Under the pieces are notes generated by a model. That model did not search any database, was not told where the DNA came from, and saw only the letters and a list, made by a program, of their open reading frames with translations. Position numbers and translations under genes: made by a program. 64,000 nucleotides of DNA from an uncultured Actinomycetes bacterium (GTDB lineage Bacteria; Actinomycetota; Thermoleophilia; Gaiellales; JAICJC01): contig CAVUSN010000001.1 in assembly GCA_963744065.1 (NCBI GenBank), positions 49,253 through 113,252 of the forward strand. The letters are read 5' to 3'. Below, piece after piece: positions 1 to 64,000 of this stretch; positions within the stretch are counted from its first letter, which is position 1, and each line of letters begins with the position of its first letter.

Positions 1-138
1 CAGCGGCCAGCCCCCGGCCCGCTCCACGGACGCCGTGTAGGCTGACGGCACCAGCACCGACGGCACCTCTCGCCAGTGCGAGAAGTCGGCCGGCAGGTCA
101 TAGCCCGAAATGCCGATCAGAGGCCGGTTGCGGTGCAT
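1..138 (-). CDS. gamma-glutamyl-gamma-aminobutyrate hydrolase family (PuuD-like, peptidase C26), N-terminal part, runs off window
   Basis: Manual translation from ATG at 138 gives MHRNRPLIGISGYDLPADFSHWREVPSVLVPSAYTASVERAGGWPL, a typical C26 N-terminus (RPLIGIS..Y..AV.RAGG.P). It is divergent from a PuuA-like GS. Confidence 0.8.
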   Translation of the reverse strand, partial: MHRNRPLIGISGYDLPADFSHWREVPSVLVPSAYTASVERAGGWPL

Positions 139-185
139 GCCAGCCGCAGTATATGAATGGCGGCGAACCCCATACGGGAGGCATC

Positions 186-1532
186 ATGCTCACATTGGAG
201 GAGCTGGGAGCGGACGTCTCCAGCGGCGCCATCGACACCGTGCTGCTGGTGATGACGGACATGCAGGGCCGGCTGATGGGCAAGCGCCTGCACGCGCCCT
301 TCTTCATGTCGGACGTGGCCGCGCACGGCGCCGAGGGCTGCTACTACCTGCTGACGGTGGACGTCGACATGAACCCCGTGCAGGGGTTCGAGATGGCCTC
401 CTGGGAGAGCGGGTACGGGGATTTCGTGTTCAAGCCCGACATGGCCACGCTGCGCCGGCTGCCGTGGCTGGAGCGCACGGCGCTGGTGGTGGCCGACCTG
501 GCCTGGCAGGACGGCCGCCCGGTGGTCGCCTCGCCGCGCCAGATCCTGCGCCGCCAGCTCGACCGGCTGGCCGAGCGCGGTTGGACGGCCAAGATCGGCT
601 CGGAGCTCGAGTTCATCCTGTTTCGGGACAGCTACGAGACGGCCCGGGCCAAGCGCTACCACGACCTCGACCCGGCCAACCCCTACAACGTCGACTACTC
701 GATCTTTGGCACTACCGTGGTCGAGGACGTGCTGCGGCCGATCCGGCTGGGCATGGCTGGGGCCGGGATCACTGTCGAGGACTCCAAGGGCGAGTGCAAC
801 TTCGGCCAGCACGAGATCAACTTCCGCTACTCGGACGCGCTGGCCATGGCCGACAACCACGCCGTGTACAAGAACGGCTCCAAGGAGATCGCCTGGCAAC
901 ACGGGCACGCGCTGTCGTTCATCGCCAAGTACAACGAGCGCGAGGGCAACTCGTGCCACATCCACTGCTCGTTGTGGAACGAGGCGGGCAGCCTGTTCGT
1001 GGATGCCGACGGGCACACGGCCAGCCCGATCTTCACGCAGTTCGTGGCCGGCCAGCTGGCCGCCGGCCGGGAGCTGACCTACTTCCTGGCTCCCAACATC
1101 AACTCCTACAAGCGGTTTGCCGCCGGTTCGTTCGCGCCCACCACGCTGGCCTGGGGCACCGACAACCGCACCTGCGCACTGCGCGTGGTCGGCCACGGCC
1201 AGGGCATGCGGCTCGAGAACCGCGCGCCGGGCGCCGACTGCAACCCCTACCTGGCCTTCGCGGCCATCATCGCGGCCGGCCTGCACGGGATCGACAACGG
1301 GCTGGAGCTGGAGCCGGAGTACACGGGCAACGCCTATCTGGCGGACGACAAGCCGCGCCTGCCGACCACCCTGTACCGGTCGATCGAGCTGCTCGAGTCG
1401 TCAGCCATCGCCCGCGAAGCCTTCGGCGCCGACGTCGTCGAGCACTACCTGCACTATGCGCGCACAGAGCAGGCGGCGTTCGACGCAGCCGTCACCGACT
1501 GGGAGAAGTTCCGGGGCTTCGAGCGGATGTGA
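186..1532 (+). CDS. glutamine synthetase family protein (PuuA-like gamma-glutamyl-amine ligase)
   Basis: DMQGRLMGKR, ELEF, GQHEINF, GNSCHIH, WGTDNRT and RLENRAPGADCNPY motifs. GGGAGG precedes ATG at 186. Confidence 0.9.
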   Translation: MLTLEELGADVSSGAIDTVLLVMTDMQGRLMGKRLHAPFFMSDVAAHGAEGCYYLLTVDVDMNPVQGFEMASWESGYGDFVFKPDMATLRRLPWLERTALVVADLAWQDGRPVVASPRQILRRQLDRLAERGWTAKIGSELEFILFRDSYETARAKRYHDLDPANPYNVDYSIFGTTVVEDVLRPIRLGMAGAGITVEDSKGECNFGQHEINFRYSDALAMADNHAVYKNGSKEIAWQHGHALSFIAKYNEREGNSCHIHCSLWNEAGSLFVDADGHTASPIFTQFVAGQLAAGRELTYFLAPNINSYKRFAAGSFAPTTLAWGTDNRTCALRVVGHGQGMRLENRAPGADCNPYLAFAAIIAAGLHGIDNGLELEPEYTGNAYLADDKPRLPTTLYRSIELLESSAIAREAFGADVVEHYLHYARTEQAAFDAAVTDWEKFRGFERM

Positions 1533-1541
1533 AGCTGGGGG

Positions 1542-1715
1542 CTACGCCGTGCGGCGGCGCGGCGTGCGCCGGACCAACTTGCGGATCACTCGCTGGCGCC
1601 GTTCGCGGCGCTGGTTGCGTACGTGCTCACGGGCCATGCGGGTGAAGAACTCCGTCTCCGACTCGCGGACCGCGGGCCGGGCCCCGTCCGAATAAATAGA
1701 GTAGTCATTTCGCAT
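1542..1715 (-). CDS. small basic hypothetical protein (57 aa), probably leaderless
   Basis: MRNDYSIYSDGARPAVRESETEFFTRMAREHVRNQRRERRQRVIRKLVRRTPRRRTA. The ATG lies 7 nt after a -10 box. Confidence 0.55.
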   Translation of the reverse strand: MRNDYSIYSDGARPAVRESETEFFTRMAREHVRNQRRERRQRVIRKLVRRTPRRRTA

Positions 1716-1722
1716 ACACCTC

Positions 1723-1750
1723 ATGATAGTCAGCATTTGGCGTCTGTCAA
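1723..1750 (-). promoter_or_regulatory. sigma70/SigA-type promoter TTGACA-N16-TATCAT
   Basis: The minus strand reads TTGACA gacgccaaatgctgac TATCAT gaggtgt ATG within an AT-richer intergenic patch. Confidence 0.65.
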
Positions 1751-1816
1751 CCTGATAAACATGACCTTAACCTGTCCTGAACCATACGGACACCCCGGTC
1801 TTCACACGGCTGGCCG

Positions 1817-1844
1817 TGAAGCCTCCGCCCCGCGCTGCCGATAG
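1817..1844 (+). promoter_or_regulatory. putative sigma28 (FliA/WhiG-type) promoter
   Basis: TGAAG-N15-GCCGATAG, 14 nt before the GT87 start. Confidence 0.4.
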
Positions 1845-1858
1845 CCCACCTACACGGC

Positions 1859-2959
1859 ATGAGCACGCCCTCTCTGAGCACCCGACTGTCCGCCGGCGGA
1901 CCGCTTCACCCCCGGTCGCTGGCCTGGCCGCTGGCGCTCGGTGTGCCTGCGCTGGTGCTGCTGTGGGTCAGCCTGCAGACGGCGTACGGGCCGCACAACT
2001 TCTACGACTTCCACATCTTCTGGCACGCGGGGCGCGACGTGCTGCACAGCCGCAGCCCCTACCCGCCGGCCACCGCCGCCGCCTTGCGCCACCAGAACCA
2101 GTTCGTCTACCCCGCATTCTCGGCCCTGGCCATGGCCCCGCTGGCGCTGCTGCCGCTGGCCGCCGCCGCTACGCTCTTCATCGCCGCCAACCTGATCGCC
2201 GTGCCGCTGGCGCTGTGGATACTGGGCGTGCGCGACTGGCGCTGTTACGCGATCACCCTGTGCTCGATCGCCACCCTGCAGGGGATCGTGATGGGACAGC
2301 TGAGCTGCCTCATCCTGCTGGCCGCCGCGGCGGCCTGGCGCTGGCGTGACCGCCGCCTGGCGGCGCTTCCGATCGCCGCCGCCATCGCCGCCAAGCTGTT
2401 TCTGATCCCACTGGTGGTGTGGCTATGGGCAACCGGCCGGCGAGCCGCCGCGCTGCTGGCCTGCGCCGGCGCGGCCATCGCCATGCTGGCCGGCTGGGCC
2501 GCCATCGGGTTCACGGACATGACCGGCTACCCGCACCTGCTGTCGATGGTCTCGACGCTCGAGCAGCGGCTGGGCTACTCGCCGGTCGCGCTGGGCGCGG
2601 CGCTGGGCCTGCCGACGACCACCGCCCGGGCGACGGCGCTGGCGGCCACAGCGCTCCTGTGCGCGGCCGCCGCCAGCGTGGCCCGGCGGCAGGACGGCGA
2701 CCGCAGGGCGTTCACCCTGGCCGCGGTGGCCTCGTTGACGCTGTCGCCGATCGTGTGGCTGTCCTACTTCGTGCTGCTGGCAGCGCCGATCGCGCTGGCC
2801 CGCCAGCGGCTGTCGCCGGCCTGGCTGATCCTGCTCGCTCCGTGGGCGTTCGCGAACGCCAACACCTTCGCCCCGACCTGGAAGATCGCGGCCTGGACAC
2901 TGGCCGTGGCGGCCGTGGCCGCGCTGTCGGTCACCGCCCCACGCCGCGCACCAGCCTAG
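1859..2959 (+). CDS. glycosyltransferase family 87 (DUF2029) polytopic membrane protein
   Basis: DF.IF..AG, FVYPAFSALAMAPL, GQL, AAK and SPIVW.SY motifs with many TM helices. Confidence 0.85.
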   Translation: MSTPSLSTRLSAGGPLHPRSLAWPLALGVPALVLLWVSLQTAYGPHNFYDFHIFWHAGRDVLHSRSPYPPATAAALRHQNQFVYPAFSALAMAPLALLPLAAAATLFIAANLIAVPLALWILGVRDWRCYAITLCSIATLQGIVMGQLSCLILLAAAAAWRWRDRRLAALPIAAAIAAKLFLIPLVVWLWATGRRAAALLACAGAAIAMLAGWAAIGFTDMTGYPHLLSMVSTLEQRLGYSPVALGAALGLPTTTARATALAATALLCAAAASVARRQDGDRRAFTLAAVASLTLSPIVWLSYFVLLAAPIALARQRLSPAWLILLAPWAFANANTFAPTWKIAAWTLAVAAVAALSVTAPRRAPA

Positions 2960-2960
2960 G

Positions 2961-3066
2961 CCCGGTGCCAGGCACGTGCCTGGCACCGGGGTTTTCGGTG
3001 CCTGGAACGTGCCTGGCACCCAAACTGCTCCATCTCCACCAGCGTCAGGGTTGACCTGGCACCTGG
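2961..3066. repeat. palindromic REP-like repeat (GGTGCC[A/T]GGCAC family), empty allele
   Basis: Perfect 30-bp palindrome CCCGGTGCCAGGCACGTGCCTGGCACCGGG at 2961-2990, a second unit, and a tail shared with the 24230-24510 copy. It sits between convergent genes. Confidence 0.9.
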
Positions 3067-3073
3067 TTCTTCT

Positions 3074-4429
3074 CTAGGCGATAACCCCGTCGGTGCCGGT
3101 GCGCTCGAGCACGGAGCCGATCGCCTCCACCACCCGGTCGGCCTCCGCCTCGCTCATCACCAGCGGCGGCGAGAGAACGATCGAATGGGCGCAGTTGCGG
3201 ACGATGACGCCGGTCTCGCGCATGATCACCGACTCCATCTGGCCGGCATCGGGCAGCGGCTCGCGGGTGGCCCGGTCGGCCACCAGTTCGACCGCCAGCA
3301 TCATGCCGACGCCGCGCACCTCGCCGACGATCGGGAACCGCTCCAGCGTGCGCAGGCCGTCCAGCAGGTGCCCGCCCACATCCAGCGCCCGGGCCAGCAG
3401 CCCCTCGCGCTCGATCACGTTCAGATTGGCCAGCGCCACCGCACAGGCGGTCGGGTGGCCGTTGTAGGTGTAGCCCATCGGGAAGCCGTGCTCGCGGCCC
3501 ATCACCTCGGCCACGTGGTCGGCCACCAGCACCGCCCCCAGCGGGATGTAGCCGGAGGTGATGCCCTTGGCGGTGGTGATCAGGTCCGGCTGGACGCCGA
3601 AGTGGCTGGCCGCGAACCACTGGCCGACACGGCCGTAGGCCGTCACCACCTCGTCCAGGATGAGCAGGATGCCGTGCCGCGACAGCACCTCGGCCACCCG
3701 CGGCCAGTAGTCGGCGGGAGGCACGATCATGCCGGCCACGCCCATGATCGGCTCGCCGATCATGGCGGCGATGCGATCGGCGCCGATGTCGGCGATGGTG
3801 CGTTCCAGCTCGTCGATCAGGAAGTCGGTGGGGTCGCGGCCCTCGTACAGCTCGCTGCGGTAGGGCCAGGGCGGCGTCAGATGGTGGACGTTGGGCAGCA
3901 TCGGCCCGAAGCCCTGGTGGTAGAGGTCGTAGCCGGTGGCCGTGCCCGACCCGTAGCCGATCCCATGGTAGGCCTTGTCGCGGGCCAGGATCCAGTTGCG
4001 ATCCGGCTGGCCGCGCCGGTGGTGGTAGTAGCGGGCCATCTTGATGGCCGCCTCGTTGCCCTCCGAGCCGCCGCTTGTGAAGTACACGTGGTCGAGCCGG
4101 CCTGGGGCCAGCCCTGTCAGCCGCTCGGCCAGTTCGATGGCGCGGTCGTTGGAGAACTCCCAGAAGCTGGTGAAGTACTCCAGCCGCTCCATCTGACGGG
4201 CCGCGGCCTCGGCCAGCTCCCGCCGGCCATGCCCGATCTGGGCCAGCCACAGGCCGCCGGTGGCATCCAGGTACTCGCGGCCCTCCGCGTCGCGCAGGCT
4301 GCAGCCGTCGCCCTCCACCATCACGATCCGCTCGCTGGTGGTGGCCGGCAGGTAGGGGTGGATGATGTGCGCGCGATCGGTCTCGGCCAGCCGGGCGGCC
4401 AGCCCGGTGCCGGCGGCGGTGGTGCTCAT
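3074..4429 (-). CDS. class III PLP aminotransferase (polyamine/omega-amino acid type)
   Basis: [45 protein letters not shown] and GYTYNGHP motifs. Confidence 0.92.
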
Positions 4430-4439
4430 GTCGGCTCCT

Positions 4440-5111
4440 TCATCGGTTGTCTCCCGGCACGCCGAAGCTCGGCGCCCCGGCCGGGTCGAGGGCTCGGGTC
4501 ACGTACTCCTGCATCTGCGGCTTCCAAACCTCCCACACCGCGGCCAGCTCGTCGACCGGCCGCTGATGCCAGTCGACGCGCAGATCGACCACCGGCCACG
4601 CCTCACGGTCGGCCACCAGCAGGCCGGCCGAGCGCACCGGCCCGTCCTCGCCGCCCGCCTCCAGGGCCGCCCGCAGACCCGCCAGCAGCCGATCGCCGAG
4701 GTGGCCGGCGGCGGCCTGGAACGCCTCCAGCATCGCCGCCAGCACCCCGGCCGAGGCCAGCAGGTTGCCGGCGGCGACGGCATCGGCAGCCGACCGGGCG
4801 GCGTGACGTGCCGAGCGTGCGCTGGCCGCTCCAGGCGCCGCGTGCGCCGTTCGCGTCGACCGCCGTCAGCTGGCGGAACTCGATGCCCGGCCGCGTGCGC
4901 AGCGAGCCGACGGCCTCCTCCGCCGTCAGCCCGCCTCCATCAGGTCGAGCAGTTCGGGCCCCAGCCGGGGGTCGGTGATGTTCTGGGAGGCGGCCGCACC
5001 GACCCGCGCCCGCACGTGCGCGCAGCGGGCCGCCACCGCGGGGCTGGACGACGACACGGCCACGCCCAGCATGCCGGTGTCGGCGCAGCGCCCGACCAGC
5101 GAGAAGGTCAC
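4440..5111 (-). CDS. DUF1028 domain protein (Ntn-hydrolase-like), frameshifted in assembly
   Basis: N-terminal [30 protein letters not shown] and C-terminal [22 protein letters not shown] fall in different frames. Confidence 0.85.
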
Positions 5112-5531
5112 GCCGACGCTCCGCCGCGGACGGCGGTCACGTCGATCTCGACCAGCCACTCGGGCCGCGCCAGCGCCATCACCACGAGGCCCGTCGAAGA
5201 CCGGGAAGCACGCCGCGCAGCCACCGGCCCAGCACCCGGTAGACCGGCTCGCGGTAGCGGATGTCGGTCAGGTAGACGACCACCTTGCAGATGTCCGCCA
5301 GCGCCGCCGCCGCACTCCGAGCAGCAGCTGTTCGATGTTGTCCATGGCCTGCTCGGCCTGGGCCGCCGGGTCGCCGACGCCGACGCTCGCGGCCGTGTCC
5401 AGGTCCTGGCCCACCTGGCCGCGCAGGAAGACGGTGTCGCCGGCGACCACGGCCTGGCAGAGGTCGTTGTCGAGCTTCTGCTCGGGGTAGGTGTCGCGGG
5501 TGTTGAAGGGGCGGATGCGGGTGTGGCTCAC
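5108..5531 (-). CDS. Rid (YjgF/YER057c/UK114) family protein, frameshifted in assembly
   Basis: HTRIRPFNTRDTYPEQKLDNDLCQAVVAG..LRGQVGQD, KVVVYLTDIRYREPVY and LARPEWLVEIDVTA. Confidence 0.85.
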
Positions 5532-7004
5532 GTGCCGCTCCCGGCCAGCACCCGGTCCGACAGCCCGGCCGCATCGCTGCACGCACCCGCAGCGACTCGT
5601 CGAAGTCGAAGTTGCGGTAGACCGACGGCCAGGTGGGCGAACGGCGGCGACTGGGCGAACAGCTGGAAGGTCAGCCGGTGGCCGGCGTAGTCGGAGTTCA
5701 GCAGGTCGCGGGCGAAGGCCAGCAGCCGGCGCCGGTCCTCCGCCGACCAGCTGCTCGTTGATCGAGTAGTACTTCTCCAGCCACGGCCCGGTCTCGGGGT
5801 GCTGGAAGGCGGCCGCGTCGGGCGTCACGCAGATCTGGCCGCCGCACAGCTCGCGGGCGATGTGCATCATGGCCGGCAGCTGCGAGCAGGCCAGCACGCG
5901 GCCGGTGTAGAGCAGCGACTGGTTGGGCATCAGCAGGCCGCCCGGGCTGCGGCTGGGCCAGGGCGATCGCCGCGGTCAGGTGGGCGTTGATGCCCTCCCG
6001 GTAGCAGGCCAGCGCGGCCAGCTTCTCCTGCACCGCCTGCTGCCGCTCGAGCCCGGTCTGGCGGACGTTGAACAGCGCCGCGCCGATCAGCATGTCGGCG
6101 AGTGCGCAGGATCCGCTGCACGAACGGGAAGGCGCTGTAGCGGTGCAGCGTCGCGCGGATGAAGGTGGCGGCCCGCGTGTGGCGGTAGAACAGCACGTTC
6201 TCCCAGGGGATCTCCACGTCGTCGAACACCACCAGCGTGTCCACCTCGTCGAACCGGTTGGACAGCGGGTAGTCGGCGGCCGGCGCGCGGCCGGCGAAGC
6301 CGGTGCGGCAGATGTGCTGGACACCGTGGCGTGCCCATGTCGCAGATGAAACCGAGCGCGTAGTCGGACAGCTCGGCGTCGCCCCAGTTGGCGATGGTCG
6401 GCTTGACGAACGCCTGGTTGGCGTAGGCGGCGGCGGTCTCGTACTTGGCGCCGCGCACGACGATGCCGGCGTCGGTCTCGCGAGACGACGTGCAGCAGCA
6501 TGTCCGGGTCCTGGTCCTGCGGCCGCTTGGAGCGGTCGCCCTTGGGATCGGTGTTGGCGGAGACGTGGAACGGGTCGGCCGCGCAGCGCGTCGCGGATGT
6601 GCGCGCGTGATGTTCTCGGAGAAGCGGGGATCGACCTCGTTCAGCACGTCCTGGCCGTCGTACAGCGACCACATCTCGCCGATCGTCTCGTCGCCGACCC
6701 GGATCACGACGCCGCCCAGGTCGTCCAGCACGGCAGTCGACCGCGCGGCGCTTGGCCTCCCAGTCCTCCTGCTCGATGCGGCAGCTTGAGCGCGACCGCG
6801 TTGCGCTCGCCGGTGTCGGCGTCGGCGTAGGTCATGACGTCGCGGGTGGCGGCCTCGTGGGCCATGTCGTAGATGCGCGCGCGGGCGTCGACCAGCGGCT
6901 TGAACATCGGGTGCGTCGGTCACGTCGGGCACCCGCTCGCCGTCGATCCAGACCTCGCGGCCGTCGCGGATCGACTCGCGGTACTCGTCTCCTGTGCGGA
7001 TCAT
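5528..7004 (-). CDS. HpaB/4-hydroxyphenylacetate 3-hydroxylase family flavin-dependent monooxygenase, frameshifted in assembly
   Basis: MIRTGDEYRESIRDGREVWIDGERV, GIVVRGAKY and DTLVVFDDVEIPWENV. AGGAGG RBS. Confidence 0.88.
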
Positions 7005-7078
7005 GCAGGGCCTCCTGGCGGGCGGTCGGGTTCAGTATCGAGCCCGCCCGCGACCGCTGTCAAAGCACTGCCGCGCTC

Positions 7079-8557
7079 TCAGTGGGCGACGTAGGTGACG
7101 ATCATCTGGTCGGTCAGCCACTCCACCGGGGCGCGGTCGTCGGTCAGCGGGTCGGACGACGGCGGCACCCGCCACATGTGCCCGGCGATCGCCGCCGCCG
7201 GATCCAGCGCGGCCGGCGCGGTCTGCAGGCGGCGGCGCAGCTGGGCGCCGGTGACCGGCCGCTTGAAGCCCACCACGATGTCGTTGAAGGCCGTGGCGTG
7301 CCACAGATAGACGGCGGCGAAGCGGGTGGCCATGGTGCCGGCGATGGCCCACGACAGCCGGTCGTCGCCCTTGATCCGGCCCACGTTGGCCATCACCATG
7401 CCGCCGGCCCGAAGCCGCGACGAGGCCAGCGACCAGAACTCCTGCGTGGTCAGATAGAAGGGGATGTAAGGCTGCCGGAAGGCGTCCAGGAAGACCGCGT
7501 CGAAGCGGCCCGAGTGAGTCTCCAGGTACACCCTGCCATCGTCGGAGGCGACCGACACCTGGGGGTTTGAGGCCAGGCCCAGATAGCGCTTGCCGGCCTC
7601 GGTCACAAGCGGGTCTATCTCCACCCCCTGGACGCGCACGCGCGGCCAGAAGACGCCGTAGGCCCGGCCCACCGTGCCGCCGGCGTAGCCGATCATGCAC
7701 AGGCTGGAGAAGCCGCGGCCGTGCAAGAGCGGCGCCAGCAGGAACTGGTCCCAGTAGTCGCCGGTCAGCACCCGGTGCGGATACCAGACCGAGTGCCGGG
7801 CCCAGCCTTCGTTCAGAAACAGCGCCCGGCTGCCGTCGGGCAGCTTCCGCACCTCGACGAACTGGTAGGCCGACTCGCCCTCGAAGAGCACGCCGGGCTG
7901 GGCCTTCACCTCGCCCGGCGGCAGCAGCGCCATGCCGGCGATCAGGGCCGGCACCAGCAGGTAGCGCCGGCGGCCCACTGCCGGCGCGGCCGCCAACGCC
8001 AGGAGCGCCGCGGTGCCCAGCATCGTGCGCCGGGTGCCGATGGCCGGGATCAAGAGCGCCACCGGCAGGAAGGTGCCGAGGATCGAGCCCGCGGTGGATA
8101 CGGCGTACATGCGGCCGGCCACCTGGCCGGCCTGCTCGATCCGCGTAACGCCCAGCCGGACGGCGAACGGGGAGGCCATCCCGAGCAGCGTGATGGGCAC
8201 CGCGAAGAGCGCCATGACGGCGAAGAAGGAGCCCAGGAAGGCGCCCACCGAGGCGTTCGCAAACGCCCCCACGGCCGCCGAGAGGAAGGGCGAGGCGATG
8301 TACGGCAGGGCCGCCACCAGCGCGGCTGCGAGCAGCATCAGGCGGGCCATGACATGTAGCGAGGGGTGCCGGTCGGCCAGCTTTCCGCCCACGAAGTAGC
8401 CCACCGACAGGTAGATCAGGATCAGCCCGATGATGTTGGCCCAGATCAGGATCGAGGCGCCGAAGAAGGGCGCGAGCAGTCGCGACGCGCACATCTCGGT
8501 GGACATCGTGGTCGCCCCGGCCACGAACACCAACGGCAGGAGTGCGCGGTGTCTCAC
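7079..8557 (-). CDS. membrane-domain/spermidine synthase-like fusion protein
   Basis: N-terminal TM block (SRLLAPFFGAS..W) and a SAM-binding domain (IGYAGGT, VEIDP, DGRVYL, LDAF, LTTQEF, LTDDRAPVE). Confidence 0.85.
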   Translation of the reverse strand: MRHRALLPLVFVAGATTMSTEMCASRLLAPFFGASILIWANIIGLILIYLSVGYFVGGKLADRHPSLHVMARLMLLAAALVAALPYIASPFLSAAVGAFANASVGAFLGSFFAVMALFAVPITLLGMASPFAVRLGVTRIEQAGQVAGRMYAVSTAGSILGTFLPVALLIPAIGTRRTMLGTAALLALAAAPAVGRRRYLLVPALIAGMALLPPGEVKAQPGVLFEGESAYQFVEVRKLPDGSRALFLNEGWARHSVWYPHRVLTGDYWDQFLLAPLLHGRGFSSLCMIGYAGGTVGRAYGVFWPRVRVQGVEIDPLVTEAGKRYLGLASNPQVSVASDDGRVYLETHSGRFDAVFLDAFRQPYIPFYLTTQEFWSLASSRLRAGGMVMANVGRIKGDDRLSWAIAGTMATRFAAVYLWHATAFNDIVVGFKRPVTGAQLRRRLQTAPAALDPAAAIAGHMWRVPPSSDPLTDDRAPVEWLTDQMIVTYVAH

Positions 8558-8610
8558 TGAGGCCAGCCTACCGAGGCAGTCTGAGAAGGGCGGTGACCGG
8601 GGGCGCCCTG

Positions 8611-10287
8611 CTACTCGCCCGACTCGGCCGCCTTGGCGGCCGACTGGTGTCGGTAGAACTCCTCGTGGATCGGCTCCAGCGGTGTGTTGCCCAGGATGAT
8701 GTCGGCCGACTTCTCGGCGGTCATCATGACGGGGGCGTAGATGTTGCCGTTGGTGACGTAGGGGAAGACTGAGGCATCCACCACGCGCAGGCCCTCAAGG
8801 CCGTGCACCCGCATGGTCGCGGGGTCGATAACGGCCATCTCGTCGGTGCCCATCTTGCAGGTGCACGAGGGGTGCAGGGCCGTCTCGGCGTCCCGCCGCA
8901 CCCAGTCCAGCACCTGCTCGTCGGTGGCCACGTCCGCGCCTGGCGACAGCTCGCCCGAGCTGAAGGCGTCGAAGGCCGGCTGGTTCAGGATCCTGCGCGC
9001 GATCTGGATCGCCTCCGTCCACTCCCGCAGGTCCTCCGGCGTGGACATGTAGTTGAAGCGCAGCGCCGGCTTCACGTGCGGGTCCTTGCGGGTAATCTTG
9101 ACCGAGCCACGGCTGTTGGAGTACATCGGCCCGATGTGCACCTGATAGCCATGCCCGGGGGCCGAGCCGCTGCCGTCGTAGCGCACGGCCAGGGGCAGGA
9201 AGTGGAACATCAGGTTGGGATAGGCGACCTCGTCGTTGGAGCGCACGAAGCCGCCCGCCTCGAAGTGGTTGGTGGCGCCCGGGCCTGAGTGCTTGAACAG
9301 CCAGTCGACGCCCACCTTGGGTCGGTTCCGGTACAGCAGCGCCGGGTTCATGGACACCGGCTGCTTGCACCCGTACTGCACGTACACCTCGAGGTGGTCC
9401 TGCAGGTTCTCGCCCACGCCCGGCAGGTGGTGGACGACGTCCACGCCCAGCGGGCGCAGCTCGTCGGCGTTGCCGACCCCGGACACCTGCAGCAGCTGCG
9501 GCGAGTTGATGGCGCCGCCGCACACGATCGTCTCGGCGGCCGTGGCCCGCCGCGCCGACCGCCGCCAGGGCGTGTACTCGACGCCCACCGCCCGGTTGCC
9601 CTCGAACGCGATCCGGGACACGAACGCGAGCGTCTCAACGGTCAGGTTGGGCCGCTTCTTCGCTGGGTCCAGGTAGGCCCGGGCGGCGCTCCACCGGCGG
9701 CCGTCTGAGATGTTGCGGTCGAAGGGGGCGAAGCCCTCCTGCTGGTAGCCGTTGACGTCCTTGGTGATCGGGTAGCCGGCCTGCTGCACGGCCTCGAAGA
9801 AGGCCTTGAACAGCGGGCTGGTGGCGGGCCCGCGCTCCAGGATCAGCGGCCCGTGGTCGCCCCGCCACTCGTCGCCACCGGCCCGGCAGGTCTCCATCCT
9901 CTTGAAGTACGGCAGGCAGTGCGCGTAGTCCCACTGCTCCATGCCCGGATCGGCCCCCCAGCGTTCGTAGTCCATCGGGTTGCCGCGCTGGAAGATCATC
10001 CCGTTGATGCTCGAGGAGCCGCCCAGCAGCTTGCCGCGGGCGTGGTAGATCTGCCGCCCATTCATGTGCGGCTCAGGCTCCGACTCGTACTTCCAGTCGT
10101 AGAACCGATTGCCGATCGGGTACATGAGCCCGGCCGGCATGTGCACCCACACGTCCCACGGATAGTCCGATCGTCCCGCCTCCAGCAGCAGGACGCGGGT
10201 GGACGGATCGGCGCTCAGCCGATTGGCGAGCGCGCAGCCGGCGGAGCCACCTCCGATGATGATGAAGTCGTACCGCGAGTCTGCCAT
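8611..10287 (-). CDS. betA: choline dehydrogenase (GMC oxidoreductase)
   Basis: [54 protein letters not shown] and NGNIYAP. The start is moved to MADSRY. Confidence 0.9.
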
Positions 10288-10454
10288 CGAGAGCTCCGAT
10301 CTCAAGCCGGTCGGGGGGCCGATTCTACCGCAAGGCCGAATCGGGTTGGAGACGCCGGCTGGTGCCTGAGCGCCGAGTCTGAGTAGGGTACGAGCTGGGC
10401 AGAGGCCGCCCGGCTGACGGCCGGCGGCCACGAAATCGAGACTGGGGGACGCAG

Positions 10455-12866
10455 ATGTCAATCGACTCCGCGCACGCGACCGCCAACACCGACCACCGGG
10501 ATCTGCGGGGCGACGCCGGGATGGAGTTGGTGGACGCCTACTGGCGGGCCGCGAACTACCTGTCTGTGGGCCAGATCTACCTGCTTTCCAACCCGCTGCT
10601 GCGCGAGCCGCTGGCGCCGGAGCACATCAAGCCGCGGCTGCTCGGCCACTGGGGCACCACCCCCGGCCTGAACCTGCTGTACGCCCACCTGAACCGCCAG
10701 ATCGTGCTGCATGACGTGAGCATGATGTACGTCACCGGCCCGGGCCACGGCGGCCCCGGGCTGGTCGCCACGGCGTACCTGGACGGCACCTACTCCGAGG
10801 TGTACCCGCACATCAGCCGCGACCTGGCTGGGATGTCTGCGCTGTTCCGGCAGTTCTCCTTCCCCGGCGGCATCCCCAGCCACGTGGCGCCGGAGACGCC
10901 GGGGTCGATCCACGAGGGCGGCGAGCTGGGCTACGCGCTGGCCCACGCCTACGGCGCCGCCTTCGACAACCCCGCTCTGGTCGTGGCCTGCGTGGTGGGC
11001 GACGGCGAGGCCGAGACCGGGCCGCTAGCCACCAGCTGGCACTCCAACAAGTTCCTGAACCCGGCACGCGACGGCGCCGTCCTGCCCATCCTGCACCTGA
11101 ACGGGTACAAGATCGCCAACCCGACCGTGCTCGCCCGGATCCCGGAGTCGGAACTGGTCTCGATGCTGGAAGGCTTCGGCCACCGGCCGCTGATCGTCTC
11201 CGGCGGCTACGACGGGGAGTCTCCGATGGTTGTGCACCGGCGGCTGGCCGAGGCGCTGGACGACGCGCTGGACGACATCGAGCACATTCAGCGGGCGGCC
11301 CGCCGAGGCGCCCATGGCCGGCCGACCTGGCCGATGCTGGTGCTGCGCACGCCCAAGGGCTGGACGTGTCCGCGGACGGTCGACGGCAAGCCGGTCGAGA
11401 ACACCTGGCGCGCTCACCAGGTGCCGATAGCCAACGTCCGCGAACGGCCCGAGCACCTGCGCCTGCTGGAGGAGTGGATGCGCAGCTACGGGCCGGACGA
11501 GCTGTTCGACGAGGCCGGGACGGCGATCGCCGAGCTGGGCCGGATAGTGCCGCGTGGCGAACGGCGAATGAGCGCGAATCCGAGCACCAACGGCGGTCAG
11601 GTGCTGCGCGACCTGACGCTGCCCGACTTCCGCGACTACGCCGTGGAGGTGACCGCGCCGGGCACCACGTCAACCGAGCCGACCCGAGTGTTGGGCCGCT
11701 TCCTGCGCGACGTGATCGTCCGAAACCCCGCCAGCTTCCGCCTGTTCGGGCCCGACGAGACGGCATCCAACAGGCTGGGCGACGTGTTCGAGGTGACAGG
11801 CCGCGTCTGGGAGGCGGAGCAGCTCCCGACCGACGAGGGGTTGGATCCCGACGGACGGGTGATGGAGGTGCTGTCCGAGCACCTGTGCCAGGGCTGGCTG
11901 GAGGGCTACCTGCTGACCGGCCGGCACGGCCTGTTCAACTGCTACGAGGCGTTCATCCACATCATCGACTCGATGTTCAACCAGCACGCCAAGTGGCTCA
12001 AGGTCACGCGGGGGATCCCCTGGCGGCGTCCGCTGGCATCGCTCAACTACCTGCTCAGCTCGCACGTCTGGCGGCAGGACCACAACGGCTTCTCGCACCA
12101 GGACCCGGGGTTCATCGACCACGTGGTGAACAAGAAGGCCGAGATCATCCGCGTCTACCTGCCGCCGGACGCGAACACGTTGCTCTCGGTGGCCGACCAC
12201 TGCCTGCGCAGCCGCCACTACGTGAACGTCGTCGTGGCGGCCAAGCAGCCGGCGCTCGACTACCTGTCGATGGACGACGCGATCGTCCACTGCACCCGCG
12301 GCCTGGGCATCTGGGAGTGGGCCTCCAACGATGAGGGCGGCGAGCCCGACGTGGTCATGGCCTGCTGCGGTGACATCCCGACGCTGGAGGCGCTGGCCGC
12401 CACCGCGATCCTGCGCGAGCACCTGCCGGAGCTGCGCGTGCGGGTGGTGAACGTGGTCGACCTGATGCGCCTGCAGCCCGCCAACGAGCACCCGCACGGG
12501 CTGTCGGACGTCGAATTCGACGCCCTGTTCACACCCGACCGGCCGGTCATCTTCGCCTACCACGGATACCCGTGGCTGATCCACCGGCTGACCTACCGGC
12601 GCGCCAACCACTCCAACATCCACGTGCGCGGGTACAAGGAGGAGGGCACCACGACAACGCCCTTCGACATGGTCATGCTGAACGACCTCGACCGCTACCA
12701 CCTGGCCATCGACGCCATCGATCGCGTGCCGGGCATGGTGGGCCGGTCGGCCCGGCTCCGCCAGTGGCTGGTGGACGAGCGGCTGCGGCACCGGGCATAC
12801 ACCCGCGACCACGGGGAGGACCCGGCGGACATCCGCGACTGGACGTGGCCCGGCAACCGGGAGTGA
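10455..12866 (+). CDS. xfp: xylulose-5-P/fructose-6-P phosphoketolase
   Basis: [32 protein letters not shown] and [12 protein letters not shown] motifs. Confidence 0.96.
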
Positions 12867-13942
12867 GTGCCCCGGCAGGGGACATCCTGGTCGTCAACGC
12901 CGGATCGACCAGCCTCAAGCTGCATCTGGTCGATCCGGCCGAGCAGACCCGGGCGGTTGACTCGCTCGAGGGGGTGCGGGCCGGCCAGCTGGCCGCCGTC
13001 GCCCACCGGGTGGTGCACGGCGGGCGCGAGTTCACCCACCCCTCGTTGATCGACGCACGGGTTCGGGAGCAGATCCAGGCCCTGGAACGGCTGGCGCCGC
13101 TGCACAACGGCCCGGCGCTGCGCGTCGTCGAGCAGGCGCTTGAGGCCTTTCCGGACACGCCTCAGGTGGCGGTGTTCGATACCGCGTTTCACGCCGGCAT
13201 GCCCGAGTTCGCGGCCACCTACGCCGTGCCCGCAACCTGGCGCGAGCAGTGGGGCATCCGCCGCTATGGGTTCCACGGGTTGTCGGTGGCCTGGAGCGCC
13301 CAGCGCGCGCCGGCACTGATCGGCGCCGACCCGGCGGCCTGCCGGCTGGCCGTCTGCCATCTGGGCGGCGGTTGCTCCGTGACGGCCGTCCGGGACGGCC
13401 GTTCGATGGACACCAGCATGGGATTCAGCCCGCTGGAGGGCGTGCCGATGGCCACCCGCTCGGGCTCCATCGACCCGGGCATCCTGCTCTACCTGGAGCG
13501 CGAGCACGGGCTGAACGCGGATGACCTGGAGCGGGCGCTGAACCACGACTCCGGGCTGGCCGGGTTGACCGGCGGGCTGGGAGGAGTGCTCGAGGCCGAA
13601 CAGGCGGCGGCCGCCGGCGATGCCGCTGCAGAGCTTGCGCTGGAGGTGCTCGCATACAGGGTGGCGGGTGCGGTGGCGGCGATGGCTGTGGCGGCAGGCG
13701 GCCTGGACGCGGTGGTCTTCACCGCCGGCGCCGGGCAGCGCTCGCCCGGACTGCGGGGGCGGGTGTGCGGACGGCTGACCCACCTCGGCGTGGAGCTTGA
13801 TCGCGAGCGCAATCTGGCCGCCGACGGCGACGCCGACATCAGCGCCGACGGTGCCGCCGTGCGCGCACTGGTGGTGGCGGCACGCGAGGAACTGGTGGCC
13901 GCGCGGGCCGCCCGCCAGTTGCTGGCCATCGCTCCCGGCTAG
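12863..13942 (+). CDS. ackA: acetate/propionate kinase
   Basis: [39 protein letters not shown] and HLGGGCS. The GTG start overlaps the xfp stop. Confidence 0.9.
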
Positions 13943-13951
13943 ACTCGCGGC

Positions 13952-14377
13952 GTGCTGATCGGCGTGGTCGGAGACCACAACCCGTGGGACGCAGCCAGCG
14001 TGCCCGCAGACCAGCCGCAGCAGACGCTCATTGAGGAACGACCTCCTGGGTCGCGCGCAGCGGCGCTGTACGGATCAGACGAGGTGGTCGAGGACTTCTA
14101 CTGCAACTACGGGCTCAACCCGGACTACCGGCCTGCGTTCGAGCGGGCCGGGCTGCGGGTGAGCGGCGTCGGAGGCGACGGCGAGGTGCGGATCGTCGAG
14201 CTCCCGCGGCACCCCTTCTTCCTGGCAACGCTCTTCTGCTTCCAGACCCGCTCGACGGACCGGACGCACCCGCTGGTGGCGGGCTTCGTCCAGGTGGTAC
14301 ACGCGCGGCGGCCTGAGCGGGCGGACCGGGCGGGCAAGTGCCCCGGGCAGGAATCGAACCTGCGACGCCGGCCTTAG
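13952..14377 (+). pseudogene. stand-alone CTP-synthase C-terminal-like glutamine amidotransferase with its core replaced by a MITE remnant
   Basis: IGVVGDHNP N-terminus and PGSRAAALYG..FYCNYGLNP..HPFFLATLF C-terminus are present. The GTCGG-type nucleophile region is absent. 13983-14044 matches the MITE at 24399-24460. Confidence 0.75.
13983..14049 (+). mobile_element. right-hand fragment of the 174-bp MITE plus CCTGG target
   Basis: 58/62 identity to 24399-24460, followed by CCTGG. Confidence 0.85.
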
Positions 14378-14411
14378 GAGAGCCGCGCTCTATCCTCTGA
14401 GCTACCGGGGC
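14339..14411 (-). tRNA. tRNA-Arg (anticodon CCT)
   Basis: GCCCCGG acceptor stem, TAGCTCAG D-arm, CGGCT-CTCCTAA-GGCCG anticodon arm and GGTTCGATTCC T-arm. CCA is not encoded. Confidence 0.95.
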
Positions 14412-14438
14412 TGCGGCCAGTGTATCGGCCGCCTGCGG

Positions 14439-14684
14439 CTAGTCCCGAGAGATCGCCTGCAGCGCCAGCAGCAGCACCACCGCGCCCACGATCGACGCCG
14501 GCAGGCCGGCCCGCTGGCCGCCGTGGTAGAAGCCCGCCTCGCGGCCGGCGATGGTCGCCACCACCGACCCGGCCACGCCCACCACCGCCGTCACGATGAT
14601 CCCGCGCGGGTGCTTGCCGGGCACGATCAGGCGGGCCACCAGCCCGATCACCAGCCCGACGATGATGGCCCACACGATCTGCAT
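14439..14684 (-). CDS. GlsB/YeaQ/YmgE (transglycosylase-associated) stress-response membrane protein
   Basis: IIVGLVIGLVARLIVPG..GVAGS..SIVGAVVLL pattern, 81 aa. Confidence 0.9.
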   Translation of the reverse strand: MQIVWAIIVGLVIGLVARLIVPGKHPRGIIVTAVVGVAGSVVATIAGREAGFYHGGQRAGLPASIVGAVVLLLALQAISRD

Positions 14685-14785
14685 GGGAGGATGCTAACGG
14701 TTGCGCCGCGGACGGCGGACTCCATACGATCGGCATCCCGGACGCGAGGACGTCGATGGACGTGGAAGGTGATTCCCAGAGCGGT

Positions 14786-17700
14786 ATGGCCATGCGCACG
14801 CCGGAGCGCAAGGTCGTCAGCATCCTGTTCGCCGACCTGGTCGGGTTCACCCCGCTGTCCGAGCGGCTGGATGCCGAGGATGTGGCGACCATTCAGGGCG
14901 CCTACTTCGACGCCGTGCGCACGGTGGTCTCCCGGCACGGCGGGGTGGTCGAGAAGTACATCGGCGATGCGGTAATGGCGGTCTTCGGCGTGCCCCGGGT
15001 GCGCGAGGACGACGCCGCCCGGGCCATTGCCGCCGGGCTGGCGTTGACCGGCGCCGTTGCGGGCATCTCGGGCTCGCTGGGTCTGCCGGCGGACGCCCTG
15101 CAGGTGCGGGTGGCCGTGAACAGCGGCGAGGTCGTCCAGGCCGCGGCGCCATCCGCGGACAGCGGCCTGGTGACCGGCGATGCGGTCAACGTGGCCGCCC
15201 GGCTGCAATCCGAGGCCGCCCCCGGGCGGGTGCTGGTGGGGCCGCTGACGGCGCTCCTGGCGGCCGATGCGGTGGAGCTGGAGCCGTCCCGCCAGCTGAC
15301 GGTCAAGGGCAAGTCCGAGCCGCTGGCGGCGGCGCACGTGGTGGCGATGCGCCCGCGCCGCTCGCGCGAACTGGCGATGGGGTCGCTGCGGGCGCCGCTG
15401 GCCGGCCGCGACGGCGAGCTGGCGGCACTCGAAGGGGCGTGCGCCGCCGTGGCCGGGGACGGTGGAGCGCTGGTGTCCGTGATCGCGCCGCCGGGCGCCG
15501 GCAAGAGCCGGCTGCTGGCCGAGCTGGCGATCCGCAGGCGGGCCGCCCAACCAGTGCTGGAGGCGGTGGTGATGCCGGATGCGCTGCGGCCGTTCGACGC
15601 CGTCGCCCAGCTGCTGGTCGCCGCCCTGAAGCGGGCCGGTGGCCCGATGCAGGCGGCGCTGGCGGCGGCCGGCTGTCCGCCGCACCGGGCGGCGGTGCTG
15701 GCGGAGGAGGCAGCGGCCCTGACCTCGCCGGATGCGGCCGCGGCCGGCGAGCACGACCGCGACCGCATCTTCCGCTCGTGGACCGAGACCCTGCGCCGCC
15801 TGTGCCCCGGCGCGGTATGGCTGGTGGACGATCTGCACTGGTCGGCGGCCGACCTGCGTGCCTTCCTGCTGGCGGCGGTCGAGGACGGCGCGACGGTCGT
15901 GGCCGCGGCCCGGCCGTCGCTGGCGGCCGACCATCCGGAGTGGACGGAGCATGCGCGGCTGCTCGAGCTGTCGCCGCTTGCACCCGCGCCGGCGGCCCAG
16001 TTGGCCCGCGACCTGGTGGGGAACGCGATCACTCCCGAGCTGGGGGAGCGGATCGCCGCCGCCTCCGACGGAAATCCGCTGTTCATCGAGGAGCTCATGC
16101 GAAGCTGGGCCGGCTCCGGCCTGATCGACGAGGGTCCGAACGGCTGGCGGATGCTGGTCGAGCCGGACGCGATCGCGATCCCCATCGGCATCCAGGCCGT
16201 GTATTCGGGCCAGTTGGATGATCTGCCGGAGGATGCCCGCCGGTTGACCCGGCTGGCGGCGGTGTGCGGTCGGCGCTTCGCCGCGGGAGCGCTGGGCGCG
16301 CTGGGCGTCGACGCGGCCGGTGGAGCGCTGGACACCATTCAGCGGCGCGGATTGGTGTCCGGACCGGCCGAGGATCCGGTGCTGGGGCCAACCTACAGCT
16401 TCCGCCACGCGCTGCTTCGGGAGGCGGCCTACGGCACACTGACCCGGTCCGAGCGGGCGCGCCTGCACGCGGCCCTGGCCGACTGGTTGGCAGCGCGCGA
16501 GGGCGACCGGGGCGAGACCGCCGAGCTCGTCGCCCGCCACCTGCGGGCGGCGCTGCGCGAGGCACCGGCACTGGGCGCGGAGATCGCTCCCGGCCTGACC
16601 CGCGACGGCGCCAGCGAGGCCGCCGCCCGGTGGTTCGAACAGGCTGCTGCCGCCGCTGCGGCAGGCACCGCCCGAGAGACCGCAGCCGGGCTGCTCCGGG
16701 AGGCACTGGAGCTGACAGCGCCGGAGGCGGCCGGCGACCAGGCCCGCCGGCTGCGGCTGTTGGGTGAGGTGCTGTCCACCGGTGGGGACCTGGCCGACGC
16801 TGGGGAGGCGCTGGAACAGGCGCAGGCACTGCTGGAGGGGATTCAGCCGCTCCCCAGGGCCGAGTATGCGGCGGCGGTCGCCGCGCTGGCCTGGGTGCGA
16901 CACGAGCAGATCCGGTTTCGGGAGGCAGCCGAGCTGGCGGCCGCCGCCCGGCGGCGGATCGGTGACGGCGACGACACCGCCACCGGGTCGCTGATGCTGA
17001 TCCAGGGCCTGGCCGAGATCGCCGAGACCGACGACGCAGCCTGGTCCGAGCTGATGGAGCAGGCCCTGGCCATCGCCCGCTCCGTCGGCGATCGCAGGCT
17101 CGAGTTGCAGGCGCTGCGAGCGGTGGTGCCGGCGACGGCGACCGATGCCGCCGGCGAGGCACGCGGCTGGGACGAGATCGAGGCCCTTGCCTCGCGGCTG
17201 GGCGAGGTGGAGGCGCGGGTGTCGGCGATCCGAAACCGCGCCATCGTCCGCCGCTTTGACGGCGGGCGACCCGACCCCCGCGCCCTGGATGCTGCCGTGG
17301 AACTGGCTGAAGCACACGGGCTGGCGGAGACCGTGGGATGGCTGGACTACGCCGGCTCGGAGATGCTGTTTCTGGACGACGACATGGATGGCGCGCTTCG
17401 GCTGGCGCTGTCCGCCGTGGCCCGCGGCGAGGCCAGGCGCTCCGCCCGGCTGACCGTGCGCGCCTGGTTCGTGGCACTGCCGATCCTGGCCGGGCGGCCC
17501 GGAAGCGAGCCCGAACTGCGGCGGGCCGCCAGCTTCCTGCGGGCCGTCGAGCGGGAGGGCGTGCCCGAGTCGCCGTACGCTCGCATCATGGTGCCGGCGG
17601 CGTGGCTGCACCTGGCCGCCGGCGGCGTGGCCGATGCCCGGCCGCCCGAGCCAGGCGACCGCATGAGTTCGTTCCGTCTGGCCTATGGAGACACAAGCTG

Positions 17701-17977
17701 GACGCTGTCGGTGGAGACGGTGACGAAGGCCTGGATGGACGTGGGCTGGATGGACGCGGTGGCGGCCGCGCTGGGCGAGTTGGAGCAGCAGCTGGGCCGG
17801 CGCGACGTCAACGACCTGACCCGGGCCAGCTTCCACCTGCAATCTGCGCAGCTGGCTGTGGCGATGGGCGAGCCGCCGGCCGCCGTGGGCGAGCACGCCA
17901 GACGGGCTTCCGAGGCGGCCCGTGGAGCGCGGGCGCCGCGCTGGGAGCGGGCGGCCCGGGAGGTTGTGTCTAGCTGA
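14786..17977 (+). CDS. class III adenylate/guanylate cyclase + STAND-type AAA ATPase + helical-repeat protein
   Basis: FADLVGFT, EKYIGDAVMAVFG, TGDAVNVAARLQ, P-loop APPGAGKS, DDLHW, GNPLFIEE and FRHALLREAAY. The start is uncertain (14756 or 14786). Confidence 0.88.
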   Translation: MAMRTPERKVVSILFADLVGFTPLSERLDAEDVATIQGAYFDAVRTVVSRHGGVVEKYIGDAVMAVFGVPRVREDDAARAIAAGLALTGAVAGISGSLGLPADALQVRVAVNSGEVVQAAAPSADSGLVTGDAVNVAARLQSEAAPGRVLVGPLTALLAADAVELEPSRQLTVKGKSEPLAAAHVVAMRPRRSRELAMGSLRAPLAGRDGELAALEGACAAVAGDGGALVSVIAPPGAGKSRLLAELAIRRRAAQPVLEAVVMPDALRPFDAVAQLLVAALKRAGGPMQAALAAAGCPPHRAAVLAEEAAALTSPDAAAAGEHDRDRIFRSWTETLRRLCPGAVWLVDDLHWSAADLRAFLLAAVEDGATVVAAARPSLAADHPEWTEHARLLELSPLAPAPAAQLARDLVGNAITPELGERIAAASDGNPLFIEELMRSWAGSGLIDEGPNGWRMLVEPDAIAIPIGIQAVYSGQLDDLPEDARRLTRLAAVCGRRFAAGALGALGVDAAGGALDTIQRRGLVSGPAEDPVLGPTYSFRHALLREAAYGTLTRSERARLHAALADWLAAREGDRGETAELVARHLRAALREAPALGAEIAPGLTRDGASEAAARWFEQAAAAAAAGTARETAAGLLREALELTAPEAAGDQARRLRLLGEVLSTGGDLADAGEALEQAQALLEGIQPLPRAEYAAAVAALAWVRHEQIRFREAAELAAAARRRIGDGDDTATGSLMLIQGLAEIAETDDAAWSELMEQALAIARSVGDRRLELQALRAVVPATATDAAGEARGWDEIEALASRLGEVEARVSAIRNRAIVRRFDGGRPDPRALDAAVELAEAHGLAETVGWLDYAGSEMLFLDDDMDGALRLALSAVARGEARRSARLTVRAWFVALPILAGRPGSEPELRRAASFLRAVEREGVPESPYARIMVPAAWLHLAAGGVADARPPEPGDRMSSFRLAYGDTSWTLSVETVTKAWMDVGWMDAVAAALGELEQQLGRRDVNDLTRASFHLQSAQLAVAMGEPPAAVGEHARRASEAARGARAPRWERAAREVVSS

Positions 17978-19160
17978 TCTCGGCCACGTGCGGCGCCGAC
18001 GGCAGCACCCGCAGCACCAGCTCACCGCGCAGCAGCGCCATCAGCCGCTCGCCGGCCAGCTGGAAGCGCCAGCCGCGCAGCAGAGGGTGGTCATCCTGGC
18101 CTCGGGCCGCGGCCACAATCAGGCTCTCCAGATCGGCCCGGGTGGCCACCAGCTCGGAGGCGATGCCGGCACCGGCGCAGCAGGCGTGCAGCACCGAGCT
18201 GGCCAGCGGCAGCACCACCCGCACACGCCGCCGCAGGTCTGACGACAGCTCGCCCTCCACGGGCGGCGGTAGGCCGGCGGCGGCCAGCGCCGCCAGCAGG
18301 CCATCCAGCTGGGGGCCCCGGCGCAGCTGCAGGCCGCGCACGTTCTGCGCGTCGGCGGCGGAGGTCGGCCGGCGGCGGGCCAGCTCGATCAGCGTCGCAT
18401 CCTTCACCAGCCAGGCCGCGGGGATGTCGCGCCGGCGGGCCTCCCGCTCCCGCCAGTCGGCGGCGGCCACCAGCGCCGCCAGCTGCTCGCCGCGCAGCTT
18501 TCCGCGGCCGGACACCCTCCGCCATGCCTGGGCTGGATCCTGGACGATGGCCGCGTCGGCGCCGAACCTGGCATCCAGTTCCTCATCCAGCCAGGCCTGC
18601 CGGCCCAGCTTGGCCAGCCGGTCGGACAGCACGTCCGCCGCCGCCAGCAGATGGCTGACATCGGCGGCTGCATACTCCACCTGGGTCTGGGTCAGCGGCC
18701 GCCGCTGCCAGTCGGTGAACCCCTCGTCGTGCGGCAGGTGCACCCCCAGCGCGGCATCGAGCAGCCGCTCCAGGCTGAGCGAGCCGCCGAAGCCCGCGAA
18801 GCCGGCGGCCAGCTGGGTGTCCAGGATGGCGGCCGGGCGCACGTCGAAATGCAGCAGGAAAGCCGCCAGGTCTCCGGACGCGGCGTGCATCACCTTGGTC
18901 ACCGCCGGGTCGGCCACCAGCTCCGCGACGGGCTGGGCTGGCGCGCCCTCCAGCGGGTCGACCACAGCCACACGGGCGGCGGTGGCGATCTGGATCAGGC
19001 TCAGGGCCGGCGCATAGGTGCGCTCCCACACGAACTCGGTGTCCAACGCGCAGCGGCCCTCCGCACGGGCCTCGGCCAGCACCGGCGCCAGGCTCTCGGC
19101 GGAGCTGATGCGCTCAATCGGAGGCCCGTCTGCGGGCGCATGCGAGGCGGCCTTGACCAC
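17970..19160 (-). CDS. rnd: ribonuclease D (DEDD exonuclease + HRDC)
   Basis: ALDTEFVWERTY, DTQLAA, DWQRRPLT..YAAADV and WREREARRRD. Confidence 0.9.
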   Translation of the reverse strand: MVKAASHAPADGPPIERISSAESLAPVLAEARAEGRCALDTEFVWERTYAPALSLIQIATAARVAVVDPLEGAPAQPVAELVADPAVTKVMHAASGDLAAFLLHFDVRPAAILDTQLAAGFAGFGGSLSLERLLDAALGVHLPHDEGFTDWQRRPLTQTQVEYAAADVSHLLAAADVLSDRLAKLGRQAWLDEELDARFGADAAIVQDPAQAWRRVSGRGKLRGEQLAALVAAADWREREARRRDIPAAWLVKDATLIELARRRPTSAADAQNVRGLQLRRGPQLDGLLAALAAAGLPPPVEGELSSDLRRRVRVVLPLASSVLHACCAGAGIASELVATRADLESLIVAAARGQDDHPLLRGWRFQLAGERLMALLRGELVLRVLPSAPHVAEIS

Positions 19161-19218
19161 GGCTCAAGGGTAGCGCGCCACCGTGGCCGGCCCGCCCGCG
19201 CAGTATGCTGGCGGACGG

Positions 19219-19695
19219 ATGAGCGCATGGGTGATCTGGGTGGTTGCAGCCGCCGTGCTGTTGGTGGTCGAAGCCACCACCACAGCGTTCGTGGCGGTGT
19301 ATTTCGGACTGGCCGCGGCGATCACCGCCGTACTGGCGGTCGTGGGGCTGCCATTCACGCTGCAGCTGGCGGCGTTCGCCGGCCTGTCGGTGGGCGGGAT
19401 GCTGCTGACCCGCCCGGCGCTCAAGCGGCTGGCCTCCTCCACGGCGGTCATGCGCACCGGCGTGGACGCCATGCGCGGACGCAAGGGGATCGTCGTCAAG
19501 CCGATCTCCGAGCTGGACTCCGGCCAGGTCAAGGTGGAGGGCGAGATCTGGACCGCGCGCTGTTTCTACGAGGGCGAGCCGCTAGCCGAGGGCACCCGCG
19601 TCGAGGTGGTGGAGGTGCGCGGAGTGACTGCGCTGGTGGTACCGGCGCCGTCCCCGTACGAGATCCCCGAGCAAGGAGCGCCGACCGGTGACTGA
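19219..19695 (+). CDS. NfeD family protein
   Basis: TM N-terminus and OB-fold GQVKVEGEIWTAR, directly upstream of an SPFH gene. Confidence 0.88.
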   Translation: MSAWVIWVVAAAVLLVVEATTTAFVAVYFGLAAAITAVLAVVGLPFTLQLAAFAGLSVGGMLLTRPALKRLASSTAVMRTGVDAMRGRKGIVVKPISELDSGQVKVEGEIWTARCFYEGEPLAEGTRVEVVEVRGVTALVVPAPSPYEIPEQGAPTGD

Positions 19696-20677
19696 TCTGA
19701 TTCTGGTGGTTGTGCTCGTCGTCCTGGCCATGATCGGGATGGGCACATCCGTCCGCGTGGTTCGCCAGAGCTATGTGGGCATCGTCGAACGGTTCGGGCG
19801 CTACACCCGCTCGCTGGGCCCGGGCGTGCACCTGCTGGTGCCGTTCCTCGACCGTCTGCGGATGATCGTGGACATGAAGGAGACGGTGCAGCCGTTCGCG
19901 CCCCAGCCCGTGATCACCGAGGACAACGTGACGATCGGGATCGACACGGTCGTGTACTACATGGTGACCGATCCGGTCAAGGCCACCTACGAGGTGGCAA
20001 ACGTGCTGGTGGCCATGGAGCAGCTGACCATCACCACGCTGCGCAATGTGGTCGGCGCGATGACGCTCGAGGAGACGCTGACCAGCCGCGACCAGATCAA
20101 CTCGCAGCTGCGCTCCGTGCTGGACGAGGCGACCGAGAAGTGGGGCGTGCGGGTGACCCGGGTGGAGCTGAAGTCGATCGACCCGCCGCGCTCGATCCAG
20201 GAGGCGATGGAGCAGCAGATGCGCGCCGACCGGGCCAAGCGGGCTACCGTGCTGCAGGCCGAGGGCGAGAAGCAGTCGGCCATTCTGCGCGCCGAGGGGC
20301 TGCGGCAGGCCGCCATCCTGAACGCCGAGGCCGATCAGCAGGCCAACGTGCTGCGCGCCGAGGGCGAGCGGCAGGCCCGGGCGCTGCGCGCACAGGGCGA
20401 GGCCGAGGCGCTGGGCAAGATCTTCCAGACCGTGCAGGAGTCGGGCATCGCCCCCTCCGACATGCTTGGCTACAAGTACCTGGAGGCGCTGCCGGCGGTG
20501 GCCGCGGGCGACGCCAACAAGCTGCTGCTGCTGCCCACCGGGGCCGCCCAGGCGATGGGGGCGGTGGCCGGCCTGGGCGCGGCCTTCGCCGAGGGCACGG
20601 CCGCGACTCCGGCGGCCCGGCCGGCGCCCCGCCGGCCGAAGCCGGACGACGACCCGCCGGAGCAGCCCGGATCGTGA
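19688..20677 (+). CDS. SPFH/stomatin domain protein
   Basis: VERFGRY, QPVITEDNV, TTLRNVVG, EKWGVRVTRVE and AEG repeats. Confidence 0.93.
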   Translation: MTDLILVVVLVVLAMIGMGTSVRVVRQSYVGIVERFGRYTRSLGPGVHLLVPFLDRLRMIVDMKETVQPFAPQPVITEDNVTIGIDTVVYYMVTDPVKATYEVANVLVAMEQLTITTLRNVVGAMTLEETLTSRDQINSQLRSVLDEATEKWGVRVTRVELKSIDPPRSIQEAMEQQMRADRAKRATVLQAEGEKQSAILRAEGLRQAAILNAEADQQANVLRAEGERQARALRAQGEAEALGKIFQTVQESGIAPSDMLGYKYLEALPAVAAGDANKLLLLPTGAAQAMGAVAGLGAAFAEGTAATPAARPAPRRPKPDDDPPEQPGS

Positions 20678-20727
20678 CGTCCGTGGCTAACCCCTCGCCG
20701 GGGCGCGTCTGTAGAATCCGCCCCGCC

Positions 20728-21462
20728 GTGAACGTGCCGCCCCGACGATCGCGACTGTGGGCAGTCTCCGCGCTCGCCGCGTCCATCGTGCTGATGGTGT
20801 CTGCGGCGCCGGCCTGGGCCGACACGGCCACGCCTGTCAACCCGGCGTCGTCCAACGCAACGGCTATCGACTCGATATACCGAGCCGCACTCGGAGTGAC
20901 TGTGACGATCTTCGTGCTGGTGGGCGGCTGGCTCCTGTACACCGCCATCCGTTTTCGGGTAAAGCCAGGCATGGTGGCGCCCGAACCGCCCCAGGTGCGC
21001 GGCTCGACGCGGCTGGAGATCGGCTGGACGGTGGTGCCGGTGCTGATCCTGGTCGCGCTGGCCGGCTACACGCTGGACAAGATCCCCCAGGCCGAGAACA
21101 TCGGCGGGCCGGGCTCGATCAAGATCGCGGTCCTGGCGCAGCAGTTCTCGTTCTCCTACACCTATCCCAACGGCAAGCCGCCCAAGAACCCCAGCGTGCT
21201 GGTGGTGCCGGTGGACACGCCGATCGAGATCGACCTGCGCTCAAAGGACGTCGCCCACGACTTCTGGGTGCCTTCGCTGGGCCCCAAGGTGGACGCCATC
21301 CCCGGCCAGATGAACCGCACCGGGTTCACGGCCGACAAGATCGGCACCTACCAGGGCCAGTGCGCCGAGTTCTGCGGACCGGGCCACGCCACCATGACGA
21401 TCACGGTCAAGGTGGTCTCCAAGCAGGCCTTCGCCAACTACATGCCGGGAGTCGGAGGGTGA
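20728..21462 (+). CDS. ctaC: cytochrome c oxidase subunit II (no cytochrome c domain)
   Basis: LEIGWT, DVAHDFWVP, DAIPG and CuA motif CAEFCGPGHATM. Confidence 0.92.
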   Translation: MNVPPRRSRLWAVSALAASIVLMVSAAPAWADTATPVNPASSNATAIDSIYRAALGVTVTIFVLVGGWLLYTAIRFRVKPGMVAPEPPQVRGSTRLEIGWTVVPVLILVALAGYTLDKIPQAENIGGPGSIKIAVLAQQFSFSYTYPNGKPPKNPSVLVVPVDTPIEIDLRSKDVAHDFWVPSLGPKVDAIPGQMNRTGFTADKIGTYQGQCAEFCGPGHATMTITVKVVSKQAFANYMPGVGG

Positions 21463-21466
21463 TCCG

Positions 21467-23125
21467 ATGGTGATGCAGGCCGAGCCGACGCCCGCCGTCG
21501 GGCCCGTCCGGCCGGCCCAGCCGACGGGGTTGTGGTCGTGGATCTCGACCGTCGACCACAAGCGGATCGGGATCCTGTACCTGGTCACAACCTTCTTCTT
21601 CTTCCTGGTGGGCGGCGTGTTCGCACTGGTGCTGCGGCTGCAGCTGGAACACACAAACAACACCCTGATCTCGTCCGAGGCCTACGACCGGATCATGACC
21701 ATGCACGGCACCACCATGATCTTCCTGTTCGTGGTGCCGGTGATGGCCGGCTTCGGCAACTACCTGGTGCCGCTGCAGATCGGCGCCCGCGACATGGCCT
21801 TCCCGCGCCTGAACGCGCTCTCCTACTGGCTGCTCCTGTTCGGCGGCATCGTCATGTACTCGGGCTTCGTGTGGGGCGGCGGCGCGGCCGACGCCGGCTG
21901 GACGTCCTACCCGCCGCTGTCGGTGCTCGCGCCCGGCCATGGCCAGGACCTGTGGATCGTCGGCCTGCACCTGCTGGGCATCTCGTCGCTGATCGGCGCC
22001 ATCAACTTCATCTGCACGATCCACAACATGCGGGCGCCGGGCATGCGGCTGTCGCGGCTGCCGCTGTTCACCTGGACGATCGACGTGTACTCGGTGATGA
22101 TCGTGGCCGCCGGGCCGGTGCTGGCGGGCGCGCTGACCATGCTGCTTCTGGATCGCAACTACGGCACCCACTTCTACGACCCGGCCCACAACGGCAACGT
22201 GCTGCTCTACCAGCACCTGTTCTGGTTCTACTCGCACCCGGTCGTGTACGTGATGGCGCTGCCCGGGTTCGGGATGATCTCGGAGATCATCCCGGTCTTC
22301 TCGCGCAAGCCGCTCTTCGGCTACAAGGCGCTGGTCTACTCGGTGGTGGCGATCGCCTTCCTGGGCTTCCTGGTGTGGGGCCACCACATGTTCGCGGTCG
22401 GCTTCTCGGAGCCGCTGCAGGTGTGGTTCATGCTGGTCTCGATGTCGATCGCGGTGCCAACCGGCGTCAAGATCTTCAACTGGATCGGCACCATGTGGAT
22501 GGGCCAGCTGCGGTTTGAGCCGCCGATGCTGTTTGCCGTCGGCTTCATCGGCCTTTTTATGATCGGCGGACTGTCGGGGATCATGCTGGCCATCTACCCG
22601 TTCGACCAGTACGTCACCGATAGCTACTTCGTGGTCGCCCACTTCCACTATGTGCTGGGCACCGTGCCGGTGTTCGCGGTGATGGCCGGGGTGCATTTCT
22701 GGTTCCCCAAGTTCACCGGCCGCATGCTCGACCGCACGCTTGCCCTGTGGAGCTTCTGGATCATGTTCGTCGGCTTCAACATGACCTTCTTCCCCATGCA
22801 CGCGATGGGGCTGTCGAAGATGCCGCGGCGCATCGCCACATACACCAACTCGGACTGGACCGTCTACAACCAGATCGCCACCCTGGGCTCGTTCATCCTC
22901 GGCATCGGCGTCCTGATCGTGCTGTGGAACGTGCTCTCGTCGCTGCGCGGCGGCCGCCTGGCCGGCTCCGACCCGTGGGGCGGGAACAGCCTGGAGTGGT
23001 ACACCAGCTCACCGCCGCCGGCGCACAACTTCGACCACCTGCCGCCGATCCAGTCGGAGCGGCCCGTGTACGACGCACGCCAGGCTGCACGGGCGGCGGC
23101 CGAGCCAGTGGCGGCCGGGGACTAG
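21467..23125 (+). CDS. ctaD: cytochrome c oxidase subunit I, A2-type
   Basis: DHKRIG, HG, DMAFPRLN, WFYSHPVVY, WGHHMF, PTGVK and AHFHY. Confidence 0.96.
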   Translation: MVMQAEPTPAVGPVRPAQPTGLWSWISTVDHKRIGILYLVTTFFFFLVGGVFALVLRLQLEHTNNTLISSEAYDRIMTMHGTTMIFLFVVPVMAGFGNYLVPLQIGARDMAFPRLNALSYWLLLFGGIVMYSGFVWGGGAADAGWTSYPPLSVLAPGHGQDLWIVGLHLLGISSLIGAINFICTIHNMRAPGMRLSRLPLFTWTIDVYSVMIVAAGPVLAGALTMLLLDRNYGTHFYDPAHNGNVLLYQHLFWFYSHPVVYVMALPGFGMISEIIPVFSRKPLFGYKALVYSVVAIAFLGFLVWGHHMFAVGFSEPLQVWFMLVSMSIAVPTGVKIFNWIGTMWMGQLRFEPPMLFAVGFIGLFMIGGLSGIMLAIYPFDQYVTDSYFVVAHFHYVLGTVPVFAVMAGVHFWFPKFTGRMLDRTLALWSFWIMFVGFNMTFFPMHAMGLSKMPRRIATYTNSDWTVYNQIATLGSFILGIGVLIVLWNVLSSLRGGRLAGSDPWGGNSLEWYTSSPPPAHNFDHLPPIQSERPVYDARQAARAAAEPVAAGD

Positions 23126-23137
23126 ACTGGCGCCGCG

Positions 23138-23254
23138 ATGATCGACAAGCAGACGGCCAATAAGAACATCCGCCTGGCGCTGATGCTGGCCATCCTCAGC
23201 CTGGCCATCTTCGCGCTCACCTTCGTGATCGCCGAGATCGTGATCCACAGCTGA
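23138..23254 (+). CDS. 38-aa single-TM protein, candidate small oxidase subunit/assembly factor
   Basis: Manual translation MIDKQTANKNIRLALMLAILSLAIFALTFVIAEIVIHS. It is GC3-rich, fills the gap between ctaD and the next ORF, and is below the ORF-track cutoff. Confidence 0.7.
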   Translation: MIDKQTANKNIRLALMLAILSLAIFALTFVIAEIVIHS

Positions 23255-23255
23255 T

Positions 23256-23471
23256 ATGGAAGATCCGCAGCACACCGACTTCCACCTGCCCTCGCCGTCG
23301 GGCGTGCCGGTCGTGGTCGGCCTGGGCCTGGCCCTGCTGCTGTTCGGGTTCGTGCCGGACGCGCGGCTGTGGCGGTTCGCGCTGGTCTCGGTGGGCGCCA
23401 CCATCGCGCTGGGCGGGATCTGGCGGTGGCTGGCCGACGCCATGGCCGAGTACCGCAACCTGCCGGACTGA
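23256..23471 (+). CDS. two-TM protein, cytochrome c oxidase subunit IV-like / split subunit III N-terminal helices
   Basis: HLPSPS..P.VVGLGLALLL.G..W..D pattern in cox context. Confidence 0.65.
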   Translation: MEDPQHTDFHLPSPSGVPVVVGLGLALLLFGFVPDARLWRFALVSVGATIALGGIWRWLADAMAEYRNLPD

Positions 23472-23473
23472 GC

Positions 23474-24226
23474 GTGACTGACCGGCCGTTCGCGGGGCGC
23501 CGCGTGCTGGTCACGGGTGCGGCCTCCGGAATCGGGCTGGCGACCGTGCAGCGGCTGGCAGGCGCGGGTGCGGCCGTGGCCGGCCTGGACGTGGACGCCG
23601 AGGGGCTGGCGGCCGGAATGGACGGGCTGGGCACAGCTGTGGTCGCGGATGTCGCAGACGCCGAAGCCGTGGGGCAGGCCGTCGCGGAGGCCGCCGGAGC
23701 GCTGGGCGGGCTGGACGGGCTGGCCAACGTCGCTGGGATCGGCTACCTGACCGGCGACGTGACCGCCACCTCACCCGAGCTGTGGGAGCGCGTGCTGGCG
23801 GTCAACCTGACCGGCGCCTACCTGGTGTCGCGGGCCGCGGTCGGCCACCTGCGGGCCGCGGGCGGCGGTGCCATCGTGCACGTGTCGTCGCAGTTCGCGC
23901 TGGCCGGTGCGCTGGCCAGCCCGGCCTACTGCGCGTCCAAGGCGGGCCTGCTCGGGCTGACCCGGGCGATGGCCGTCGACCACGCCGGCGAGCGGATCCG
24001 GGTCAATGCGGTCTGTCCCGGCCCGGTGGACACGCCGATGACCGGCATGCTGCGCGACCCCGAGCTGCTGGCCCGGGAGCAGGCGCGGCGCGATGCGCGG
24101 CTCCTGATCGGCCGCCAGAGCACCGCTGAGGAGATCGCGGCCGCGATCGCCTTCCTGCTCTCAGACGACGCCGCGTCCACCACCGGCAGCGTGCTGACCG
24201 TGGACGGCGGCTGGACAGCCGGCTGA
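23474..24226 (+). CDS. SDR family oxidoreductase
   Basis: TGAASGIG, NVAG, YCASK, VNAVCPG and VDGG. Confidence 0.92.
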   Translation: MTDRPFAGRRVLVTGAASGIGLATVQRLAGAGAAVAGLDVDAEGLAAGMDGLGTAVVADVADAEAVGQAVAEAAGALGGLDGLANVAGIGYLTGDVTATSPELWERVLAVNLTGAYLVSRAAVGHLRAAGGGAIVHVSSQFALAGALASPAYCASKAGLLGLTRAMAVDHAGERIRVNAVCPGPVDTPMTGMLRDPELLAREQARRDARLLIGRQSTAEEIAAAIAFLLSDDAASTTGSVLTVDGGWTAG

Positions 24227-24229
24227 CTG

Positions 24230-24510
24230 CCTGGTGCCAGGCACGTGCCTGGCACCGGGGTTCTTCGGTGCCTGGAACGTGCCTGGAGGTGGTTCCTTAA
24301 TGACGTCGTCACGAGGCGCAGGATGCGGGCACGCTGGCAAGGATCGAGCGGCGAGCGGAGCGGAGGCGTGGTTTCACCACGTTGAGCACCGCACGCCGCG
24401 TGGGACGCAGCCAGCGTGCTCGCAGACCAGCCGCAGCAGGCGTTCATTGAGGAACCACCTCCTGGCACCCAAACTGCTCCATCCCCACCAGCGTCAAGGT
24501 GGACCCGGCC
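24230..24510. repeat. palindromic REP-like repeat, allele interrupted by a MITE
   Basis: Near-identical to 2961-3060 once 24287-24465 is removed. Confidence 0.9.
24287..24460. mobile_element. 174-bp non-coding MITE with terminal inverted repeats
   Basis: Ends are AGGTGGTTCCTTAATGA...TCATTGAGGAACCACCT (16/17 inverted). CCTGG is duplicated at 24282-24286 and 24461-24465. Confidence 0.88.
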
Positions 24511-24513
24511 GCG

Positions 24514-25130
24514 TTAGAGGAGGTACACGACCGTGTAAAGCGCGACCCACACCACGTCGACGAAATGCCAGTACAGGCCGGTCACCTCGAGTCCCAGGTG
24601 CGAGCCCGCCGAGTAGTGCCCGCGGCAGGAGCGCACGAACGCAATGGTCAGCAGCGTGGCGCCCACGAACACGTGCGCCCCGTGCAGCCCGGTCAGCGCG
24701 AAGAAGCCCGAGCTGAAGGCGTTGGTGTGCGGCGCGAAGTTGAGGCTCAGGTACTCGTGGATCTGCAAGGCCAGGAAGGTCAGCCCCATGGCGAGCGTCA
24801 GAAACAGGCCGACAACCAGCCCGAACCGGTTGTTGCGTTTGATCGATACCAGCGCCCAGTGCATCGTGAACGAGGACGAGATCAGGATCGCCGTGTTGAT
24901 GCCGGTCGGCTTCTTGGGGATATCGAGCCCCGGCGGCGGCCACGGGTGATGGGTGAAACGGATGTAGAAGAAGCTCGTGAAGAACGAGCCGAACAGCATG
25001 ATCTCCGAGCCCAGGAACATCACCATGCCCAGGAACACGGGCGAGCGCAGCAGGCTGTCGTGGTAGATGGAGACCTGCCCCGATTCGGCGGCGTGCCCGC
25101 CGGGGCCTTCAACGGCCGCCGCGTGGGCGC

Positions 25131-25134
<4 letters not shown>
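24514..25134 (-). CDS. ctaE: cytochrome c oxidase subunit III
   Basis: FLGSEIMLFGSFF, NTAILISSS, LTGLHGAHV and YWHFVDVVW. Confidence 0.94.
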
Positions 25135-27562
<2,428 letters not shown>

Positions 27563-27563
<1 letters not shown>

Positions 27564-28591
27564 CAGCTCCCACCTTTCGTCAGCAGTGAAACCAGGGCGT
27601 CGATCTGAGCCGAGCTGAACTGCGTCCCGAACGTCGGCGGCATGACGTGGTCAGGATACCCAGACACGACCACCTTGCTGGGGTCGATGATCGACTCCTT
27701 GACGTAGTCGGCCTCGCTCTGGCCGCCGCCGTACTTGGCGGCGTCCGCCGCCAGGTTGTCGAGATTGGGCCCGACGGTGCCGGAGGTGCCGGCCGCGCTC
27801 AGCGTGTGGCAGCTGCCGCAGTTCTGGGTGAACAGGGCCTTGGCGTCGACCGGCCCGCCGCTCGAGGGCGGCGGCTGGGTGGCCAGCTTCTGCTCCTGGG
27901 CGATCCAGGCCGCGTAGTCGCTGGCCGAGACGACGTTGACCACGGTGCGCATCTGGCTGTGGCCGATCCCGCACAGCTCGTTGCAGACGATGGAGTAGGT
28001 GCCAAGCCGAGTGGGGGTGGCGACCAGGGTCGTGATGATGCCCGGAACCACGTCCTCCTTGACCCGGAAGGCGGGGATGTACATGTCGTGGATGACGTCG
28101 TTGGGCGGGGTGTGCATCTTGAACTCGACCTCCCGCCCGACCGGCAACTCGAGGATGCCGGAGGTGATCTTGGTGCCCGGGTAGGAGAACGTGAACAGGA
28201 ACTGGCGGGCCTCCACGTTCACGATCAGCCGGTCCGAGGAGAGCCGCTCGTTGCGGTCGAGCACGATCCCGCCGTACACCGCGAACCCGATCACGATGAT
28301 GGTGGGGATGATCGTCCAGATGATCTCCAGCATCGTGTGCCCGTGCACGGGCGGCCCATCCCTGTCCTCGTCGCCGGGCTTGGCCCGGAACGTCCACATG
28401 GAGTAGCCCAGGAACACGGCCACCAGGGCGAAGATGAAGCAGCTCATGACCATCAGCGCCAGGTACAGGGTGTCCTGACGCTGGGCCTGCACGGCCGCCG
28501 AGACAGGGAACCAGGACGGCGTTACGAGCACCGCCACACTGCCGAGCGCGCCGACGACGAGGGCGACGATGGCTACCTTGATGGCCGACAC
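27563..28591 (-). CDS. ctaC: cytochrome c oxidase subunit II fused to cytochrome c (caa3-type)
   Basis: LEIIWT, DVIH, CuA motif CNELCGIGHSQM, C-terminal CGSCH heme motif and distal MP. Confidence 0.94.
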
Positions 28592-28658
28592 CGCCGCTGA
28601 TCTTTAAGGGACAGGGCCGACGCGGGCAAAAGGAACCGGAGCGCTAGACTCGTCAGGC

Positions 28659-28841
28659 ATGCAGCTCGTGCTGGAGCACCTGCCGCACCTGGTGCCGGCG
28701 GCGGTCGGAATCGCCTTCCTGGGCCGGTTCGCGCTGACCACCGCCCGGCAGCCTCCGGCGGGACTGTCGGATGCGCAGCTGCGGGAGTGGCAGGAGGCGC
28801 GCCGGAACCGCGGCGTGCGCCGACTGCTGCCCGGCCGCTAG
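28659..28841 (+). CDS. small hypothetical membrane protein (60 aa)
   Basis: One hydrophobic segment. TAGACT -10-like box 8 nt before ATG. Confidence 0.5.
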   Translation: MQLVLEHLPHLVPAAVGIAFLGRFALTTARQPPAGLSDAQLREWQEARRNRGVRRLLPGR

Positions 28842-28851
28842 CGCCCGCGGA

Positions 28852-30057
28852 TCAAGCAAGATCGATGCTTAGCGCTCGCAGCGACACGATCGCCACCGCC
28901 GCCGTCAGCACGGCGGCGAGCTCGAACACCTGCGAGGGCGACCAGCGGGCCACCATCAGGCTGGCCACCAGCGCGCCGGCCGAGGCCGCCAGGAGCGCCG
29001 ACATGCGCCCGGTGATGCCGACCCGCGACTGCTCGGAGGGCGCCGCCCGCACCTGCCGTTCGCCGATCAGCATGGTGATGAAGAGGATGGCGGTGCCCTC
29101 CATGGCGCCGAAGGCCAGGGTGGCGCCGACGATCCCGCCGGCCAGCGCCAACGCCGCCGCGGCGAAGGCGTTCGCCACCAGCGCCCCGCGCAGCGCCCGC
29201 GAGGCGCCCAGCCGGCGGCGCAGGCTGGGGGCCGCCCAGCCTCCGGCCAGGCCGGTCAGTCCGCCCAGCGCGAGCATGCGGCCGGCGGCCGAGCCGCCCG
29301 CGTGCAGCTGGACGCGGGCGTACACCACGATCAGGGAATAGAACAGGTTGACGACCAGGTTCCAGGCCATGCCGACGGCGGTCAGCCGGCGCAGCACCGG
29401 GTTTCGGGCCACCAGCGCCAGCCCGGACTGGGCGCGGCCGATCGGACGCTCGGCCGGGTCGGGTCCGAGGTCGGTGCGGATGCCGGCAAACAGCACCGCG
29501 GCCACCACGAACCCGCCGGTCTGCACCCACAGCGCCTGCACGGGGCCAACCAGCCCGATCAGTGCGCCGCCCAGCGCCGGCCCGACCAGGAAGCCCAGCG
29601 ACCAGACGAGCGAGAGCGCCGCCTGGCCCTCCACGAAGTGGCCGCTTCCGACCATCCGCGAGATGGCCCCGAAGGCTGCCGCGTCGACGAATACGCGACC
29701 CGCTGCCACGCTCAGCCCGGCAGCGAACACCAGCGCGAGCGGCAGCTCGCGCACCGGCCGCCCGGTCGCCACCACGATCGGCAGCACGGCCGCGGCGGCG
29801 GCCTGCACGCAGGTGGCCACGATCATCGTCCGCCGCCGCGGCCAGCGGTCGCCGGCGCTGCCAGCCGGCAGACCCAGCAGCACGTACGGCACGGTGCCCA
29901 TCAGGTAGGCCGCGCCGGCCAGCGAGCGGGAGCCGCCCGCGTCCAGCACCAGCCAGGGCAGGGCGACCAGCGCCAGGCCGCCGCCGATGGCGTCCATCAA
30001 CTGCGCGATCAGGTAGCGGCGGCCGTCCGGCGAGCGCAGCAGCGGATTTTGGATCAC
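28852..30057 (-). CDS. MFS transporter
   Basis: About 12 TM helices and GSAGDRWPRRR motif A. The GTG start overlaps the upstream stop. Confidence 0.88.
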   Translation of the reverse strand: MIQNPLLRSPDGRRYLIAQLMDAIGGGLALVALPWLVLDAGGSRSLAGAAYLMGTVPYVLLGLPAGSAGDRWPRRRTMIVATCVQAAAAAVLPIVVATGRPVRELPLALVFAAGLSVAAGRVFVDAAAFGAISRMVGSGHFVEGQAALSLVWSLGFLVGPALGGALIGLVGPVQALWVQTGGFVVAAVLFAGIRTDLGPDPAERPIGRAQSGLALVARNPVLRRLTAVGMAWNLVVNLFYSLIVVYARVQLHAGGSAAGRMLALGGLTGLAGGWAAPSLRRRLGASRALRGALVANAFAAAALALAGGIVGATLAFGAMEGTAILFITMLIGERQVRAAPSEQSRVGITGRMSALLAASAGALVASLMVARWSPSQVFELAAVLTAAVAIVSLRALSIDLA

Positions 30058-31102
30058 TCCCACACCGGCGGGCCGGTGCGCAGCGCGAGCGAGGTGCCGA
30101 GGCCCAGCCGCCGGGCGTTGTCGTACACGTAGCGGGCCGTGGCCACGTCGTCCATGGCCAGGCCCACCGGCGTCACCACGATCCGCTGGGCTGGGTCGGT
30201 GCGGCCCGCATGCCGGCCGCTGATGACGTCTGCCAGCTCCACCGCCTGCGAGCCGTCGGCCGGGATCAGGCCGGCGCCCACCAGCCGCTCGGCGTAGCGG
30301 CCGGGGTGGGTCGACTCGTGCTCCCAGTCGTCCACCACCAGCAGGTCGGTCACATCGTGCAGTTCGAGCGGGCCGTCCAGGCTGAGACACGAGGACTACC
30401 GTCGCCCCGGGGTCGAGCCATTCGGGCGCGAAGGTCGGCTGCACCGCCATCGTCGCCGGCACCACCACGGCCGCCCCGCGCACCGCCCCCTCGGCCGAGC
30501 CGGCGGCGTGTACATGCAGCCCGTCCGTGCTGTGGCGAGCGCCGAAGCGGGCCGCCCGCCCGCCGTCGGGGTCGTACACGCGCACCTCGCGCAGCGCCGG
30601 CAGCACCGCCCGCAACGCGTCCAGCTGGGTATTGGCCAGAACGCCGGCCCCCAGCAGGCAGGCCACCGCGGCGGCCGGGTCGGCCAGCGCACGCACGGCC
30701 GCGCCGGTGACGGCGCCGGTGCGCATGGCGCTGACCACGGTGCCGTCCATGACGGCCAGCGGCAGCCCGGTCTCGCGGTCGGACAGCAGTACCAGGGCGT
30801 TCGCCCGCGGCAGGCCGCGGGACGGGTTGGAGGGCACGCTGGGGATCCACTTCAGCCCGGCCACGTCGAACTCGCCGCCGACGTAGGCCGGCATGGCCAT
30901 GATCCGCCCGTGCAGCTCCTCGGTGCCGGGCTCGTCCGACCAGGTGATCATCACCTTGGGCGGCATGAACACGTGGCCCTCGGCCTTGACCCGGAAGGCC
31001 CGCTCGATGACGTCGATCACGGCCGCCATGTCGAGTGCCACCGGCCGCCACCACGTCCTCCTGTGACAGGTACAGGAAGGACGTGTCGGGGACCGCTGTC
31101 AC
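30054..31102 (-). CDS. ornithine cyclodeaminase/mu-crystallin family protein, frameshifted in assembly
   Basis: FLYLSQEDV, AMPAYVGG, GLKW, SAMRTGAVTG and GLAMDDVATA across three frames. Confidence 0.87.
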
Positions 31103-31173
31103 GGGTTCGGCATCATACGGGGCATGCGTGCAGTCGTCGTCAGCGAACCGGGCCTCGTTCCGGAGATGCCCGG

Positions 31174-33084
31174 ATGACCGTCCACGTGACCTCCGCCGCG
31201 CTGTCGTTCGGGGCCGATGAGGTGCTGAGCGACGTGTCGTTCATCCTCCGCCCGCGCGACCGGGTGGCGCTGGTGGGGCGGAACGGCGCCGGCAAGACGA
31301 CGCTGCTGCGGATGCTGGCCGGCGAGCTCTCGCCTGACCGGGGCGAGATCGCGATCCCGTCCGGCACCCGGGTGGCATTGCACGACCAGCGCCCGCCGCT
31401 GGCCACCGCCACCACCCTGGGCGAGTACGTGGGCGCCGGGGCGGCCGAGGCCAGCCGGCTGGAGGAGGAGTTGCGCGGGCTGGAGGCGCAGATGGCCGCC
31501 GGCGACGCCGGGACCAAGGTGCTGGGCCGCTACGAGGCGGCCCAGCGCCGGTTCGAGCGGGCCGGCGGATACGGCTGGCGGGCCCGCCTGGAGGCGGTGG
31601 CCCGAGGCCTGGGCTTCACGCCGGACGACCTCGGCCGGCCGCTGCGCTCGTTCTCGGGCGGCGAGCTGACCCGGGCCTCGCTGACCCGGGCGCTGGCCGC
31701 CGAGCCGGACGTGCTGCTCTTGGACGAGCCCACCAACCACCTGGACACCGACGCCATCGAGTGGTTGGAGGAGCACCTCGACTCGCTGGACGCGTCGGTG
31801 CTGCTGGTCAGCCACGACCGCTGGTTCCTGGAGTCGGTGGCAACCGGGGTGCTCGAGATCGACCGCGGCAAGGGCCGCTACGACAAGGGCAGCTACTCGC
31901 ACTGGCGGGCTCTGAAGGCCGAGCGGCTGGCCTCCGCGGCGGACGCCTGGGAGCGTCAGCAGGCAGGAGCTGGCCCACCTGCAGCGGTTCGTCGACCGCT
32001 TTCGGTACGGCACCAAGAGCCGCCAGGCGCAGAGCAAGCTGAAGGCCATGGACCGCATCGAGCGGGTCGAAAAGCCATCCGGCCAGCGCTCGCTGCGCTT
32101 CCAGTTTCCGCCGCCGGCGCGCAGTGGGCGGGTGGTGTGCGAGGTCGAGGGCGTGGATCTGGAGGTGGCGGGGCGGACGCTCCTGTCCGGCGCCTCGTTC
32201 GCCATCGAACGCGGCCAGCGGGTGGCCCTGCTGGGGCCCAACGGCGCGGGCAAGACCACGCTTCTGGAGACGCTCTTGGGCCGCCGCGAGCCACGAGCCG
32301 GGAAGCTCAAGCTGGGGCACAACGTGACCGTCGGCTACTACTCGCAGCAGTCGCTGGAGCTGCCCGACTCGCACCGCGTGATCGAGGCCATCACCCATCA
32401 GAGCAGCCTGACCGGGCCGCAGGCGCGCGACCTGCTGGGCCTCTTCCTGTTCTCCGGTGAGGCCATCGAAAAGCCGGTGTCGGCGCTCTCCGGCGGCGAG
32501 CGGCGGCGGCTGGCGCTGGCCCGCACCGTCGTCTCGGGGGCGAACTTCCTGGTCCTGGACGAGCCCACCAACCACCTGGACATCGAGAGCCGGGAGGCAT
32601 TGGAGGACGCGCTCGAGGCGTACCAGGGGACGTTGCTTCTGGTCTCCCACGACCGCGCGCTGATCGAGGCCCTGGCCACCCGCACCCTGTCGATCGAGGA
32701 CGGCCAGCTGGTGGCTCGCGAGGGCGCCTTCGGTGACTACGCACGCGCCCACGACAGTTTGCCGGCCCACCACACCGCCATGCCTCCACCCCCGAGCTCA
32801 GTGCGGCCGGCGCCCAAGCCCAAACCCAAGCCGGCCCGGCAGAAGGCGTCGCGCACGCCGGCCGCCCGGCCAGCCCAGCGGGCCAGCCGTGAGGCGGCCC
32901 GCCTGGAACGCGAGATCGCGGCCCTGGAGGAGGAGCTGGGCGCGATCCAGACCCGGCTCTCGCGCCCGACGAGTACCGCGACGACGAGGCGCTGGCCGCC
33001 GACGGGCACCGCCACCAGGCGGTGCAGGAGGAGTTGGCCTACAAGTACCGCGACTGGGAGCGGCACGCGGCCGAGGCCGGATGA
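31174..33084 (+). CDS. ABC-F family ATPase, frameshifted in assembly
   Basis: Two ABC cassettes (GRNGAGKTT/FSGGE/LLDEPTNHLD and GPNGAGKTT/LSGGE/VLDEPTNHLD), no TM segments, C-terminal coiled coil. Confidence 0.92.
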
Positions 33085-33101
33085 CGCGGTGCCCCCACCA
33101 C

Positions 33102-33134
33102 CCCGGTGCCTGGCACGTGGGTGGCACCGGCCTT
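33102..33134. repeat. REP-like palindrome copy
   Basis: CCGGTGCCTGGCACGTGGGTGGCACCGG between convergent genes. Confidence 0.7.
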
Positions 33135-33718
33135 TACTTGGCCAGCGTCTCCACCATCGCCTCGGCGATGTCACGCAGGGTGCGGCTGGTGCGCTGGCTG
33201 GCGCCGCGCATGCGGCGAACGCCTCGGCCTCGGTCAGCCCGTCGTTCTCCATCAGCAGGCCCTTGGCACGCTCGATCAGCTTGCGCGACTCGAGCGCGTC
33301 GCGCAGGCGGCCGGACTCCGCGCGCACCGCCTGCAGCTCGGCGTGCGCGGGCCCGGGCGGTCTCGATCGCCGGCAGCAGGTCGCTCTCGCGGAACGGCTT
33401 CACCAGGTAGCCGAAGACGCCGGCGTCGACCGCCCGCGCGACCAGCTCGCGCTCCGAGAACGCGGTCAGCATGACGATCGGGATCGGCCGCTGCTCGAGC
33501 ATCCGGCGGGCGGCCTCGATGCCGTCCAGCTCCGGCATCTTGACGTCCATCACGCGCCAGGTCGGGCCGGTGCTCGGCGGCCAGCGCGACCGCCTCGCGC
33601 GCCGTCCCGGGCCTCGGCCACCACCGTCGAACCCGGCCCGCTCCAGCATCGCCCGCAGGTCGAGCCGGATGATCGTCTCGTCCTCGGCGATCAGGACTCG
33701 GCCGGAAATCGTGACCAC
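33134..33718 (-). CDS. REC-ANTAR response regulator (PdtaR/NasT-like)
   Basis: RVLIAEDETIIRLDL, MDVKMP, GYLVKPF and ANTAR segment LESRKLIERAKGLLM..LTEAEAF. Frameshifted, and the start is uncertain. Confidence 0.9.
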   Translation of the reverse strand: MVTISGRVLIAEDETIIRLDLRAMLERAGFDGGGRGPGRRARRSRWPPSTGPTWRVMDVKMPELDGIEAARRMLEQRPIPIVMLTAFSERELVARAVDAGVFGYLVKPFRESDLLPAIETARARARRAAGGARGVRPPARRARVAQADRACQGPADGERRADRGRGVRRMRGASQRTSRTLRDIAEAMVETLAK

Positions 33719-35180
33719 CGCCCTTCCGCCGCCCAGCGTCAGGAGCCGCCCGCGCAGCTCCTCGCGCACCAGCGTCGCGGGCGATCGTCAGCCCCAGCCC
33801 CTCGCTGCGCGTCCGCCGCCGGCCCTCGGCCCTCGTCGGCCACGCACAGCTCGACCTGGTCGCCGTCGCGGCGCAGGCTGCACCGCGATCGCGCCGGCGC
33901 CGTGCTCGACCGCGTTTTGGAACAGCTCGCAGAACACCAGCGCCAGCGCCGTGGCCCGCTGCGCCGGACAGCGTCACCGGCTCCAGCCGTGAGCCCACCG
34001 CGCGCCGCCCAGGCCCTGGCCCAGCATCGCCTCGAGCCGGCCGATCAGCCCGGCGCAGTCGAGCGTCGTCGGCGCCGGTCGAGGTCAGCAGGTCGTGCAC
34101 GGCCGCGATCGACAGGATCCGGTTGACGCTCTCTCGCAGCGCCTTGGCGGCATGCTCGTCGTCAGCGGCCTCGCGCCTGCAGGCGCAGCAGCGAGGCCAC
34201 CGTCTGCAGGTTGTTCTTGACCCGGTGGTGGATCTCCTGGGCCAGCAGCCCGCGCAGCGCCGTGCGGGCGTTCTCGACCGCCGCGGCGGCGGCGTGCGCC
34301 ACCGTTGCCAGAAGCGACAGCTCCTCGGGCGACCAGGCCCGCGGGCGCTGCGCCAGCACGACCAGCGCGCCGGTCGTCCGCTCCTTCCACACCAGCCGGC
34401 TGCACGGCGGCCGTCTCTCCGGCCAGCGGCGCCCGCCCGGCCAGCTCCAGCAACTGAGCGTCGGGCACCAGCTGGCCGGTGCGGTGAGCCACCCGCAGGC
34501 CGTCGTCGGAGGCCAGCACCAGCGCGCACTCGTCGGCCCCCAGGGCCCGCTGCGTACGCTCGCAGATCCCGCGCACGGCCTCGTCCAGGTAGAGCGAGGA
34601 CGAGACAGTGGCGCCGATGTCGGCCAGCGCCTCGAGCTCGGCCACCCGGCGCAGTGAGCGCTCGTACAGCTTGGCGTTCTCGATCGCCTGGCCGACCTGG
34701 CCGGCGATCGCGCGTCAGCAGCGCGATCTCGTCGTCGGCGAACGCGCGCGGCGCGCGGGTGCGCACGTTGAGCGCGCCGTCCAGCCTGTCGCGGGCCAGC
34801 ACGGGCACCGCCAGGATCGACTCGTACTCGTCCTCGGGCAGGTTGGGAAACGACACGAAGCGCGGGTCGAGGTGCGCGGCGTTCGATCAGCGATCGGCTG
34901 CGCGCGGCGCCGCCGCGGCGCCGGTGATGCCCTCCCCAGGCGCCATCCGCGGGCGGTGGGCGGGATCGTCGAAGCGGGCGCCGTGGGTCGCCCGCAGCTC
35001 GAGCAGGTCGCTGGGCTCGTCGTACAGGTAGACGAAGCAGGCGTCGGTGGCCATGCGCGGCCGCCACCTTGGAGGCGATCTGGTGCGAACACCTCGTCCA
35101 GGTCCAGCGACGAGTTGACCGCGGCGATCGTGTCGGTCAGCAGCTGCAGGTGGCGCGCGGCGCGGTCGACGATCAGCCAT
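33700..35180 (-). CDS. cytoplasmic GAF-GAF histidine kinase, HisKA_2 type (PdtaS-like)
   Basis: EIHHRVKNNLQ H-box, RILSIAAVHDLL, GLGLTIA, GAF segments (DACFVYLYD..GEGITG) and no TM segments. Frameshifted. Confidence 0.88.
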
Positions 35181-35200
35181 CGGCTCGAGTGCTAGGCGAG

Positions 35201-35236
35201 GCCGGTCGCCAGGCACGGTGCCTGGCACCGGCCTTT
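35201..35236. repeat. REP-like palindrome copy
   Basis: GCCGGTCGCCAGGCACGGTGCCTGGCACCGGC between glnA and the kinase. Confidence 0.75.
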
Positions 35237-35241
35237 CGCCG

Positions 35242-36617
35242 CTACAGCATCGGCAGGTAGCGGTCCGAGCTCCCACGGCGTGACCTGCACGCGGTACTCG
35301 TCCCACTCGCGCGCGCTTCAGCGCCACCAGCCGGTCGCGCAGCTCGCGGGCCCAGCGCCTTCTCGACCAGCTCGGACTCCTCGGCGGCCGCGATCGCCTC
35401 GCCCAGCGACTCGGGCAGCGACTCGATGCCCAGCGACCGTGCGCTCGGGCGCCGTCAGCTCGTAGAGGTTGGTCTCCATCGGGTCGGGCAGCTCGTAGCC
35501 GCGCTCGATCCCCTCCAGCCCGGCGTGCAGCAGCCCGGCGAAGGCCAGGTACGGGTTGCAGGACGGGATCGGGGCAGCGGATCTCGGCCCGGGTCGCCTT
35601 CTCCTTGCCGGGGTGGTACAGCGGCACCCGGATCAGCGCCGAGCGGTTGCGCCGCGACCAGGCGACGTACACCGGCGCCTCGTAGCCCGGCACCAGCCGC
35701 TTGTAGCTGTTCACCCACTGCGCGAACAGCAGCGAGATCTCGCGGGCGTGGCGCAGCTGGCCGGCGATGAAGCTCTTGGCCACGTCGGACAGGTACCAGC
35801 GGTCGTCGGCGTCGAAGAACGCGTTCGAGTCGCCGATGAACAGCGACTGGTGGGTGTGCATGCCCGAGCCGTTCTCGCCGAACAGCGGCTTGGGCATGAA
35901 GGTGGCGTGCACGCCGTGCTGCTGGGCCACCTCCTTGACCAGCGAGCGGTAGGTCATGCAGTGGTCGGCCATCTCCAGCGCGTCGGCGTAGCGGATGTCG
36001 ATCTCGTGCTGGCTGGGGCCGACCTCGTGGTGCAGGTACTCGACCGGGATGCCCATCTCCTCGAGCGCCAGCACGATCTCCTTGCGCAGGTCGACCGCGG
36101 CGTCCACGCGTCGTGTCCTCGAAGTAGCCGCCGGCGTCCAGCGTGTGCGGCCGGCCGTGCTCGTCCAGCCTGAAGTAGGAAGAACTCGAGCTCGGGCCCG
36201 ATCTTGAAGCAGTCGAAGCCCAGCGACTGCATCCGGTCGAGCGCGCTGCGCAGCACGTGCCGGCGAGTCGGCCTCGTACGGCTCGCCGTCGGGCGTGCGC
36301 ACGTCGCAGAACATGCGCGCCACCGACGTGCTCGCCCGACTGCCGCGGCAGCATCCGGAAGGTGGCGGGATCGGGCATCGCGATCATGTCCGACTCCTCG
36401 ATCGCGTTGAAGCCGGTGACCGACGAGCCGTCGAAGCCCATCCCGTGCTCGAGCGCGTCCTCCAGCTCGTCGCGCGTGATGGCGAAGCTCTTCAGCCGGC
36501 CCACCACGTCGGTGAACCACAGCCGGATGAACTTGATCTCGCGCCTGCGTCGACCTCGCGCAGCACCTCGCTCGCGCGCCTCGGCGGCTCAGCGCCGGTG
36601 TCGTCGATCGTCGCCAT
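35242..36617 (-). CDS. glnA: type I glutamine synthetase (GSI-alpha-like), frameshifted in assembly
   Basis: GRLKSFAI, GFDGSSV.GF..IEESDM, HHEVGPSQHEID, ATFMPKPLFGENGSGMHTHQSL, NSYKRLVPGYEAP and NRSALIRVP. Confidence 0.93.
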
Positions 36618-36647
36618 CGTCGCTCCCTTCTCCCGGTTTCCGGGCAC

Positions 36648-36694
36648 AAAAAAACGCCCCCAGGTGGCACCGCGTGGGGTCACTTGGAGGCGTC
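36648..36694 (-). terminator. intrinsic terminator in glnA leader
   Basis: GACGCCTCCA pairs with TGGGGGCGTT, and the stem runs into a T7 tract about 30 nt before the glnA start. Confidence 0.8.
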
Positions 36695-36724
36695 ATCGCC
36701 TCGTCGCGGCCGCCGCCATTGCCG
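36687..36724 (-). promoter_or_regulatory. ANTAR-target dual-hairpin RNA (antiterminator)
   Basis: CGGC-AATGGC-GGCG, 8-nt linker, GAGGC-GATGAC-GCCTC. Both hexaloops have purine at position 1 and G at position 4. Hairpin 2 overlaps the terminator 5' arm. Confidence 0.8.
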
Positions 36725-36762
36725 ACCGACTCGAGCAGCAAGCCTACGCGGATCAGGCGCGG

Positions 36763-38880
36763 TCAGGCTGCGACCCGGCCTCGATCGACGGCGATCAGGG
36801 CAGTCGACCACCGTCGGGGTCGAAGTGCGCTGCCGGCGCAGCGGCGCAGCTCCGGCATCGCCTCCGGCGATCGTCCAGCGCGCCTGCGGTACACGCGGTC
36901 GGAGGTCATCGCGTGGTAGGCGTCGCAGGCCAGGATGACGCGCGCGCCCAGCGGGATCTCGTCGCCGGCCAGGCCGAGCGGATAGCCGCTGCCGTCCCAG
37001 TGCTCGTGGCAGGCGATCACCAGCTCGCGGGCGCCGGCCAGCGCCGGCACCGGCTCGATGATGCGCGCGCCCAGCTCCGGATGCGGCTTCATCACCTCGC
37101 ACTCCTCGTCCGTCAGCGGCGCCGGGCTTGTTCAGGATCTCGGCCGGGATCCCGATCTTGCCGATGTCGTGCAGGGCGGCGGCCAAGCTGACGTCGCGCA
37201 GCTGCGGCGCCGGACACGCCCGAGCCGGTCGGCGACCGTCGGTGCACAGCCCGACCAGCGCCTGGGCGTGGTCGTCGGTGTAGCTCGTCCTTCGGCGTCG
37301 AGCGCGTTGGCGAGCGCCTCGCACGGTGGCCAGGAACGAGTCGTCGAGCTCGTCGTAGAGCGCGCGGTTGGTGATCGCCAGCAGCGCCTGGTCGGCGATG
37401 CCGAGCAGCATCTGCTCGTCGCGCGAGCGGGGCGGCCCGCGGCGCGGCCCGCGCTGCACGACGATCAGCGCCGCGGTTGGCCGACCGCTCGCCGATCGCG
37501 ACCACCGCGAACGTCGATGCCCGGCGGGAGCGGCGTCCAGCCGGCCGGCCAGCGGCCGCGGCCGGTCGACGTCGAGCACCGTCACGCCGCGCCGCTGCAG
37601 CGCCTGGCCGACAGGGCGCGGCCAGCGCGACCAGGAGCCGATCTCGGTCAGCCGCTCGTTCTCGCGCGGCGTGTAGCCGACGTGGCGCGGCCAGGCGCAG
37701 CCGGTCGCCGTCGCGCAGCCAGACCGAGAGCGCGGCGCACTCGACCAGCCGGTCGATGCGCGCGGCGCCAGCATCGGGCGATGCCGTCGACGCTCGGTCT
37801 GCAGCGACAGCGCCGCGCCCAGCTCGAGCAGCGCCTCCGAGACCTCGCGCCGCCTCGTGCTGCTCGGCGTGCAGGCGCACGCTGCTCGCAGGCGACGGCG
37901 CCGTCGCGGCGACCACGCTCGCAGCAGACGCAGGTCGTCGTCGTCGAACCGGTCGAGGCCCTCCTTGGACGAGCACGATCACGCCCATCGGCTCCGTCCT
38001 GCCGCCAGCATCGGCGCGACCAGCATCGACTCGTCGACAGCGTCGTCTCGAGCGCTCCCCAGCAGCATCCGACTCCAGCCGCGCGTTGGCGATCCTGCGC
38101 GAGATGCGCTCGTCGATGGCACGCCCAGCCAGGCGCTCGACGGCGCTGCGTCGTCGCTCCCCGCCAGTTCGTCTGGACGCCGCGTCCGAGCGGGCACGAC
38201 CGTCAGATCCCGGCCGGACGGCGCGGTCAGGTAGAACCGGCAGGCGTCGACCGACCAGCTCGCTGATGCGCGTCCACCATCTCCTGCGCCACCTCGACCT
38301 CGGACCGGAGCCCGGCCAGGGCCCCGGCCAGCTCCTGGAGCCACCATCCGCTCGCCAGCCGGCCGTGCGACGCCGGCGGAGGTGGGCTGCTGCAGCGCGG
38401 CGGCGCTGCAACTGCCTCGCGTGGGCTGCCGCCACCAGCCGCGCGCAGGCCAGGTCATCGGCCGACAGCAGCCTGCCGGAGCGGGCTGACCCGATCACAA
38501 ACAGGCTGTGCCCCGGTCCGTCGGGCAGCCGCACGACCACCAGCACGTAGCGGCCATCGCGGGCCTGGCTGACCTCATCCACCGCCGCATCGGCCAGCAC
38601 CCGCAGCCGCTGCGCGCCCAGCCGGCCGGCGGCGGCGCCCGACCGCGCCCACCGGGCCAGCACCTGCATATCGACCGGCGAGCCCTCCAGCACCCAGGCC
38701 GCGTCCAGGCCCAGCAGCTCGACCAGCGCGCGGCAGGCGGCCACCGGCAGCGGTTCGGGACAGGCTGCCGACCGCCGAGCTGACCTCGGCCAGCCGGCGC
38801 AGCCGGGTGGGCGCCGAGGTGGCCTCGCGGCGAGCCTCTCCCAGCGACGCCGTGAGGTCGGAGCCATTCGTCCGAGCCAT
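36763..38880 (-). CDS. multi-GAF HD-GYP domain protein (c-di-GMP phosphodiesterase-like), heavily frameshifted
   Basis: LHDIGKIG, ILNKP, HEHWDGSGYP and CDAYHAMTSDRVY, with GAF-like segments upstream. Confidence 0.8.
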
Positions 38881-38953
38881 CAGGCGCAGGAAGCCTAGGA
38901 GCCTGCATCGGGCCCGTCCATCCCCGCATCGCCGTACGCCGGGATTCGGGCAA

Positions 38954-39950
38954 CTAGATGGGTCGATCAGCGACGTAAACGCTCGCGGCCACCAGCGCCG
39001 ACGCCGGAAGGGTCAGAACCCAGGCGACCACGATGTTCGCCGCCACGCCCCAGCGCACCGCCGACAGCTTGGTGGTGGCTCCGGCGCCCATCACCGACCC
39101 CGAGATCACCTGGGTGGTCGAGATCGGAAAACCGCTGCGCGCCGTGTACCACAGCACCAGGCTGGCCGTTGTCTGGGCGGCGAACCCCTGCGGCGGCTCG
39201 AGCTTGAAGATCCGCGTGCCCATGGTGCGCATGATCCGCCACCCGCCCACGTAGGTGCCGATGCCCATGGCCAGCCCCGAGCCGCAGCTTCACGTACCAG
39301 GGGATGTAGAAGGAGTCGATGTGGTGGGTGGAGAGCAGCGCCAGGGCGATCACACCCATCGTCTTCTGGGCGTCGTTGGTGCCGTGCAGGAACGCCATCA
39401 GGCTGCCCGAGGCGATCTGAGCCACGCCGGAATCCGCGGTTCAGCGGCGCCGGCCGAACCCGCCGGAACCCCCACAGGATCGACCAGCATCACCACGCCC
39501 GGCGAGCACGAAGCCGATCAGCGGACTCTGGATGGCCGGCACGATCGACCTTGTGCCAGATCCCGCCCCAGTCGACCGCGCGCGGTGCCGTCGGCGGCCA
39601 CCGCCGCGCCGACCAGCCCGCCGATCAGCGCATGCGACGACGAGGACGGCAGGCCCATCTACCAGGTCACCAGGTTCCAGGACGATGGCGCCCAAGCAGC
39701 GCCGCCACCAGCACCTGCACGGTCACTCTGCGCCGGGTCAGACCAGGCCGCTGCCGACGGTCTTGGCGACGGCGGTCCAGACGAACGCGCCCGCGCAGGT
39801 TCATGACGGCCGCGATCAGCACCGCCAGGCGCGGCGTCAGCGCGCGGGTCGAGACCGTGGTGGCGACCGCGTTGGCGGTGTCGTGGAAGCCGTTGGTGAA
39901 GTCGAAGCCGACCGCGACGACGATCACCAGCCACAGCAGCCGTCGGTCAT
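38954..39950 (-). CDS. PiT family inorganic phosphate transporter, frameshifted
   Basis: FDFTNGFHDTANAVAT, HGTNDAQKTMG, GGWRIMRTMG and PISTT. Confidence 0.92.
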
Positions 39951-40573
39951 CGGTTCTTGAGATAGACGCTCTCCAGCACGTGGGCCGCGTGCTCGCAGCC
40001 GTCGACGGCCTGCTCGAGGTCCTCGTGGATGTCCTTCCAGCGGATCACGACCAGCGGGTCCAGGCCGTCCGAGAACAGGTTGGCCGTGCGCCTTGCGCAG
40101 ACAGCCGGTCGCCCTCGTCCTCGAGCGTGTGGATCTCGACCAGGAGCGTGCTCGACATCGCGCAGGCCGTTCAGTCCCGCCACCGCGTCGGCCAGCTTGG
40201 ACGACCGCCCGCAGGATCACCCCGGCCTGGTCGATGGCCTCGGCGCGGCACCTCCTCGACGCCGTACAGGTTGAGCTCGTCGGCCACCTCATCCATGAAG
40301 TCGCAGATGTCGTCCAGGGCCGTGCACAGGTCGTAGATGTCCTCGCGGTCGATGGGCGTGATGAACGTCTTGTGCAGCGGCTGGACGATCTCGTGGGTGA
40401 CGCTGGTCGCCCTCGTGCTCGCGGTCCTTGATCTCGGCCACCAGCCCGCTGCGGTCGGGATAGTGCTCGAGCAACTCGAGCAGGAGCTCGCGCCGTCGCC
40501 ACCAGGTTGCCGGGCCGCCGGTCGAACAGCGCGTAGAACTCGCGGTTTGGGGTACCAGTCGGATCCGGACCAC
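39947..40573 (-). CDS. DUF47 (PhoU-like) Pit accessory protein, frameshifted
   Basis: EHEGD, TFITPIDREDI..L...LDDI and IRWKDI.E.LE.AVD.CE. Confidence 0.9.
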
Positions 40574-40858
40574 GCCGCCACGATACAGGGTCGGCTGCTT
40601 GGGGCCGCCGGATGGCAGGCCCGGGCGCCGTCCGGACCGATCGCAATACTCAACTCGCCGTCGTGGATCCCCACCAGACCAGCACCGACCCTGTTCGCGG
40701 CGGCGCCGCCACCTGCACGCACCCCTCACCGCGCGAGTGGTGCGAGTGGTGGCCGTGGTCGACCGCGGTGCCCTCCGTGCCGTCTACGGCCGCCAACCCC
40801 ACCTGCGGCCGGCCGGCCGGCGCCATCTGCACGCACACCCGGCGGCGCTGACGCAGTT

Positions 40859-41281
40859 TCAGTGGGGCTCGAGGTGGGGCACCGGGCGGGTCAGGAACTC
40901 GCCCTGCAACGTGTAGCCGCGGCTGCGGTAGAAGTCCGCCGCCCGCTCGTCCACCCCGGCGGCCGCCACCGCCACCCGGCGCAGGCTGCGGCTGGCGGTG
41001 TAGCCCTCTGCCCAGTCCAGCAGGGCGTGGCCGACATGCCGGCCCTGGTCGGCCGGGGGCACCACCAGCCGGTCGACGAGCAGCGCGTCACCGGCCTGGC
41101 GGAGGGCCAGGAAGCCGGCCGGGTGGCCGCTCAACTCCGCCACGAAGACCACGTCATAGGGCTGCTCGGGAGCCGCCAGCCGCTCGCCGGCAGCGTCCAG
41201 CTCTGGCACCACCTCGGCCACCAAGCGGCCCAGCGCCGGATCGTCGCCGGGCCGCCGCTCGCGAATCACCAGCCCGCTCAC
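40859..41281 (-). CDS. GNAT family N-acetyltransferase
   Basis: V.P..QGRHVG..LL and A..FY..RGY motifs. Confidence 0.82.
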   Translation of the reverse strand: MSGLVIRERRPGDDPALGRLVAEVVPELDAAGERLAAPEQPYDVVFVAELSGHPAGFLALRQAGDALLVDRLVVPPADQGRHVGHALLDWAEGYTASRSLRRVAVAAAGVDERAADFYRSRGYTLQGEFLTRPVPHLEPH

Positions 41282-41302
41282 CCCAACCTCCCCACCGGGC
41301 GG

Positions 41303-41785
41303 TCAGACCGCGCCGGTGGCGACGTCGAGGGCCCGCCGCTCCTCGGGCGACAGCTCCACGTCGCTCTCCCCGTCGCGCACGTCCTTGACGTAGATCCTGG
41401 CATAGTCGCGGCCCTGAATCGCTGACAGCACAATCCCGGACCCGGAGGCGTCGATGACCGCGATGGTCGCCGACTGCTTGCCGCCGGATCCCTCCAGCGC
41501 ATCGTACCGCAGCAGGGCGCGGCGCTGAAGGCAGCCGTCGACCCGCGCCGTGGTGGCCGCCACCTGCTGTTCGACCTGGCCGGCGCGACCTTCGACCTGC
41601 TCAACCCGGGCCAGCAGGCCGACCGCGTACTCCACCAGGTCGTGGGTGTCGGTACCGACCACCATCCGCATGTTGCGGCGCATCCGGCGCAGCACGACCA
41701 GCAGGTAGAGGGTGCACAGGAGCAGCACCCCTGCGGCCACGGCAGCAGCGATCGCCACGTACATCGCGGTATCAGTTCTGGTCAT
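41303..41785 (-). CDS. DUF4446 family protein
   Basis: N-terminal TM, RYDA..GG.QS, GRD.ARIYVK and LSPEE. Confidence 0.85.
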   Translation of the reverse strand: MTRTDTAMYVAIAAAVAAGVLLLCTLYLLVVLRRMRRNMRMVVGTDTHDLVEYAVGLLARVEQVEGRAGQVEQQVAATTARVDGCLQRRALLRYDALEGSGGKQSATIAVIDASGSGIVLSAIQGRDYARIYVKDVRDGESDVELSPEERRALDVATGAV

Positions 41786-43002
41786 CCTGCGACCAGGAAG
41801 GTGACTTGGAGGTCGCCTGGTTGTTGGACAGGATCTTCTCGCCCGGCACCGGCCCGGCCGCCACCGTCATCGTGTACGGCTGGTTGTACAGCGGCTTGTT
41901 GGTAGCTGTGAAGAAGCCGCCGATGAGGATGGGGGCGCTCGCGCCGCGCAGGATCGAGCCGATGATGGCGGTCTTCTGGAGCGCCGTCGAGTGAGCGGTG
42001 GTGAGGGTCAGTTTGACCGGGACACTGACCTCTTCGAAGTGGCCGTTGTCTTTGATCACGATCCGGAACGAGGTCGGTCACACCGGGATGCGATTCAGCT
42101 GCCCGGGCACGAGCATCTTTCCAGTCGGCTCCGCCGTCACCGACACCAGCTCGATGCCGTGGAGCCCCTGACCGAGCCGGGCTTCAACCGCGACAGCACG
42201 TCCCCGAAGCCGGGCGCCAGCACCAGGGGCGTGTCCGCCTCCTGGAGGAACCGCGAGGTCGGCACCTGGGCGACGATCTTGTCCTGATGCAGGATCACGG
42301 TCGCCGCCGTGTAGAACGAATCGGCGTAGATCACGTCCGAGGCCAGCAGCTTCTGGGTGCACCCCGCCACTCCCGCGCCCCGGCCCGTGACGACTTGAGG
42401 TGGGCCGCCGGCACCACCGTCTTGACCAGGCACTCGAGCCCGTTGACCCGGTACTGCAGCGCCTGCAGCAGGAACGGCTGCACATCCGCCAGCTGGTTGG
42501 TCGGCTTGATGGCCTGGGCCTGTCAACCAACGCCTGGGACTGGGTGACCTCGAGCTGCAGCTCGTGGTGGACCTTGGTCGGGGTCTGTGGGTCGATCATC
42601 AGCTTGTGGAACTCGGTGCCCAGCTGGTCGGACTTGGTCAAGACGGCGGACACCGCGGTGAAGTAGGCCGCGGTCGGGCTGGAGCCACTGCCACCGCCGT
42701 TGAACGCCAGATACGCGATCACGATCAGCACCAGGATGCCGCCGCCCAGCAGCGCCAGCCGGCCGTACTCGAGCTGGCCCGTTCGCTGGCCCAGCGGCCG
42801 GCGGCCGCCGCCTCCACCACCTCGACCACCGCCCAGCCGGAACCCGCCGGGCACGCGGCCGCCGGGACGGCCGCGGCCGATCGCCAGGCGGAGGGGCCTG
42901 GGGACCGTTGGAGGGCGCGCCGCCCGCAGGTCGAGTGGCGGCCGTCTCCTGGGTCTTGCTCGGCTCCTCCCAGTCCTCGTCGAAGAAGTCTTCAGGAGGC
43001 AC
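41782..43002 (-). CDS. hypothetical membrane-anchored protein with acidic N-terminus and Ig/CARDB-like C-terminus, frameshifted
   Basis: PPEDFFDEDWEEP, single TM, and C-terminal PVPGEKILSNN in several frames. Confidence 0.6.
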
Positions 43003-43109
43003 AAAAGTCACACTACCACGGTCTACGGACAGGGATTTGCAGGACTCCGGCCCTGCTCGCCAATCCCTGCGCCGTGGCGCAACCCGCTCAGCTTGACCCC
43101 GGATCCGAT

Positions 43110-44759
43110 ATGTCCGGTCGCACCGTGGCCGGACGCTACGAGCTCCAGGAGATGCTCGGCAAGGGCGGATTCGGCGTCGGTCTACTCCGGACGCGACGCC
43201 GAGCGGCACCCGCTCGGTCGCCGTCAAGGTGTTCCGCCGCAGCGAGGGCCTGGCCGCGCGGGCCGAGCGCGAGGCCCGCACCGCGTCGAAGCTCGACCCA
43301 CCCCAACATCCACACCGTGCGTCGGGGTCGAGTCCGACGACGACAACGCCTATCTGATCTCCGAGCTGGTGGTGGGTGAGCGCTTCGACCGCTCCGAGCT
43401 GACCGACGAGCAGGCCGTGCGCGCGATCGCCGCGGTCGCCGACGCGCTCGCCCACGCGCACTCGCGCGGGGTGGTGCACCGCGACGTCAAACCCGCCAAC
43501 ATCCTGGTCTCGACCGACGGCGAGGTGTGCCTGACCGACTTCGGGATCGCCCGCGACGACGACGCCATCGAGACGACCTCGGGAGAGCGGCTGATGGGCA
43601 CGCTCTCCTACATGGCCCCCGAGCAGGCGGCCGGCGAGCGCGCCTCCGGCGCGACCGACGTGTGGGCCGCGGCGCTGACGCTGTACTCGCACCTGGCCGG
43701 GCGCAACCCGTTCAAGGCCCGCACCCTGCCCGATCTGCTGGAGAAGCTGCGCGAGGGCGCCCGGCCGCTGCCGAGACCCGCCCCGACATACCCAAGCGCG
43801 CTCTCGGACACGCTCGCGCGGGCGCTCGACCACGACCCCCGCAAGCGACCCGGACGCCGCCGAGCTGCGCGACCGGCTGCTGGGCGCTGCATCCGGCCCC
43901 GAGCCGGACGAGCCGTCGAGTGGCCGATGACGCCCGCCGCGAGCCGCGCGGCGGCCGCGAGTCCACCGGCGCTCGACGCCCTGGCCAGCCCGCTCAGCCG
44001 GCCGGAGCGCTGACTCGGCGTCGCGGCCACCACCGACGCTGTTCGTGCTGACCACCTTCCCGGTCTATCCCGACGCCAGTGGTCGCTGCCGCTGGCCGTG
44101 CTCCTGGGCGTCGCTGGCCTGGTTTCGGCCGCTGACCGCGCTGACCGCCGGCGCGGTGCTGTGCGTGCCCGCGTTCTGGAACCTCGCCGAGGCGGCAGGC
44201 CTGTTGTGGATCGGCATGGCCGCGATCTGGATCCGGATGGCGCGCGACTGGGGCCGGAACCGCGCCGGCTGGCCCCGCTGCTGGCCGTGGCCGCTGTCGC
44301 TCATCGGTCTGGGCCCGGCCTTCGTGCTGGTCGCCGCGACCGCCCCCACCCACCGGCGCCGGATCGCCGAGGCGACGCTGGGAGCGGTGATCGTGCTCGT
44401 CAGCCGGCAGGCTCGTCCCCGCCACGGCGACCCGCAACGTGGCCGGGGCCAACGACCCGCTGGTGTACCTGGGAGTGCTTGCCCAGCGCCCCCGAGGCGC
44501 TGGCGGTCGCCGTCGCCATGATCGTGTTCGCAGCGCATCCTGCCGCCGCGCCTGGCACGCAGCCGTGCGGGCCGGCGCGCGCAGGCGGTGGCGCTGTGGG
44601 GCATGGGCTTCGGGCTGGTCGATGATCGCGGTGCCCGCTGCTGTCGGGATCCAGCGGGTCAGGCGCTGGCAGCAAGCGGCATTGGTCGCGGCATGCGTCG
44701 CGGCTATAATCCCGGCCGCCTGGGCGCTGGTGCTCCCGCGGGTCAGCTTCGGTCGGTGA
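43110..44759 (+). CDS. Hanks-type Ser/Thr kinase with C-terminal multi-TM region, frameshifted
   Basis: GRYEL..LGKGG, HRDVKPANIL, DFGIA, GTLSYMAPEQ and DVWA. Confidence 0.85.
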
Positions 44760-44804
44760 ACCCGGTGCAGCTCGTGAGCGCCGGACCTCCACCCCCCATC
44801 CAGT

Positions 44805-45641
44805 ATGAGCGTTCTTCGCAACATCGAGCGAAAGATCGGCGACCTGGTCGAGGGGGCGTTTGGACGAACGCTTCCGCTCGGGGGTGCAACCGGTCGAACT
44901 GGCGCGCAAACTCGCCAAGGAGATGGACGATCACCGCACCATCTCGATCCACCGCGTGTACGTGCCCAACGACTACACGGTGCACCTCAACCCGGAGGAT
45001 CGCGAGCAGTTCGCCGCCTACGAGCAGCAGATGACCAACGAGCTCGAGGAGTACCTGGTCCGAGCACGCCCGGCGCGAGGGCTACAGCCTCACGACCCGG
45101 CCGCGGGTGTCGCTCGAGACCGAGCCGGAGCTGACGGTCGGCCTGTTCGGGATCTCGGTCGAGAGCAGCGACCGACGGCGACGGAGCCGCGCGGCCGGGC
45201 CGCGCCCGCCGCACGCCGCCGCTGCCGCCGCCCCCGGTGCCGCCGCTGGTGCCCCGCCGCTCGAGCCTCCGCCGCCGCCGACGAGCCAGACGATGGTGTA
45301 CGCGCCCGACCGACCCCGAGACCCGCCGCCCGAGCCCGAGCCCCGCCGACCGAGGTCGCCACGCTCGAGCTGGGAGCGGCGAGACGCTCGAGCTGACCGC
45401 GCCAGGTGCTCGACGATCGGCCGCTCCAGTCGAGCTGCGCGATCGTGCTGCACGATCGCCAACGTCTCGCGCCGGCACGCCGAGATCCGGCGGATCGGCG
45501 AGGGCTACTCGCTGGTCGACCTGGGATCGACCAACGGCACCGAGGTCAACGGCCTCAGCGGTCAGCGAGACGGCGCTGATGAACGGGGATGTGATCAGCG
45601 TGGGCCAGACCAAGCTCACGTTCGAGCGCCGCCTTGGTTGA
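44805..45641 (+). CDS. fhaA: FhaA (DUF3662 + FHA), frameshifted
   Basis: VQPVELARKLAKEMD, VPNDY.V.L and NVSRRHAEI..DLGSTNGT.VNG. Confidence 0.88.
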
Positions 45642-46100
45642 ACAGCTTCTGCTCGCACTCAAGATCGGGTTCGTGGTGCTGCTGTACCTGTTCATCTGGC
45701 GGGTCATCCGGGTGGCCTCACGCGACATGCAGGTCGGGCAGGAGAGCATGATCCTGACCCCCGTCCGGCCGGCCAAGCCCGTCCGGGCCGCAGCGGTCGG
45801 TGGCCGGGCTGGTGGTGACCCGCAGCCCCGAGCTGGAGGAGGGCTCGCGGATCCCGATCGCCCACGAGCTGGTCGCCGGGCGGGAATCGGCGCTCGACAT
45901 CACACTGCAGGCCGACGGCTACGCCTCCGGCCGCCACTGCCGGTTCGTGCGCGGCCAGGACGCCGACCTGATCGAGGATCTGCACTCGACCAACGGCACC
46001 TTCGTCAACGGCCAGCGCCTGAACGGCACCCGCACGCTGGCAGCCAGGCGACACGATCACGATCGGCCAGACCCAGTTCACCTACGAGCGTGGCGCATGA
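45634..46100 (+). CDS. fhaB: FhaB/FipA FHA-domain protein, frameshifted
   Basis: TM LK.GF..LLYLFIW and SGRH..EDLHSTNGTFVNG. Confidence 0.85.
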
Positions 46101-47242
46101 GGCGCGTCGTCGACCGCGCCGGAGCCACCCAGACCGGCAACGTGCGCCGCCTGAACGAGGACTCCTACCTGATCCGCGAGCCGCTGTTCATGGTGGCCGA
46201 CGGGATGGGCGGCGCCCAGGCCGGCGAGATCGCATCGCGGATGACCACCGAGGAGTTCGCCCAGGCCGGGCTGGTGCCGGCGCGCGGCGAGGACACGCTG
46301 CGCGAGGTGATCGTGACCGCCAACGCCAAGATCCACCAGCGGGCCAGCAGCGACAGCACCGTGGCCGGGATGGGCACCACCGTGGCCGCGGCGCTGGTCG
46401 GCGACGACGGCCGGGTCGCCTTCGCCCACGTCGGCGACAGCCGCGCCTACCTGCTGCGCGACGGCGAGCTGCGACGGCTGACCGAGGACCACTCGCTGGT
46501 GGGCGAGCTGGTGCGCCAGGGCGAGCTGACCGAGGCCGAGGCCGAGCACCACCCGCAGCGCAGCGTGATCACCCGCGCGCTGGGGGCCGAGGCCGACGTG
46601 CGGGTGGACACCTTCACGGTCGACTCGCAGCCCGGCGACGTGGTGCTGCTGTGCAGCGACGGGCTGACCACGATGGTGGACGAGGCAGACCATCGGCCGG
46701 CTGCTGTACGAGCACGCCGACGCCGCCGCAGGCGGCCGCCGAGCTGGTGCGGGCCGCCCTGGCGGCCGGCGGCGAGGACAACGTGACGGTGGTGATCTTC
46801 CGGATCGACGACCTGGCCGACGCGAGGACGACGACACCAGACGCCGCGGCGAGCACGTGCTTCCGCCCGAGCTGTGGCTGGGAGGCGCGTCGGACGACGA
46901 TCCGGCCGCGGCGGAGACCGCGGCGGGCGGGCGACACACGCTGCGGATCGTGTTCGGCGGGCTGGCCGCGGTGGCGGTGATCGCGGTGGCCGTGGCTGGC
47001 GCCGTCGCGCGGGCTGCGCTGGAGCCACTTCGTCGGCGCCGACGAGCGCACCGGCCAGGTGGCGGTCTACCAGGGCGTCCCGGTCGATCTGCCGCTCGGC
47101 GTCCACCTGTACCACGAGACGTTCGTCTCCGACGTGCCGTACCGCTCGCTCGAGCGCCGCCGAGCGCCAGCGCCTGTTCGACCACCGGCTGCGCTCGCAG
47201 TCCAGCGCCCGCGCGGCGATACAGCCGCTGGAGCTGCCCTGA
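46097..47242 (+). CDS. pstP: PP2C Ser/Thr phosphatase, frameshifted
   Basis: NEDS, VADGMGG, GMGTT, HVGDSRAY, DHSLV, LCSDGL and GGEDNVT. Confidence 0.92.
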
Positions 47243-48550
47243 TGATCCGGGCGATGCGCACCCCGCGGATGCGCGAGCTGGTCAACCTGGGCTGCGTCGG
47301 CCTGCTGACCGCGGTGGGCTTCCTGGCGGTGTACACCGCCCGCCAGCAGGACATCCGATCCACCTCGCTGGTGTACGCCGGGCTGTTCCTCGGCCTGTTC
47401 GTGGTCGCCCACCTGGTGGTGCGCGCCGGCCTGCCGCAGGCCGACCCGTGGCTGCTGCCGCTGGCGGCGCTGATGATCGGCGCATCGGGCTGATCGAGAT
47501 CTACCGGCTCGACCCGGTGCTGGCCCGCGACCAGTCGGTCTGGATCGTCGTCGGGCTGGTGGGGTTCGCCGGCGCTGATCTTCGTGCTTCGCGACCACCG
47601 CCGGCTGGAGAACTACAAGTACACGCTGGCGGCGACCGCGGTGCTGCTGCTGGTGATCACGATGGTCGCCGGCACGACCGTCAACGGCGCCAAGCTGTGG
47701 CTGCGCTTCGGCGGCGTGCAGGTGCAGCCGGGCGAGTTCGCCAAGCTGCTGCTGGTGATCTTCCTGGCCGGCTACCTGCGCGAGAAGCGCGAGGTGCTGA
47801 CGTTCGCCCACCGCCGCGTGCTGGGCATCGGCATCCCCGCCATGAAGCACTTCGGCCCGCTGCTGCTGATGACCGGGCTCGCGCTGAGCGTGGTGGCCGT
47901 GATGAACGACCTCGGCACCGCCCTGCTGCTGTTCGGGATCTTCCTGGCGATGCTGTACGTGGCCACCGGCCGGCACGCCTACACGGTCGTCGGGCTGGGG
48001 CTGTTCGCGGCCGGATCGTGGTTCGTCTACCACAACATCGCGCCACGTGCACGAGCGCTTCCAGATCTGGCTCGAACCCGTGGGCGACCGCCGCAGACCA
48101 CCGGCTACCAGATCGTGCAGTCGATCGAGGCGATCGCCGACGGCGGCGTGTTCGGCACCGGCCTGGGCAAGAGCTTCCAGCTGGTGGGCTCGCCGCCGCA
48201 CCCGATCATCCCGGCCGCCCAGACCGACGGCATCTACGCGGTGTGGGCCGATGAGGCCGGCCTGGCCGGAGCGGCCGGGCTGCTGCTGGTCTACCTGCTG
48301 TTCGCCTACCGCGGCTTCAAGATCGCGACGCTCGCCGCAGGACGGGTTCTCGACGCTGCTGGCCGCCGGGCTCACCTTCGCCTTCTCGCTGCAGGCCTTC
48401 CTGATCGTGGGCGGCGTCACCCGGCTGGTCCCGCTGACCGGCATCACGCTGCCGTTCGTGAGCTACGGCGGCTCCTCGATCGTCTCGAACTTCCTGCTGC
48501 TGGCGCTGCTCCTGATGGTCTCCAACCGCACCACCCGAGACCGCCGGTGA
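47242..48550 (+). CDS. rodA: FtsW/RodA SEDS protein, frameshifted
   Basis: NGAKLW, QPGEFAK, DLGTALL, GYQ and PLTGITLPFVSYGGSS. Confidence 0.92.
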
Positions 48551-50029
48551 ACCACCAGATCACCAACCTGTTCCGGCTGTGCGCGATCGGCTTTGCGGTG
48601 CTGATCTCGTTCACCGCCTACTGGCAGATCTGGGCGGCCGACTCGCTGGCGGTGCGCCAGGACAACGCCCGGCTGGTGTACCGCCAGCTGCAGATCAAGC
48701 GCGGGCTGATCTTCGCCGCCAACGGCCGCACGGTGCTGGCCCGAGAACCGACCTCCAAGTCGGCGCACGGCCAGACGATCTACACCCGCCGGTATCCATT
48801 CCGCGGACTGTTCGCCCAGGTCGTCGGGTACAACACCGTCGATCAGGGCCGCACCGGCCTCGAGCTCTCCTACAACGACTTCCTGACGTCCTCCAACGCC
48901 AACCTCTCGACCCAGCTGCAGAACCTGGGCGACTCGCTGCGCGGGCGCACCGTGACCGGCGACAACCTGATCACCAGCCTCTCGCTGCCGGCCCAGCGGG
49001 CGGCGATGGCGGGCCTCGGCCAGATGCACGGCGCGGTGGTCGCGATCCAGCCGTCCACCGGGCGGGTGCTGGCAATGGCCTCGACGCCGACCTTCAACCC
49101 CAACCAGCGTCGTCGACCAACTTCGCCAAGCTGAACCGGACCGAGCTCCGGCGCGCCGCTCCTGAACCGCGCCACCCAGGGCCTGTACACGCCCGGCTCG
49201 ACCTTCAAGACGGTGACCTCGACCGCCGCGCTCAAGAGCGGCCTGTACACGCCCACCATCACCGCTGACCCCGGCGCCGGCCTGCATCACGGTGTTCGTC
49301 CAGCTGTGCAACGCCGGGCTCGAGTCGTTCCCGCCGATCGACCTGACCGACGCGCTGACCTACTCGGTCAACACCGTGTTCGCCCAGGTCGGGCAGAAGA
49401 TCGGCTCGCAGAAGCTGCGAAACGCGATGAGCGAGTTCGGCTTCTTCACCGACGCCGACGATCGACCTGCCCGGCGACGAGGTGGTGCCCTCCGGGCTCT
49501 ACCGCAACGGCCACCAGATCTCGCAATCGGCGCCGATCGACGTCGCCCGCACGGCCATCGGCCAGGGCAACCTGGCGGTGACGCCGCTGCAGATGGCGGA
49601 GGTGGCGGCGACCATCGCCAACGGCGGCGTGCGGATGCAGCCGTCGCTGGTGGACAAGGCGATCTCGCCCGGCGGCTCAACCGTCTACCAACAGCCATCC
49701 GCAGGCGATCGAGCGGGTGATGTCGAACCAGACAGCACAGGAAATGACCGGCATGATGCAGAAGGTCGTCGACGAGGGCACCGGCACCGAGGCCCAGATC
49801 GGCAACCTGTCGGTCGCAGGCAAGACCGGGACAGCCGAGATCGGCGCCCCCGGATTCCAGCATCTACACCTCATGGTTCATCGCGTTCGCTCCGGGGGCT
49901 CCCGGGGACACGCCCAAGATCGCCGTCGCGGTCGTGATCGACCGCACGACACAGTTCGGCGGGCAGGTCGCAGCACCGATCGCGGCAGACGTGATCAGGG
50001 CGTATCTCGGCACAAACGTGGCACAGTAG
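48547..50029 (+). CDS. pbpA: class B penicillin-binding protein, frameshifted
   Basis: RGLI, GLE, PGSTFK (SxxK), SVN (SxN) and AGKTGTAE. Confidence 0.9.
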
Positions 50030-50040
50030 GCAATCTGGCA

Positions 50041-53018
<2,978 letters not shown>

Positions 53019-53128
53019 GCAGGGGTTTGGTGGCGAACCTCCTATAACGTGAACCCGCGTCTGCGCCGACACATGAAGGGACGGGGCGCGGCAGCGCCAG
53101 CGGCACCAGACCGAGGAGGACCCTGACC

Positions 53129-54007
53129 ATGAGCATCACCGCCCGCCGCATGCTGGCGGTCGCACTGGCCGCATCGGTTGCGGCAGGCTGCGGCCAGGGC
53201 ACGGCCTCCTCCGGCTCCACTCCTCCGCCATCCGGCAAGGCCAGCGCCAAGACGCTCCTGGCCGCCGCCACGGCCACCACCAAGACCGGCAGCGCCAGGT
53301 ACACGCTGCATATGACGATCGCCGGCCCCAACGGGCAGACCACCGCCCAGGGCCACGGCATCACGAGCTTCTCGCATCCGGTCAAGGCCTCCATGTCGAT
53401 GGTCATGCAGATCCCGGGAGCGCCGACCCCGATGGCGGTCAGCGAGCGCATCCTGGGCACCACCATCTACATGAGGATGCCGGCCCTGCAGTCCGCCATC
53501 CCCGGCGCCAAACCGTGGATGAAGCTCGACCTGGAGGCCATGGGCAAGGCCCACGGGATCGATTTCAGCGCACTCATGAACTCGTCCAGCAACGACCCGG
53601 CCACGATCCTGTCGTACCTGCAGGGCGTGTCCTCGAACATCCAGAACCTCGGCACCGAGACGGTGGACGGCGTGCAGACCACGCACTACAAGGCCACGGT
53701 GGACTTCCACCGGGTGATGGCCGCGCTCGAACGGAAGGATCCCAAGGCCGCCGCCAGCATCCAGCAGGTGATGGCGATGTCGGGCGAAACGGCCGAGCCG
53801 GTGGAGGTGTGGATCGACGAGGCGGGCCTGCTGCGCCAGGAGACCGTGCACTCGCACATGCCGTCTCTGGGCGCCGATATGACGTTCACAATGGACCTGT
53901 CGGACTTCGGCACCGCCGTGGACGTGACGGCACCCCCGGCGTCACAGACGTCCGACTTCATGAAGCTGCTCCAGCAGGCTCAGTCGTCCTCGGCGGGCGG
54001 GGCCTGA
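53129..54007 (+). CDS. LppX/LprAFG-like lipoprotein
   Basis: Lipobox VAAG-C, G.ETVDGVQTTHY, V.VWID..GLLRQ and SDFG..V.V.APP. Confidence 0.75.
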   Translation: MSITARRMLAVALAASVAAGCGQGTASSGSTPPPSGKASAKTLLAAATATTKTGSARYTLHMTIAGPNGQTTAQGHGITSFSHPVKASMSMVMQIPGAPTPMAVSERILGTTIYMRMPALQSAIPGAKPWMKLDLEAMGKAHGIDFSALMNSSSNDPATILSYLQGVSSNIQNLGTETVDGVQTTHYKATVDFHRVMAALERKDPKAAASIQQVMAMSGETAEPVEVWIDEAGLLRQETVHSHMPSLGADMTFTMDLSDFGTAVDVTAPPASQTSDFMKLLQQAQSSSAGGA

Positions 54008-54035
54008 TCGGCCCCGACCCGGAGGGCGGCCCAGC

Positions 54036-54446
54036 TCAAAAATCCATCGGCTCGATGGCGTCGTGCTCCAGCGCGAGCCGGAAGCGCTCGAGCTGGTCGG
54101 CCATGTTCTCACGGGTGACGCGATCGAGCTCTGCGATCAGGACGTCGGCCTCAGCGGCCAGCACCTCGTCGTAGCGCTCCACCTCGTACCCCTCGAACAC
54201 GCCGGTTGCACGCCATCGGCAGTCGGGGCAGCGCACGCGCAGCTCCCACCGGCAGTCGTCGACCTCCCGCCAGTCCACCGGATGCACCCTCGCGCCCGAG
54301 CAGCTGGGGCACAGCTCGATCCGGCGGACATGCACCTCCGGCTCGGACACGGCATCGTCGTATTCCGGCGTGCCTGGCTGCAGGTAGACGATCTCCACAA
54401 CCTTGCCGCTGGGGAGCGTGATTTTCTTGATACGGTAGTCGGCCAC
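54036..54446 (-). CDS. hypothetical zinc-ribbon protein (CxxC...CxxC)
   Basis: LPSGK.VEIVY, CPSC..VHP.DW..W...RCPDC and C-terminal IEPMDF. The start is moved to GTG at 54446. Confidence 0.75.
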   Translation of the reverse strand: MADYRIKKITLPSGKVVEIVYLQPGTPEYDDAVSEPEVHVRRIELCPSCSGARVHPVDWREVDDCRWELRVRCPDCRWRATGVFEGYEVERYDEVLAAEADVLIAELDRVTRENMADQLERFRLALEHDAIEPMDF

Positions 54447-54486
54447 TTGTGGTGTGTGATAAGGGAGATTGCGACTTGCTCCCCCT

Positions 54487-54513
54487 GTATCGGCCACACG
54501 GACGACTGCTTGA
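54487..54513 (-). promoter_or_regulatory. putative sigma28-type promoter
   Basis: TCAAG-N14-GCCGATAC on the minus strand upstream of the Zn-ribbon gene. Confidence 0.55.
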
Positions 54514-54535
54514 GATGTTGTGCAATTGCGGTGGA

Positions 54536-55888
54536 TCAGCCGGCGGCTGAAGCCAGCTTGCGCGGCGTGCACACGCTGCCCACCGAGGCCTCCAGGATGT
54601 CCAGCGCCTCGTCCAACTGCTCATCGGTCGCGACGAGCGCCACCAGCACCCGCACGCAGTTGCCGAGCACCCCGGCCTTGAGCAGGATCAGGCCGTTCTG
54701 GGCCGCATCTTGGACGACGGCGGTGGCCACATCGGCAGCCGGCGCCTTGGAGTCCCGGTCGTGTACGAACTCGACGGCCAGCATCGGCCCCAGACCGCGC
54801 ACGTCGCCGATCTCGGCGTAACGTTCGGCGAGCTGCTCCAGGCGCGCGCGGATGCGCGCGCCGATGGCCTGGCCGCGGGCCAGCAGTTCACGCCGTTCGA
54901 TCTCGTCCAGCACCGCCAGGGCCGCCACGCAGCCCAGCGGAGAGCCGACGTAGGTGCCGCCCAGGGCGCTATCGTGCGGCGCGTCCATCAACTCCGCCCG
55001 GCCCAGCACGCCCGACATCGGCACGCCGGCGGCGATCGACTTGGCGACCGCGATCAGATCCGGCTCGACGCTGAAGTGCTCGACCGCGAACATGCGGCCG
55101 GTGCGGCCGAAGCCGGACTGCACCTCGTCGGCGATCAGCACGATGCCGTGCTCGGTTGCGATCTCGCGCAGCCCCTGCACGAACTCGGCCGGCGGCACCA
55201 CGAACCCGCCTTCGCCCTGCACCGGCTCGAAGATGATGGCCGCCACGCTCTCGGGCGCGACGTGCGTGACCAGCATCCGGCGCAGCGCGGCCAGCGCCTC
55301 GCCGGCCGGGTCGTCGCCCGGCCACCGGTACGGGTTGGGGAAGGGCGCCCGGTAGATCTCCGGCGCGAACGGGCCCATGCCCAGCTTGTAGGGGTTCAGC
55401 TTCGAGGTGAGCGACATGGCCATCAGCGTGCGCCCGTGGAAGGCGCCATCGAAGGCGATCACGCTGTGCCGCTTCGTGGCCAGCTTGGCCACCTTGACGG
55501 CGTTCTCGACGGCCTCGGCGCCGGAGTTGAAGAAGGCGGCCTTCTTGGGGCCGGAGATGGGCGTCACCGCCAGCAGCCGCTCGGCCAGTTGCACGTAGCT
55601 CTCGTAGGGAATGATCGTGAAATCGGTGTGCAGGAAGCGGTCGACCTGGGCGTGCAGGGCCGCCGACACGGCGGCGTTCGTGTGCCCGACGTTCAGACAG
55701 CCGATGCCGCCGGACCAGTCCAGGAAGGTGTTGCCGTCCACGTCGGTGACCACGCAGCCGTGCCCGGAGTCGATCACCACGGGCATGTGGATGTCCTTGA
55801 AGTTGGCCACCACCTGCCGCTTGCGGTCCAGGATGGCCTGTGACCTGGGCCCCGGCACCTGCGTCCGAAGATCGACCGTTTTCCCCAC
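54536..55888 (-). CDS. gabT: 4-aminobutyrate aminotransferase
   Basis: DVDGNTFLD..GGIG, NSGAEAVENAVK, FHGRT, EPVQGEGG and ADEVQSGFGRTG. GGAGG RBS. Confidence 0.92.
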   Translation of the reverse strand: MGKTVDLRTQVPGPRSQAILDRKRQVVANFKDIHMPVVIDSGHGCVVTDVDGNTFLDWSGGIGCLNVGHTNAAVSAALHAQVDRFLHTDFTIIPYESYVQLAERLLAVTPISGPKKAAFFNSGAEAVENAVKVAKLATKRHSVIAFDGAFHGRTLMAMSLTSKLNPYKLGMGPFAPEIYRAPFPNPYRWPGDDPAGEALAALRRMLVTHVAPESVAAIIFEPVQGEGGFVVPPAEFVQGLREIATEHGIVLIADEVQSGFGRTGRMFAVEHFSVEPDLIAVAKSIAAGVPMSGVLGRAELMDAPHDSALGGTYVGSPLGCVAALAVLDEIERRELLARGQAIGARIRARLEQLAERYAEIGDVRGLGPMLAVEFVHDRDSKAPAADVATAVVQDAAQNGLILLKAGVLGNCVRVLVALVATDEQLDEALDILEASVGSVCTPRKLASAAG

Positions 55889-55979
55889 GGAACCTCCCTC
55901 AAAATGCCGGAATCGCAACGGATTTCAGCGTATCACGGGTGATCGGGCGAAGGCCATCGCCCGGTACACTCCACGCTGC

Positions 55980-56552
55980 ATGATGCTGTCTGACCGCACG
56001 ATCCGTGAGGAGATCGCCGCGGGGCGGATCGGCATCGACCCGTTCGACGACGAGCTGGTGCAGCCGTGCTCGGTGGACGTCCGTGTGGGCAGCGCATTCC
56101 GGGTGTTCCGCAACTCCCGCTACCCGTACATCGATGTGCGCGAGCCGATGGAGGACCTGACCGAGCTGGTCACCGTCGCTCCCGGCGAGGCGTTCATTCT
56201 GCACCCTGGGGAGTTCGTGCTGGGGGTGGTGCTGGAGCGGATCAGGCTGCCCGCCGACATCGTCGCCACCCTGGACGGCAAGAGCTCGCTGGGCCGGCTG
56301 GGGCTGGTCGTGCACCAGACCGCGGGCGTGGTCGACGCCGGCTTCGACGGCCACATCACGCTGGAGCTGGCCAACGTCGCCAACCTGCCGATCACGGTCT
56401 ACCCGCAGATGCGAATCGCCCAGCTCAGCTTCATGACCATGACCACCCCGGCAGACCGGCCGTACGGGTCAGGTGATCTGGGCTCGAAGTACCAGGGCCA
56501 GGCCGAGCCCACTCCCAGCAAGTACCACCTCAACTTCCCGCGGCCGGCATGA
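55980..56552 (+). CDS. dcd: dCTP deaminase
   Basis: MLSDRTI, QP.SVD, LHPGEFVLG, GKSSLGRLGL, D.GF.G.ITLEL and SKYQGQ. Confidence 0.95.
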   Translation: MMLSDRTIREEIAAGRIGIDPFDDELVQPCSVDVRVGSAFRVFRNSRYPYIDVREPMEDLTELVTVAPGEAFILHPGEFVLGVVLERIRLPADIVATLDGKSSLGRLGLVVHQTAGVVDAGFDGHITLELANVANLPITVYPQMRIAQLSFMTMTTPADRPYGSGDLGSKYQGQAEPTPSKYHLNFPRPA

Positions 56553-57391
56553 GGGTGCTGGTGACAGGCTCGAGCGGCTACGTGGGCCGCCAGCTGTGCG
56601 CCCGCCTGGAGGCGGACGGCCACCAGGTGATGCCCTTCTCGCGCGCGACCGGGGGCGACGTGCGCGACCGCGACGCGGTGTTCGCGGCCGTCCGCGAGGC
56701 CGAGGCGGTGTGCCACCTGGTGGCGATCCTGGACGGCACCGACGAGCAGTTCCAGGCCATCAACGCCGATGGCGCCCGAAACGTGGTGGAGGCCGCCCAG
56801 GCCGCCGGCGGCCGCCGCTTGCTGCACATGAGCGCGGCCGGGGTGAACGAGCGCAACGCCTCCCGCACCCGCTACTGGCGAACCAAGTGGGAGGCCAAGC
56901 AGACGGTGATGGCGAGCGAGCTGGAGTGGACGGTGTTCGAGCCCAGCTTCGTGTTTGGCGCAGGCGGCGGGGCGCTGCGCGAGTTCGAAGGGCTGCTGCG
57001 GTTGCCGGTGGTGCCGGTGGCCGGGGACGGCCGCTACCGGCACCAGCCGGTGTGGGTGGGCGACGTGGCGGCCTGCTTCAGCGCAGCGCTGTCGCGTCCG
57101 CACACGGTCGGCCAGCGCTACGAACTGGGCGGCCCGCAGGTGTTCACCTTCGACGAGTTGCTGGACGAACTGGCCCGGGTCACCGGCCGCCGGCCACGGC
57201 CCAAGCTGCACGCACCGGTCGCCTTCGCCAAGGCCCAGACCGTGCTTCTCCGCCACCTGCCGCCACCGCTTCGCGCCACCTCCGAGCAGATCGAGATGCT
57301 GGTCGCCGGAACGGAGTGCGACATCGAGCCGATGCGCTCGCAGCTGGGGGTCGACCCGGCCTCGCTGGGCGAGGCGTACACCCGGGCTTGA
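56549..57391 (+). CDS. NAD(P)-binding atypical SDR (NDUFA9-like)
   Basis: VTGSSGYVG, Y.RTKWEA, QPVWVGDVA and YELGGP. Confidence 0.85.
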   Translation: MRVLVTGSSGYVGRQLCARLEADGHQVMPFSRATGGDVRDRDAVFAAVREAEAVCHLVAILDGTDEQFQAINADGARNVVEAAQAAGGRRLLHMSAAGVNERNASRTRYWRTKWEAKQTVMASELEWTVFEPSFVFGAGGGALREFEGLLRLPVVPVAGDGRYRHQPVWVGDVAACFSAALSRPHTVGQRYELGGPQVFTFDELLDELARVTGRRPRPKLHAPVAFAKAQTVLLRHLPPPLRATSEQIEMLVAGTECDIEPMRSQLGVDPASLGEAYTRA

Positions 57392-57417
57392 TCGTCGTCA
57401 CCGGGCGTTGCTACGAT
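57388..57417 (+). promoter_or_regulatory. SigA-type promoter with extended -10
   Basis: TTGATC-N18-TACGAT with TG one base upstream of the -10 box. Confidence 0.55.
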
Positions 57418-57423
57418 GGGGCT

Positions 57424-57607
57424 ACCACGGAAAGGAGGTGGTCCGACTTGGTAGAAGGCTCAAGACGGGCGAGTGGAGGTGCTCGCGGGTAGGGGCGAGT
57501 CCCTGGACCCAGGGGGAATCGCTGCAGCCGGCGTTGGGACAGCCTCCGCCACCTCCGGGTGGTCGGGAAGAGCAATCGCCGCTACCTAATACAAGCGATC
57601 TCACCGT
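57424..57607 (+). ncRNA. candidate ~185-nt rod-like ncRNA (6S/Ms1-like or anti-SD-mimic sRNA)
   Basis: Nested 5'-3' pairings read by eye along its length, a promoter upstream, a strong hairpin downstream and no credible long ORF. Confidence 0.5.
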
Positions 57608-57643
57608 CACGGGGCGGGTTGGCTCGAGCCAGCCCGCCCCGTG
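57608..57643. terminator. 16-bp GC-rich hairpin, likely terminator (possibly bidirectional)
   Basis: CACGGGGCGGGTTGGC-TCGA-GCCAGCCCGCCCCGTG. Confidence 0.75.
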
Positions 57644-57715
57644 CCAATTCTGAAGCACAGGTGCCGGGTGCCGCACGGCGAGGCGCCGCATGCGGGTGCG
57701 CTGAGGCCAGCCTCG

Positions 57716-58453
57716 CTACATGCCCCAGCGGTCCTGGCCCAGCAGTTGGAGCTCGGGGCCCGCTTCAGCAAGGGTGGAGACGGCGCCGTCGCCGCGCTCA
57801 TCCACCCGCACCGACACGGTGCGGGCCAGCCGGTCCTCGACCTCGACCCGCAGCCCGCCGTCACGGGTTAGCCGTGTGACGGCCTCGTCACCCGTGCCCG
57901 AATGCTCGTCCACGGTGTAGCCCGACCCGGGCTCGACGCCGGCCCTGGCCATGTAATGCAGGATCTCCTCGGCCTCGTTCTCCAGCCGCAGCACGGTGAT
58001 CCGGCTGCCCGCCGGCACAGCCGGAATCGGCTCGCCGGGCTCGCGCGGATAGTCGCCGATCGGATGCCCGTGCGGGCACGTGCGCACCTCGCCGATCATC
58101 TCCAGCATCTTGGCCTCGAGCCGCGGCGAGATGGAGTGCTCCATGGCGTGCGCCTCCTCGTGCACGTCGTCCCAGGGCAACCCCATGATCTTGACCAGGT
58201 ACGCCTCGACCAGCCGGTGGCGGGCCACGATCCGCTCAGCCACCTCCCGGCCGCTAACCGAGAAGTTGATCAGCTTGTGCTCGTCGCGGCTGACCAGGCC
58301 GTCATCCACCAGCCGCCGCAGCATCTCGCTGGCCGACGGCTGGGAGACGCGCAGCGCGCGGGCCAGGTTGGCCTGGGTGCGTTCGATCCCCGCCTCGTAC
58401 ATCCAGTAGATGCTTTCCAGATACTCCTGGGCCGCCTCTGAAAGCGTGTCCAT
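57716..58453 (-). CDS. DtxR/MntR family metal-dependent regulator
   Basis: QEYLESIY, S.PS.SEM..RL, RHRLVE.YL, VHEEAHAMEH, CPHGHPI and a FeoA-like tail. Confidence 0.92.
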   Translation of the reverse strand: MDTLSEAAQEYLESIYWMYEAGIERTQANLARALRVSQPSASEMLRRLVDDGLVSRDEHKLINFSVSGREVAERIVARHRLVEAYLVKIMGLPWDDVHEEAHAMEHSISPRLEAKMLEMIGEVRTCPHGHPIGDYPREPGEPIPAVPAGSRITVLRLENEAEEILHYMARAGVEPGSGYTVDEHSGTGDEAVTRLTRDGGLRVEVEDRLARTVSVRVDERGDGAVSTLAEAGPELQLLGQDRWGM

Positions 58454-58494
58454 CCCACCCTCCAATAGAGAAATGCCCTGCCGCCAGCAGGACG

Positions 58495-58797
58495 TCAGAC
58501 CGTGACGAACACCTCGCCGTCGCGCACCACCACCGGGAAGGCCTCCACGTCCTCGGTGGCCGGAAGCGACAGCACCGCCCCGGTGCGCAGGTCGAAGCGC
58601 GCGCCGTGCCTGGGGCAGATGACGTCGAAGCCCTCGCGATCGCCCTCGCACAGCGGCCCGTCATCGTGGCTGCAGCGGTCCTCGATGGCATACAGCTCGT
58701 CGCCGATCCGGTACACGCCCAGGAACAGCGACCCCGACTGGACGATGGTCACGCCGCCGTCCGCCAGCTCATCGAGCCGGCCTACCCGGACGTCCAC
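58495..58797 (-). CDS. Rieske-type ferredoxin
   Basis: CSH...CPRHGARFDLRTG. Confidence 0.92.
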   Translation of the reverse strand: MDVRVGRLDELADGGVTIVQSGSLFLGVYRIGDELYAIEDRCSHDDGPLCEGDREGFDVICPRHGARFDLRTGAVLSLPATEDVEAFPVVVRDGEVFVTV

Positions 58798-59207
58798 GTG
58801 ATGCCGCTCGCGTCCTCGCCCCAGTCGGGCGGCTGGTCGCCCTCCAACTCGGCCAGCGCCACCTTGAGCACACCCACCGAGAGCAGGGCGCACTTGAGCC
58901 GCAGCGGCATCAGCGGGATGCCCAGCTCATCCAGCACGTCCTCCTTGCCCAGCCTCTGCACCTCGGACACCGGCTTTCCCTTGACCGCCTCCGAGATCAT
59001 CGACGCGGCAGCCTGGCTGATCGCGCAGCCCTGGCCGTTGTAGCGCACGTCCTTGACCACGCCGTCCTCGACCAGCAGCTCGACCGAGAGCTCGTCGCCG
59101 CACAGTGGGTTGACCCCCTCGGCCGACACCGTGGGGTGCTCGAGGTGCCCGCTGTTGCGAGGGTGGTTGTAGTGGTCGAGGATGTTCTCGCGGTAGAGGT
59201 CGTCCAT
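58782..59207 (-). CDS. sufU: SufU/IscU-type Fe-S assembly protein
   Basis: LYRENILDHY.HPRN, NPLCGD, GCAISQA and RLKCALL. Confidence 0.92.
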   Translation of the reverse strand: MDDLYRENILDHYNHPRNSGHLEHPTVSAEGVNPLCGDELSVELLVEDGVVKDVRYNGQGCAISQAAASMISEAVKGKPVSEVQRLGKEDVLDELGIPLMPLRLKCALLSVGVLKVALAELEGDQPPDWGEDASGITWTSG

Positions 59208-59248
59208 CCTGCAAGGAAGTCTATCTGGCGTCTTCAGACGCCTCGGGG

Positions 59249-60496
59249 TCACACCTTGAACGTGCGCTGCACCTTGGTCAGACCTGTGGCCAGGGCGTCC
59301 AGGTCGTCCACCGTGTTGTAGAGGTAGACCGAGGCCCTGGCGGTCGCGACCAGCCCGAAGTGGCGCATGGCCGGCTGCGTGCAGTGGTGGCCGGCCCGCA
59401 CGCACACCCCGTCGGTGTCCAGCACCTGGGCCACGTCGTGGGCGTGCACACCGTCGACGGTGAAGGACAGCACCCCGGCCCGGCCCGGCGGCGGCGGCCC
59501 GTACACGGTCACCCCGCGCAGGTCGCTCAGCAGCCCGTACCCGTACTCCGTGAGGGCCTGCTCGTGGGCGTGGATCTGCTCCAGCCCGATGCCGTTGAGA
59601 TAGTCGATGGCGGTGCCGAACGCCGTCACCTCGGCCACCGGCGGCACGCCAGCCTCGAACTTGTAGGGCAGCTCGTTCCAGGTGGTGCGGTCGAGCCCCA
59701 CCGAGGCGATCTGGCCGCCGCCGGTCAGGAACGGGTCCATGTCGTGCAGCAGGGCCTCCCGGCCCCACAGCGCGCCGACCCCGGGGCCGCACATCTTGTG
59801 GCCGGAGATGGCGTAGAAGTCGCAGCCCAGCGCGGCCACGTCGACGGGCCGGTGAGGCGCCGCCTGAGCGCCGTCCACCACCATCACCGCGCCCCGCTCG
59901 TGCGCCCACCGAGACAGCGCCGGGATGTCGTTGATCGCGCCCAGCGAGTTGGACACATGCCCGGCCGCCACCAGCTTGACGTTCTCGACCGCGTCCAGCG
60001 CGGCCAGCGACTCGGGATCCAGCTCGCCGTTCTCGCCCAGGCGCAGGTAGTGCATGGTCGCGCCGGTGCGCTGGGCCAAGAGCTGCCACGGCACCAGGTT
60101 GGAGTGGTGCTCCATCTCGGTGGAGACGATGGCGTCGCCGGGGCCGATGAACTTGAGCCCGTAGCCGTAGGCGACCAGGTTCAGGCCCTCGGTCGAGTTG
60201 CGGACGAAGATCACCTCGGTGCGGGAGCTCGCTCCCAGCAGCGCTGCGACCTTGTCGCGAGTGGCCTCATAGCGCTGGGTGGCAACCTCGCCCAGCGAGT
60301 ACACGGCCCGGTGCACCGCCGCATAGGACGTCTCGTAGACGTCGACCAGGGTGTCGATCACTGCCCGCGGCTTCTGCGCGGACGCGGCCGAGTCCAGGTA
60401 GTGCAGCGGCCCGCCGCCCGGCGGATTGGCCAGGATCGGAAAGTCCAGCTTCAGCCGCTCGGCGTCCAGCGGCGTCTTGGCAGGCGCGACAGCCAT
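59249..60496 (-). CDS. sufS: cysteine desulfurase
   Basis: YLDSAASAQKP, MEHHSN, DGAQ, SGHKM and RAGHHC. Confidence 0.95.
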   Translation of the reverse strand: MAVAPAKTPLDAERLKLDFPILANPPGGGPLHYLDSAASAQKPRAVIDTLVDVYETSYAAVHRAVYSLGEVATQRYEATRDKVAALLGASSRTEVIFVRNSTEGLNLVAYGYGLKFIGPGDAIVSTEMEHHSNLVPWQLLAQRTGATMHYLRLGENGELDPESLAALDAVENVKLVAAGHVSNSLGAINDIPALSRWAHERGAVMVVDGAQAAPHRPVDVAALGCDFYAISGHKMCGPGVGALWGREALLHDMDPFLTGGGQIASVGLDRTTWNELPYKFEAGVPPVAEVTAFGTAIDYLNGIGLEQIHAHEQALTEYGYGLLSDLRGVTVYGPPPPGRAGVLSFTVDGVHAHDVAQVLDTDGVCVRAGHHCTQPAMRHFGLVATARASVYLYNTVDDLDALATGLTKVQRTFKV

Positions 60497-60619
60497 ACCC
60501 GCAGTCTAGATGCGGGGGTGCCGCACCTTCCACGACCACCGCCCCCGCCGGCGGCCAGTAGCGCATACGCTTGCGCACGTCGCCCGGCACATCGCCGGGC
60601 ATGAACCAGGAGATCCCTT

Positions 60620-60883
60620 ATGCCGACCGTAATGGCCCATCACAACGTCAAAGACACCGAACACTGGCTTGCCTCCCCCAAGCGCGAGCAGATCTTCACC
60701 CCGCTTGGAGTCACCAACATCCGCACGTTCGTCGACCCGCAGAACCGGACCCACGTTGGGGTGCTGATGGACGTCGCCGACATGGACGCCATCATGGCCT
60801 TCATGCAGACGCCGGCCGCAGCCGAGGCGATGGACCATGACGGGGTCCTGCCAGAGTCCCTGGTGTTCCTGGTCGAGGGGTAG
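60620..60883 (+). CDS. small dimeric alpha/beta-barrel-like hypothetical protein
   Basis: 87 aa with H.VKD..W, DP.N and AM..DGV. AGGAG RBS. Confidence 0.75.
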   Translation: MPTVMAHHNVKDTEHWLASPKREQIFTPLGVTNIRTFVDPQNRTHVGVLMDVADMDAIMAFMQTPAAAEAMDHDGVLPESLVFLVEG

Positions 60884-60910
60884 CCGGCAGACCTCGCGGC
60901 CACCGGCGGC

Positions 60911-61144
60911 TCAGCTGATCGGGAGCCGCAGCATGACCTCATCGCCCCACAGCTCGCCGGTCCGCTCGAACCCGTAAACGCTCGTAGAAGGGAATCGGGC
61001 TGCCCTCGCCCTGTCCCGCGCTGGTCCAGATCACCTCGACCCTGGGCCGGCCCCGGTGCTGACATACCGTCGCTGAGCCGCCCACACGCCGAGGGCCTCC
61101 AGCGCGTCGCGGTTCGACTCGCTGATCGGTCGGAGTGAAAGCAC
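60911..61144 (-). pseudogene. internally deleted GNAT (diamine acetyltransferase-like) remnant
   Basis: VLSLRPISESNRDALEALGVWAAQRRYVS is joined directly to VEVIWTSAGQGEGSPIPFYER.GFERTGELWGDEVMLRLPIS. The acetyl-CoA motif A region is missing. Confidence 0.65.
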
Positions 61145-61156
61145 CGACGCCCCGCG

Positions 61157-62305
61157 CTAGCTGGGCAGGCGCGACTCGATGGCCGCAGATACGCGCTCGC
61201 GCACCGGCTCGGAGCCGATCCGCTCGAGCACGTTCTCGAAGAAGCCGCGCACGATCAGCCGCTGCGCCTCGGCCCGGGTGAGGCCGCGCGCCATCAGGTA
61301 GAAGAGCTGGCTTTGGTCGACCTGGCCCACGGTGGCGCCGTGCGTGCAGCGCACGTCGTTGGCCTGGATCTCCAGGCCCGGGATGGGCGTGGCCTGGGCG
61401 TCGGGCGACAAGAGCAGGTTGCGGTTCTCCTGGTAGGCGTCGGTCTTCTGGGCGCCCGGATCGACCCGGATCACGCCCCGCCAGACGGCCCGCGCGCGGT
61501 CGTCCAAGACGCCCTTGAAGGCCAGATCGGAGGTGGTGTTGGGAGCCGCGTGCTCCTGGGTGGTGTCGAAGTCGACGTGCTCGCGGCCGGTCAGGTAGTA
61601 GGCGCCGGTGACCTTGACCGATGCCCCCTGGCCTCCCAGATAACTCTCCATGCGCGACTTGGCACGGTCGCCGCCGACCGCCGCCGCCACCCAGTCCAGG
61701 TGCGCGTCGCGCCCGACCGTGGCTCGATGGGTCGCGAACTGGCGGGTGCCGGGGTCATGCTCCTGCACCGTCACATACTCCAGCCGCGCCTCGTCGCCGA
61801 CGATCAACTCCACCACCAGGTTCAAGTAGGCCGGGGCGGCTGACCGGAACTCCTCGAGAAAGACCGCCGAGGCGCCTCGCTCGAGCACGATCAGCACACG
61901 GTGGAAGGCCGCCGTGCCCTCGCCCGCCAGGTCGACCATGGCGCTCAACGGCTCGGTCACCGACACCCCCGCCGGCACGTGCAGCAGCACACCGTCCTGC
62001 CAGCGGGCCGCGTTGGCGGCCGCAAACTTCTCGCTGTCGGAAACCACCGAACCCAGGTACCGCTCGAGCATGTCCGACCGTTCGCCGACCGCCTCGCTCA
62101 GGCGCTGGAAACTCACGCCCTCGGGCGTCTCGCCGGACAACTCCACGGCCGCCGGCTGTGGCGTGTACACCTCGGGGTCGAAGCCGCGCAGGTTGGTGAA
62201 CCGCCACGCCTCCTCGCGGTTGGTGGGCACCGGCAGCGACTCGTACACCGCCAGCGCAGCCGACCGCTTGCCCGCCAGCCAGGCGGGCTCAGCCAGGGTC
62301 GTCAT
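61157..62305 (-). CDS. sufD: Fe-S cluster assembly protein SufD
   Basis: [37 protein letters not shown] and LFYLMARG. Confidence 0.94.
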
Positions 62306-62308
62306 TAC

Positions 62309-62406
62309 CCGACAGAACCTTCCATCTCGGCGCGGGGGAGGCAGGCCTCCCCGCGGGCCCCCTCCTCCTTGGCGGGAGGCCCGTCATCCGACAGAACCTT
62401 CCATCT
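62309..62406. repeat. 19-bp direct repeat of sufB 3' end flanking a 60-bp hairpin insert
   Basis: CCGACAGAACCTTCCATCT occurs at 62309-62327 and 62388-62406. Confidence 0.9.
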
Positions 62407-63805
62407 GCAGCTGGATCAGCCGGTTCAGCTCGACCGCGTACTCCAGCGGCAGCTCCTTGGTGATCGGCTCGATGAAGCCCGACACGATCATCGCCGACGC
62501 CTCCTCCTCCGACAGCCCGCGGCTCATCAGGTAGAACAGCTGCTCGTCGCCGATCTTCGAGACCGTCGCCTCGTGGCCGATGTCGACGTCGTTCTCGTCG
62601 ATGTCGATGTAGGGGTAGGTATCGGTGCGGCTCTCGTCGTCGATGATGAGCGCGTCGCAGACCACCTTGGAGCGCGAGCTGACCGCGCCGTCGTTCACCT
62701 GCAGCAGGCCGCGGTAGGAGCTGCGGCCGCCGTCCTTGGAGATCGACTTGGAGGTGATCATCGACGACGTGTTGGGAGCGATGTGCGTGATCTTGCCGCC
62801 CGCGTCCTGGTGCTGGCCCTTGCCGGCGAAGGCGATCGACAGCACCTCGCCGTGCGCGCCCTCGCCCTTCAGGATCACGGCCGGGTACTTCATGGTGATC
62901 TGCGAGCCGAGGTTGCCGTCGACCCACTCCATGGTGGCGTTGCGCTCGGCAACCGCCCGCTTGGTGACCAGGTTGTAGACGTTGGTCGACCAGTTCTGGA
63001 TGGTCGTGTAGCGGCAGCGGCCGCCCTCGGCGACGTGGATCTCGACGACGGCCGAGTGCAGCGAGTCGGTCGAGTAGATCGGCGCGGTGCAGCCCTCGAC
63101 GTAGTGCACGTAGGCGTCCTTGTCGACGATGATCAGCGTGCGCTCGAACTGGCCCATGTTCTCGGCGTTGATCCGGAAGTAGGCCTGCAGCGGCAGCTCC
63201 ACCTTCACGCCCGGCGGCACGTAGATGAACGAGCCGCCCGACCACACGGCCGAGTTCAGCGCGGCGAACTTGTTGTCGTTGTAGGGGATGATGGTGCCGA
63301 AGTACTGCCGCACCAGCTCCTCGTGCTCGCGCAGGCCGGAGTCCATGTCCAGGAAGATCACGCCCTGCTTGGCCAGATCCTCCTGCAGGTTGTGGTAGAC
63401 GACCTCGGACTCGTACTGGGCGCCGACGCCGGCCAGGTACTTCTTCTCGGCCTCGGGGATGCCCAGCTTGTCCCACGTCTCGCGCATGCCGGCGGGCAGG
63501 TCGTCCCAGGACTTCGGCCTGCTCATCGACCGGCTTCAGGTAGTAGTAGATGTTGTCGAAGTCGATCGTGCTGAGGTCGGCGCCCCACTGCGGCATCGGC
63601 CGCGACAGGAAGTGCTTGTGGCTCTTCAGCCGGAAGTCGAGCATCCACTCCGGCTCCGACTTGTGCGCCGAGATCTCGCGCACGACGTCCTCGTCCAGGC
63701 CGCGCCGGTGGGGAAGACCGAGGTCACCTCGTCGTGGAATCCGTACTTGTAGTCGCCGATGGCGATCGCTTCGCGTCTCGTCGCGGTGAGTTCGGTGTCA
63801 GCCAT
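62384..63805 (-). CDS. sufB: Fe-S cluster assembly protein SufB, 5' frameshifts
   Basis: [33 protein letters not shown] and [15 protein letters not shown]. Confidence 0.96.
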
Positions 63806-64000
63806 CAGACCGCCTCCTCCTCAACGCCATATGGCGCGTAGCCGTCGCGTTCCAGCTCGTCGGCCAGCTCCGGGCCGCCCGCGCGACGATCGCGCCCGCC
63901 CACCAGCACGTGGATGTGGTCGGGCTTGATGTACTTCAAAGCAGCCGCGAATAGTGGGTGATCACGAGCGCGCCCATCTCCGGGCCGACCAGGCTGTTGA
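63805..64000 (-). CDS. sufC: SufC ATPase, C-terminal part
   Basis: MGALVITHY..YIKPDHIHVL..G..GGPELADELE..GY. Confidence 0.88.
   Translation of the reverse strand, partial: QQPGRPGDGRARDHPLFAAALKYIKPDHIHVLVGGRDRRAGGPELADELERDGYAPYGVEEEAV

What the first reader, a model, noticed from the sequence alone, without database searches (positions are those of the whole stretch)
33134..36746. glnA leader with an ANTAR dual-hairpin/terminator switch, and its GAF kinase + REC-ANTAR regulator directly downstream
Seen: on the minus strand a TAGGCT -10 box (36741-36746) is followed by hairpin CGGC-AATGGC-GGCG (36711-36724, one G.G mismatch), an 8-nt linker and hairpin GAGGC-GATGAC-GCCTC (36687-36702). The 3' arm of hairpin 2 is also the 5' arm of a terminator (GACGCCTCCA/TGGGGGCGTT running into T7, 36648-36694), so the two structures are mutually exclusive. 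Downstream of glnA on the same strand lie a soluble GAF-GAF HisKA_2 kinase and a REC-ANTAR protein. Established: ANTAR proteins (EutV, NasR, AmiR) bind tandem hexaloop hairpins with a G at loop position 4 and prevent termination. To my knowledge actinobacterial glnA is usually GlnR/AmtR-controlled, and actinobacterial ANTAR targets are mostly described as translational. Inference: this is a self-contained and possibly autoregulatory phosphorylation-gated antitermination circuit for nitrogen assimilation in a deep-branching actinobacterium.
Basis: partly seen in the sequence, partly recalled or inferred. Interest (0 to 1): 0.85.

Follow-up and report, generated by a model that had tools for sequence, protein, structure and literature searches.

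The report
ANTAR-type attenuator leader of glnA
The glutamine synthetase gene of this soil actinobacterium is preceded by a conserved RNA switch of a known kind, most likely read by the RNA-binding regulator encoded just downstream, so it is a solid new example rather than a new mechanism.

Summary
On the minus strand a TANNNT hexamer (36746-36741) is followed by hairpin P1 (36727-36708, loop AAUGGC), hairpin P2 (36702-36687, loop GAUGAC) and a terminator (36693-36648, U7) that uses the 3' arm of P2. glnA starts at 36617.

Comparison with relatives shows this is not chance:
- P2 plus an overlapping terminator occurs in 24 of 25 orthologous leaders.
- P1 occurs in 20 of 20 leaders of the same family, and 8 of its 9 pairs show compensatory changes.
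- G at loop position 4 never varies.
- A model built without the window finds its leader as the best hit in the whole genome.

A GAF-HisKA_2 kinase and a REC-ANTAR regulator follow glnA in all 19 relatives' loci that reach far enough; a 20th ends inside the kinase gene. The regulator's closest solved relative is Rv1626.

A strict pattern for the leader hits 183 of 401 genomes of the order (record titles: Gaiellales, Thermoleophilia), 0 of 100 other genomes of the class, and never in the backwards control. The same genome carries a second such leader before P-II/amtB.

Best reading: phosphorylation-gated ANTAR antitermination of nitrogen assimilation, a new member of a known kind. It is not self-contained. 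Autoregulation by read-through is doubtful, because the kinase operon appears to have its own promoter. No binding or transcript data exist.

The parts
36741..36746 (-). -10-like hexamer TAGGCT (TANNNT) of the glnA leader promoter
   Evidence: Read. A TANNNT hexamer lies 6-17 nt upstream of the first hairpin in 24 of 24 leaders. No -35 was found by the simple scan. The start site is inferred, not mapped.
36708..36727 (-). P1 hairpin GGUCGGC-AAUGGC-GGCGGCC (one G.G mismatch), the proposed recruitment hexaloop
   Evidence: Present in 20 of 20 family-f1 leaders: 19 by an unbiased script, 1 by eye with a bulge. 8 of 9 pairs carry compensatory changes and 92% of cells are paired.
36703..36707 (-). 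linker GCGAC between P1 and P2 (8 nt if only the 4-bp P1 core is counted)
   Evidence: The script's linkers in relatives are 0-7 nt, because it lets long P1 stems run up to P2.
36687..36702 (-). P2 hairpin GAGGC-GAUGAC-GCCUC, the antiterminator
   Evidence: The stem is nearly invariant and the loop has A2 and G4 in 24 of 24 leaders located by the stem alone.
36648..36693 (-). intrinsic terminator: long stem whose 5' arm contains the 3' arm of P2, then U7 (36654-36648)
   Evidence: -21.1 kcal/mol. In 24 of 24 leaders the P2 3' arm is paired in the terminator. The upper stem differs in sequence between relatives but stays paired.
36623..36629 (-). ribosome-binding site AAGGGAG of glnA
   Evidence: Read. 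The same GAAGGGAG/GGAGG lies before the start in relatives.
35242..36617 (-). glnA, type I glutamine synthetase (broken over frames in this assembly)
   Evidence: Gln-synt_C 267 bits on a fragment. The clean orthologue passes TIGR00653 GlnA, 502 bits against a cut-off of 429. The stop TAG at 35244-35242 was read.
35200..35233 (-). strong GC hairpin after the glnA stop, without a U tract
   Evidence: A comparable hairpin follows glnA in 11 of 12 relatives with adjacent genes.
35188..35194 (-). TAGCACT, a -10-like element 7 nt before the kinase ATG (relatives: TAGACT/TACACT/TACAAT)
   Evidence: by eye: 8 of 12 relatives carry such a hexamer. In the window the hexamer is imperfect, possibly through an indel error.
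33695..35180 (-). soluble GAF-GAF-HisKA_2-HATPase histidine kinase (frameshifted in the assembly; end approximate)
   Evidence: The same-genus orthologue L058 has 2 GAF stretches, HisKA_2 (70 bits) and HATPase_c. The first GAF is most like the GAF of PtsP/EI-Ntr and of NifA.
33134..33697 (-). REC-ANTAR response regulator (frameshifted in the assembly)
   Evidence: ANTAR 49.4 bits on the window's fragment. The clean orthologue scores Response_reg 104 bits and ANTAR 78 bits. The best solved relative is 1s8n (Rv1626, 'putative antiterminator', E 1e-53), then EutV 6wsh.
36753..38870 (-). upstream neighbour: GAF + HD_5 (HD-GYP-type) protein, not part of the switch (start approximate)
   Evidence: HD_5 124 bits in the orthologue. 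It lies directly upstream of glnA in 12 of 20 relatives' loci. It is further away in 2 and absent in 6, yet the leader is still present in all of them.

Best explanation
The 5' leader of glnA is a transcription attenuator of the ANTAR type.

Proposed sequence of events:
1. Transcription starts a few bases after TAGGCT.
2. P1 is made first, then P2.
3. Unless something holds P2, the much stronger terminator (which includes the 3' arm of P2) forms, and RNA polymerase stops at the U7 tract about 30 nt before the glnA start.
4. The REC-ANTAR regulator encoded downstream, once phosphorylated by the adjacent soluble GAF-HisKA_2 kinase, binds the hexaloops through the flipped-out G at loop position 4. 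This keeps P2 folded and lets polymerase read into glnA.

The same regulator probably also opens the leader of the P-II/amtB operon elsewhere in the genome, giving a small nitrogen-assimilation regulon.

What is shown: the RNA architecture, its conservation and covariation, the terminator overlap, and the gene linkage.

What is inferred: which protein binds, that phosphorylation switches it on, that the signal is nitrogen status sensed by the kinase's GAF domain, and the sign of the response (on when nitrogen is scarce).
For: RNA:
- P2 plus an overlapping terminator occurs in 24 of 25 orthologous glnA leaders. L026 lacks it.
- In 24 of 24 of those leaders the P2 3' arm is paired in a terminator of -19.9 to -38.6 kcal/mol, against -6.5 to -9.3 for P2 alone.
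- P1 occurs in 20 of 20 leaders of the family.
- On 19 leaders (17 distinct): 95% of cells are paired; covariation score is 0.518 against 0.171 in shuffles (0 of 500 reach it) and at most 0.077 when partners are slid; 8 of 9 P1 pairs have compensatory changes.
- G at loop position 4: 20 of 20 P1 and 24 of 24 P2. This also holds when hairpins are found without any loop requirement, and in both loops as I read them in 6 of 6 P-II leaders.
- A model built without the window ranks its leader first in the genome.
- Rfam finds no known riboswitch there.

Linkage:
- glnA, then kinase, then REC-ANTAR in all 19 loci that reach far enough, plus the window; the 20th (L051) ends inside the kinase gene. 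The set includes 4 loci from another family.
- Three genomes of family f5 have neither a full-length orthologue of the regulator nor the leader. The two f5 glnA loci fetched show no kinase or regulator downstream.
- In one relative (G086) a full leader directly precedes paralogues of the regulator.

Protein:
- The ANTAR and REC domains are intact in orthologues.
- The phospho-acceptor Asp aligns with that of EutV.
- EutV's G4-binding residues R142, K149 and E160, together with K143 and R168, are identical. Y164 is F, as in Rv1626.

Regulon:
- A second leader in the same genome (C7:312750-312822) precedes P-II (54 bits) and Amt (376 bits).
- My scan for dual hexaloop hairpins overlapping a terminator gave 2 hits with G at loop position 4, and 0 each with A, C or T.

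Precedent in print:
- ANTAR dual-hexaloop antitermination, with hits before N genes including glutamine 'synthase' (PMC3369931: section 10 and passages read).
- A single hexaloop with G4 is the minimal motif, and A1 makes no contact (PMC8934654: passages).
- Geobacter GnfK/GnfR antiterminates nifH. Terminator-like signals with the conserved CAGGCAANGGCGCC also precede nifEN, nifX, glnK and amtB (PMC2995071: passages). This is close to P2 of relative L012 (GAGGCAAUGGCGCC).
Against: - There is no experiment. No binding, no mapped 5' or 3' ends, no expression data from this organism.
- P2 has G, not A, at loop position 1. Across relatives A1 is found in only 9 of 20 P1 and 6 of 24 P2. G1 could pair with C6 to give a tetraloop, as in the MFE.
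- EutV's Met172 (essential there) and Asn173 are Gln-Gln in the orthologue and Gln-Arg in the window.
- The P2 stem never covaries: 3 pairs are invariant and 2 vary on one side only. Its pairing therefore rests on conservation and on the terminator logic.
- The glnA leaders of the other family lack P1 in 4 of 4 loci.
- The genome encodes two more ANTAR proteins, so the binder is assigned by adjacency only.
- Family f2 has the kinase-regulator pair but no leader matching the pattern (0 of 37).
- The single-sequence fold is no better than shuffles.
- The window's own genes are frameshifted. I attribute this to assembly errors without proof.
Confidence: 0.75

Rival explanations
1. The leader is a real attenuator, but the effector is a different factor. 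Candidates are one of the two other ANTAR proteins of the genome (a GAF-ANTAR protein and an ANTAR protein with no other Pfam domain detected), or an unrelated RNA-binding protein. On this view the linked kinase-regulator pair controls something else.
For: - There are three ANTAR matches in the genome, with domain make-up given.
- Family f2 keeps the kinase-regulator pair without a detectable leader.
- Met172 and Asn173 of EutV are not conserved in the linked regulator.
- ANTAR domains recognise little more than a hexaloop with G4 (PMC8934654, passages), so specificity is hard to infer.
Against: - Linkage of glnA with this particular pair holds in all 19 loci that reach far enough, across two families.
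- The three f5 genomes searched lack both a full-length orthologue of the regulator and the leader.
- In G086 the leader sits directly before paralogues of this regulator.
Confidence: 0.12
2. The leader is a protein-independent riboswitch or thermosensor. A small molecule such as glutamine, or temperature, shifts the balance between P2 and the terminator.
For: It precedes glnA, as the cyanobacterial glutamine riboswitch does. The switch logic (mutually exclusive helices) would be the same.
Against: - No Rfam family matches at E up to 10.
- Conservation is confined to two small hairpin loops and to the P2/terminator arm.
- P1 stem sequence and linker vary freely. There is no junction, internal loop or pseudoknot that could form a pocket.
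- The loops repeat the same RAYGNN theme, which is typical of a dimeric protein site.
Confidence: 0.04
3. The structure is only the constitutive terminator of the upstream HD-domain gene, the two small hairpins are chance products of a 70% G+C sequence, and glnA is expressed from elsewhere.
For: - The terminator lies about 60-100 nt after the stop of a same-strand gene.
- The fold energy of the leader equals that of shuffles.
Against: - Only about 30 nt separate the U tract from the glnA start, which leaves no room for a promoter.
- The leader, with its TANNNT, stays with glnA in the 8 relatives' loci where the HD gene is absent or about 2 kb away.
- P1 covaries.
- The backwards control of the pattern gives 0 hits in 401 and in 121 genomes.
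Confidence: 0.03

Closest known systems
EutV/EutW and the eut leaders of Enterococcus faecalis (ANTAR dual-hexaloop antitermination)
   Same: - Two small hairpins with hexaloops, and G at loop position 4.
- P2 overlaps an intrinsic terminator.
- The regulator is REC-ANTAR, paired with a soluble kinase.
- The regulator aligns end to end with EutV, E 6e-37.
   Different: - Loop position 1 is A or G here.
- EutV's Met172/Asn173 are Gln-Gln in the orthologue.
- The kinase is of the GAF-HisKA_2 type, not EutW.
- The targets are glnA and P-II/amtB, not ethanolamine genes.
GnfK/GnfR of Geobacter sulfurreducens
   Same: - A histidine kinase plus a REC-ANTAR regulator antiterminate nifH, and terminator-like signals precede nifEN, nifX, glnK and amtB.
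- The published conserved element CAGGCAANGGCGCC (PMC2995071, passages) is nearly the P2 of relative L012.
- The element resembles the AAYGGC loops seen here.
   Different: - A different phylum.
- GnfK is described as lacking an apparent sensor domain, whereas this kinase has one or two GAF domains.
- gnfK and gnfR are unlinked and sigma-54 dependent.
- glnA is not among the genes named there with terminator signals.
PdtaS/PdtaR (Rv3220c/Rv1626) and actinobacterial ANTAR-target RNAs
   Same: - The regulator's best solved relative is Rv1626, E 1e-53, aligned over 186 of 187 residues.
- The partner is a soluble GAF-containing HisKA_2 kinase.
- Same phylum.
   Different: - Actinobacterial ANTAR RNAs in print mostly overlap the RBS or start codon and act on translation, and 'only few' have terminators (PMC8164766, passages).
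- Here the RNA is a classical attenuator, the genes are adjacent to the target, and the target is nitrogen assimilation.
- Orthology of the kinase to PdtaS was not tested.
NasR/nasF and AmiR/amiE leaders
   Same: ANTAR proteins that prevent termination in the leader of a nitrogen-source operon encoded next to the regulator.
   Different: Those regulators are not phosphorylated; they are controlled by a NIT domain or by AmiC. Here the receiver domain keeps its acceptor Asp and has a cognate kinase.
Glutamine riboswitch (glnA RNA motif, Rfam)
   Same: An RNA element in front of glutamine synthetase-related genes.
   Different: No match in the Rfam scan. The architecture is different and no ligand pocket is apparent.

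Membership tests
ANTAR-target RNA (dual hexaloop antiterminator, Ramesh 2012) | Two adjacent stem-loops with at least 3 bp each | tested here: met
   P1 has 6 pairs plus one mismatch and P2 has 5 pairs. P1 is backed by covariation. P2 rests on conservation only.
ANTAR-target RNA (dual hexaloop antiterminator, Ramesh 2012) | Hexanucleotide terminal loops | tested here: met
   The loops are AAUGGC and GAUGAC. Hexaloops occur in 20 of 20 P1 and 24 of 24 P2. The P2 G1-C6 could close to a tetraloop in the window, but relatives' loops ending in A or G cannot make that pair and those ending in U allow only a G-U wobble.
ANTAR-target RNA (dual hexaloop antiterminator, Ramesh 2012) | Adenine at loop position 1 of both loops | tested here: not met
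   P1 has A and P2 has G. Across relatives A occurs in 9 of 20 P1 and 6 of 24 P2, and the rest are G. The EutV-RNA structure shows no protein contact to A1 (PMC8934654, passages).
ANTAR-target RNA (dual hexaloop antiterminator, Ramesh 2012) | Guanine at loop position 4 of both loops | tested here: met
   20 of 20 P1 and 24 of 24 P2. Both loops, as I read them, in 6 of 6 P-II/amt leaders.
ANTAR-target RNA (dual hexaloop antiterminator, Ramesh 2012) | Short linker between the hairpins (5-12 nt in E. faecalis) | tested here: inconclusive
   5 nt in the window, or 8 nt from the 4-bp core. In relatives the linker is 0-7 nt, depending on how far P1 is extended. Leaders of the other family have no P1 at all.
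ANTAR-target RNA (dual hexaloop antiterminator, Ramesh 2012) | P2 overlaps an intrinsic terminator (mutually exclusive folds) | tested here: met
   24 of 24 leaders. In the window.
ANTAR-target RNA (dual hexaloop antiterminator, Ramesh 2012) | Bound by an ANTAR protein, with read-through as the result | not testable with these tools
   Only linkage evidence is available.
REC-ANTAR response regulator (Pfam PF00072 + PF03861) | Both domains score above Pfam cut-offs | tested here: met
   In the orthologue, Response_reg scores 104.3 bits (cut-off 30.2) and ANTAR 78.4 bits (cut-off 27.3). The window's ANTAR fragment scores 49.4 bits. The window's REC part was read only in translation.
REC-ANTAR response regulator (Pfam PF00072 + PF03861) | Phospho-acceptor Asp and RNA-contact residues of EutV | tested here: inconclusive
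   The Asp is aligned. R142, K143, K149, E160 and R168 are identical. K147 is R and Y164 is F. M172 and N173 are both Q.
PdtaS/PdtaR two-component system | Orthology of the regulator to Rv1626 and of the kinase to Rv3220c | tested here: inconclusive
   For the regulator, Rv1626 (1s8n) is the best solved relative at E 1e-53, but no tree was made. For the kinase, no PdtaS chain appeared among solved structures at E up to 1e-5, and no NCBIfam model reached its cut-off.
Glutamine riboswitch and other Rfam leaders | Match to an Rfam covariance model | tested here: not met
   Scanning window 30000-40000 at E up to 10 gave only one unrelated weak hit elsewhere.
Type I glutamine synthetase (GlnA) | NCBIfam TIGR00653 equivalog cut-off | tested here: met
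   The orthologue scores 501.9 bits against a cut-off of 429.15. The window's copy is 97-99% identical over the fragment tested.

The most novel reading that the evidence does not exclude
In the order Gaiellales a PdtaS/PdtaR-type two-component system is the main nitrogen regulator. It acts entirely by transcription antitermination on a regulon that includes glnA, a second GS, a type II-like GS, amtB and P-II. Its GAF domain reads 2-oxoglutarate or glutamine, as the related GAF domains of PtsP and NifA do. This would take the place that GlnR or AmtR hold in other actinobacteria, and it would point to nitrogen sensing as the ancestral job of the PdtaS/PdtaR family, whose natural signal in mycobacteria is still debated.
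Probability: 0.3. Interest if true: 0.7.

Novelty: new member of a known kind. Interest (0 to 1): 0.5.

Why it matters
ANTAR attenuators before nitrogen genes are known from Firmicutes and Proteobacteria. In actinobacteria, published ANTAR RNAs are mostly translational, and few have terminators.

This is a clean, order-wide actinobacterial case. It has strong covariation, an obvious cognate kinase and regulator, and at least two targets in one genome. That gives a testable natural function (nitrogen assimilation) for a PdtaR-like regulator.

It also gives a set of natural variants that bear on what ANTAR domains really need in their RNA:
- G instead of A at loop position 1.
- Single-hairpin leaders.
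- Gln at the position of EutV's essential Met172.

It is useful for annotating Thermoleophilia genomes from soil. It is not a new mechanism.

Tried and rejected
- Single-sequence folding gave no signal (z = -0.18).
- The simple sigma-70 scan found no promoter.
- A plain MAFFT alignment of P1-P2 put gaps inside P1 and was discarded (A1). I instead built a model from 8 equal-length leaders and realigned with Infernal.
It was not used for counts.
- L007 (E 0.017) was left out of the 19-row alignment A4. Its P1 loop is GCCGUU.
- The second-best own-genome hit of the model (C17:4486-4531, 27 bits) lies in the first codons of a histidine ammonia-lyase-like ORF. It has no terminator, was treated as probable chance and was not followed up.
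- A relaxed regex over the genome gave 4 hits, of which only glnA is credible.
- My structural scan missed glnA because of the P1 mismatch, and it returned one dubious hit on C21.
- In one search three terminators were cut short by an internal U run. This was corrected.
- Sequencing runs. Only small shares of the words were held, mostly by runs labelled soil metagenome, 6 of them on record as RNA. When laid, contigs of RNA libraries X12/X13 (772 and 769 nt) and X16 (295 nt) cover 36385-36700 at about 89% likeness. The X12/X13 contigs continue upstream with the P1 sequence of the L002 type. They belong to a relative, span into the upstream gene, may be DNA carry-over, and cannot show ends or strand. 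I draw no conclusion on transcription from them. There was no cover beyond 36707.
- Literature. Searches for ANTAR with Gaiell- (swamped by 'Antarctica'), for ANTAR + ammonium transporter + antitermination + Actinobacteria (0 papers), for ANTAR + Thermoleophilia as whole words (0 papers) and for PdtaR + glutamine synthetase (3 papers, listing only, none relevant by title) found no description of this leader.
- Supplements are closed. Table S2 of PMC3369931 and Table S4 of PMC8164766 may list such leaders and could not be seen.
- Complex prediction, structure prediction and the large protein searches were not used, because they do not bear on RNA binding.

Full report
**What is there.** Read on the minus strand, the intergenic region runs from the stop of an HD-domain gene (TGA 36755-36753) to the glnA start (ATG 36617). 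In order it contains:
- TAGGCT at 36746-36741.
- Hairpin P1, GGUCGGC-AAUGGC-GGCGGCC, at 36727-36708. It has one G.G mismatch.
- A 5-nt linker.
- Hairpin P2, GAGGC-GAUGAC-GCCUC, at 36702-36687.
- A long terminator hairpin from 36693 whose 5' arm includes the 3' arm of P2, ending in U7 at 36654-36648.

P1 folds at -8.1 kcal/mol, P2 at -9.1 and the terminator at -21.1, so termination is the default. About 30 nt, including an AAGGGAG ribosome site, separate the U tract from the start codon. This is too little for a promoter.

Taken alone the sequence proves little. Its folding energy equals that of shuffles (z = -0.18), and no sigma-70-type promoter was found by the simple scan.

**Quality of the sequence.** The assembly is full of indel errors. 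glnA, the kinase and the regulator are each spread over several frames, and the genome scores 65% complete. I therefore took domain calls from clean orthologues. I regard the mismatches in P1 and in the terminator stem as possibly artefactual.

**Comparative test of the RNA.** A fragment of the GS found orthologues (62-98% identical over the full-length protein) in relatives. I extracted 25 upstream regions, the window's included.
- P2 with an overlapping terminator is present in 24 of 25. L026 lacks it, and L023 is cut by its contig end and was not examined.
- In 24 of 24 the 3' arm of P2 is paired within a terminator of -19.9 to -38.6 kcal/mol, against -6.5 to -9.3 for P2 alone.
- The upper terminator stem differs in sequence from genus to genus but stays paired.
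- P1 is present in 20 of 20 loci of the window's family. It is absent in 4 of 4 loci of the other family, where P2 follows the -10 hexamer directly.
- To avoid circularity I repeated the search for the best hexaloop hairpin upstream of P2 with no condition on the loop. It is the same P1 in 19 of 20 (L019 needs a 1-nt bulge, seen by eye), and all have G at loop position 4.
- P2 loops located by the stem alone have A2 and G4 in 24 of 24.
- Position 1 is A or G: A in 9 of 20 P1 and 6 of 24 P2.
- A TANNNT hexamer lies 6-17 nt upstream of the first hairpin in 24 of 24.

**Covariation.** I built a covariance model from 8 equal-length leaders, not including the window. It found 19 of the 20 family leaders at E up to 2e-4; the 20th, L007, scored E 0.017 in the wider search. 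The window's leader scored 41.5 bits. On the resulting alignment of 19 rows, 17 distinct:
- 95% of cells form standard pairs, against 75.7% in shuffles.
- The covariation score is 0.518 against 0.171 (0 of 500 shuffles reach it), and at most 0.077 when the partners are slid by 1-3 columns.
- 8 of 9 P1 pairs show compensatory changes, and the closing C-G never varies.
- The P2 stem shows no compensatory change: 3 pairs are invariant and 2 have G-U variants.

The lack of covariation in P2 fits its double duty as terminator arm, but it means that P2 pairing itself is supported by conservation only. The alignment was fitted to the structure, which favours it, but the slid controls are far lower.

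**Search in the genome.** In the whole genome the model's best hit is the glnA leader (E 3e-6). The next hit (27 bits) lies inside the first codons of a histidine ammonia-lyase-like ORF and has no terminator.

**Genes.** The orthologue of glnA passes the GlnA equivalog cut-off (502 against 429 bits). Downstream lie two regulatory genes.
- The kinase is soluble, with one GAF (genus of G008) or two GAF stretches (the window's genus), followed by HisKA_2 and HATPase. Its first GAF is most like the GAF domains of PtsP/EI-Ntr (87 bits to positions 5-176 of that model) and of NifA. From memory, not from a call: those two domains respond to glutamine and/or 2-oxoglutarate. This is a lead for the signal, nothing more.
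- The regulator has Response_reg (104 bits) and ANTAR (78 bits). Its best solved relatives are Rv1626 (1s8n, E 1e-53) and EutV (6wsh, E 6e-37).

I mapped the published EutV contacts (PMC8934654, passages) onto the alignment:
- R142, K143, K149, E160 and R168 are identical.
- K147 is R.
- Y164, which stacks on G4, is F, as in Rv1626.
- M172 and N173 are both Q.
- The acceptor Asp aligns.

**Linkage and distribution.** The order glnA, kinase, REC-ANTAR holds in all 19 fetched loci that reach far enough; the 20th (L051) ends inside the kinase gene. The 20 include 4 loci of the family whose leaders have only P2. In 7 of the 20, other DNA lies between glnA and the kinase.

A strict pattern for P2 plus terminator gave these results:
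- It matches 183 of 401 genomes sampled from the order: f1 43 of 64, f3 138 of 276, f2 0 of 37, f4 1 of 14 and f5 0 of 9. The backwards control gave no hit in any genome. The tally includes two unpublished genomes.
- In a sample of the class it matches 11 of 21 genomes of the order and 0 of 100 outside it.
Their titles are mostly Gaiellaceae, Gaiellales, Thermoleophilia or unclassified Actinomycetota, with a few from other phyla that I did not examine.

The pattern is narrow, so these are lower bounds. It misses, for example, the window genome's own second leader.

Family-level contrasts:
- Three f5 genomes lack a full-length orthologue of the regulator, and the two f5 glnA loci fetched have no leader and no kinase or regulator downstream.
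- Two f2 genomes have the pair (68-69% identical) away from glnA and without a detectable leader nearby.

**A regulon, not a closed circuit.** Many f3 genomes carry two pattern matches a few kb apart. In the loci I fetched one leader precedes the glnA orthologue. The others precede a second GS of about 490 residues, amtB, P-II, a type II-like GS, a GNAT-like ORF (called from the look of its sequence, not scanned) and, in G086, a pair of paralogues of the regulator. These other leaders mostly have both hairpins.

In the window's own genome a second leader lies on contig C7 (312750-312822):
- P1 is GCCGCC-GUAGAG-GGCGGC.
- P2 is AGGC-GCUGAC-GCCU.
- A 12-bp terminator stem overlaps P2, followed by U8.
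- P-II (PF00543, 54 bits) and an ammonium transporter (PF00909, 376 bits) follow.

Scans of my own for hexaloop hairpins overlapping a terminator:
- Two such hairpins: 2 hits with G at loop position 4, namely this one and a dubious one. glnA was missed because of its P1 mismatch. There were 0 hits each with A, C or T at that position.
- One such hairpin: 9 terminators with G against 1, 2 and 4 for the other bases.

P-II/amt leaders in 6 of 6 genomes that have this P-II gene show, as I read them, G4 in both loops, while positions 1-3 vary. One P1 loop looks like 7 nt.

**Autoregulation.** After the glnA stop there is a strong GC hairpin without a U tract (35233-35200), in the window and in 11 of 12 relatives with adjacent genes. 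A TAGACT/TACACT/TACAAT-like hexamer lies 5-8 nt before the kinase start in 8 of 12 (by eye). In the window it reads TAGCACT (35194-35188). Together with the insertions between glnA and the kinase in 7 loci, this suggests that the kinase-regulator operon has its own promoter and a nearly leaderless mRNA. Read-through from glnA cannot be excluded. G086 shows that a leader directly before regulator paralogues does occur.

**Mechanism proposed.** The default is termination at the U tract. The kinase phosphorylates the regulator, which dimerises and binds the hexaloops through G4: P1 first as a recruitment site, then P2. That holds P2 folded, so the terminator cannot form. This follows the model for EutV (PMC3369931, section 10 and passages; PMC8934654, passages). 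That work also states that a single hexaloop is the minimal site and that A1 makes no protein contact, which accommodates both the G1 loops and the single-hairpin leaders seen here.

The direction of control (on when nitrogen is short) and the ligand are inferred from the genes controlled and from the likeness of the GAF domain.

**Known or new.** ANTAR antitermination of nitrogen genes is established for eut, nas and ami, and for Geobacter GnfK/GnfR. The latter's conserved CAGGCAANGGCGCC nearly equals P2 of relative L012 (PMC2995071, passages). [quoted passage not shown]

For actinobacteria the published picture is mainly translational control, with only a few terminator-linked cases (PMC8164766, passages). 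glnA appears in that paper's main text only inside a reference title (as GlnA3). My searches found nothing on ANTAR in Thermoleophilia or Gaiella, and Rfam has no model that matches.

I therefore file this as a new member of a known kind. It is well supported as an RNA structure (about 0.95). The assignment of the linked regulator as its effector is less certain, which gives 0.75 overall.

**Not obtained.** There is no expression evidence for this organism.

Noticed in passing
own genome contig C7:312750-314550 (outside the window; locus L119): A second leader of the same build (two G4 hexaloop hairpins, overlapping terminator, U8) sits in front of a P-II gene and an ammonium transporter.
   Followed up: yes
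window 33134-38900 and the genome at large: Every gene inspected in this stretch (glnA, kinase, regulator, HD-domain gene) is broken by frameshifts roughly every 100-150 nt, and genome completeness is 65%. This looks like an error-rich long-read assembly rather than gene decay.
   Followed up: partly
window about 36753-38870, minus strand: A GAF + HD_5 (HD-GYP-type, possible c-di-GMP phosphodiesterase) gene lies directly upstream of the glnA leader. This holds here and in 12 of 20 relatives' loci. Any functional tie to the kinase is unknown.
   Followed up: partly
window 35188-35233, minus strand: A strong GC hairpin without a U tract follows glnA, then a -10-like hexamer lies a few bases before the kinase start. 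Both are conserved in most relatives, which suggests a leaderless kinase-regulator mRNA.
   Followed up: partly
own genome C17:4486-4531 (+): The second-best hit of the leader model (27 bits) lies in the first codons of a histidine ammonia-lyase-like ORF and has no terminator. It may be chance, or a translational ANTAR site of the kind described in mycobacteria.
   Followed up: no
own genome C1:133497-133658 and C5:63989-64147 (loci L247, L248): Two further ANTAR proteins: one is GAF-ANTAR, and one has an N-terminal part with no Pfam match (possibly a degenerate receiver, as in AmiR/NasT).
   Followed up: partly
window about 726-1226 (+) (G000:C1:49978-50478): Another glutamine synthetase-family gene, 38% identical to the glnA fragment, lies near the start of the window. 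Its leader was not inspected.
   Followed up: no
L112 (G086:C14:333400-334630): In one relative a complete dual-hairpin leader directly precedes a receiver-only gene and a REC-ANTAR paralogue. This is a possible autoregulatory arrangement that is absent from the window.
   Followed up: partly
loci L101-L109 (family f3 genomes): glnA and a second, roughly 490-residue GS are divergently arranged about 5 kb apart, each behind its own leader. The glnA leader there has only P2, starting about 12-17 nt after the -10 hexamer.
   Followed up: partly
loci L130, L151, L167, L169, L173, L187, L196: A few exact pattern matches lie in genomes titled delta proteobacterium, Puniceispirillum, Massilibacillus, Acidobacteriota, Phycisphaerae, Duganella and Methylocapsa. 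They could be chance or ANTAR leaders of other phyla.
   Followed up: no

Follow-up and report, generated by a model that had tools for sequence, protein, structure and literature searches.

A single-copy RNA gene with a full complement of the 16S rRNA tail, probably a diverged member of the Ms_IGR-5 family

Locus, copy number and transcript limits

The intergenic region described here lies in a stretch of 64,000 nucleotides from an uncultured Actinomycetes bacterium (hereafter the window), between an epimerase-like gene and a DtxR-family gene that is convergent to the predicted RNA gene. The features found in this region are listed in Table 1. The predicted RNA has a length of ~225 nt, with both ends placed from the sequence. 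Its first A is invariant in 33/33 sequences and is located 7 nt downstream of the -10 box, and the start of M. smegmatis IGR-5 transcription is also an A, according to the available description of that RNA. Contigs from four soil RNA-library runs, corresponding to four studies, span positions 57437-57606, although contigs of this kind may include DNA and show neither strand nor ends. One short contig piece was also located within 57300-57436; the missing cover over the remainder of this interval and over the flanking genes carries no weight as evidence.

Table 1. Coordinates of the features of the RNA gene in the window
Feature	Position	Strand	Details
-35-like hexamer TTGATC	57388-57393	+	Shares bases with the TGA that ends the epimerase-like gene upstream
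Extended -10, TGC + TACGAT	57409-57417	+	TG at 57409-57410, TACGAT at 57412-57417
Predicted RNA	57424 to ~57650	+	~225 nt; conserved 5' A to just beyond the terminator
5'-terminal hairpin	57424-57442	+	ACCAC/GUGGU stem, GGAAAGGAG in the loop; RNAalifold
Extended Shine-Dalgarno	57429-57444	+	Pairs the whole free 16S 3' tail, 16 nt
GAAAGGAGGTGGTCC	57430-57444	+	Complement of the 16S 3' end
Micro-ORF	57448-57492	+	UUG + 13 codons + UAG; M/L-VEGSRRASGGARG
Internal SD-like GGAGGUG	57475-57481	+	9 nt upstream of the stop; GGUG is the 5' strand of P1b
5' strands of long-range helices	57478-57498	+	P1b GGUG, P1 UCGC, P2 GGGUAG, P3 GGCGA
Inner domain	57499-57575	+	P4, small hairpins and variable hairpin
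P4	57500-57503 / 57536-57539	+	UCCC/GGGA; covaries, UA to CG in 8/33
Variable hairpin	57541-57575	+	Contains CCUCC/CCACCUCC
CCACCTCC	57549-57556	+	In the variable hairpin
3' strands	57576-57605	+	P3' UCGCC, P2' CUACCU, P1' GCGA, P1b' CACC
Asymmetric 7-nt bulge AAUACAA	57588-57594	+	Family consensus AAUCCAA
Terminator hairpin	57608-57643	+	16 bp including one G.U, loop UCGA

The RNA gene has a conserved -10 box and a terminator of its own. An extended -10 promoter had been proposed in the initial annotation; its two boxes, separated by an 18-nt spacer, are in place and match 8/12 consensus positions in the window copy, but a consensus scan of positions 57000-58000 flagged neither promoter-like nor terminator-like sites. 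The pattern TTG-TA---T is invariant at the same distance in 20/20 same-family homologues and a TAnnnT box is found at that distance in the 33 order-level homologues listed. The CTTG of the -35 region is only moderately conserved in homologues. The 16-bp hairpin described after the RNA is also present and, in the window copy, has a weak U tract and no T-run; a strong GC-rich hairpin occupies the same place in 33/33 order-level homologues, followed by a T-rich tail in most of them.

A search for homologues had been suggested initially, and copies were found in the same family, order and class: BLAST gave one copy in 21/24 same-family genomes (E<=1e-49) and in 11/16 same-order genomes (E<=3e-8), and a covariance model built with 33 sequences from the window's own order (R1) gave a single match apiece in 63/151 genomes of the class. 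The gene is present once per genome, which does not fit the dispersed multi-copy repeat element contemplated at the outset, and its neighbours differ by lineage (epimerase-like, methyltransferase, FMN reductase, DtxR, MarR, MMPL or L13 genes). Plasmid and phage collections searched for the RNA gene gave zero matches, its sequence strings gave 0 hits in paper texts, and Rfam at gathering scores returned a single tRNA, and nothing else, for the whole window. The analysis settles two points for the window: the gap is not empty, and it does not encode a 6S RNA.

The complement of the 16S tail and the micro-ORF

The 5' hairpin displays a Shine-Dalgarno sequence (SD) that could base-pair along the full length of the free 16S rRNA 3' tail. 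It had been claimed that GAAAGGAGGTGGTCC is identical at 14/15 positions to the complement of the 16S 3' end, the difference being a G.U pair, and this is borne out by the 16S gene of the same genome, which ends ...GGATCACCTCCTTTCT. When G57429 is included, all 16 tail bases are paired, through 14 Watson-Crick and 2 G.U pairs, the longest perfect Watson-Crick run being of 11 nt. A census of the GGAGG motifs in the 3.47-Mb assembly (10,613 over the two strands) indicates that this complement exceeds chance, since full 16-base pairing was found at two sites only, the one in the window and the antisense of the 16S gene; the next-best complements were 14 nt long (2 sites). The tail-complementary SD is kept in the 5' hairpin of each copy examined, and the hairpin pairs are retained in 96% of cells in alignment A3 and 84% in the family-wide alignment A6, although the changes are almost all one-sided (GU<->AU), so that the hairpin is not proven by covariation. 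In the window copy three nucleotides (GAC) separate the complement from the TTG start, and some relatives in another phylum show GGUCCA followed by GUG or UUG without a gap.

The 14-codon TTG...TAG frame reported behind the strong SD is indeed there. An in-frame ORF is present in 171/171 pattern-selected homologues (start codons TTG in 85, GTG in 72, ATG in 10, CTG in 3 and ATA in 1), in 76/76 loci found with covariance models (66 called by script, with canonical starts, and 10 by eye, of which nine begin with ATT, ATC, ATA or CTG and one with TTG), and in 20/20 Ms_IGR-5-type loci (19 by script, 1 by eye). Its length ranges from 10 to 17 codons and indels therefore come as triplets. The stop codon switches to UGA or UAA together with a change in its partner in helix P2; the occurrence of these stops in the family led us to reject a sensing mechanism specific for RF1 (UAG).

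Start, stop and frame are kept, and peptide similarity between clades is absent. The C-termini are conserved within clades (GSGGTSG, SGGGCS/R, GTLEVxGR, CEVAAR). Variation in codons 2-4 is equal at the three positions, with no excess at the third, the synonymous sites of GGA GGU never vary, and the internal GAGGU is translated in two frames (..SGG.. or ..LEV..). This motif belongs to the second GGAGGTG copy pointed out in the initial annotation, which is present at 57475-57481; GGAGGT is invariant in alignments A1-A3, and GAGGU lies 9 or 10 nt from the stop in all the loci found with covariance models that have the motif. A +1 frameshift, read-through or a second ORF past the internal SD were considered and discarded, there being no suitably spaced start codon and the variable region changing in length out of frame, as read by eye.

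Covarying helices over the end of the frame

Folding of the + strand gave -119.8 kcal/mol (z -4.05), a stability reached by 0/200 shuffles, and that of the - strand z -2.80 (3/200 shuffles); in the suggested check with shuffled controls, the + strand thus folds more stably than its shuffles. The last third of the frame, from GGAGGU to UAG, is a strand of the covarying helices P1b, P1, P2 and P3, closed by positions 57576-57605, and the P2 strand GGGUAG (57487-57492) includes the stop codon. In A3, fitted with a model from which P1 was absent, 90.7% of cells were paired versus 83.4% in shuffles, with 19 double-change pairs versus 12.4 +/- 1.2 (0/500), and family-wide, in A6, the figures were 86.7% versus 68.8% of cells paired and 386 versus 128.6 double-change cells, with 34-47% paired in slid controls; the alignments behind these pair counts are partly structure-fitted, and relatedness inflates the shuffle controls. 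In other orders and phyla, where the RNA forms are 110-135 nt long, the inner domain is reduced or missing; MAFFT combined with RNAalifold did not give a usable structure for these short forms.

The conserved fold differs from the long bulged rod originally drawn. Of its eight helices read by eye, GTCCC/GGGAC alone coincides with one supported by covariation; CTACC, which had been paired with GGTAG at 57450, has as its partner the GGGTAG at the stop codon, and CTTG/CAAG is a pairing without family-wide support. In the window copy the unconstrained minimum free energy structure (-117.8 kcal/mol) is more stable than the conserved fold (-111.0 kcal/mol); in it, both SDs are bound by the CCUCC arm, which is lineage-specific. 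It had been suggested that the two SDs compete for one anti-SD-like sequence, CCACCTCC; the three elements are present, but CCACCTCC is conserved in close relatives only, and the idea is weakened because it relies on this lineage-specific sequence. Under a strict test, a local hairpin of the ORF with the internal SD in its loop was obtained in 17/50 local folds, and such a hairpin would be a candidate switch. A pseudoknot with the AAUCC bulge, or masking of the start codon by it, which corresponds to the CTTG/CAAG pairing of the initial annotation, was also tried and rejected (-5.85 kcal/mol for own versus -5.63 kcal/mol for mismatched combinations, 53/100, Wilcoxon p 0.23).

These data bear on whether the locus is a micro-protein gene, in which function would reside in the peptide of 10-17 residues, with the RNA structure serving only to modulate peptide production. 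The universal retention of the ORF and the clade-wise conservation of peptide C-termini would agree with this, and RreB and RreR, the peptides of the small mRNAs rreB and rreR, reported from alpha-proteobacteria only, are also conserved inside their clades according to the available text of Hahn et al. (2016, RNA Biol 14:1353; PMC5711450). We nevertheless consider it unlikely: similarity between clades is missing, two different frames run through the conserved nucleotides, third positions of codons 2-4 are no more variable than the other two, and the conserved parts of the peptide are strands of helices that covary with their partners. In the same text, synthetic RreB and RreR are described as unstructured, and their overproduction as having no effect on growth.

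Family membership and proposed working

Altogether, the unit is probably a diverged, domain-expanded member of the Ms_IGR-5 family (RF02471) and a stand-alone mini-mRNA of the rre type. Ms_IGR-5 ('Actinobacteria sRNA'), which corresponds to IGR-5 of Mycobacterium smegmatis and SLIV_16488 of Streptomyces lividans, is filed in Rfam as 'Gene; sRNA'; IGR-5, located between MSMEG_5794 and MSMEG_5795 in M. smegmatis mc2155, is expressed and is described as uncharacterised, and the descriptions of Ms_IGR-5 at hand mention neither an ORF nor a 16S complement. The window copy resembles it base for base along a core formed by 5' ACAC/ACCAC...GGAAGGAGGUGGUCC, the start, a frame of 12-15 codons, GAGGUGGCUGC, the stop inside GCUAGC, GGCGAAUUCC, CACC and the terminator. 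The order of elements is also common to the window and RF02471 (5' A, SD box GGAGGUGGUCC, short frame, GAGGUG, stop in P2, AAUYCC bulge, CACC and terminator, according to the RF02471 consensus and loci L267-L286), and both are single-copy and intergenic. The window copy differs in having an extra inner domain of ~75 nt and in its internal motif, ..SGG.. as opposed to the ..EV.. of Ms_IGR-5, and the Rfam consensus structure of RF02471 is without the P1/P1b helix.

Membership in this family depends on bridging models, because RF02471 misses the window copy: it was absent among the 12 Rfam matches at E<=10 on 57300-57760 and gave no match at E<=1e-4 on the genome the window comes from. The connection was provided by a second covariance model, R2, made of 25 short forms, the seed of which contains L194, itself a near-threshold RF02471 locus. 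R2 scores 55.7-64.3 bits on the window (E 9e-10 at 55.7) and recovers 19/19 of the loci above the RF02471 gathering cut-off (18/18 without the unpublished G201), these 45 bits being a detection threshold rather than a biological feature. Conversely, RF02471 matches 12/20 of the homologue loci found with R1 or R2, two of them above the cut-off, and gives 43.7 bits at the R1 match found in another class (G272:C26:10123-10249). R2 matched 59/151 sampled Actinomycetota genomes (5 of them unpublished), and in two further phyla the family was present in 37 and 38 of 101 sampled genomes. Since it is single-copy and occurs in 59/151 Actinomycetota and in over one third of the genomes in two phyla, the family is probably a housekeeping device touching the ribosome.

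Following its annotation, Ms_IGR-5 could instead be a non-coding, base-pairing sRNA, with the SD boxes and the frame arising as by-products of other constraints. The Rfam class, the better conservation of nucleotides than of the peptide, with the synonymous sites of GGA GGU fixed, and the conserved single-stranded AAUCC bulge, which could act as a seed, speak for this possibility. It appears quite improbable, given that the frame is intact from start to stop in all copies examined and survives changes in start, stop, length (10-17 codons) and the frame of GAGGU. In addition, 'significant ribosomal reads' are reported on MS_IGR-5 homologues of M. abscessus and M. smegmatis (PMC4974804), and rreB is reported to bind 30S.

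The rre-type reading draws on the closest precedent, for which the details that follow come from the available text of the rre report (PMC5711450). The transcript of the rre genes stands alone, measures ~165 nt and is delimited by a dedicated promoter and terminator, and the window gene is likewise predicted to stand alone. They carry a 16-17-nt complement of the 16S 3' end, partly buried in the first hairpin (16 nt in the window), and a sORF of 14 or 18 codons with a non-AUG start (14 codons and UUG in the window); in both cases peptide conservation stops at the clade and the genes lie in variable genomic surroundings. Differences exist as well. The complement of rreB is perfect over 17 nt, up to the first base of GTG, whereas that of the window has 2 G.U pairs and is followed by a 3-nt gap and UUG. 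Neither a second SD-like box nor a long-range helix covering the stop is mentioned in the rre description. In B. japonicum, rreB sediments together with 30S and its translation is weak, and changing its GUG to UAG increased the half-life from 10 to 37 min. We infer by analogy that the unit is of the same kind as rreB and rreR, with tight 30S binding, weak translation and ribosome-dependent turnover; what is predicted here for the window RNA has been established by experiment in rreB, namely binding to 30S, weak translation and decay that depends on the start codon. The likeness to the alpha-proteobacterial genes is one of design. Sequestration of ribosomes by the RNA and a fold-back mRNA for a micropeptide, the alternatives offered in the initial annotation, came close to this reading.

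It is very improbable that the RNA acts in cis as a leader or attenuator, or that by read-through it regulates the convergent DtxR-family gene as an antisense RNA. The short ORF, alternative hairpins and terminator of such elements are all present and P1 competes with local folds of the ORF, and in three loci from one genus (L034, L035 and L037) a co-oriented gene begins right past the terminator. Against it, the downstream gene is convergent in the window, neighbours differ among lineages, and the terminator at 57608-57643 shares no strand with P1 or P2. Short translated frames within structured regulatory RNAs are found in SgrS/SgrT, RNAIII/hld and trpL, where translation competes with helices; unlike in these systems, no regulated downstream gene, base-pairing target or conserved peptide was found for the window RNA. 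Another parallel is the STAB-SD of Bacillus thuringiensis cryIIIA, where GAAAGGAGG close to the 5' end base-pairs with the 3' end of 16S rRNA; its role is to protect the transcript and not to support ordinary initiation. This element belongs to a long mRNA leader and is not known to have a dedicated micro-ORF or a conserved downstream fold.

The 6S/Ms1-like RNA that would bind RNA polymerase, the main reading of the initial annotation, fits the size (~200 nt), the stable fold (z -4.05) and the failure of RF00013 (6S) to find anything in the window's own genome (G000) or in four same-family genomes, but is hardly credible, as the region has zero 6S, Ms1 or other relevant Rfam matches either at gathering scores or at E<=10, the covarying fold consists of a 5' hairpin plus P1-P4 closing a branched domain and not of a rod with a central bubble, the conserved SD, ORF and stop have no role in 6S, a complete relative (G034) has a weak 6S candidate elsewhere (28.2 bits), and mycobacteria are described, in the sources at hand, as carrying Ms1 and IGR-5 as distinct RNAs.

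As for how a mini-mRNA of the rre type could work at this locus, the 16-bp SD duplex would give the 30S subunit a very tight hold on the RNA, and the weak UUG would make initiation slow. The start codon, 3 nt past the SD, opens the 14-codon frame, and a translating ribosome would have to unzip P1 and P2 before the stop. With the stop in the A site, the anti-SD could re-pair with the internal GGAGGU, then 6 nt from the P-site codon, a re-capture that we purely infer. With unzipping and re-pairing, ribosome occupancy and the closed fold would be mutually exclusive, and this exclusion would in turn set the lifetime of the RNA and the exposure of the conserved 3' strand and the AAUCC bulge. Ribosome binding and translation would themselves matter, and the peptide would not. 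Candidate outputs are the sensing or holding of ribosomes, or a partner of the 3' strand.

The Rfam family CC2171 (RF01867; Caulobacter, Methylobacteriaceae), which is expressed, has ~159 nt, starts with GAAAGGAGGUGAUCC and has a terminator at its end, probably represents the rre genes in Caulobacterales. Its model, used here as a stand-in for the alpha-proteobacterial genes, scored 17.7 bits for the window and 20-25 bits for 6/20 homologue loci, with a cut-off of 75 and a match that spans the SD and the terminator only. It is conceivable, if doubtful, that Ms_IGR-5, the rre genes and CC2171 form one ancient, cross-phylum class of ribosome-engaging mini-mRNAs, bound and briefly translated. In such a class, the full complement of the mature 16S 3' tail would capture 30S, the weak start and the helix over the stop would slow the round of translation, and the second SD-like box would re-capture the anti-SD at termination. 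If true, the RNA would report or buffer free, correctly matured ribosomes by means of a translation-gated fold and lifetime, acting as a 'test drive' for ribosomes or as a sensor of free 30S.

What can be said of Ms_IGR-5, so far a mycobacterial and streptomycete sRNA, is that it shows the design of the rre mini-mRNAs, previously described in alpha-proteobacteria only: a leader complementary to the ribosomal tail, a frame kept without its peptide, and helices in which the frame's end is locked. M. smegmatis IGR-5 and S. lividans SLIV_16488 offer testable models in tractable strains. The search profiles obtained are improved over the current Rfam model, and the refined structure gains the P1/P1b helix.

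Organization of the locus and complementarity to the 16S rRNA tail

The predicted RNA gene occupies the gap between two convergent genes and is preceded by a putative extended -10 promoter (Table), in which TTG-TA---T and the spacing are unchanged in 20 family homologues. Its first base, A57424, is invariant, stands 7 nt past the -10 box and is likely the transcription start. The 3' end is a strong GC-rich hairpin in 33/33 order-level homologues, with a T-rich tail on the + strand after most of them. The conserved -10 box, together with the terminal hairpin and its tail, fixes the strand and argues for the promoter-to-terminator unit proposed in the initial annotation, whose elements (boxes, GAAAGGAGGTGGTCC, frame, GGAGGTG, CCACCTCC and hairpin) were all located where it had placed them; a simple consensus scan flagged no promoter or terminator at the RNA gene. 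Since the flanking genes depend on the lineage (epimerase-like, methyltransferase, FMN reductase, DtxR, MarR and MMPL genes, and that of ribosomal protein L13 at two loci), the unit is a stand-alone gene rather than a leader.

Table. Features of the RNA gene and its surroundings (window positions) and helices of the RNA.
Feature	Position	Strand	Remarks
Upstream ORF	56549-57391	+	NAD-dependent epimerase/NmrA-like
TTGATC	57388-57393	+	Read in sequence; 18 nt before TACGAT
Gap holding the RNA gene	57392-57715		Between two convergent genes
TACGAT	57412-57417	+	Read in sequence; TG at 57409-57410
GAAAGGAGGTGGTCC	57430-57444	+	Read in sequence; 16S-tail complement
TTG-to-TAG frame	57448-57492	+	Read in sequence
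Second GGAGGTG	57475-57481	+	Read in sequence
CCACCTCC	57549-57556	+	Read in sequence
16-bp hairpin	57608-57643	+	Read in sequence
Downstream gene	57716-58651	-	DtxR/IdeR-family regulator
5' hairpin			ACCAC/GUGGU stem, loop bearing GGAAAGGAG; RNAalifold
P1			UCGC/GCGA, long-range; RNAalifold
P1b	57478-81/57602-05		GGUG/CACC; added to the RNAalifold helices
P2			GGGUAG/CUACCU, long-range; RNAalifold
P3			GCGA/UCGC, long-range; RNAalifold
P4			UCCC/GGGA; RNAalifold

The 16S rRNA of this genome ends in ...GGATCACCTCCTTTCT, and 16/16 free bases of its tail can pair with the RNA once G57429 is counted, 14 of them in Watson-Crick and 2 in G.U pairs. When the 10,613 GGAGG sites of the whole assembly (3.47 Mb, 70% G+C) were surveyed, a complement to the full 16-base tail was found at two, the RNA gene and the antisense of the 16S gene, the runners-up being 14 nt long (2 sites). 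Outside the window, on contigs C6, C7 and C8 of the same genome, at least 10 near-identical gene starts AGGAGGUGGUUCCUCAAUGAACGUCUG each carry a 12-nt 16S complement; they have the appearance of a multi-copy family, which might be a mobile element.

Positions 57437-57606 are covered by contigs from four soil RNA-library runs of four studies (including one of 161 nt with 5 differences and another of 183 nt at depth 22.7), which may derive from close relatives or from library DNA and do not show the transcript ends.

Two observations concern the neighborhood. On the minus strand of the window (57716-60496), three ORFs come after the DtxR-family gene: one for a Rieske-like ferredoxin (58495-58893), one that is NifU/IscU-like, and one for a class-V aminotransferase similar to cysteine desulfurase (59249-60496). 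Read off the translations, with a Pfam check for the regulator alone, they look like iron-sulfur cluster genes beside an iron regulator; the 311-aa regulator frame as listed probably begins too early, because its DNA-binding domain starts at residue 70. In Latescibacterota-titled records (loci L081, L103, L107 and L142), a second conserved hairpin-rich stretch lies about 130 nt past the RNA core, ahead of a terminator, and the transcript seems to run on into it; at two of these loci rplM (L13) is found about 390 nt downstream on the same strand.

The micro-ORF and the conserved fold

A start in frame with the conserved stop, 5-10 nt past the Shine-Dalgarno (SD) sequence, was present in 171/171 distinct sequences of a set chosen by the SD box plus GGAGGT-N9-TAR (TTG 85, GTG 72, ATG 10, CTG 3, ATA 1), giving ORFs of 10, 11, 12, 13, 14, 15 or 17 codons. 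Among 76 loci obtained from covariance models alone, a script found a frame with a canonical start in 66, while inspection by eye of the remaining 10 revealed in-frame ATT, ATC, ATA or CTG at the usual place in nine and, in one, TTG with an altered SD. The frame was likewise present in 20/20 loci of the type of Ms_IGR-5 (Rfam RF02471, an actinobacterial sRNA), recognized by script in 19 and on inspection in the last. UAG, UGA and UAA all serve as the stop, with a co-varying pairing partner, and the stop lies 9 or 10 nt after the internal GAGGU in every copy having this motif, which is decoded as ..SGG.. in some clades and as ..(L/C/R)EV.. in others. In codons 2-4 the three codon positions are equally variable, and from codon 5 onward all positions are frozen. 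As judged from these comparisons, the frame, its start and its stop are under selection and the peptide is unconserved between clades, which suggests that translating matters more than the product.

Near-cognate starts (AUU, AUC, AUA, CUG) at the usual SD distance occur in several lineages (loci L192, L209, L215, L225, L226, L230, L231, L233, L194 and L278-L280) and AUG is a minority start codon family-wide, a hint that initiation could be deliberately weak or IF3-sensitive. A variant without the internal GAGGU appeared in L248, L249 and L250, weak matches, in the phylum of genome G325, to R2, a covariance model built from 25 short forms. Its frame is about 21 nt longer, the products being Cys-rich 14-15-mers such as LDSYSCAGDCWGCDA, and the AAAUCCAAACAG..CACC 3' strand is retained.

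The + strand was more stable than its shuffled controls (z -4.05, 0/200), the result being less clear for the - strand (z -2.80, 3/200). The consensus structure was obtained with RNAalifold from 33 sequences, P1b being added afterwards. From the eight-helix rod initially drawn by eye it retains GTCCC/GGGAC alone, the other seven helices finding no support. P2 contains the stop codon, the internal GGAGGU lies at the 5' foot of P1b, and the 3' strands P2' and P1' are separated by a 7-nt asymmetric bulge (AAUACAA in the window copy, AAUCCAA in the consensus). Compared with shuffled and slid controls, which leave in the effects of relatedness and alignment fitting, the full structure in an alignment of 100 sequences, produced by a model that excluded P1, had 90.7% of cells paired (83.4% shuffled, 35-50% slid), 19 pairs changed on both sides (12.4 +/- 1.2, with 0/500 shuffles reaching this value) and 267 double-change cells (84.8 shuffled); in a second alignment, which was fitted to R2 and spanned the family with 100 sequences of three or more phyla, pairing was 86.7% (68.8% shuffled, 34-47% slid), with 386 double-change cells (128.6 shuffled) and double changes in 6/9 P1 and 11/11 P2/P3 pairs. 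Changes in the 5' hairpin were almost all one-sided.

The hairpin housing CCACCTCC is variable, being preserved through covariation rather than sequence. Both SD boxes pair with this arm in the unconstrained MFE of the window copy (-117.8 kcal/mol), which beats the conserved fold (-111.0 kcal/mol), so that a lineage-specific SD-masked conformer is possible; beyond close relatives, the motif is absent. Pairing of the bulge with the start region as a pseudoknot gained no support when tested. In the RF02471 consensus structure of Rfam, GGUGGU of the first SD pairs with GCUGCC and GCAGUCACC is left unpaired; P1/P1b, the helix in which GGUGGCUGC covaries with GCAGUCACC in the present alignments, does not appear there.

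Distribution and relation to Ms_IGR-5

The RNA stretch is single-copy in its own genome, which speaks against the dispersed repeat element that had been considered. BLAST matched it at E<=1e-49 and with 78-92% identity in 21/24 genomes of the same family, the other three being 65-72% complete, and in 11/16 same-order genomes. With R1, a covariance model from 33 sequences of the window's own order, 63/151 genomes of the class gave one match apiece, covering most sampled genomes in some families and 0/74 in three others. A pattern scan of named genomes yielded at least 118 stretches, mostly from Gaiellaceae, Gaiellales, Thermoleophilia and Miltoncostaeaceae MAGs, and some record titles among the matches listed were Latescibacterota and Eisenbacteria. 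R2 detected a single copy in 59/151 Actinomycetota (five unpublished: G185, G201, G229, G267, G296) and in 37/101 and 38/101 genomes of two other phyla (one in the second unpublished, G442). No similar sequence was found in plasmid or phage collections.

In an Rfam scan, RF02471 matched 12/20 homologue loci, two of them exceeding the cut-off (54.8 and 46.9 vs 45 bits). In the phylum sample it matched 39/151 genomes (three unpublished), 19 above the cut-off (one unpublished), and 19/19 of the latter loci coincide with R2 matches. The top-scoring ones share the element order of the window: ACAC..GGAAGGAGGUGGUCC, TTG/ATG, 12 codons, GAGGUGGCUGC, stop, GGCGAAUUCC, CACC and terminator. The window copy was not found by the RF02471 model itself, and it is through bridging models built here that we file it as a diverged Ms_IGR-5 member with an inserted inner domain, within a known, uncharacterised family.

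At gathering score, the sole Rfam match in the whole window was a tRNA gene (14339-14411, minus strand). A weak 6S RNA candidate (L042, G034:C1:1585988-1586146; 28.2 bits, cut-off 46.4) lies in a complete genome of the same order, away from the mini-mRNA locus.

Likeness to rre genes and putative mechanism

A 6S/Ms1-like RNA, the reading first favored, was not supported; the alternative of a ribosome-binding micro-ORF RNA came close to the mark. According to the accessible parts of previous reports, Ms_IGR-5 has been validated by RNA-seq in S. lividans (PMC8079986), M. smegmatis IGR-5 is NAD-capped, has A as first base and is 'validated but yet uncharacterized' (bioRxiv 10.1101/2021.12.14.472595), it was found again as ncMSMEG15794c (PMC10454040), and 'significant ribosomal reads' were noted on MS_IGR-5 homologues in M. 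abscessus and M. smegmatis (PMC4974804). Among the rre small mRNAs, rreB is a stand-alone mRNA of 165 nt whose complement to the 16S end is perfect over 17 nt and whose GTG frame has 14 codons; it sediments together with 30S and is weakly translated, the long SD and GTG impeding translation. A GUG to UAG change raised its half-life from 10 to 37 min, no growth phenotype was seen upon overexpression, and rre-type genes are reported in that study solely from four alpha-proteobacterial orders (Hahn et al., PMC5711450). The window RNA ties Ms_IGR-5 to the design of the rre genes. No published link between the two was found in the literature searched, although supplements and papers outside it may differ, nor did the window's SD string occur in it; the title phrase of Hahn et al. 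recurs there in three further papers, all of that laboratory. Besides this connection, the analysis adds the spread of the family across phyla, the rule that the frame is always kept although the peptide is unconserved, and P1/P1b.

The anatomy is shown by the data above, as is the selection that keeps the frame and the helices; a mechanism to go with them can be proposed on the model of rreB and on geometric grounds. The 30S subunit would dock at the loop-exposed GGAAAGGAG, zipping to as much as 16 bp, and UUG initiation would be slow. To decode the five final codons and the stop codon, the ribosome would need to melt P1b, P1 and P2; once the stop codon occupies the A site, 6 nt would separate the internal GGAGGU from the P-site codon, an initiation-like anti-SD spacing. 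The closed fold and ribosome occupancy would be mutually exclusive, which would govern how the RNA decays and how its 3' strand, which bears the conserved bulge, is exposed.

The CC2171 sRNA (Rfam RF01867), which is expressed in Caulobacter and Methylorubrum, begins with GAAAGGAGGUGAUCC; its model scores 17.7-25 bits against the loci described here.
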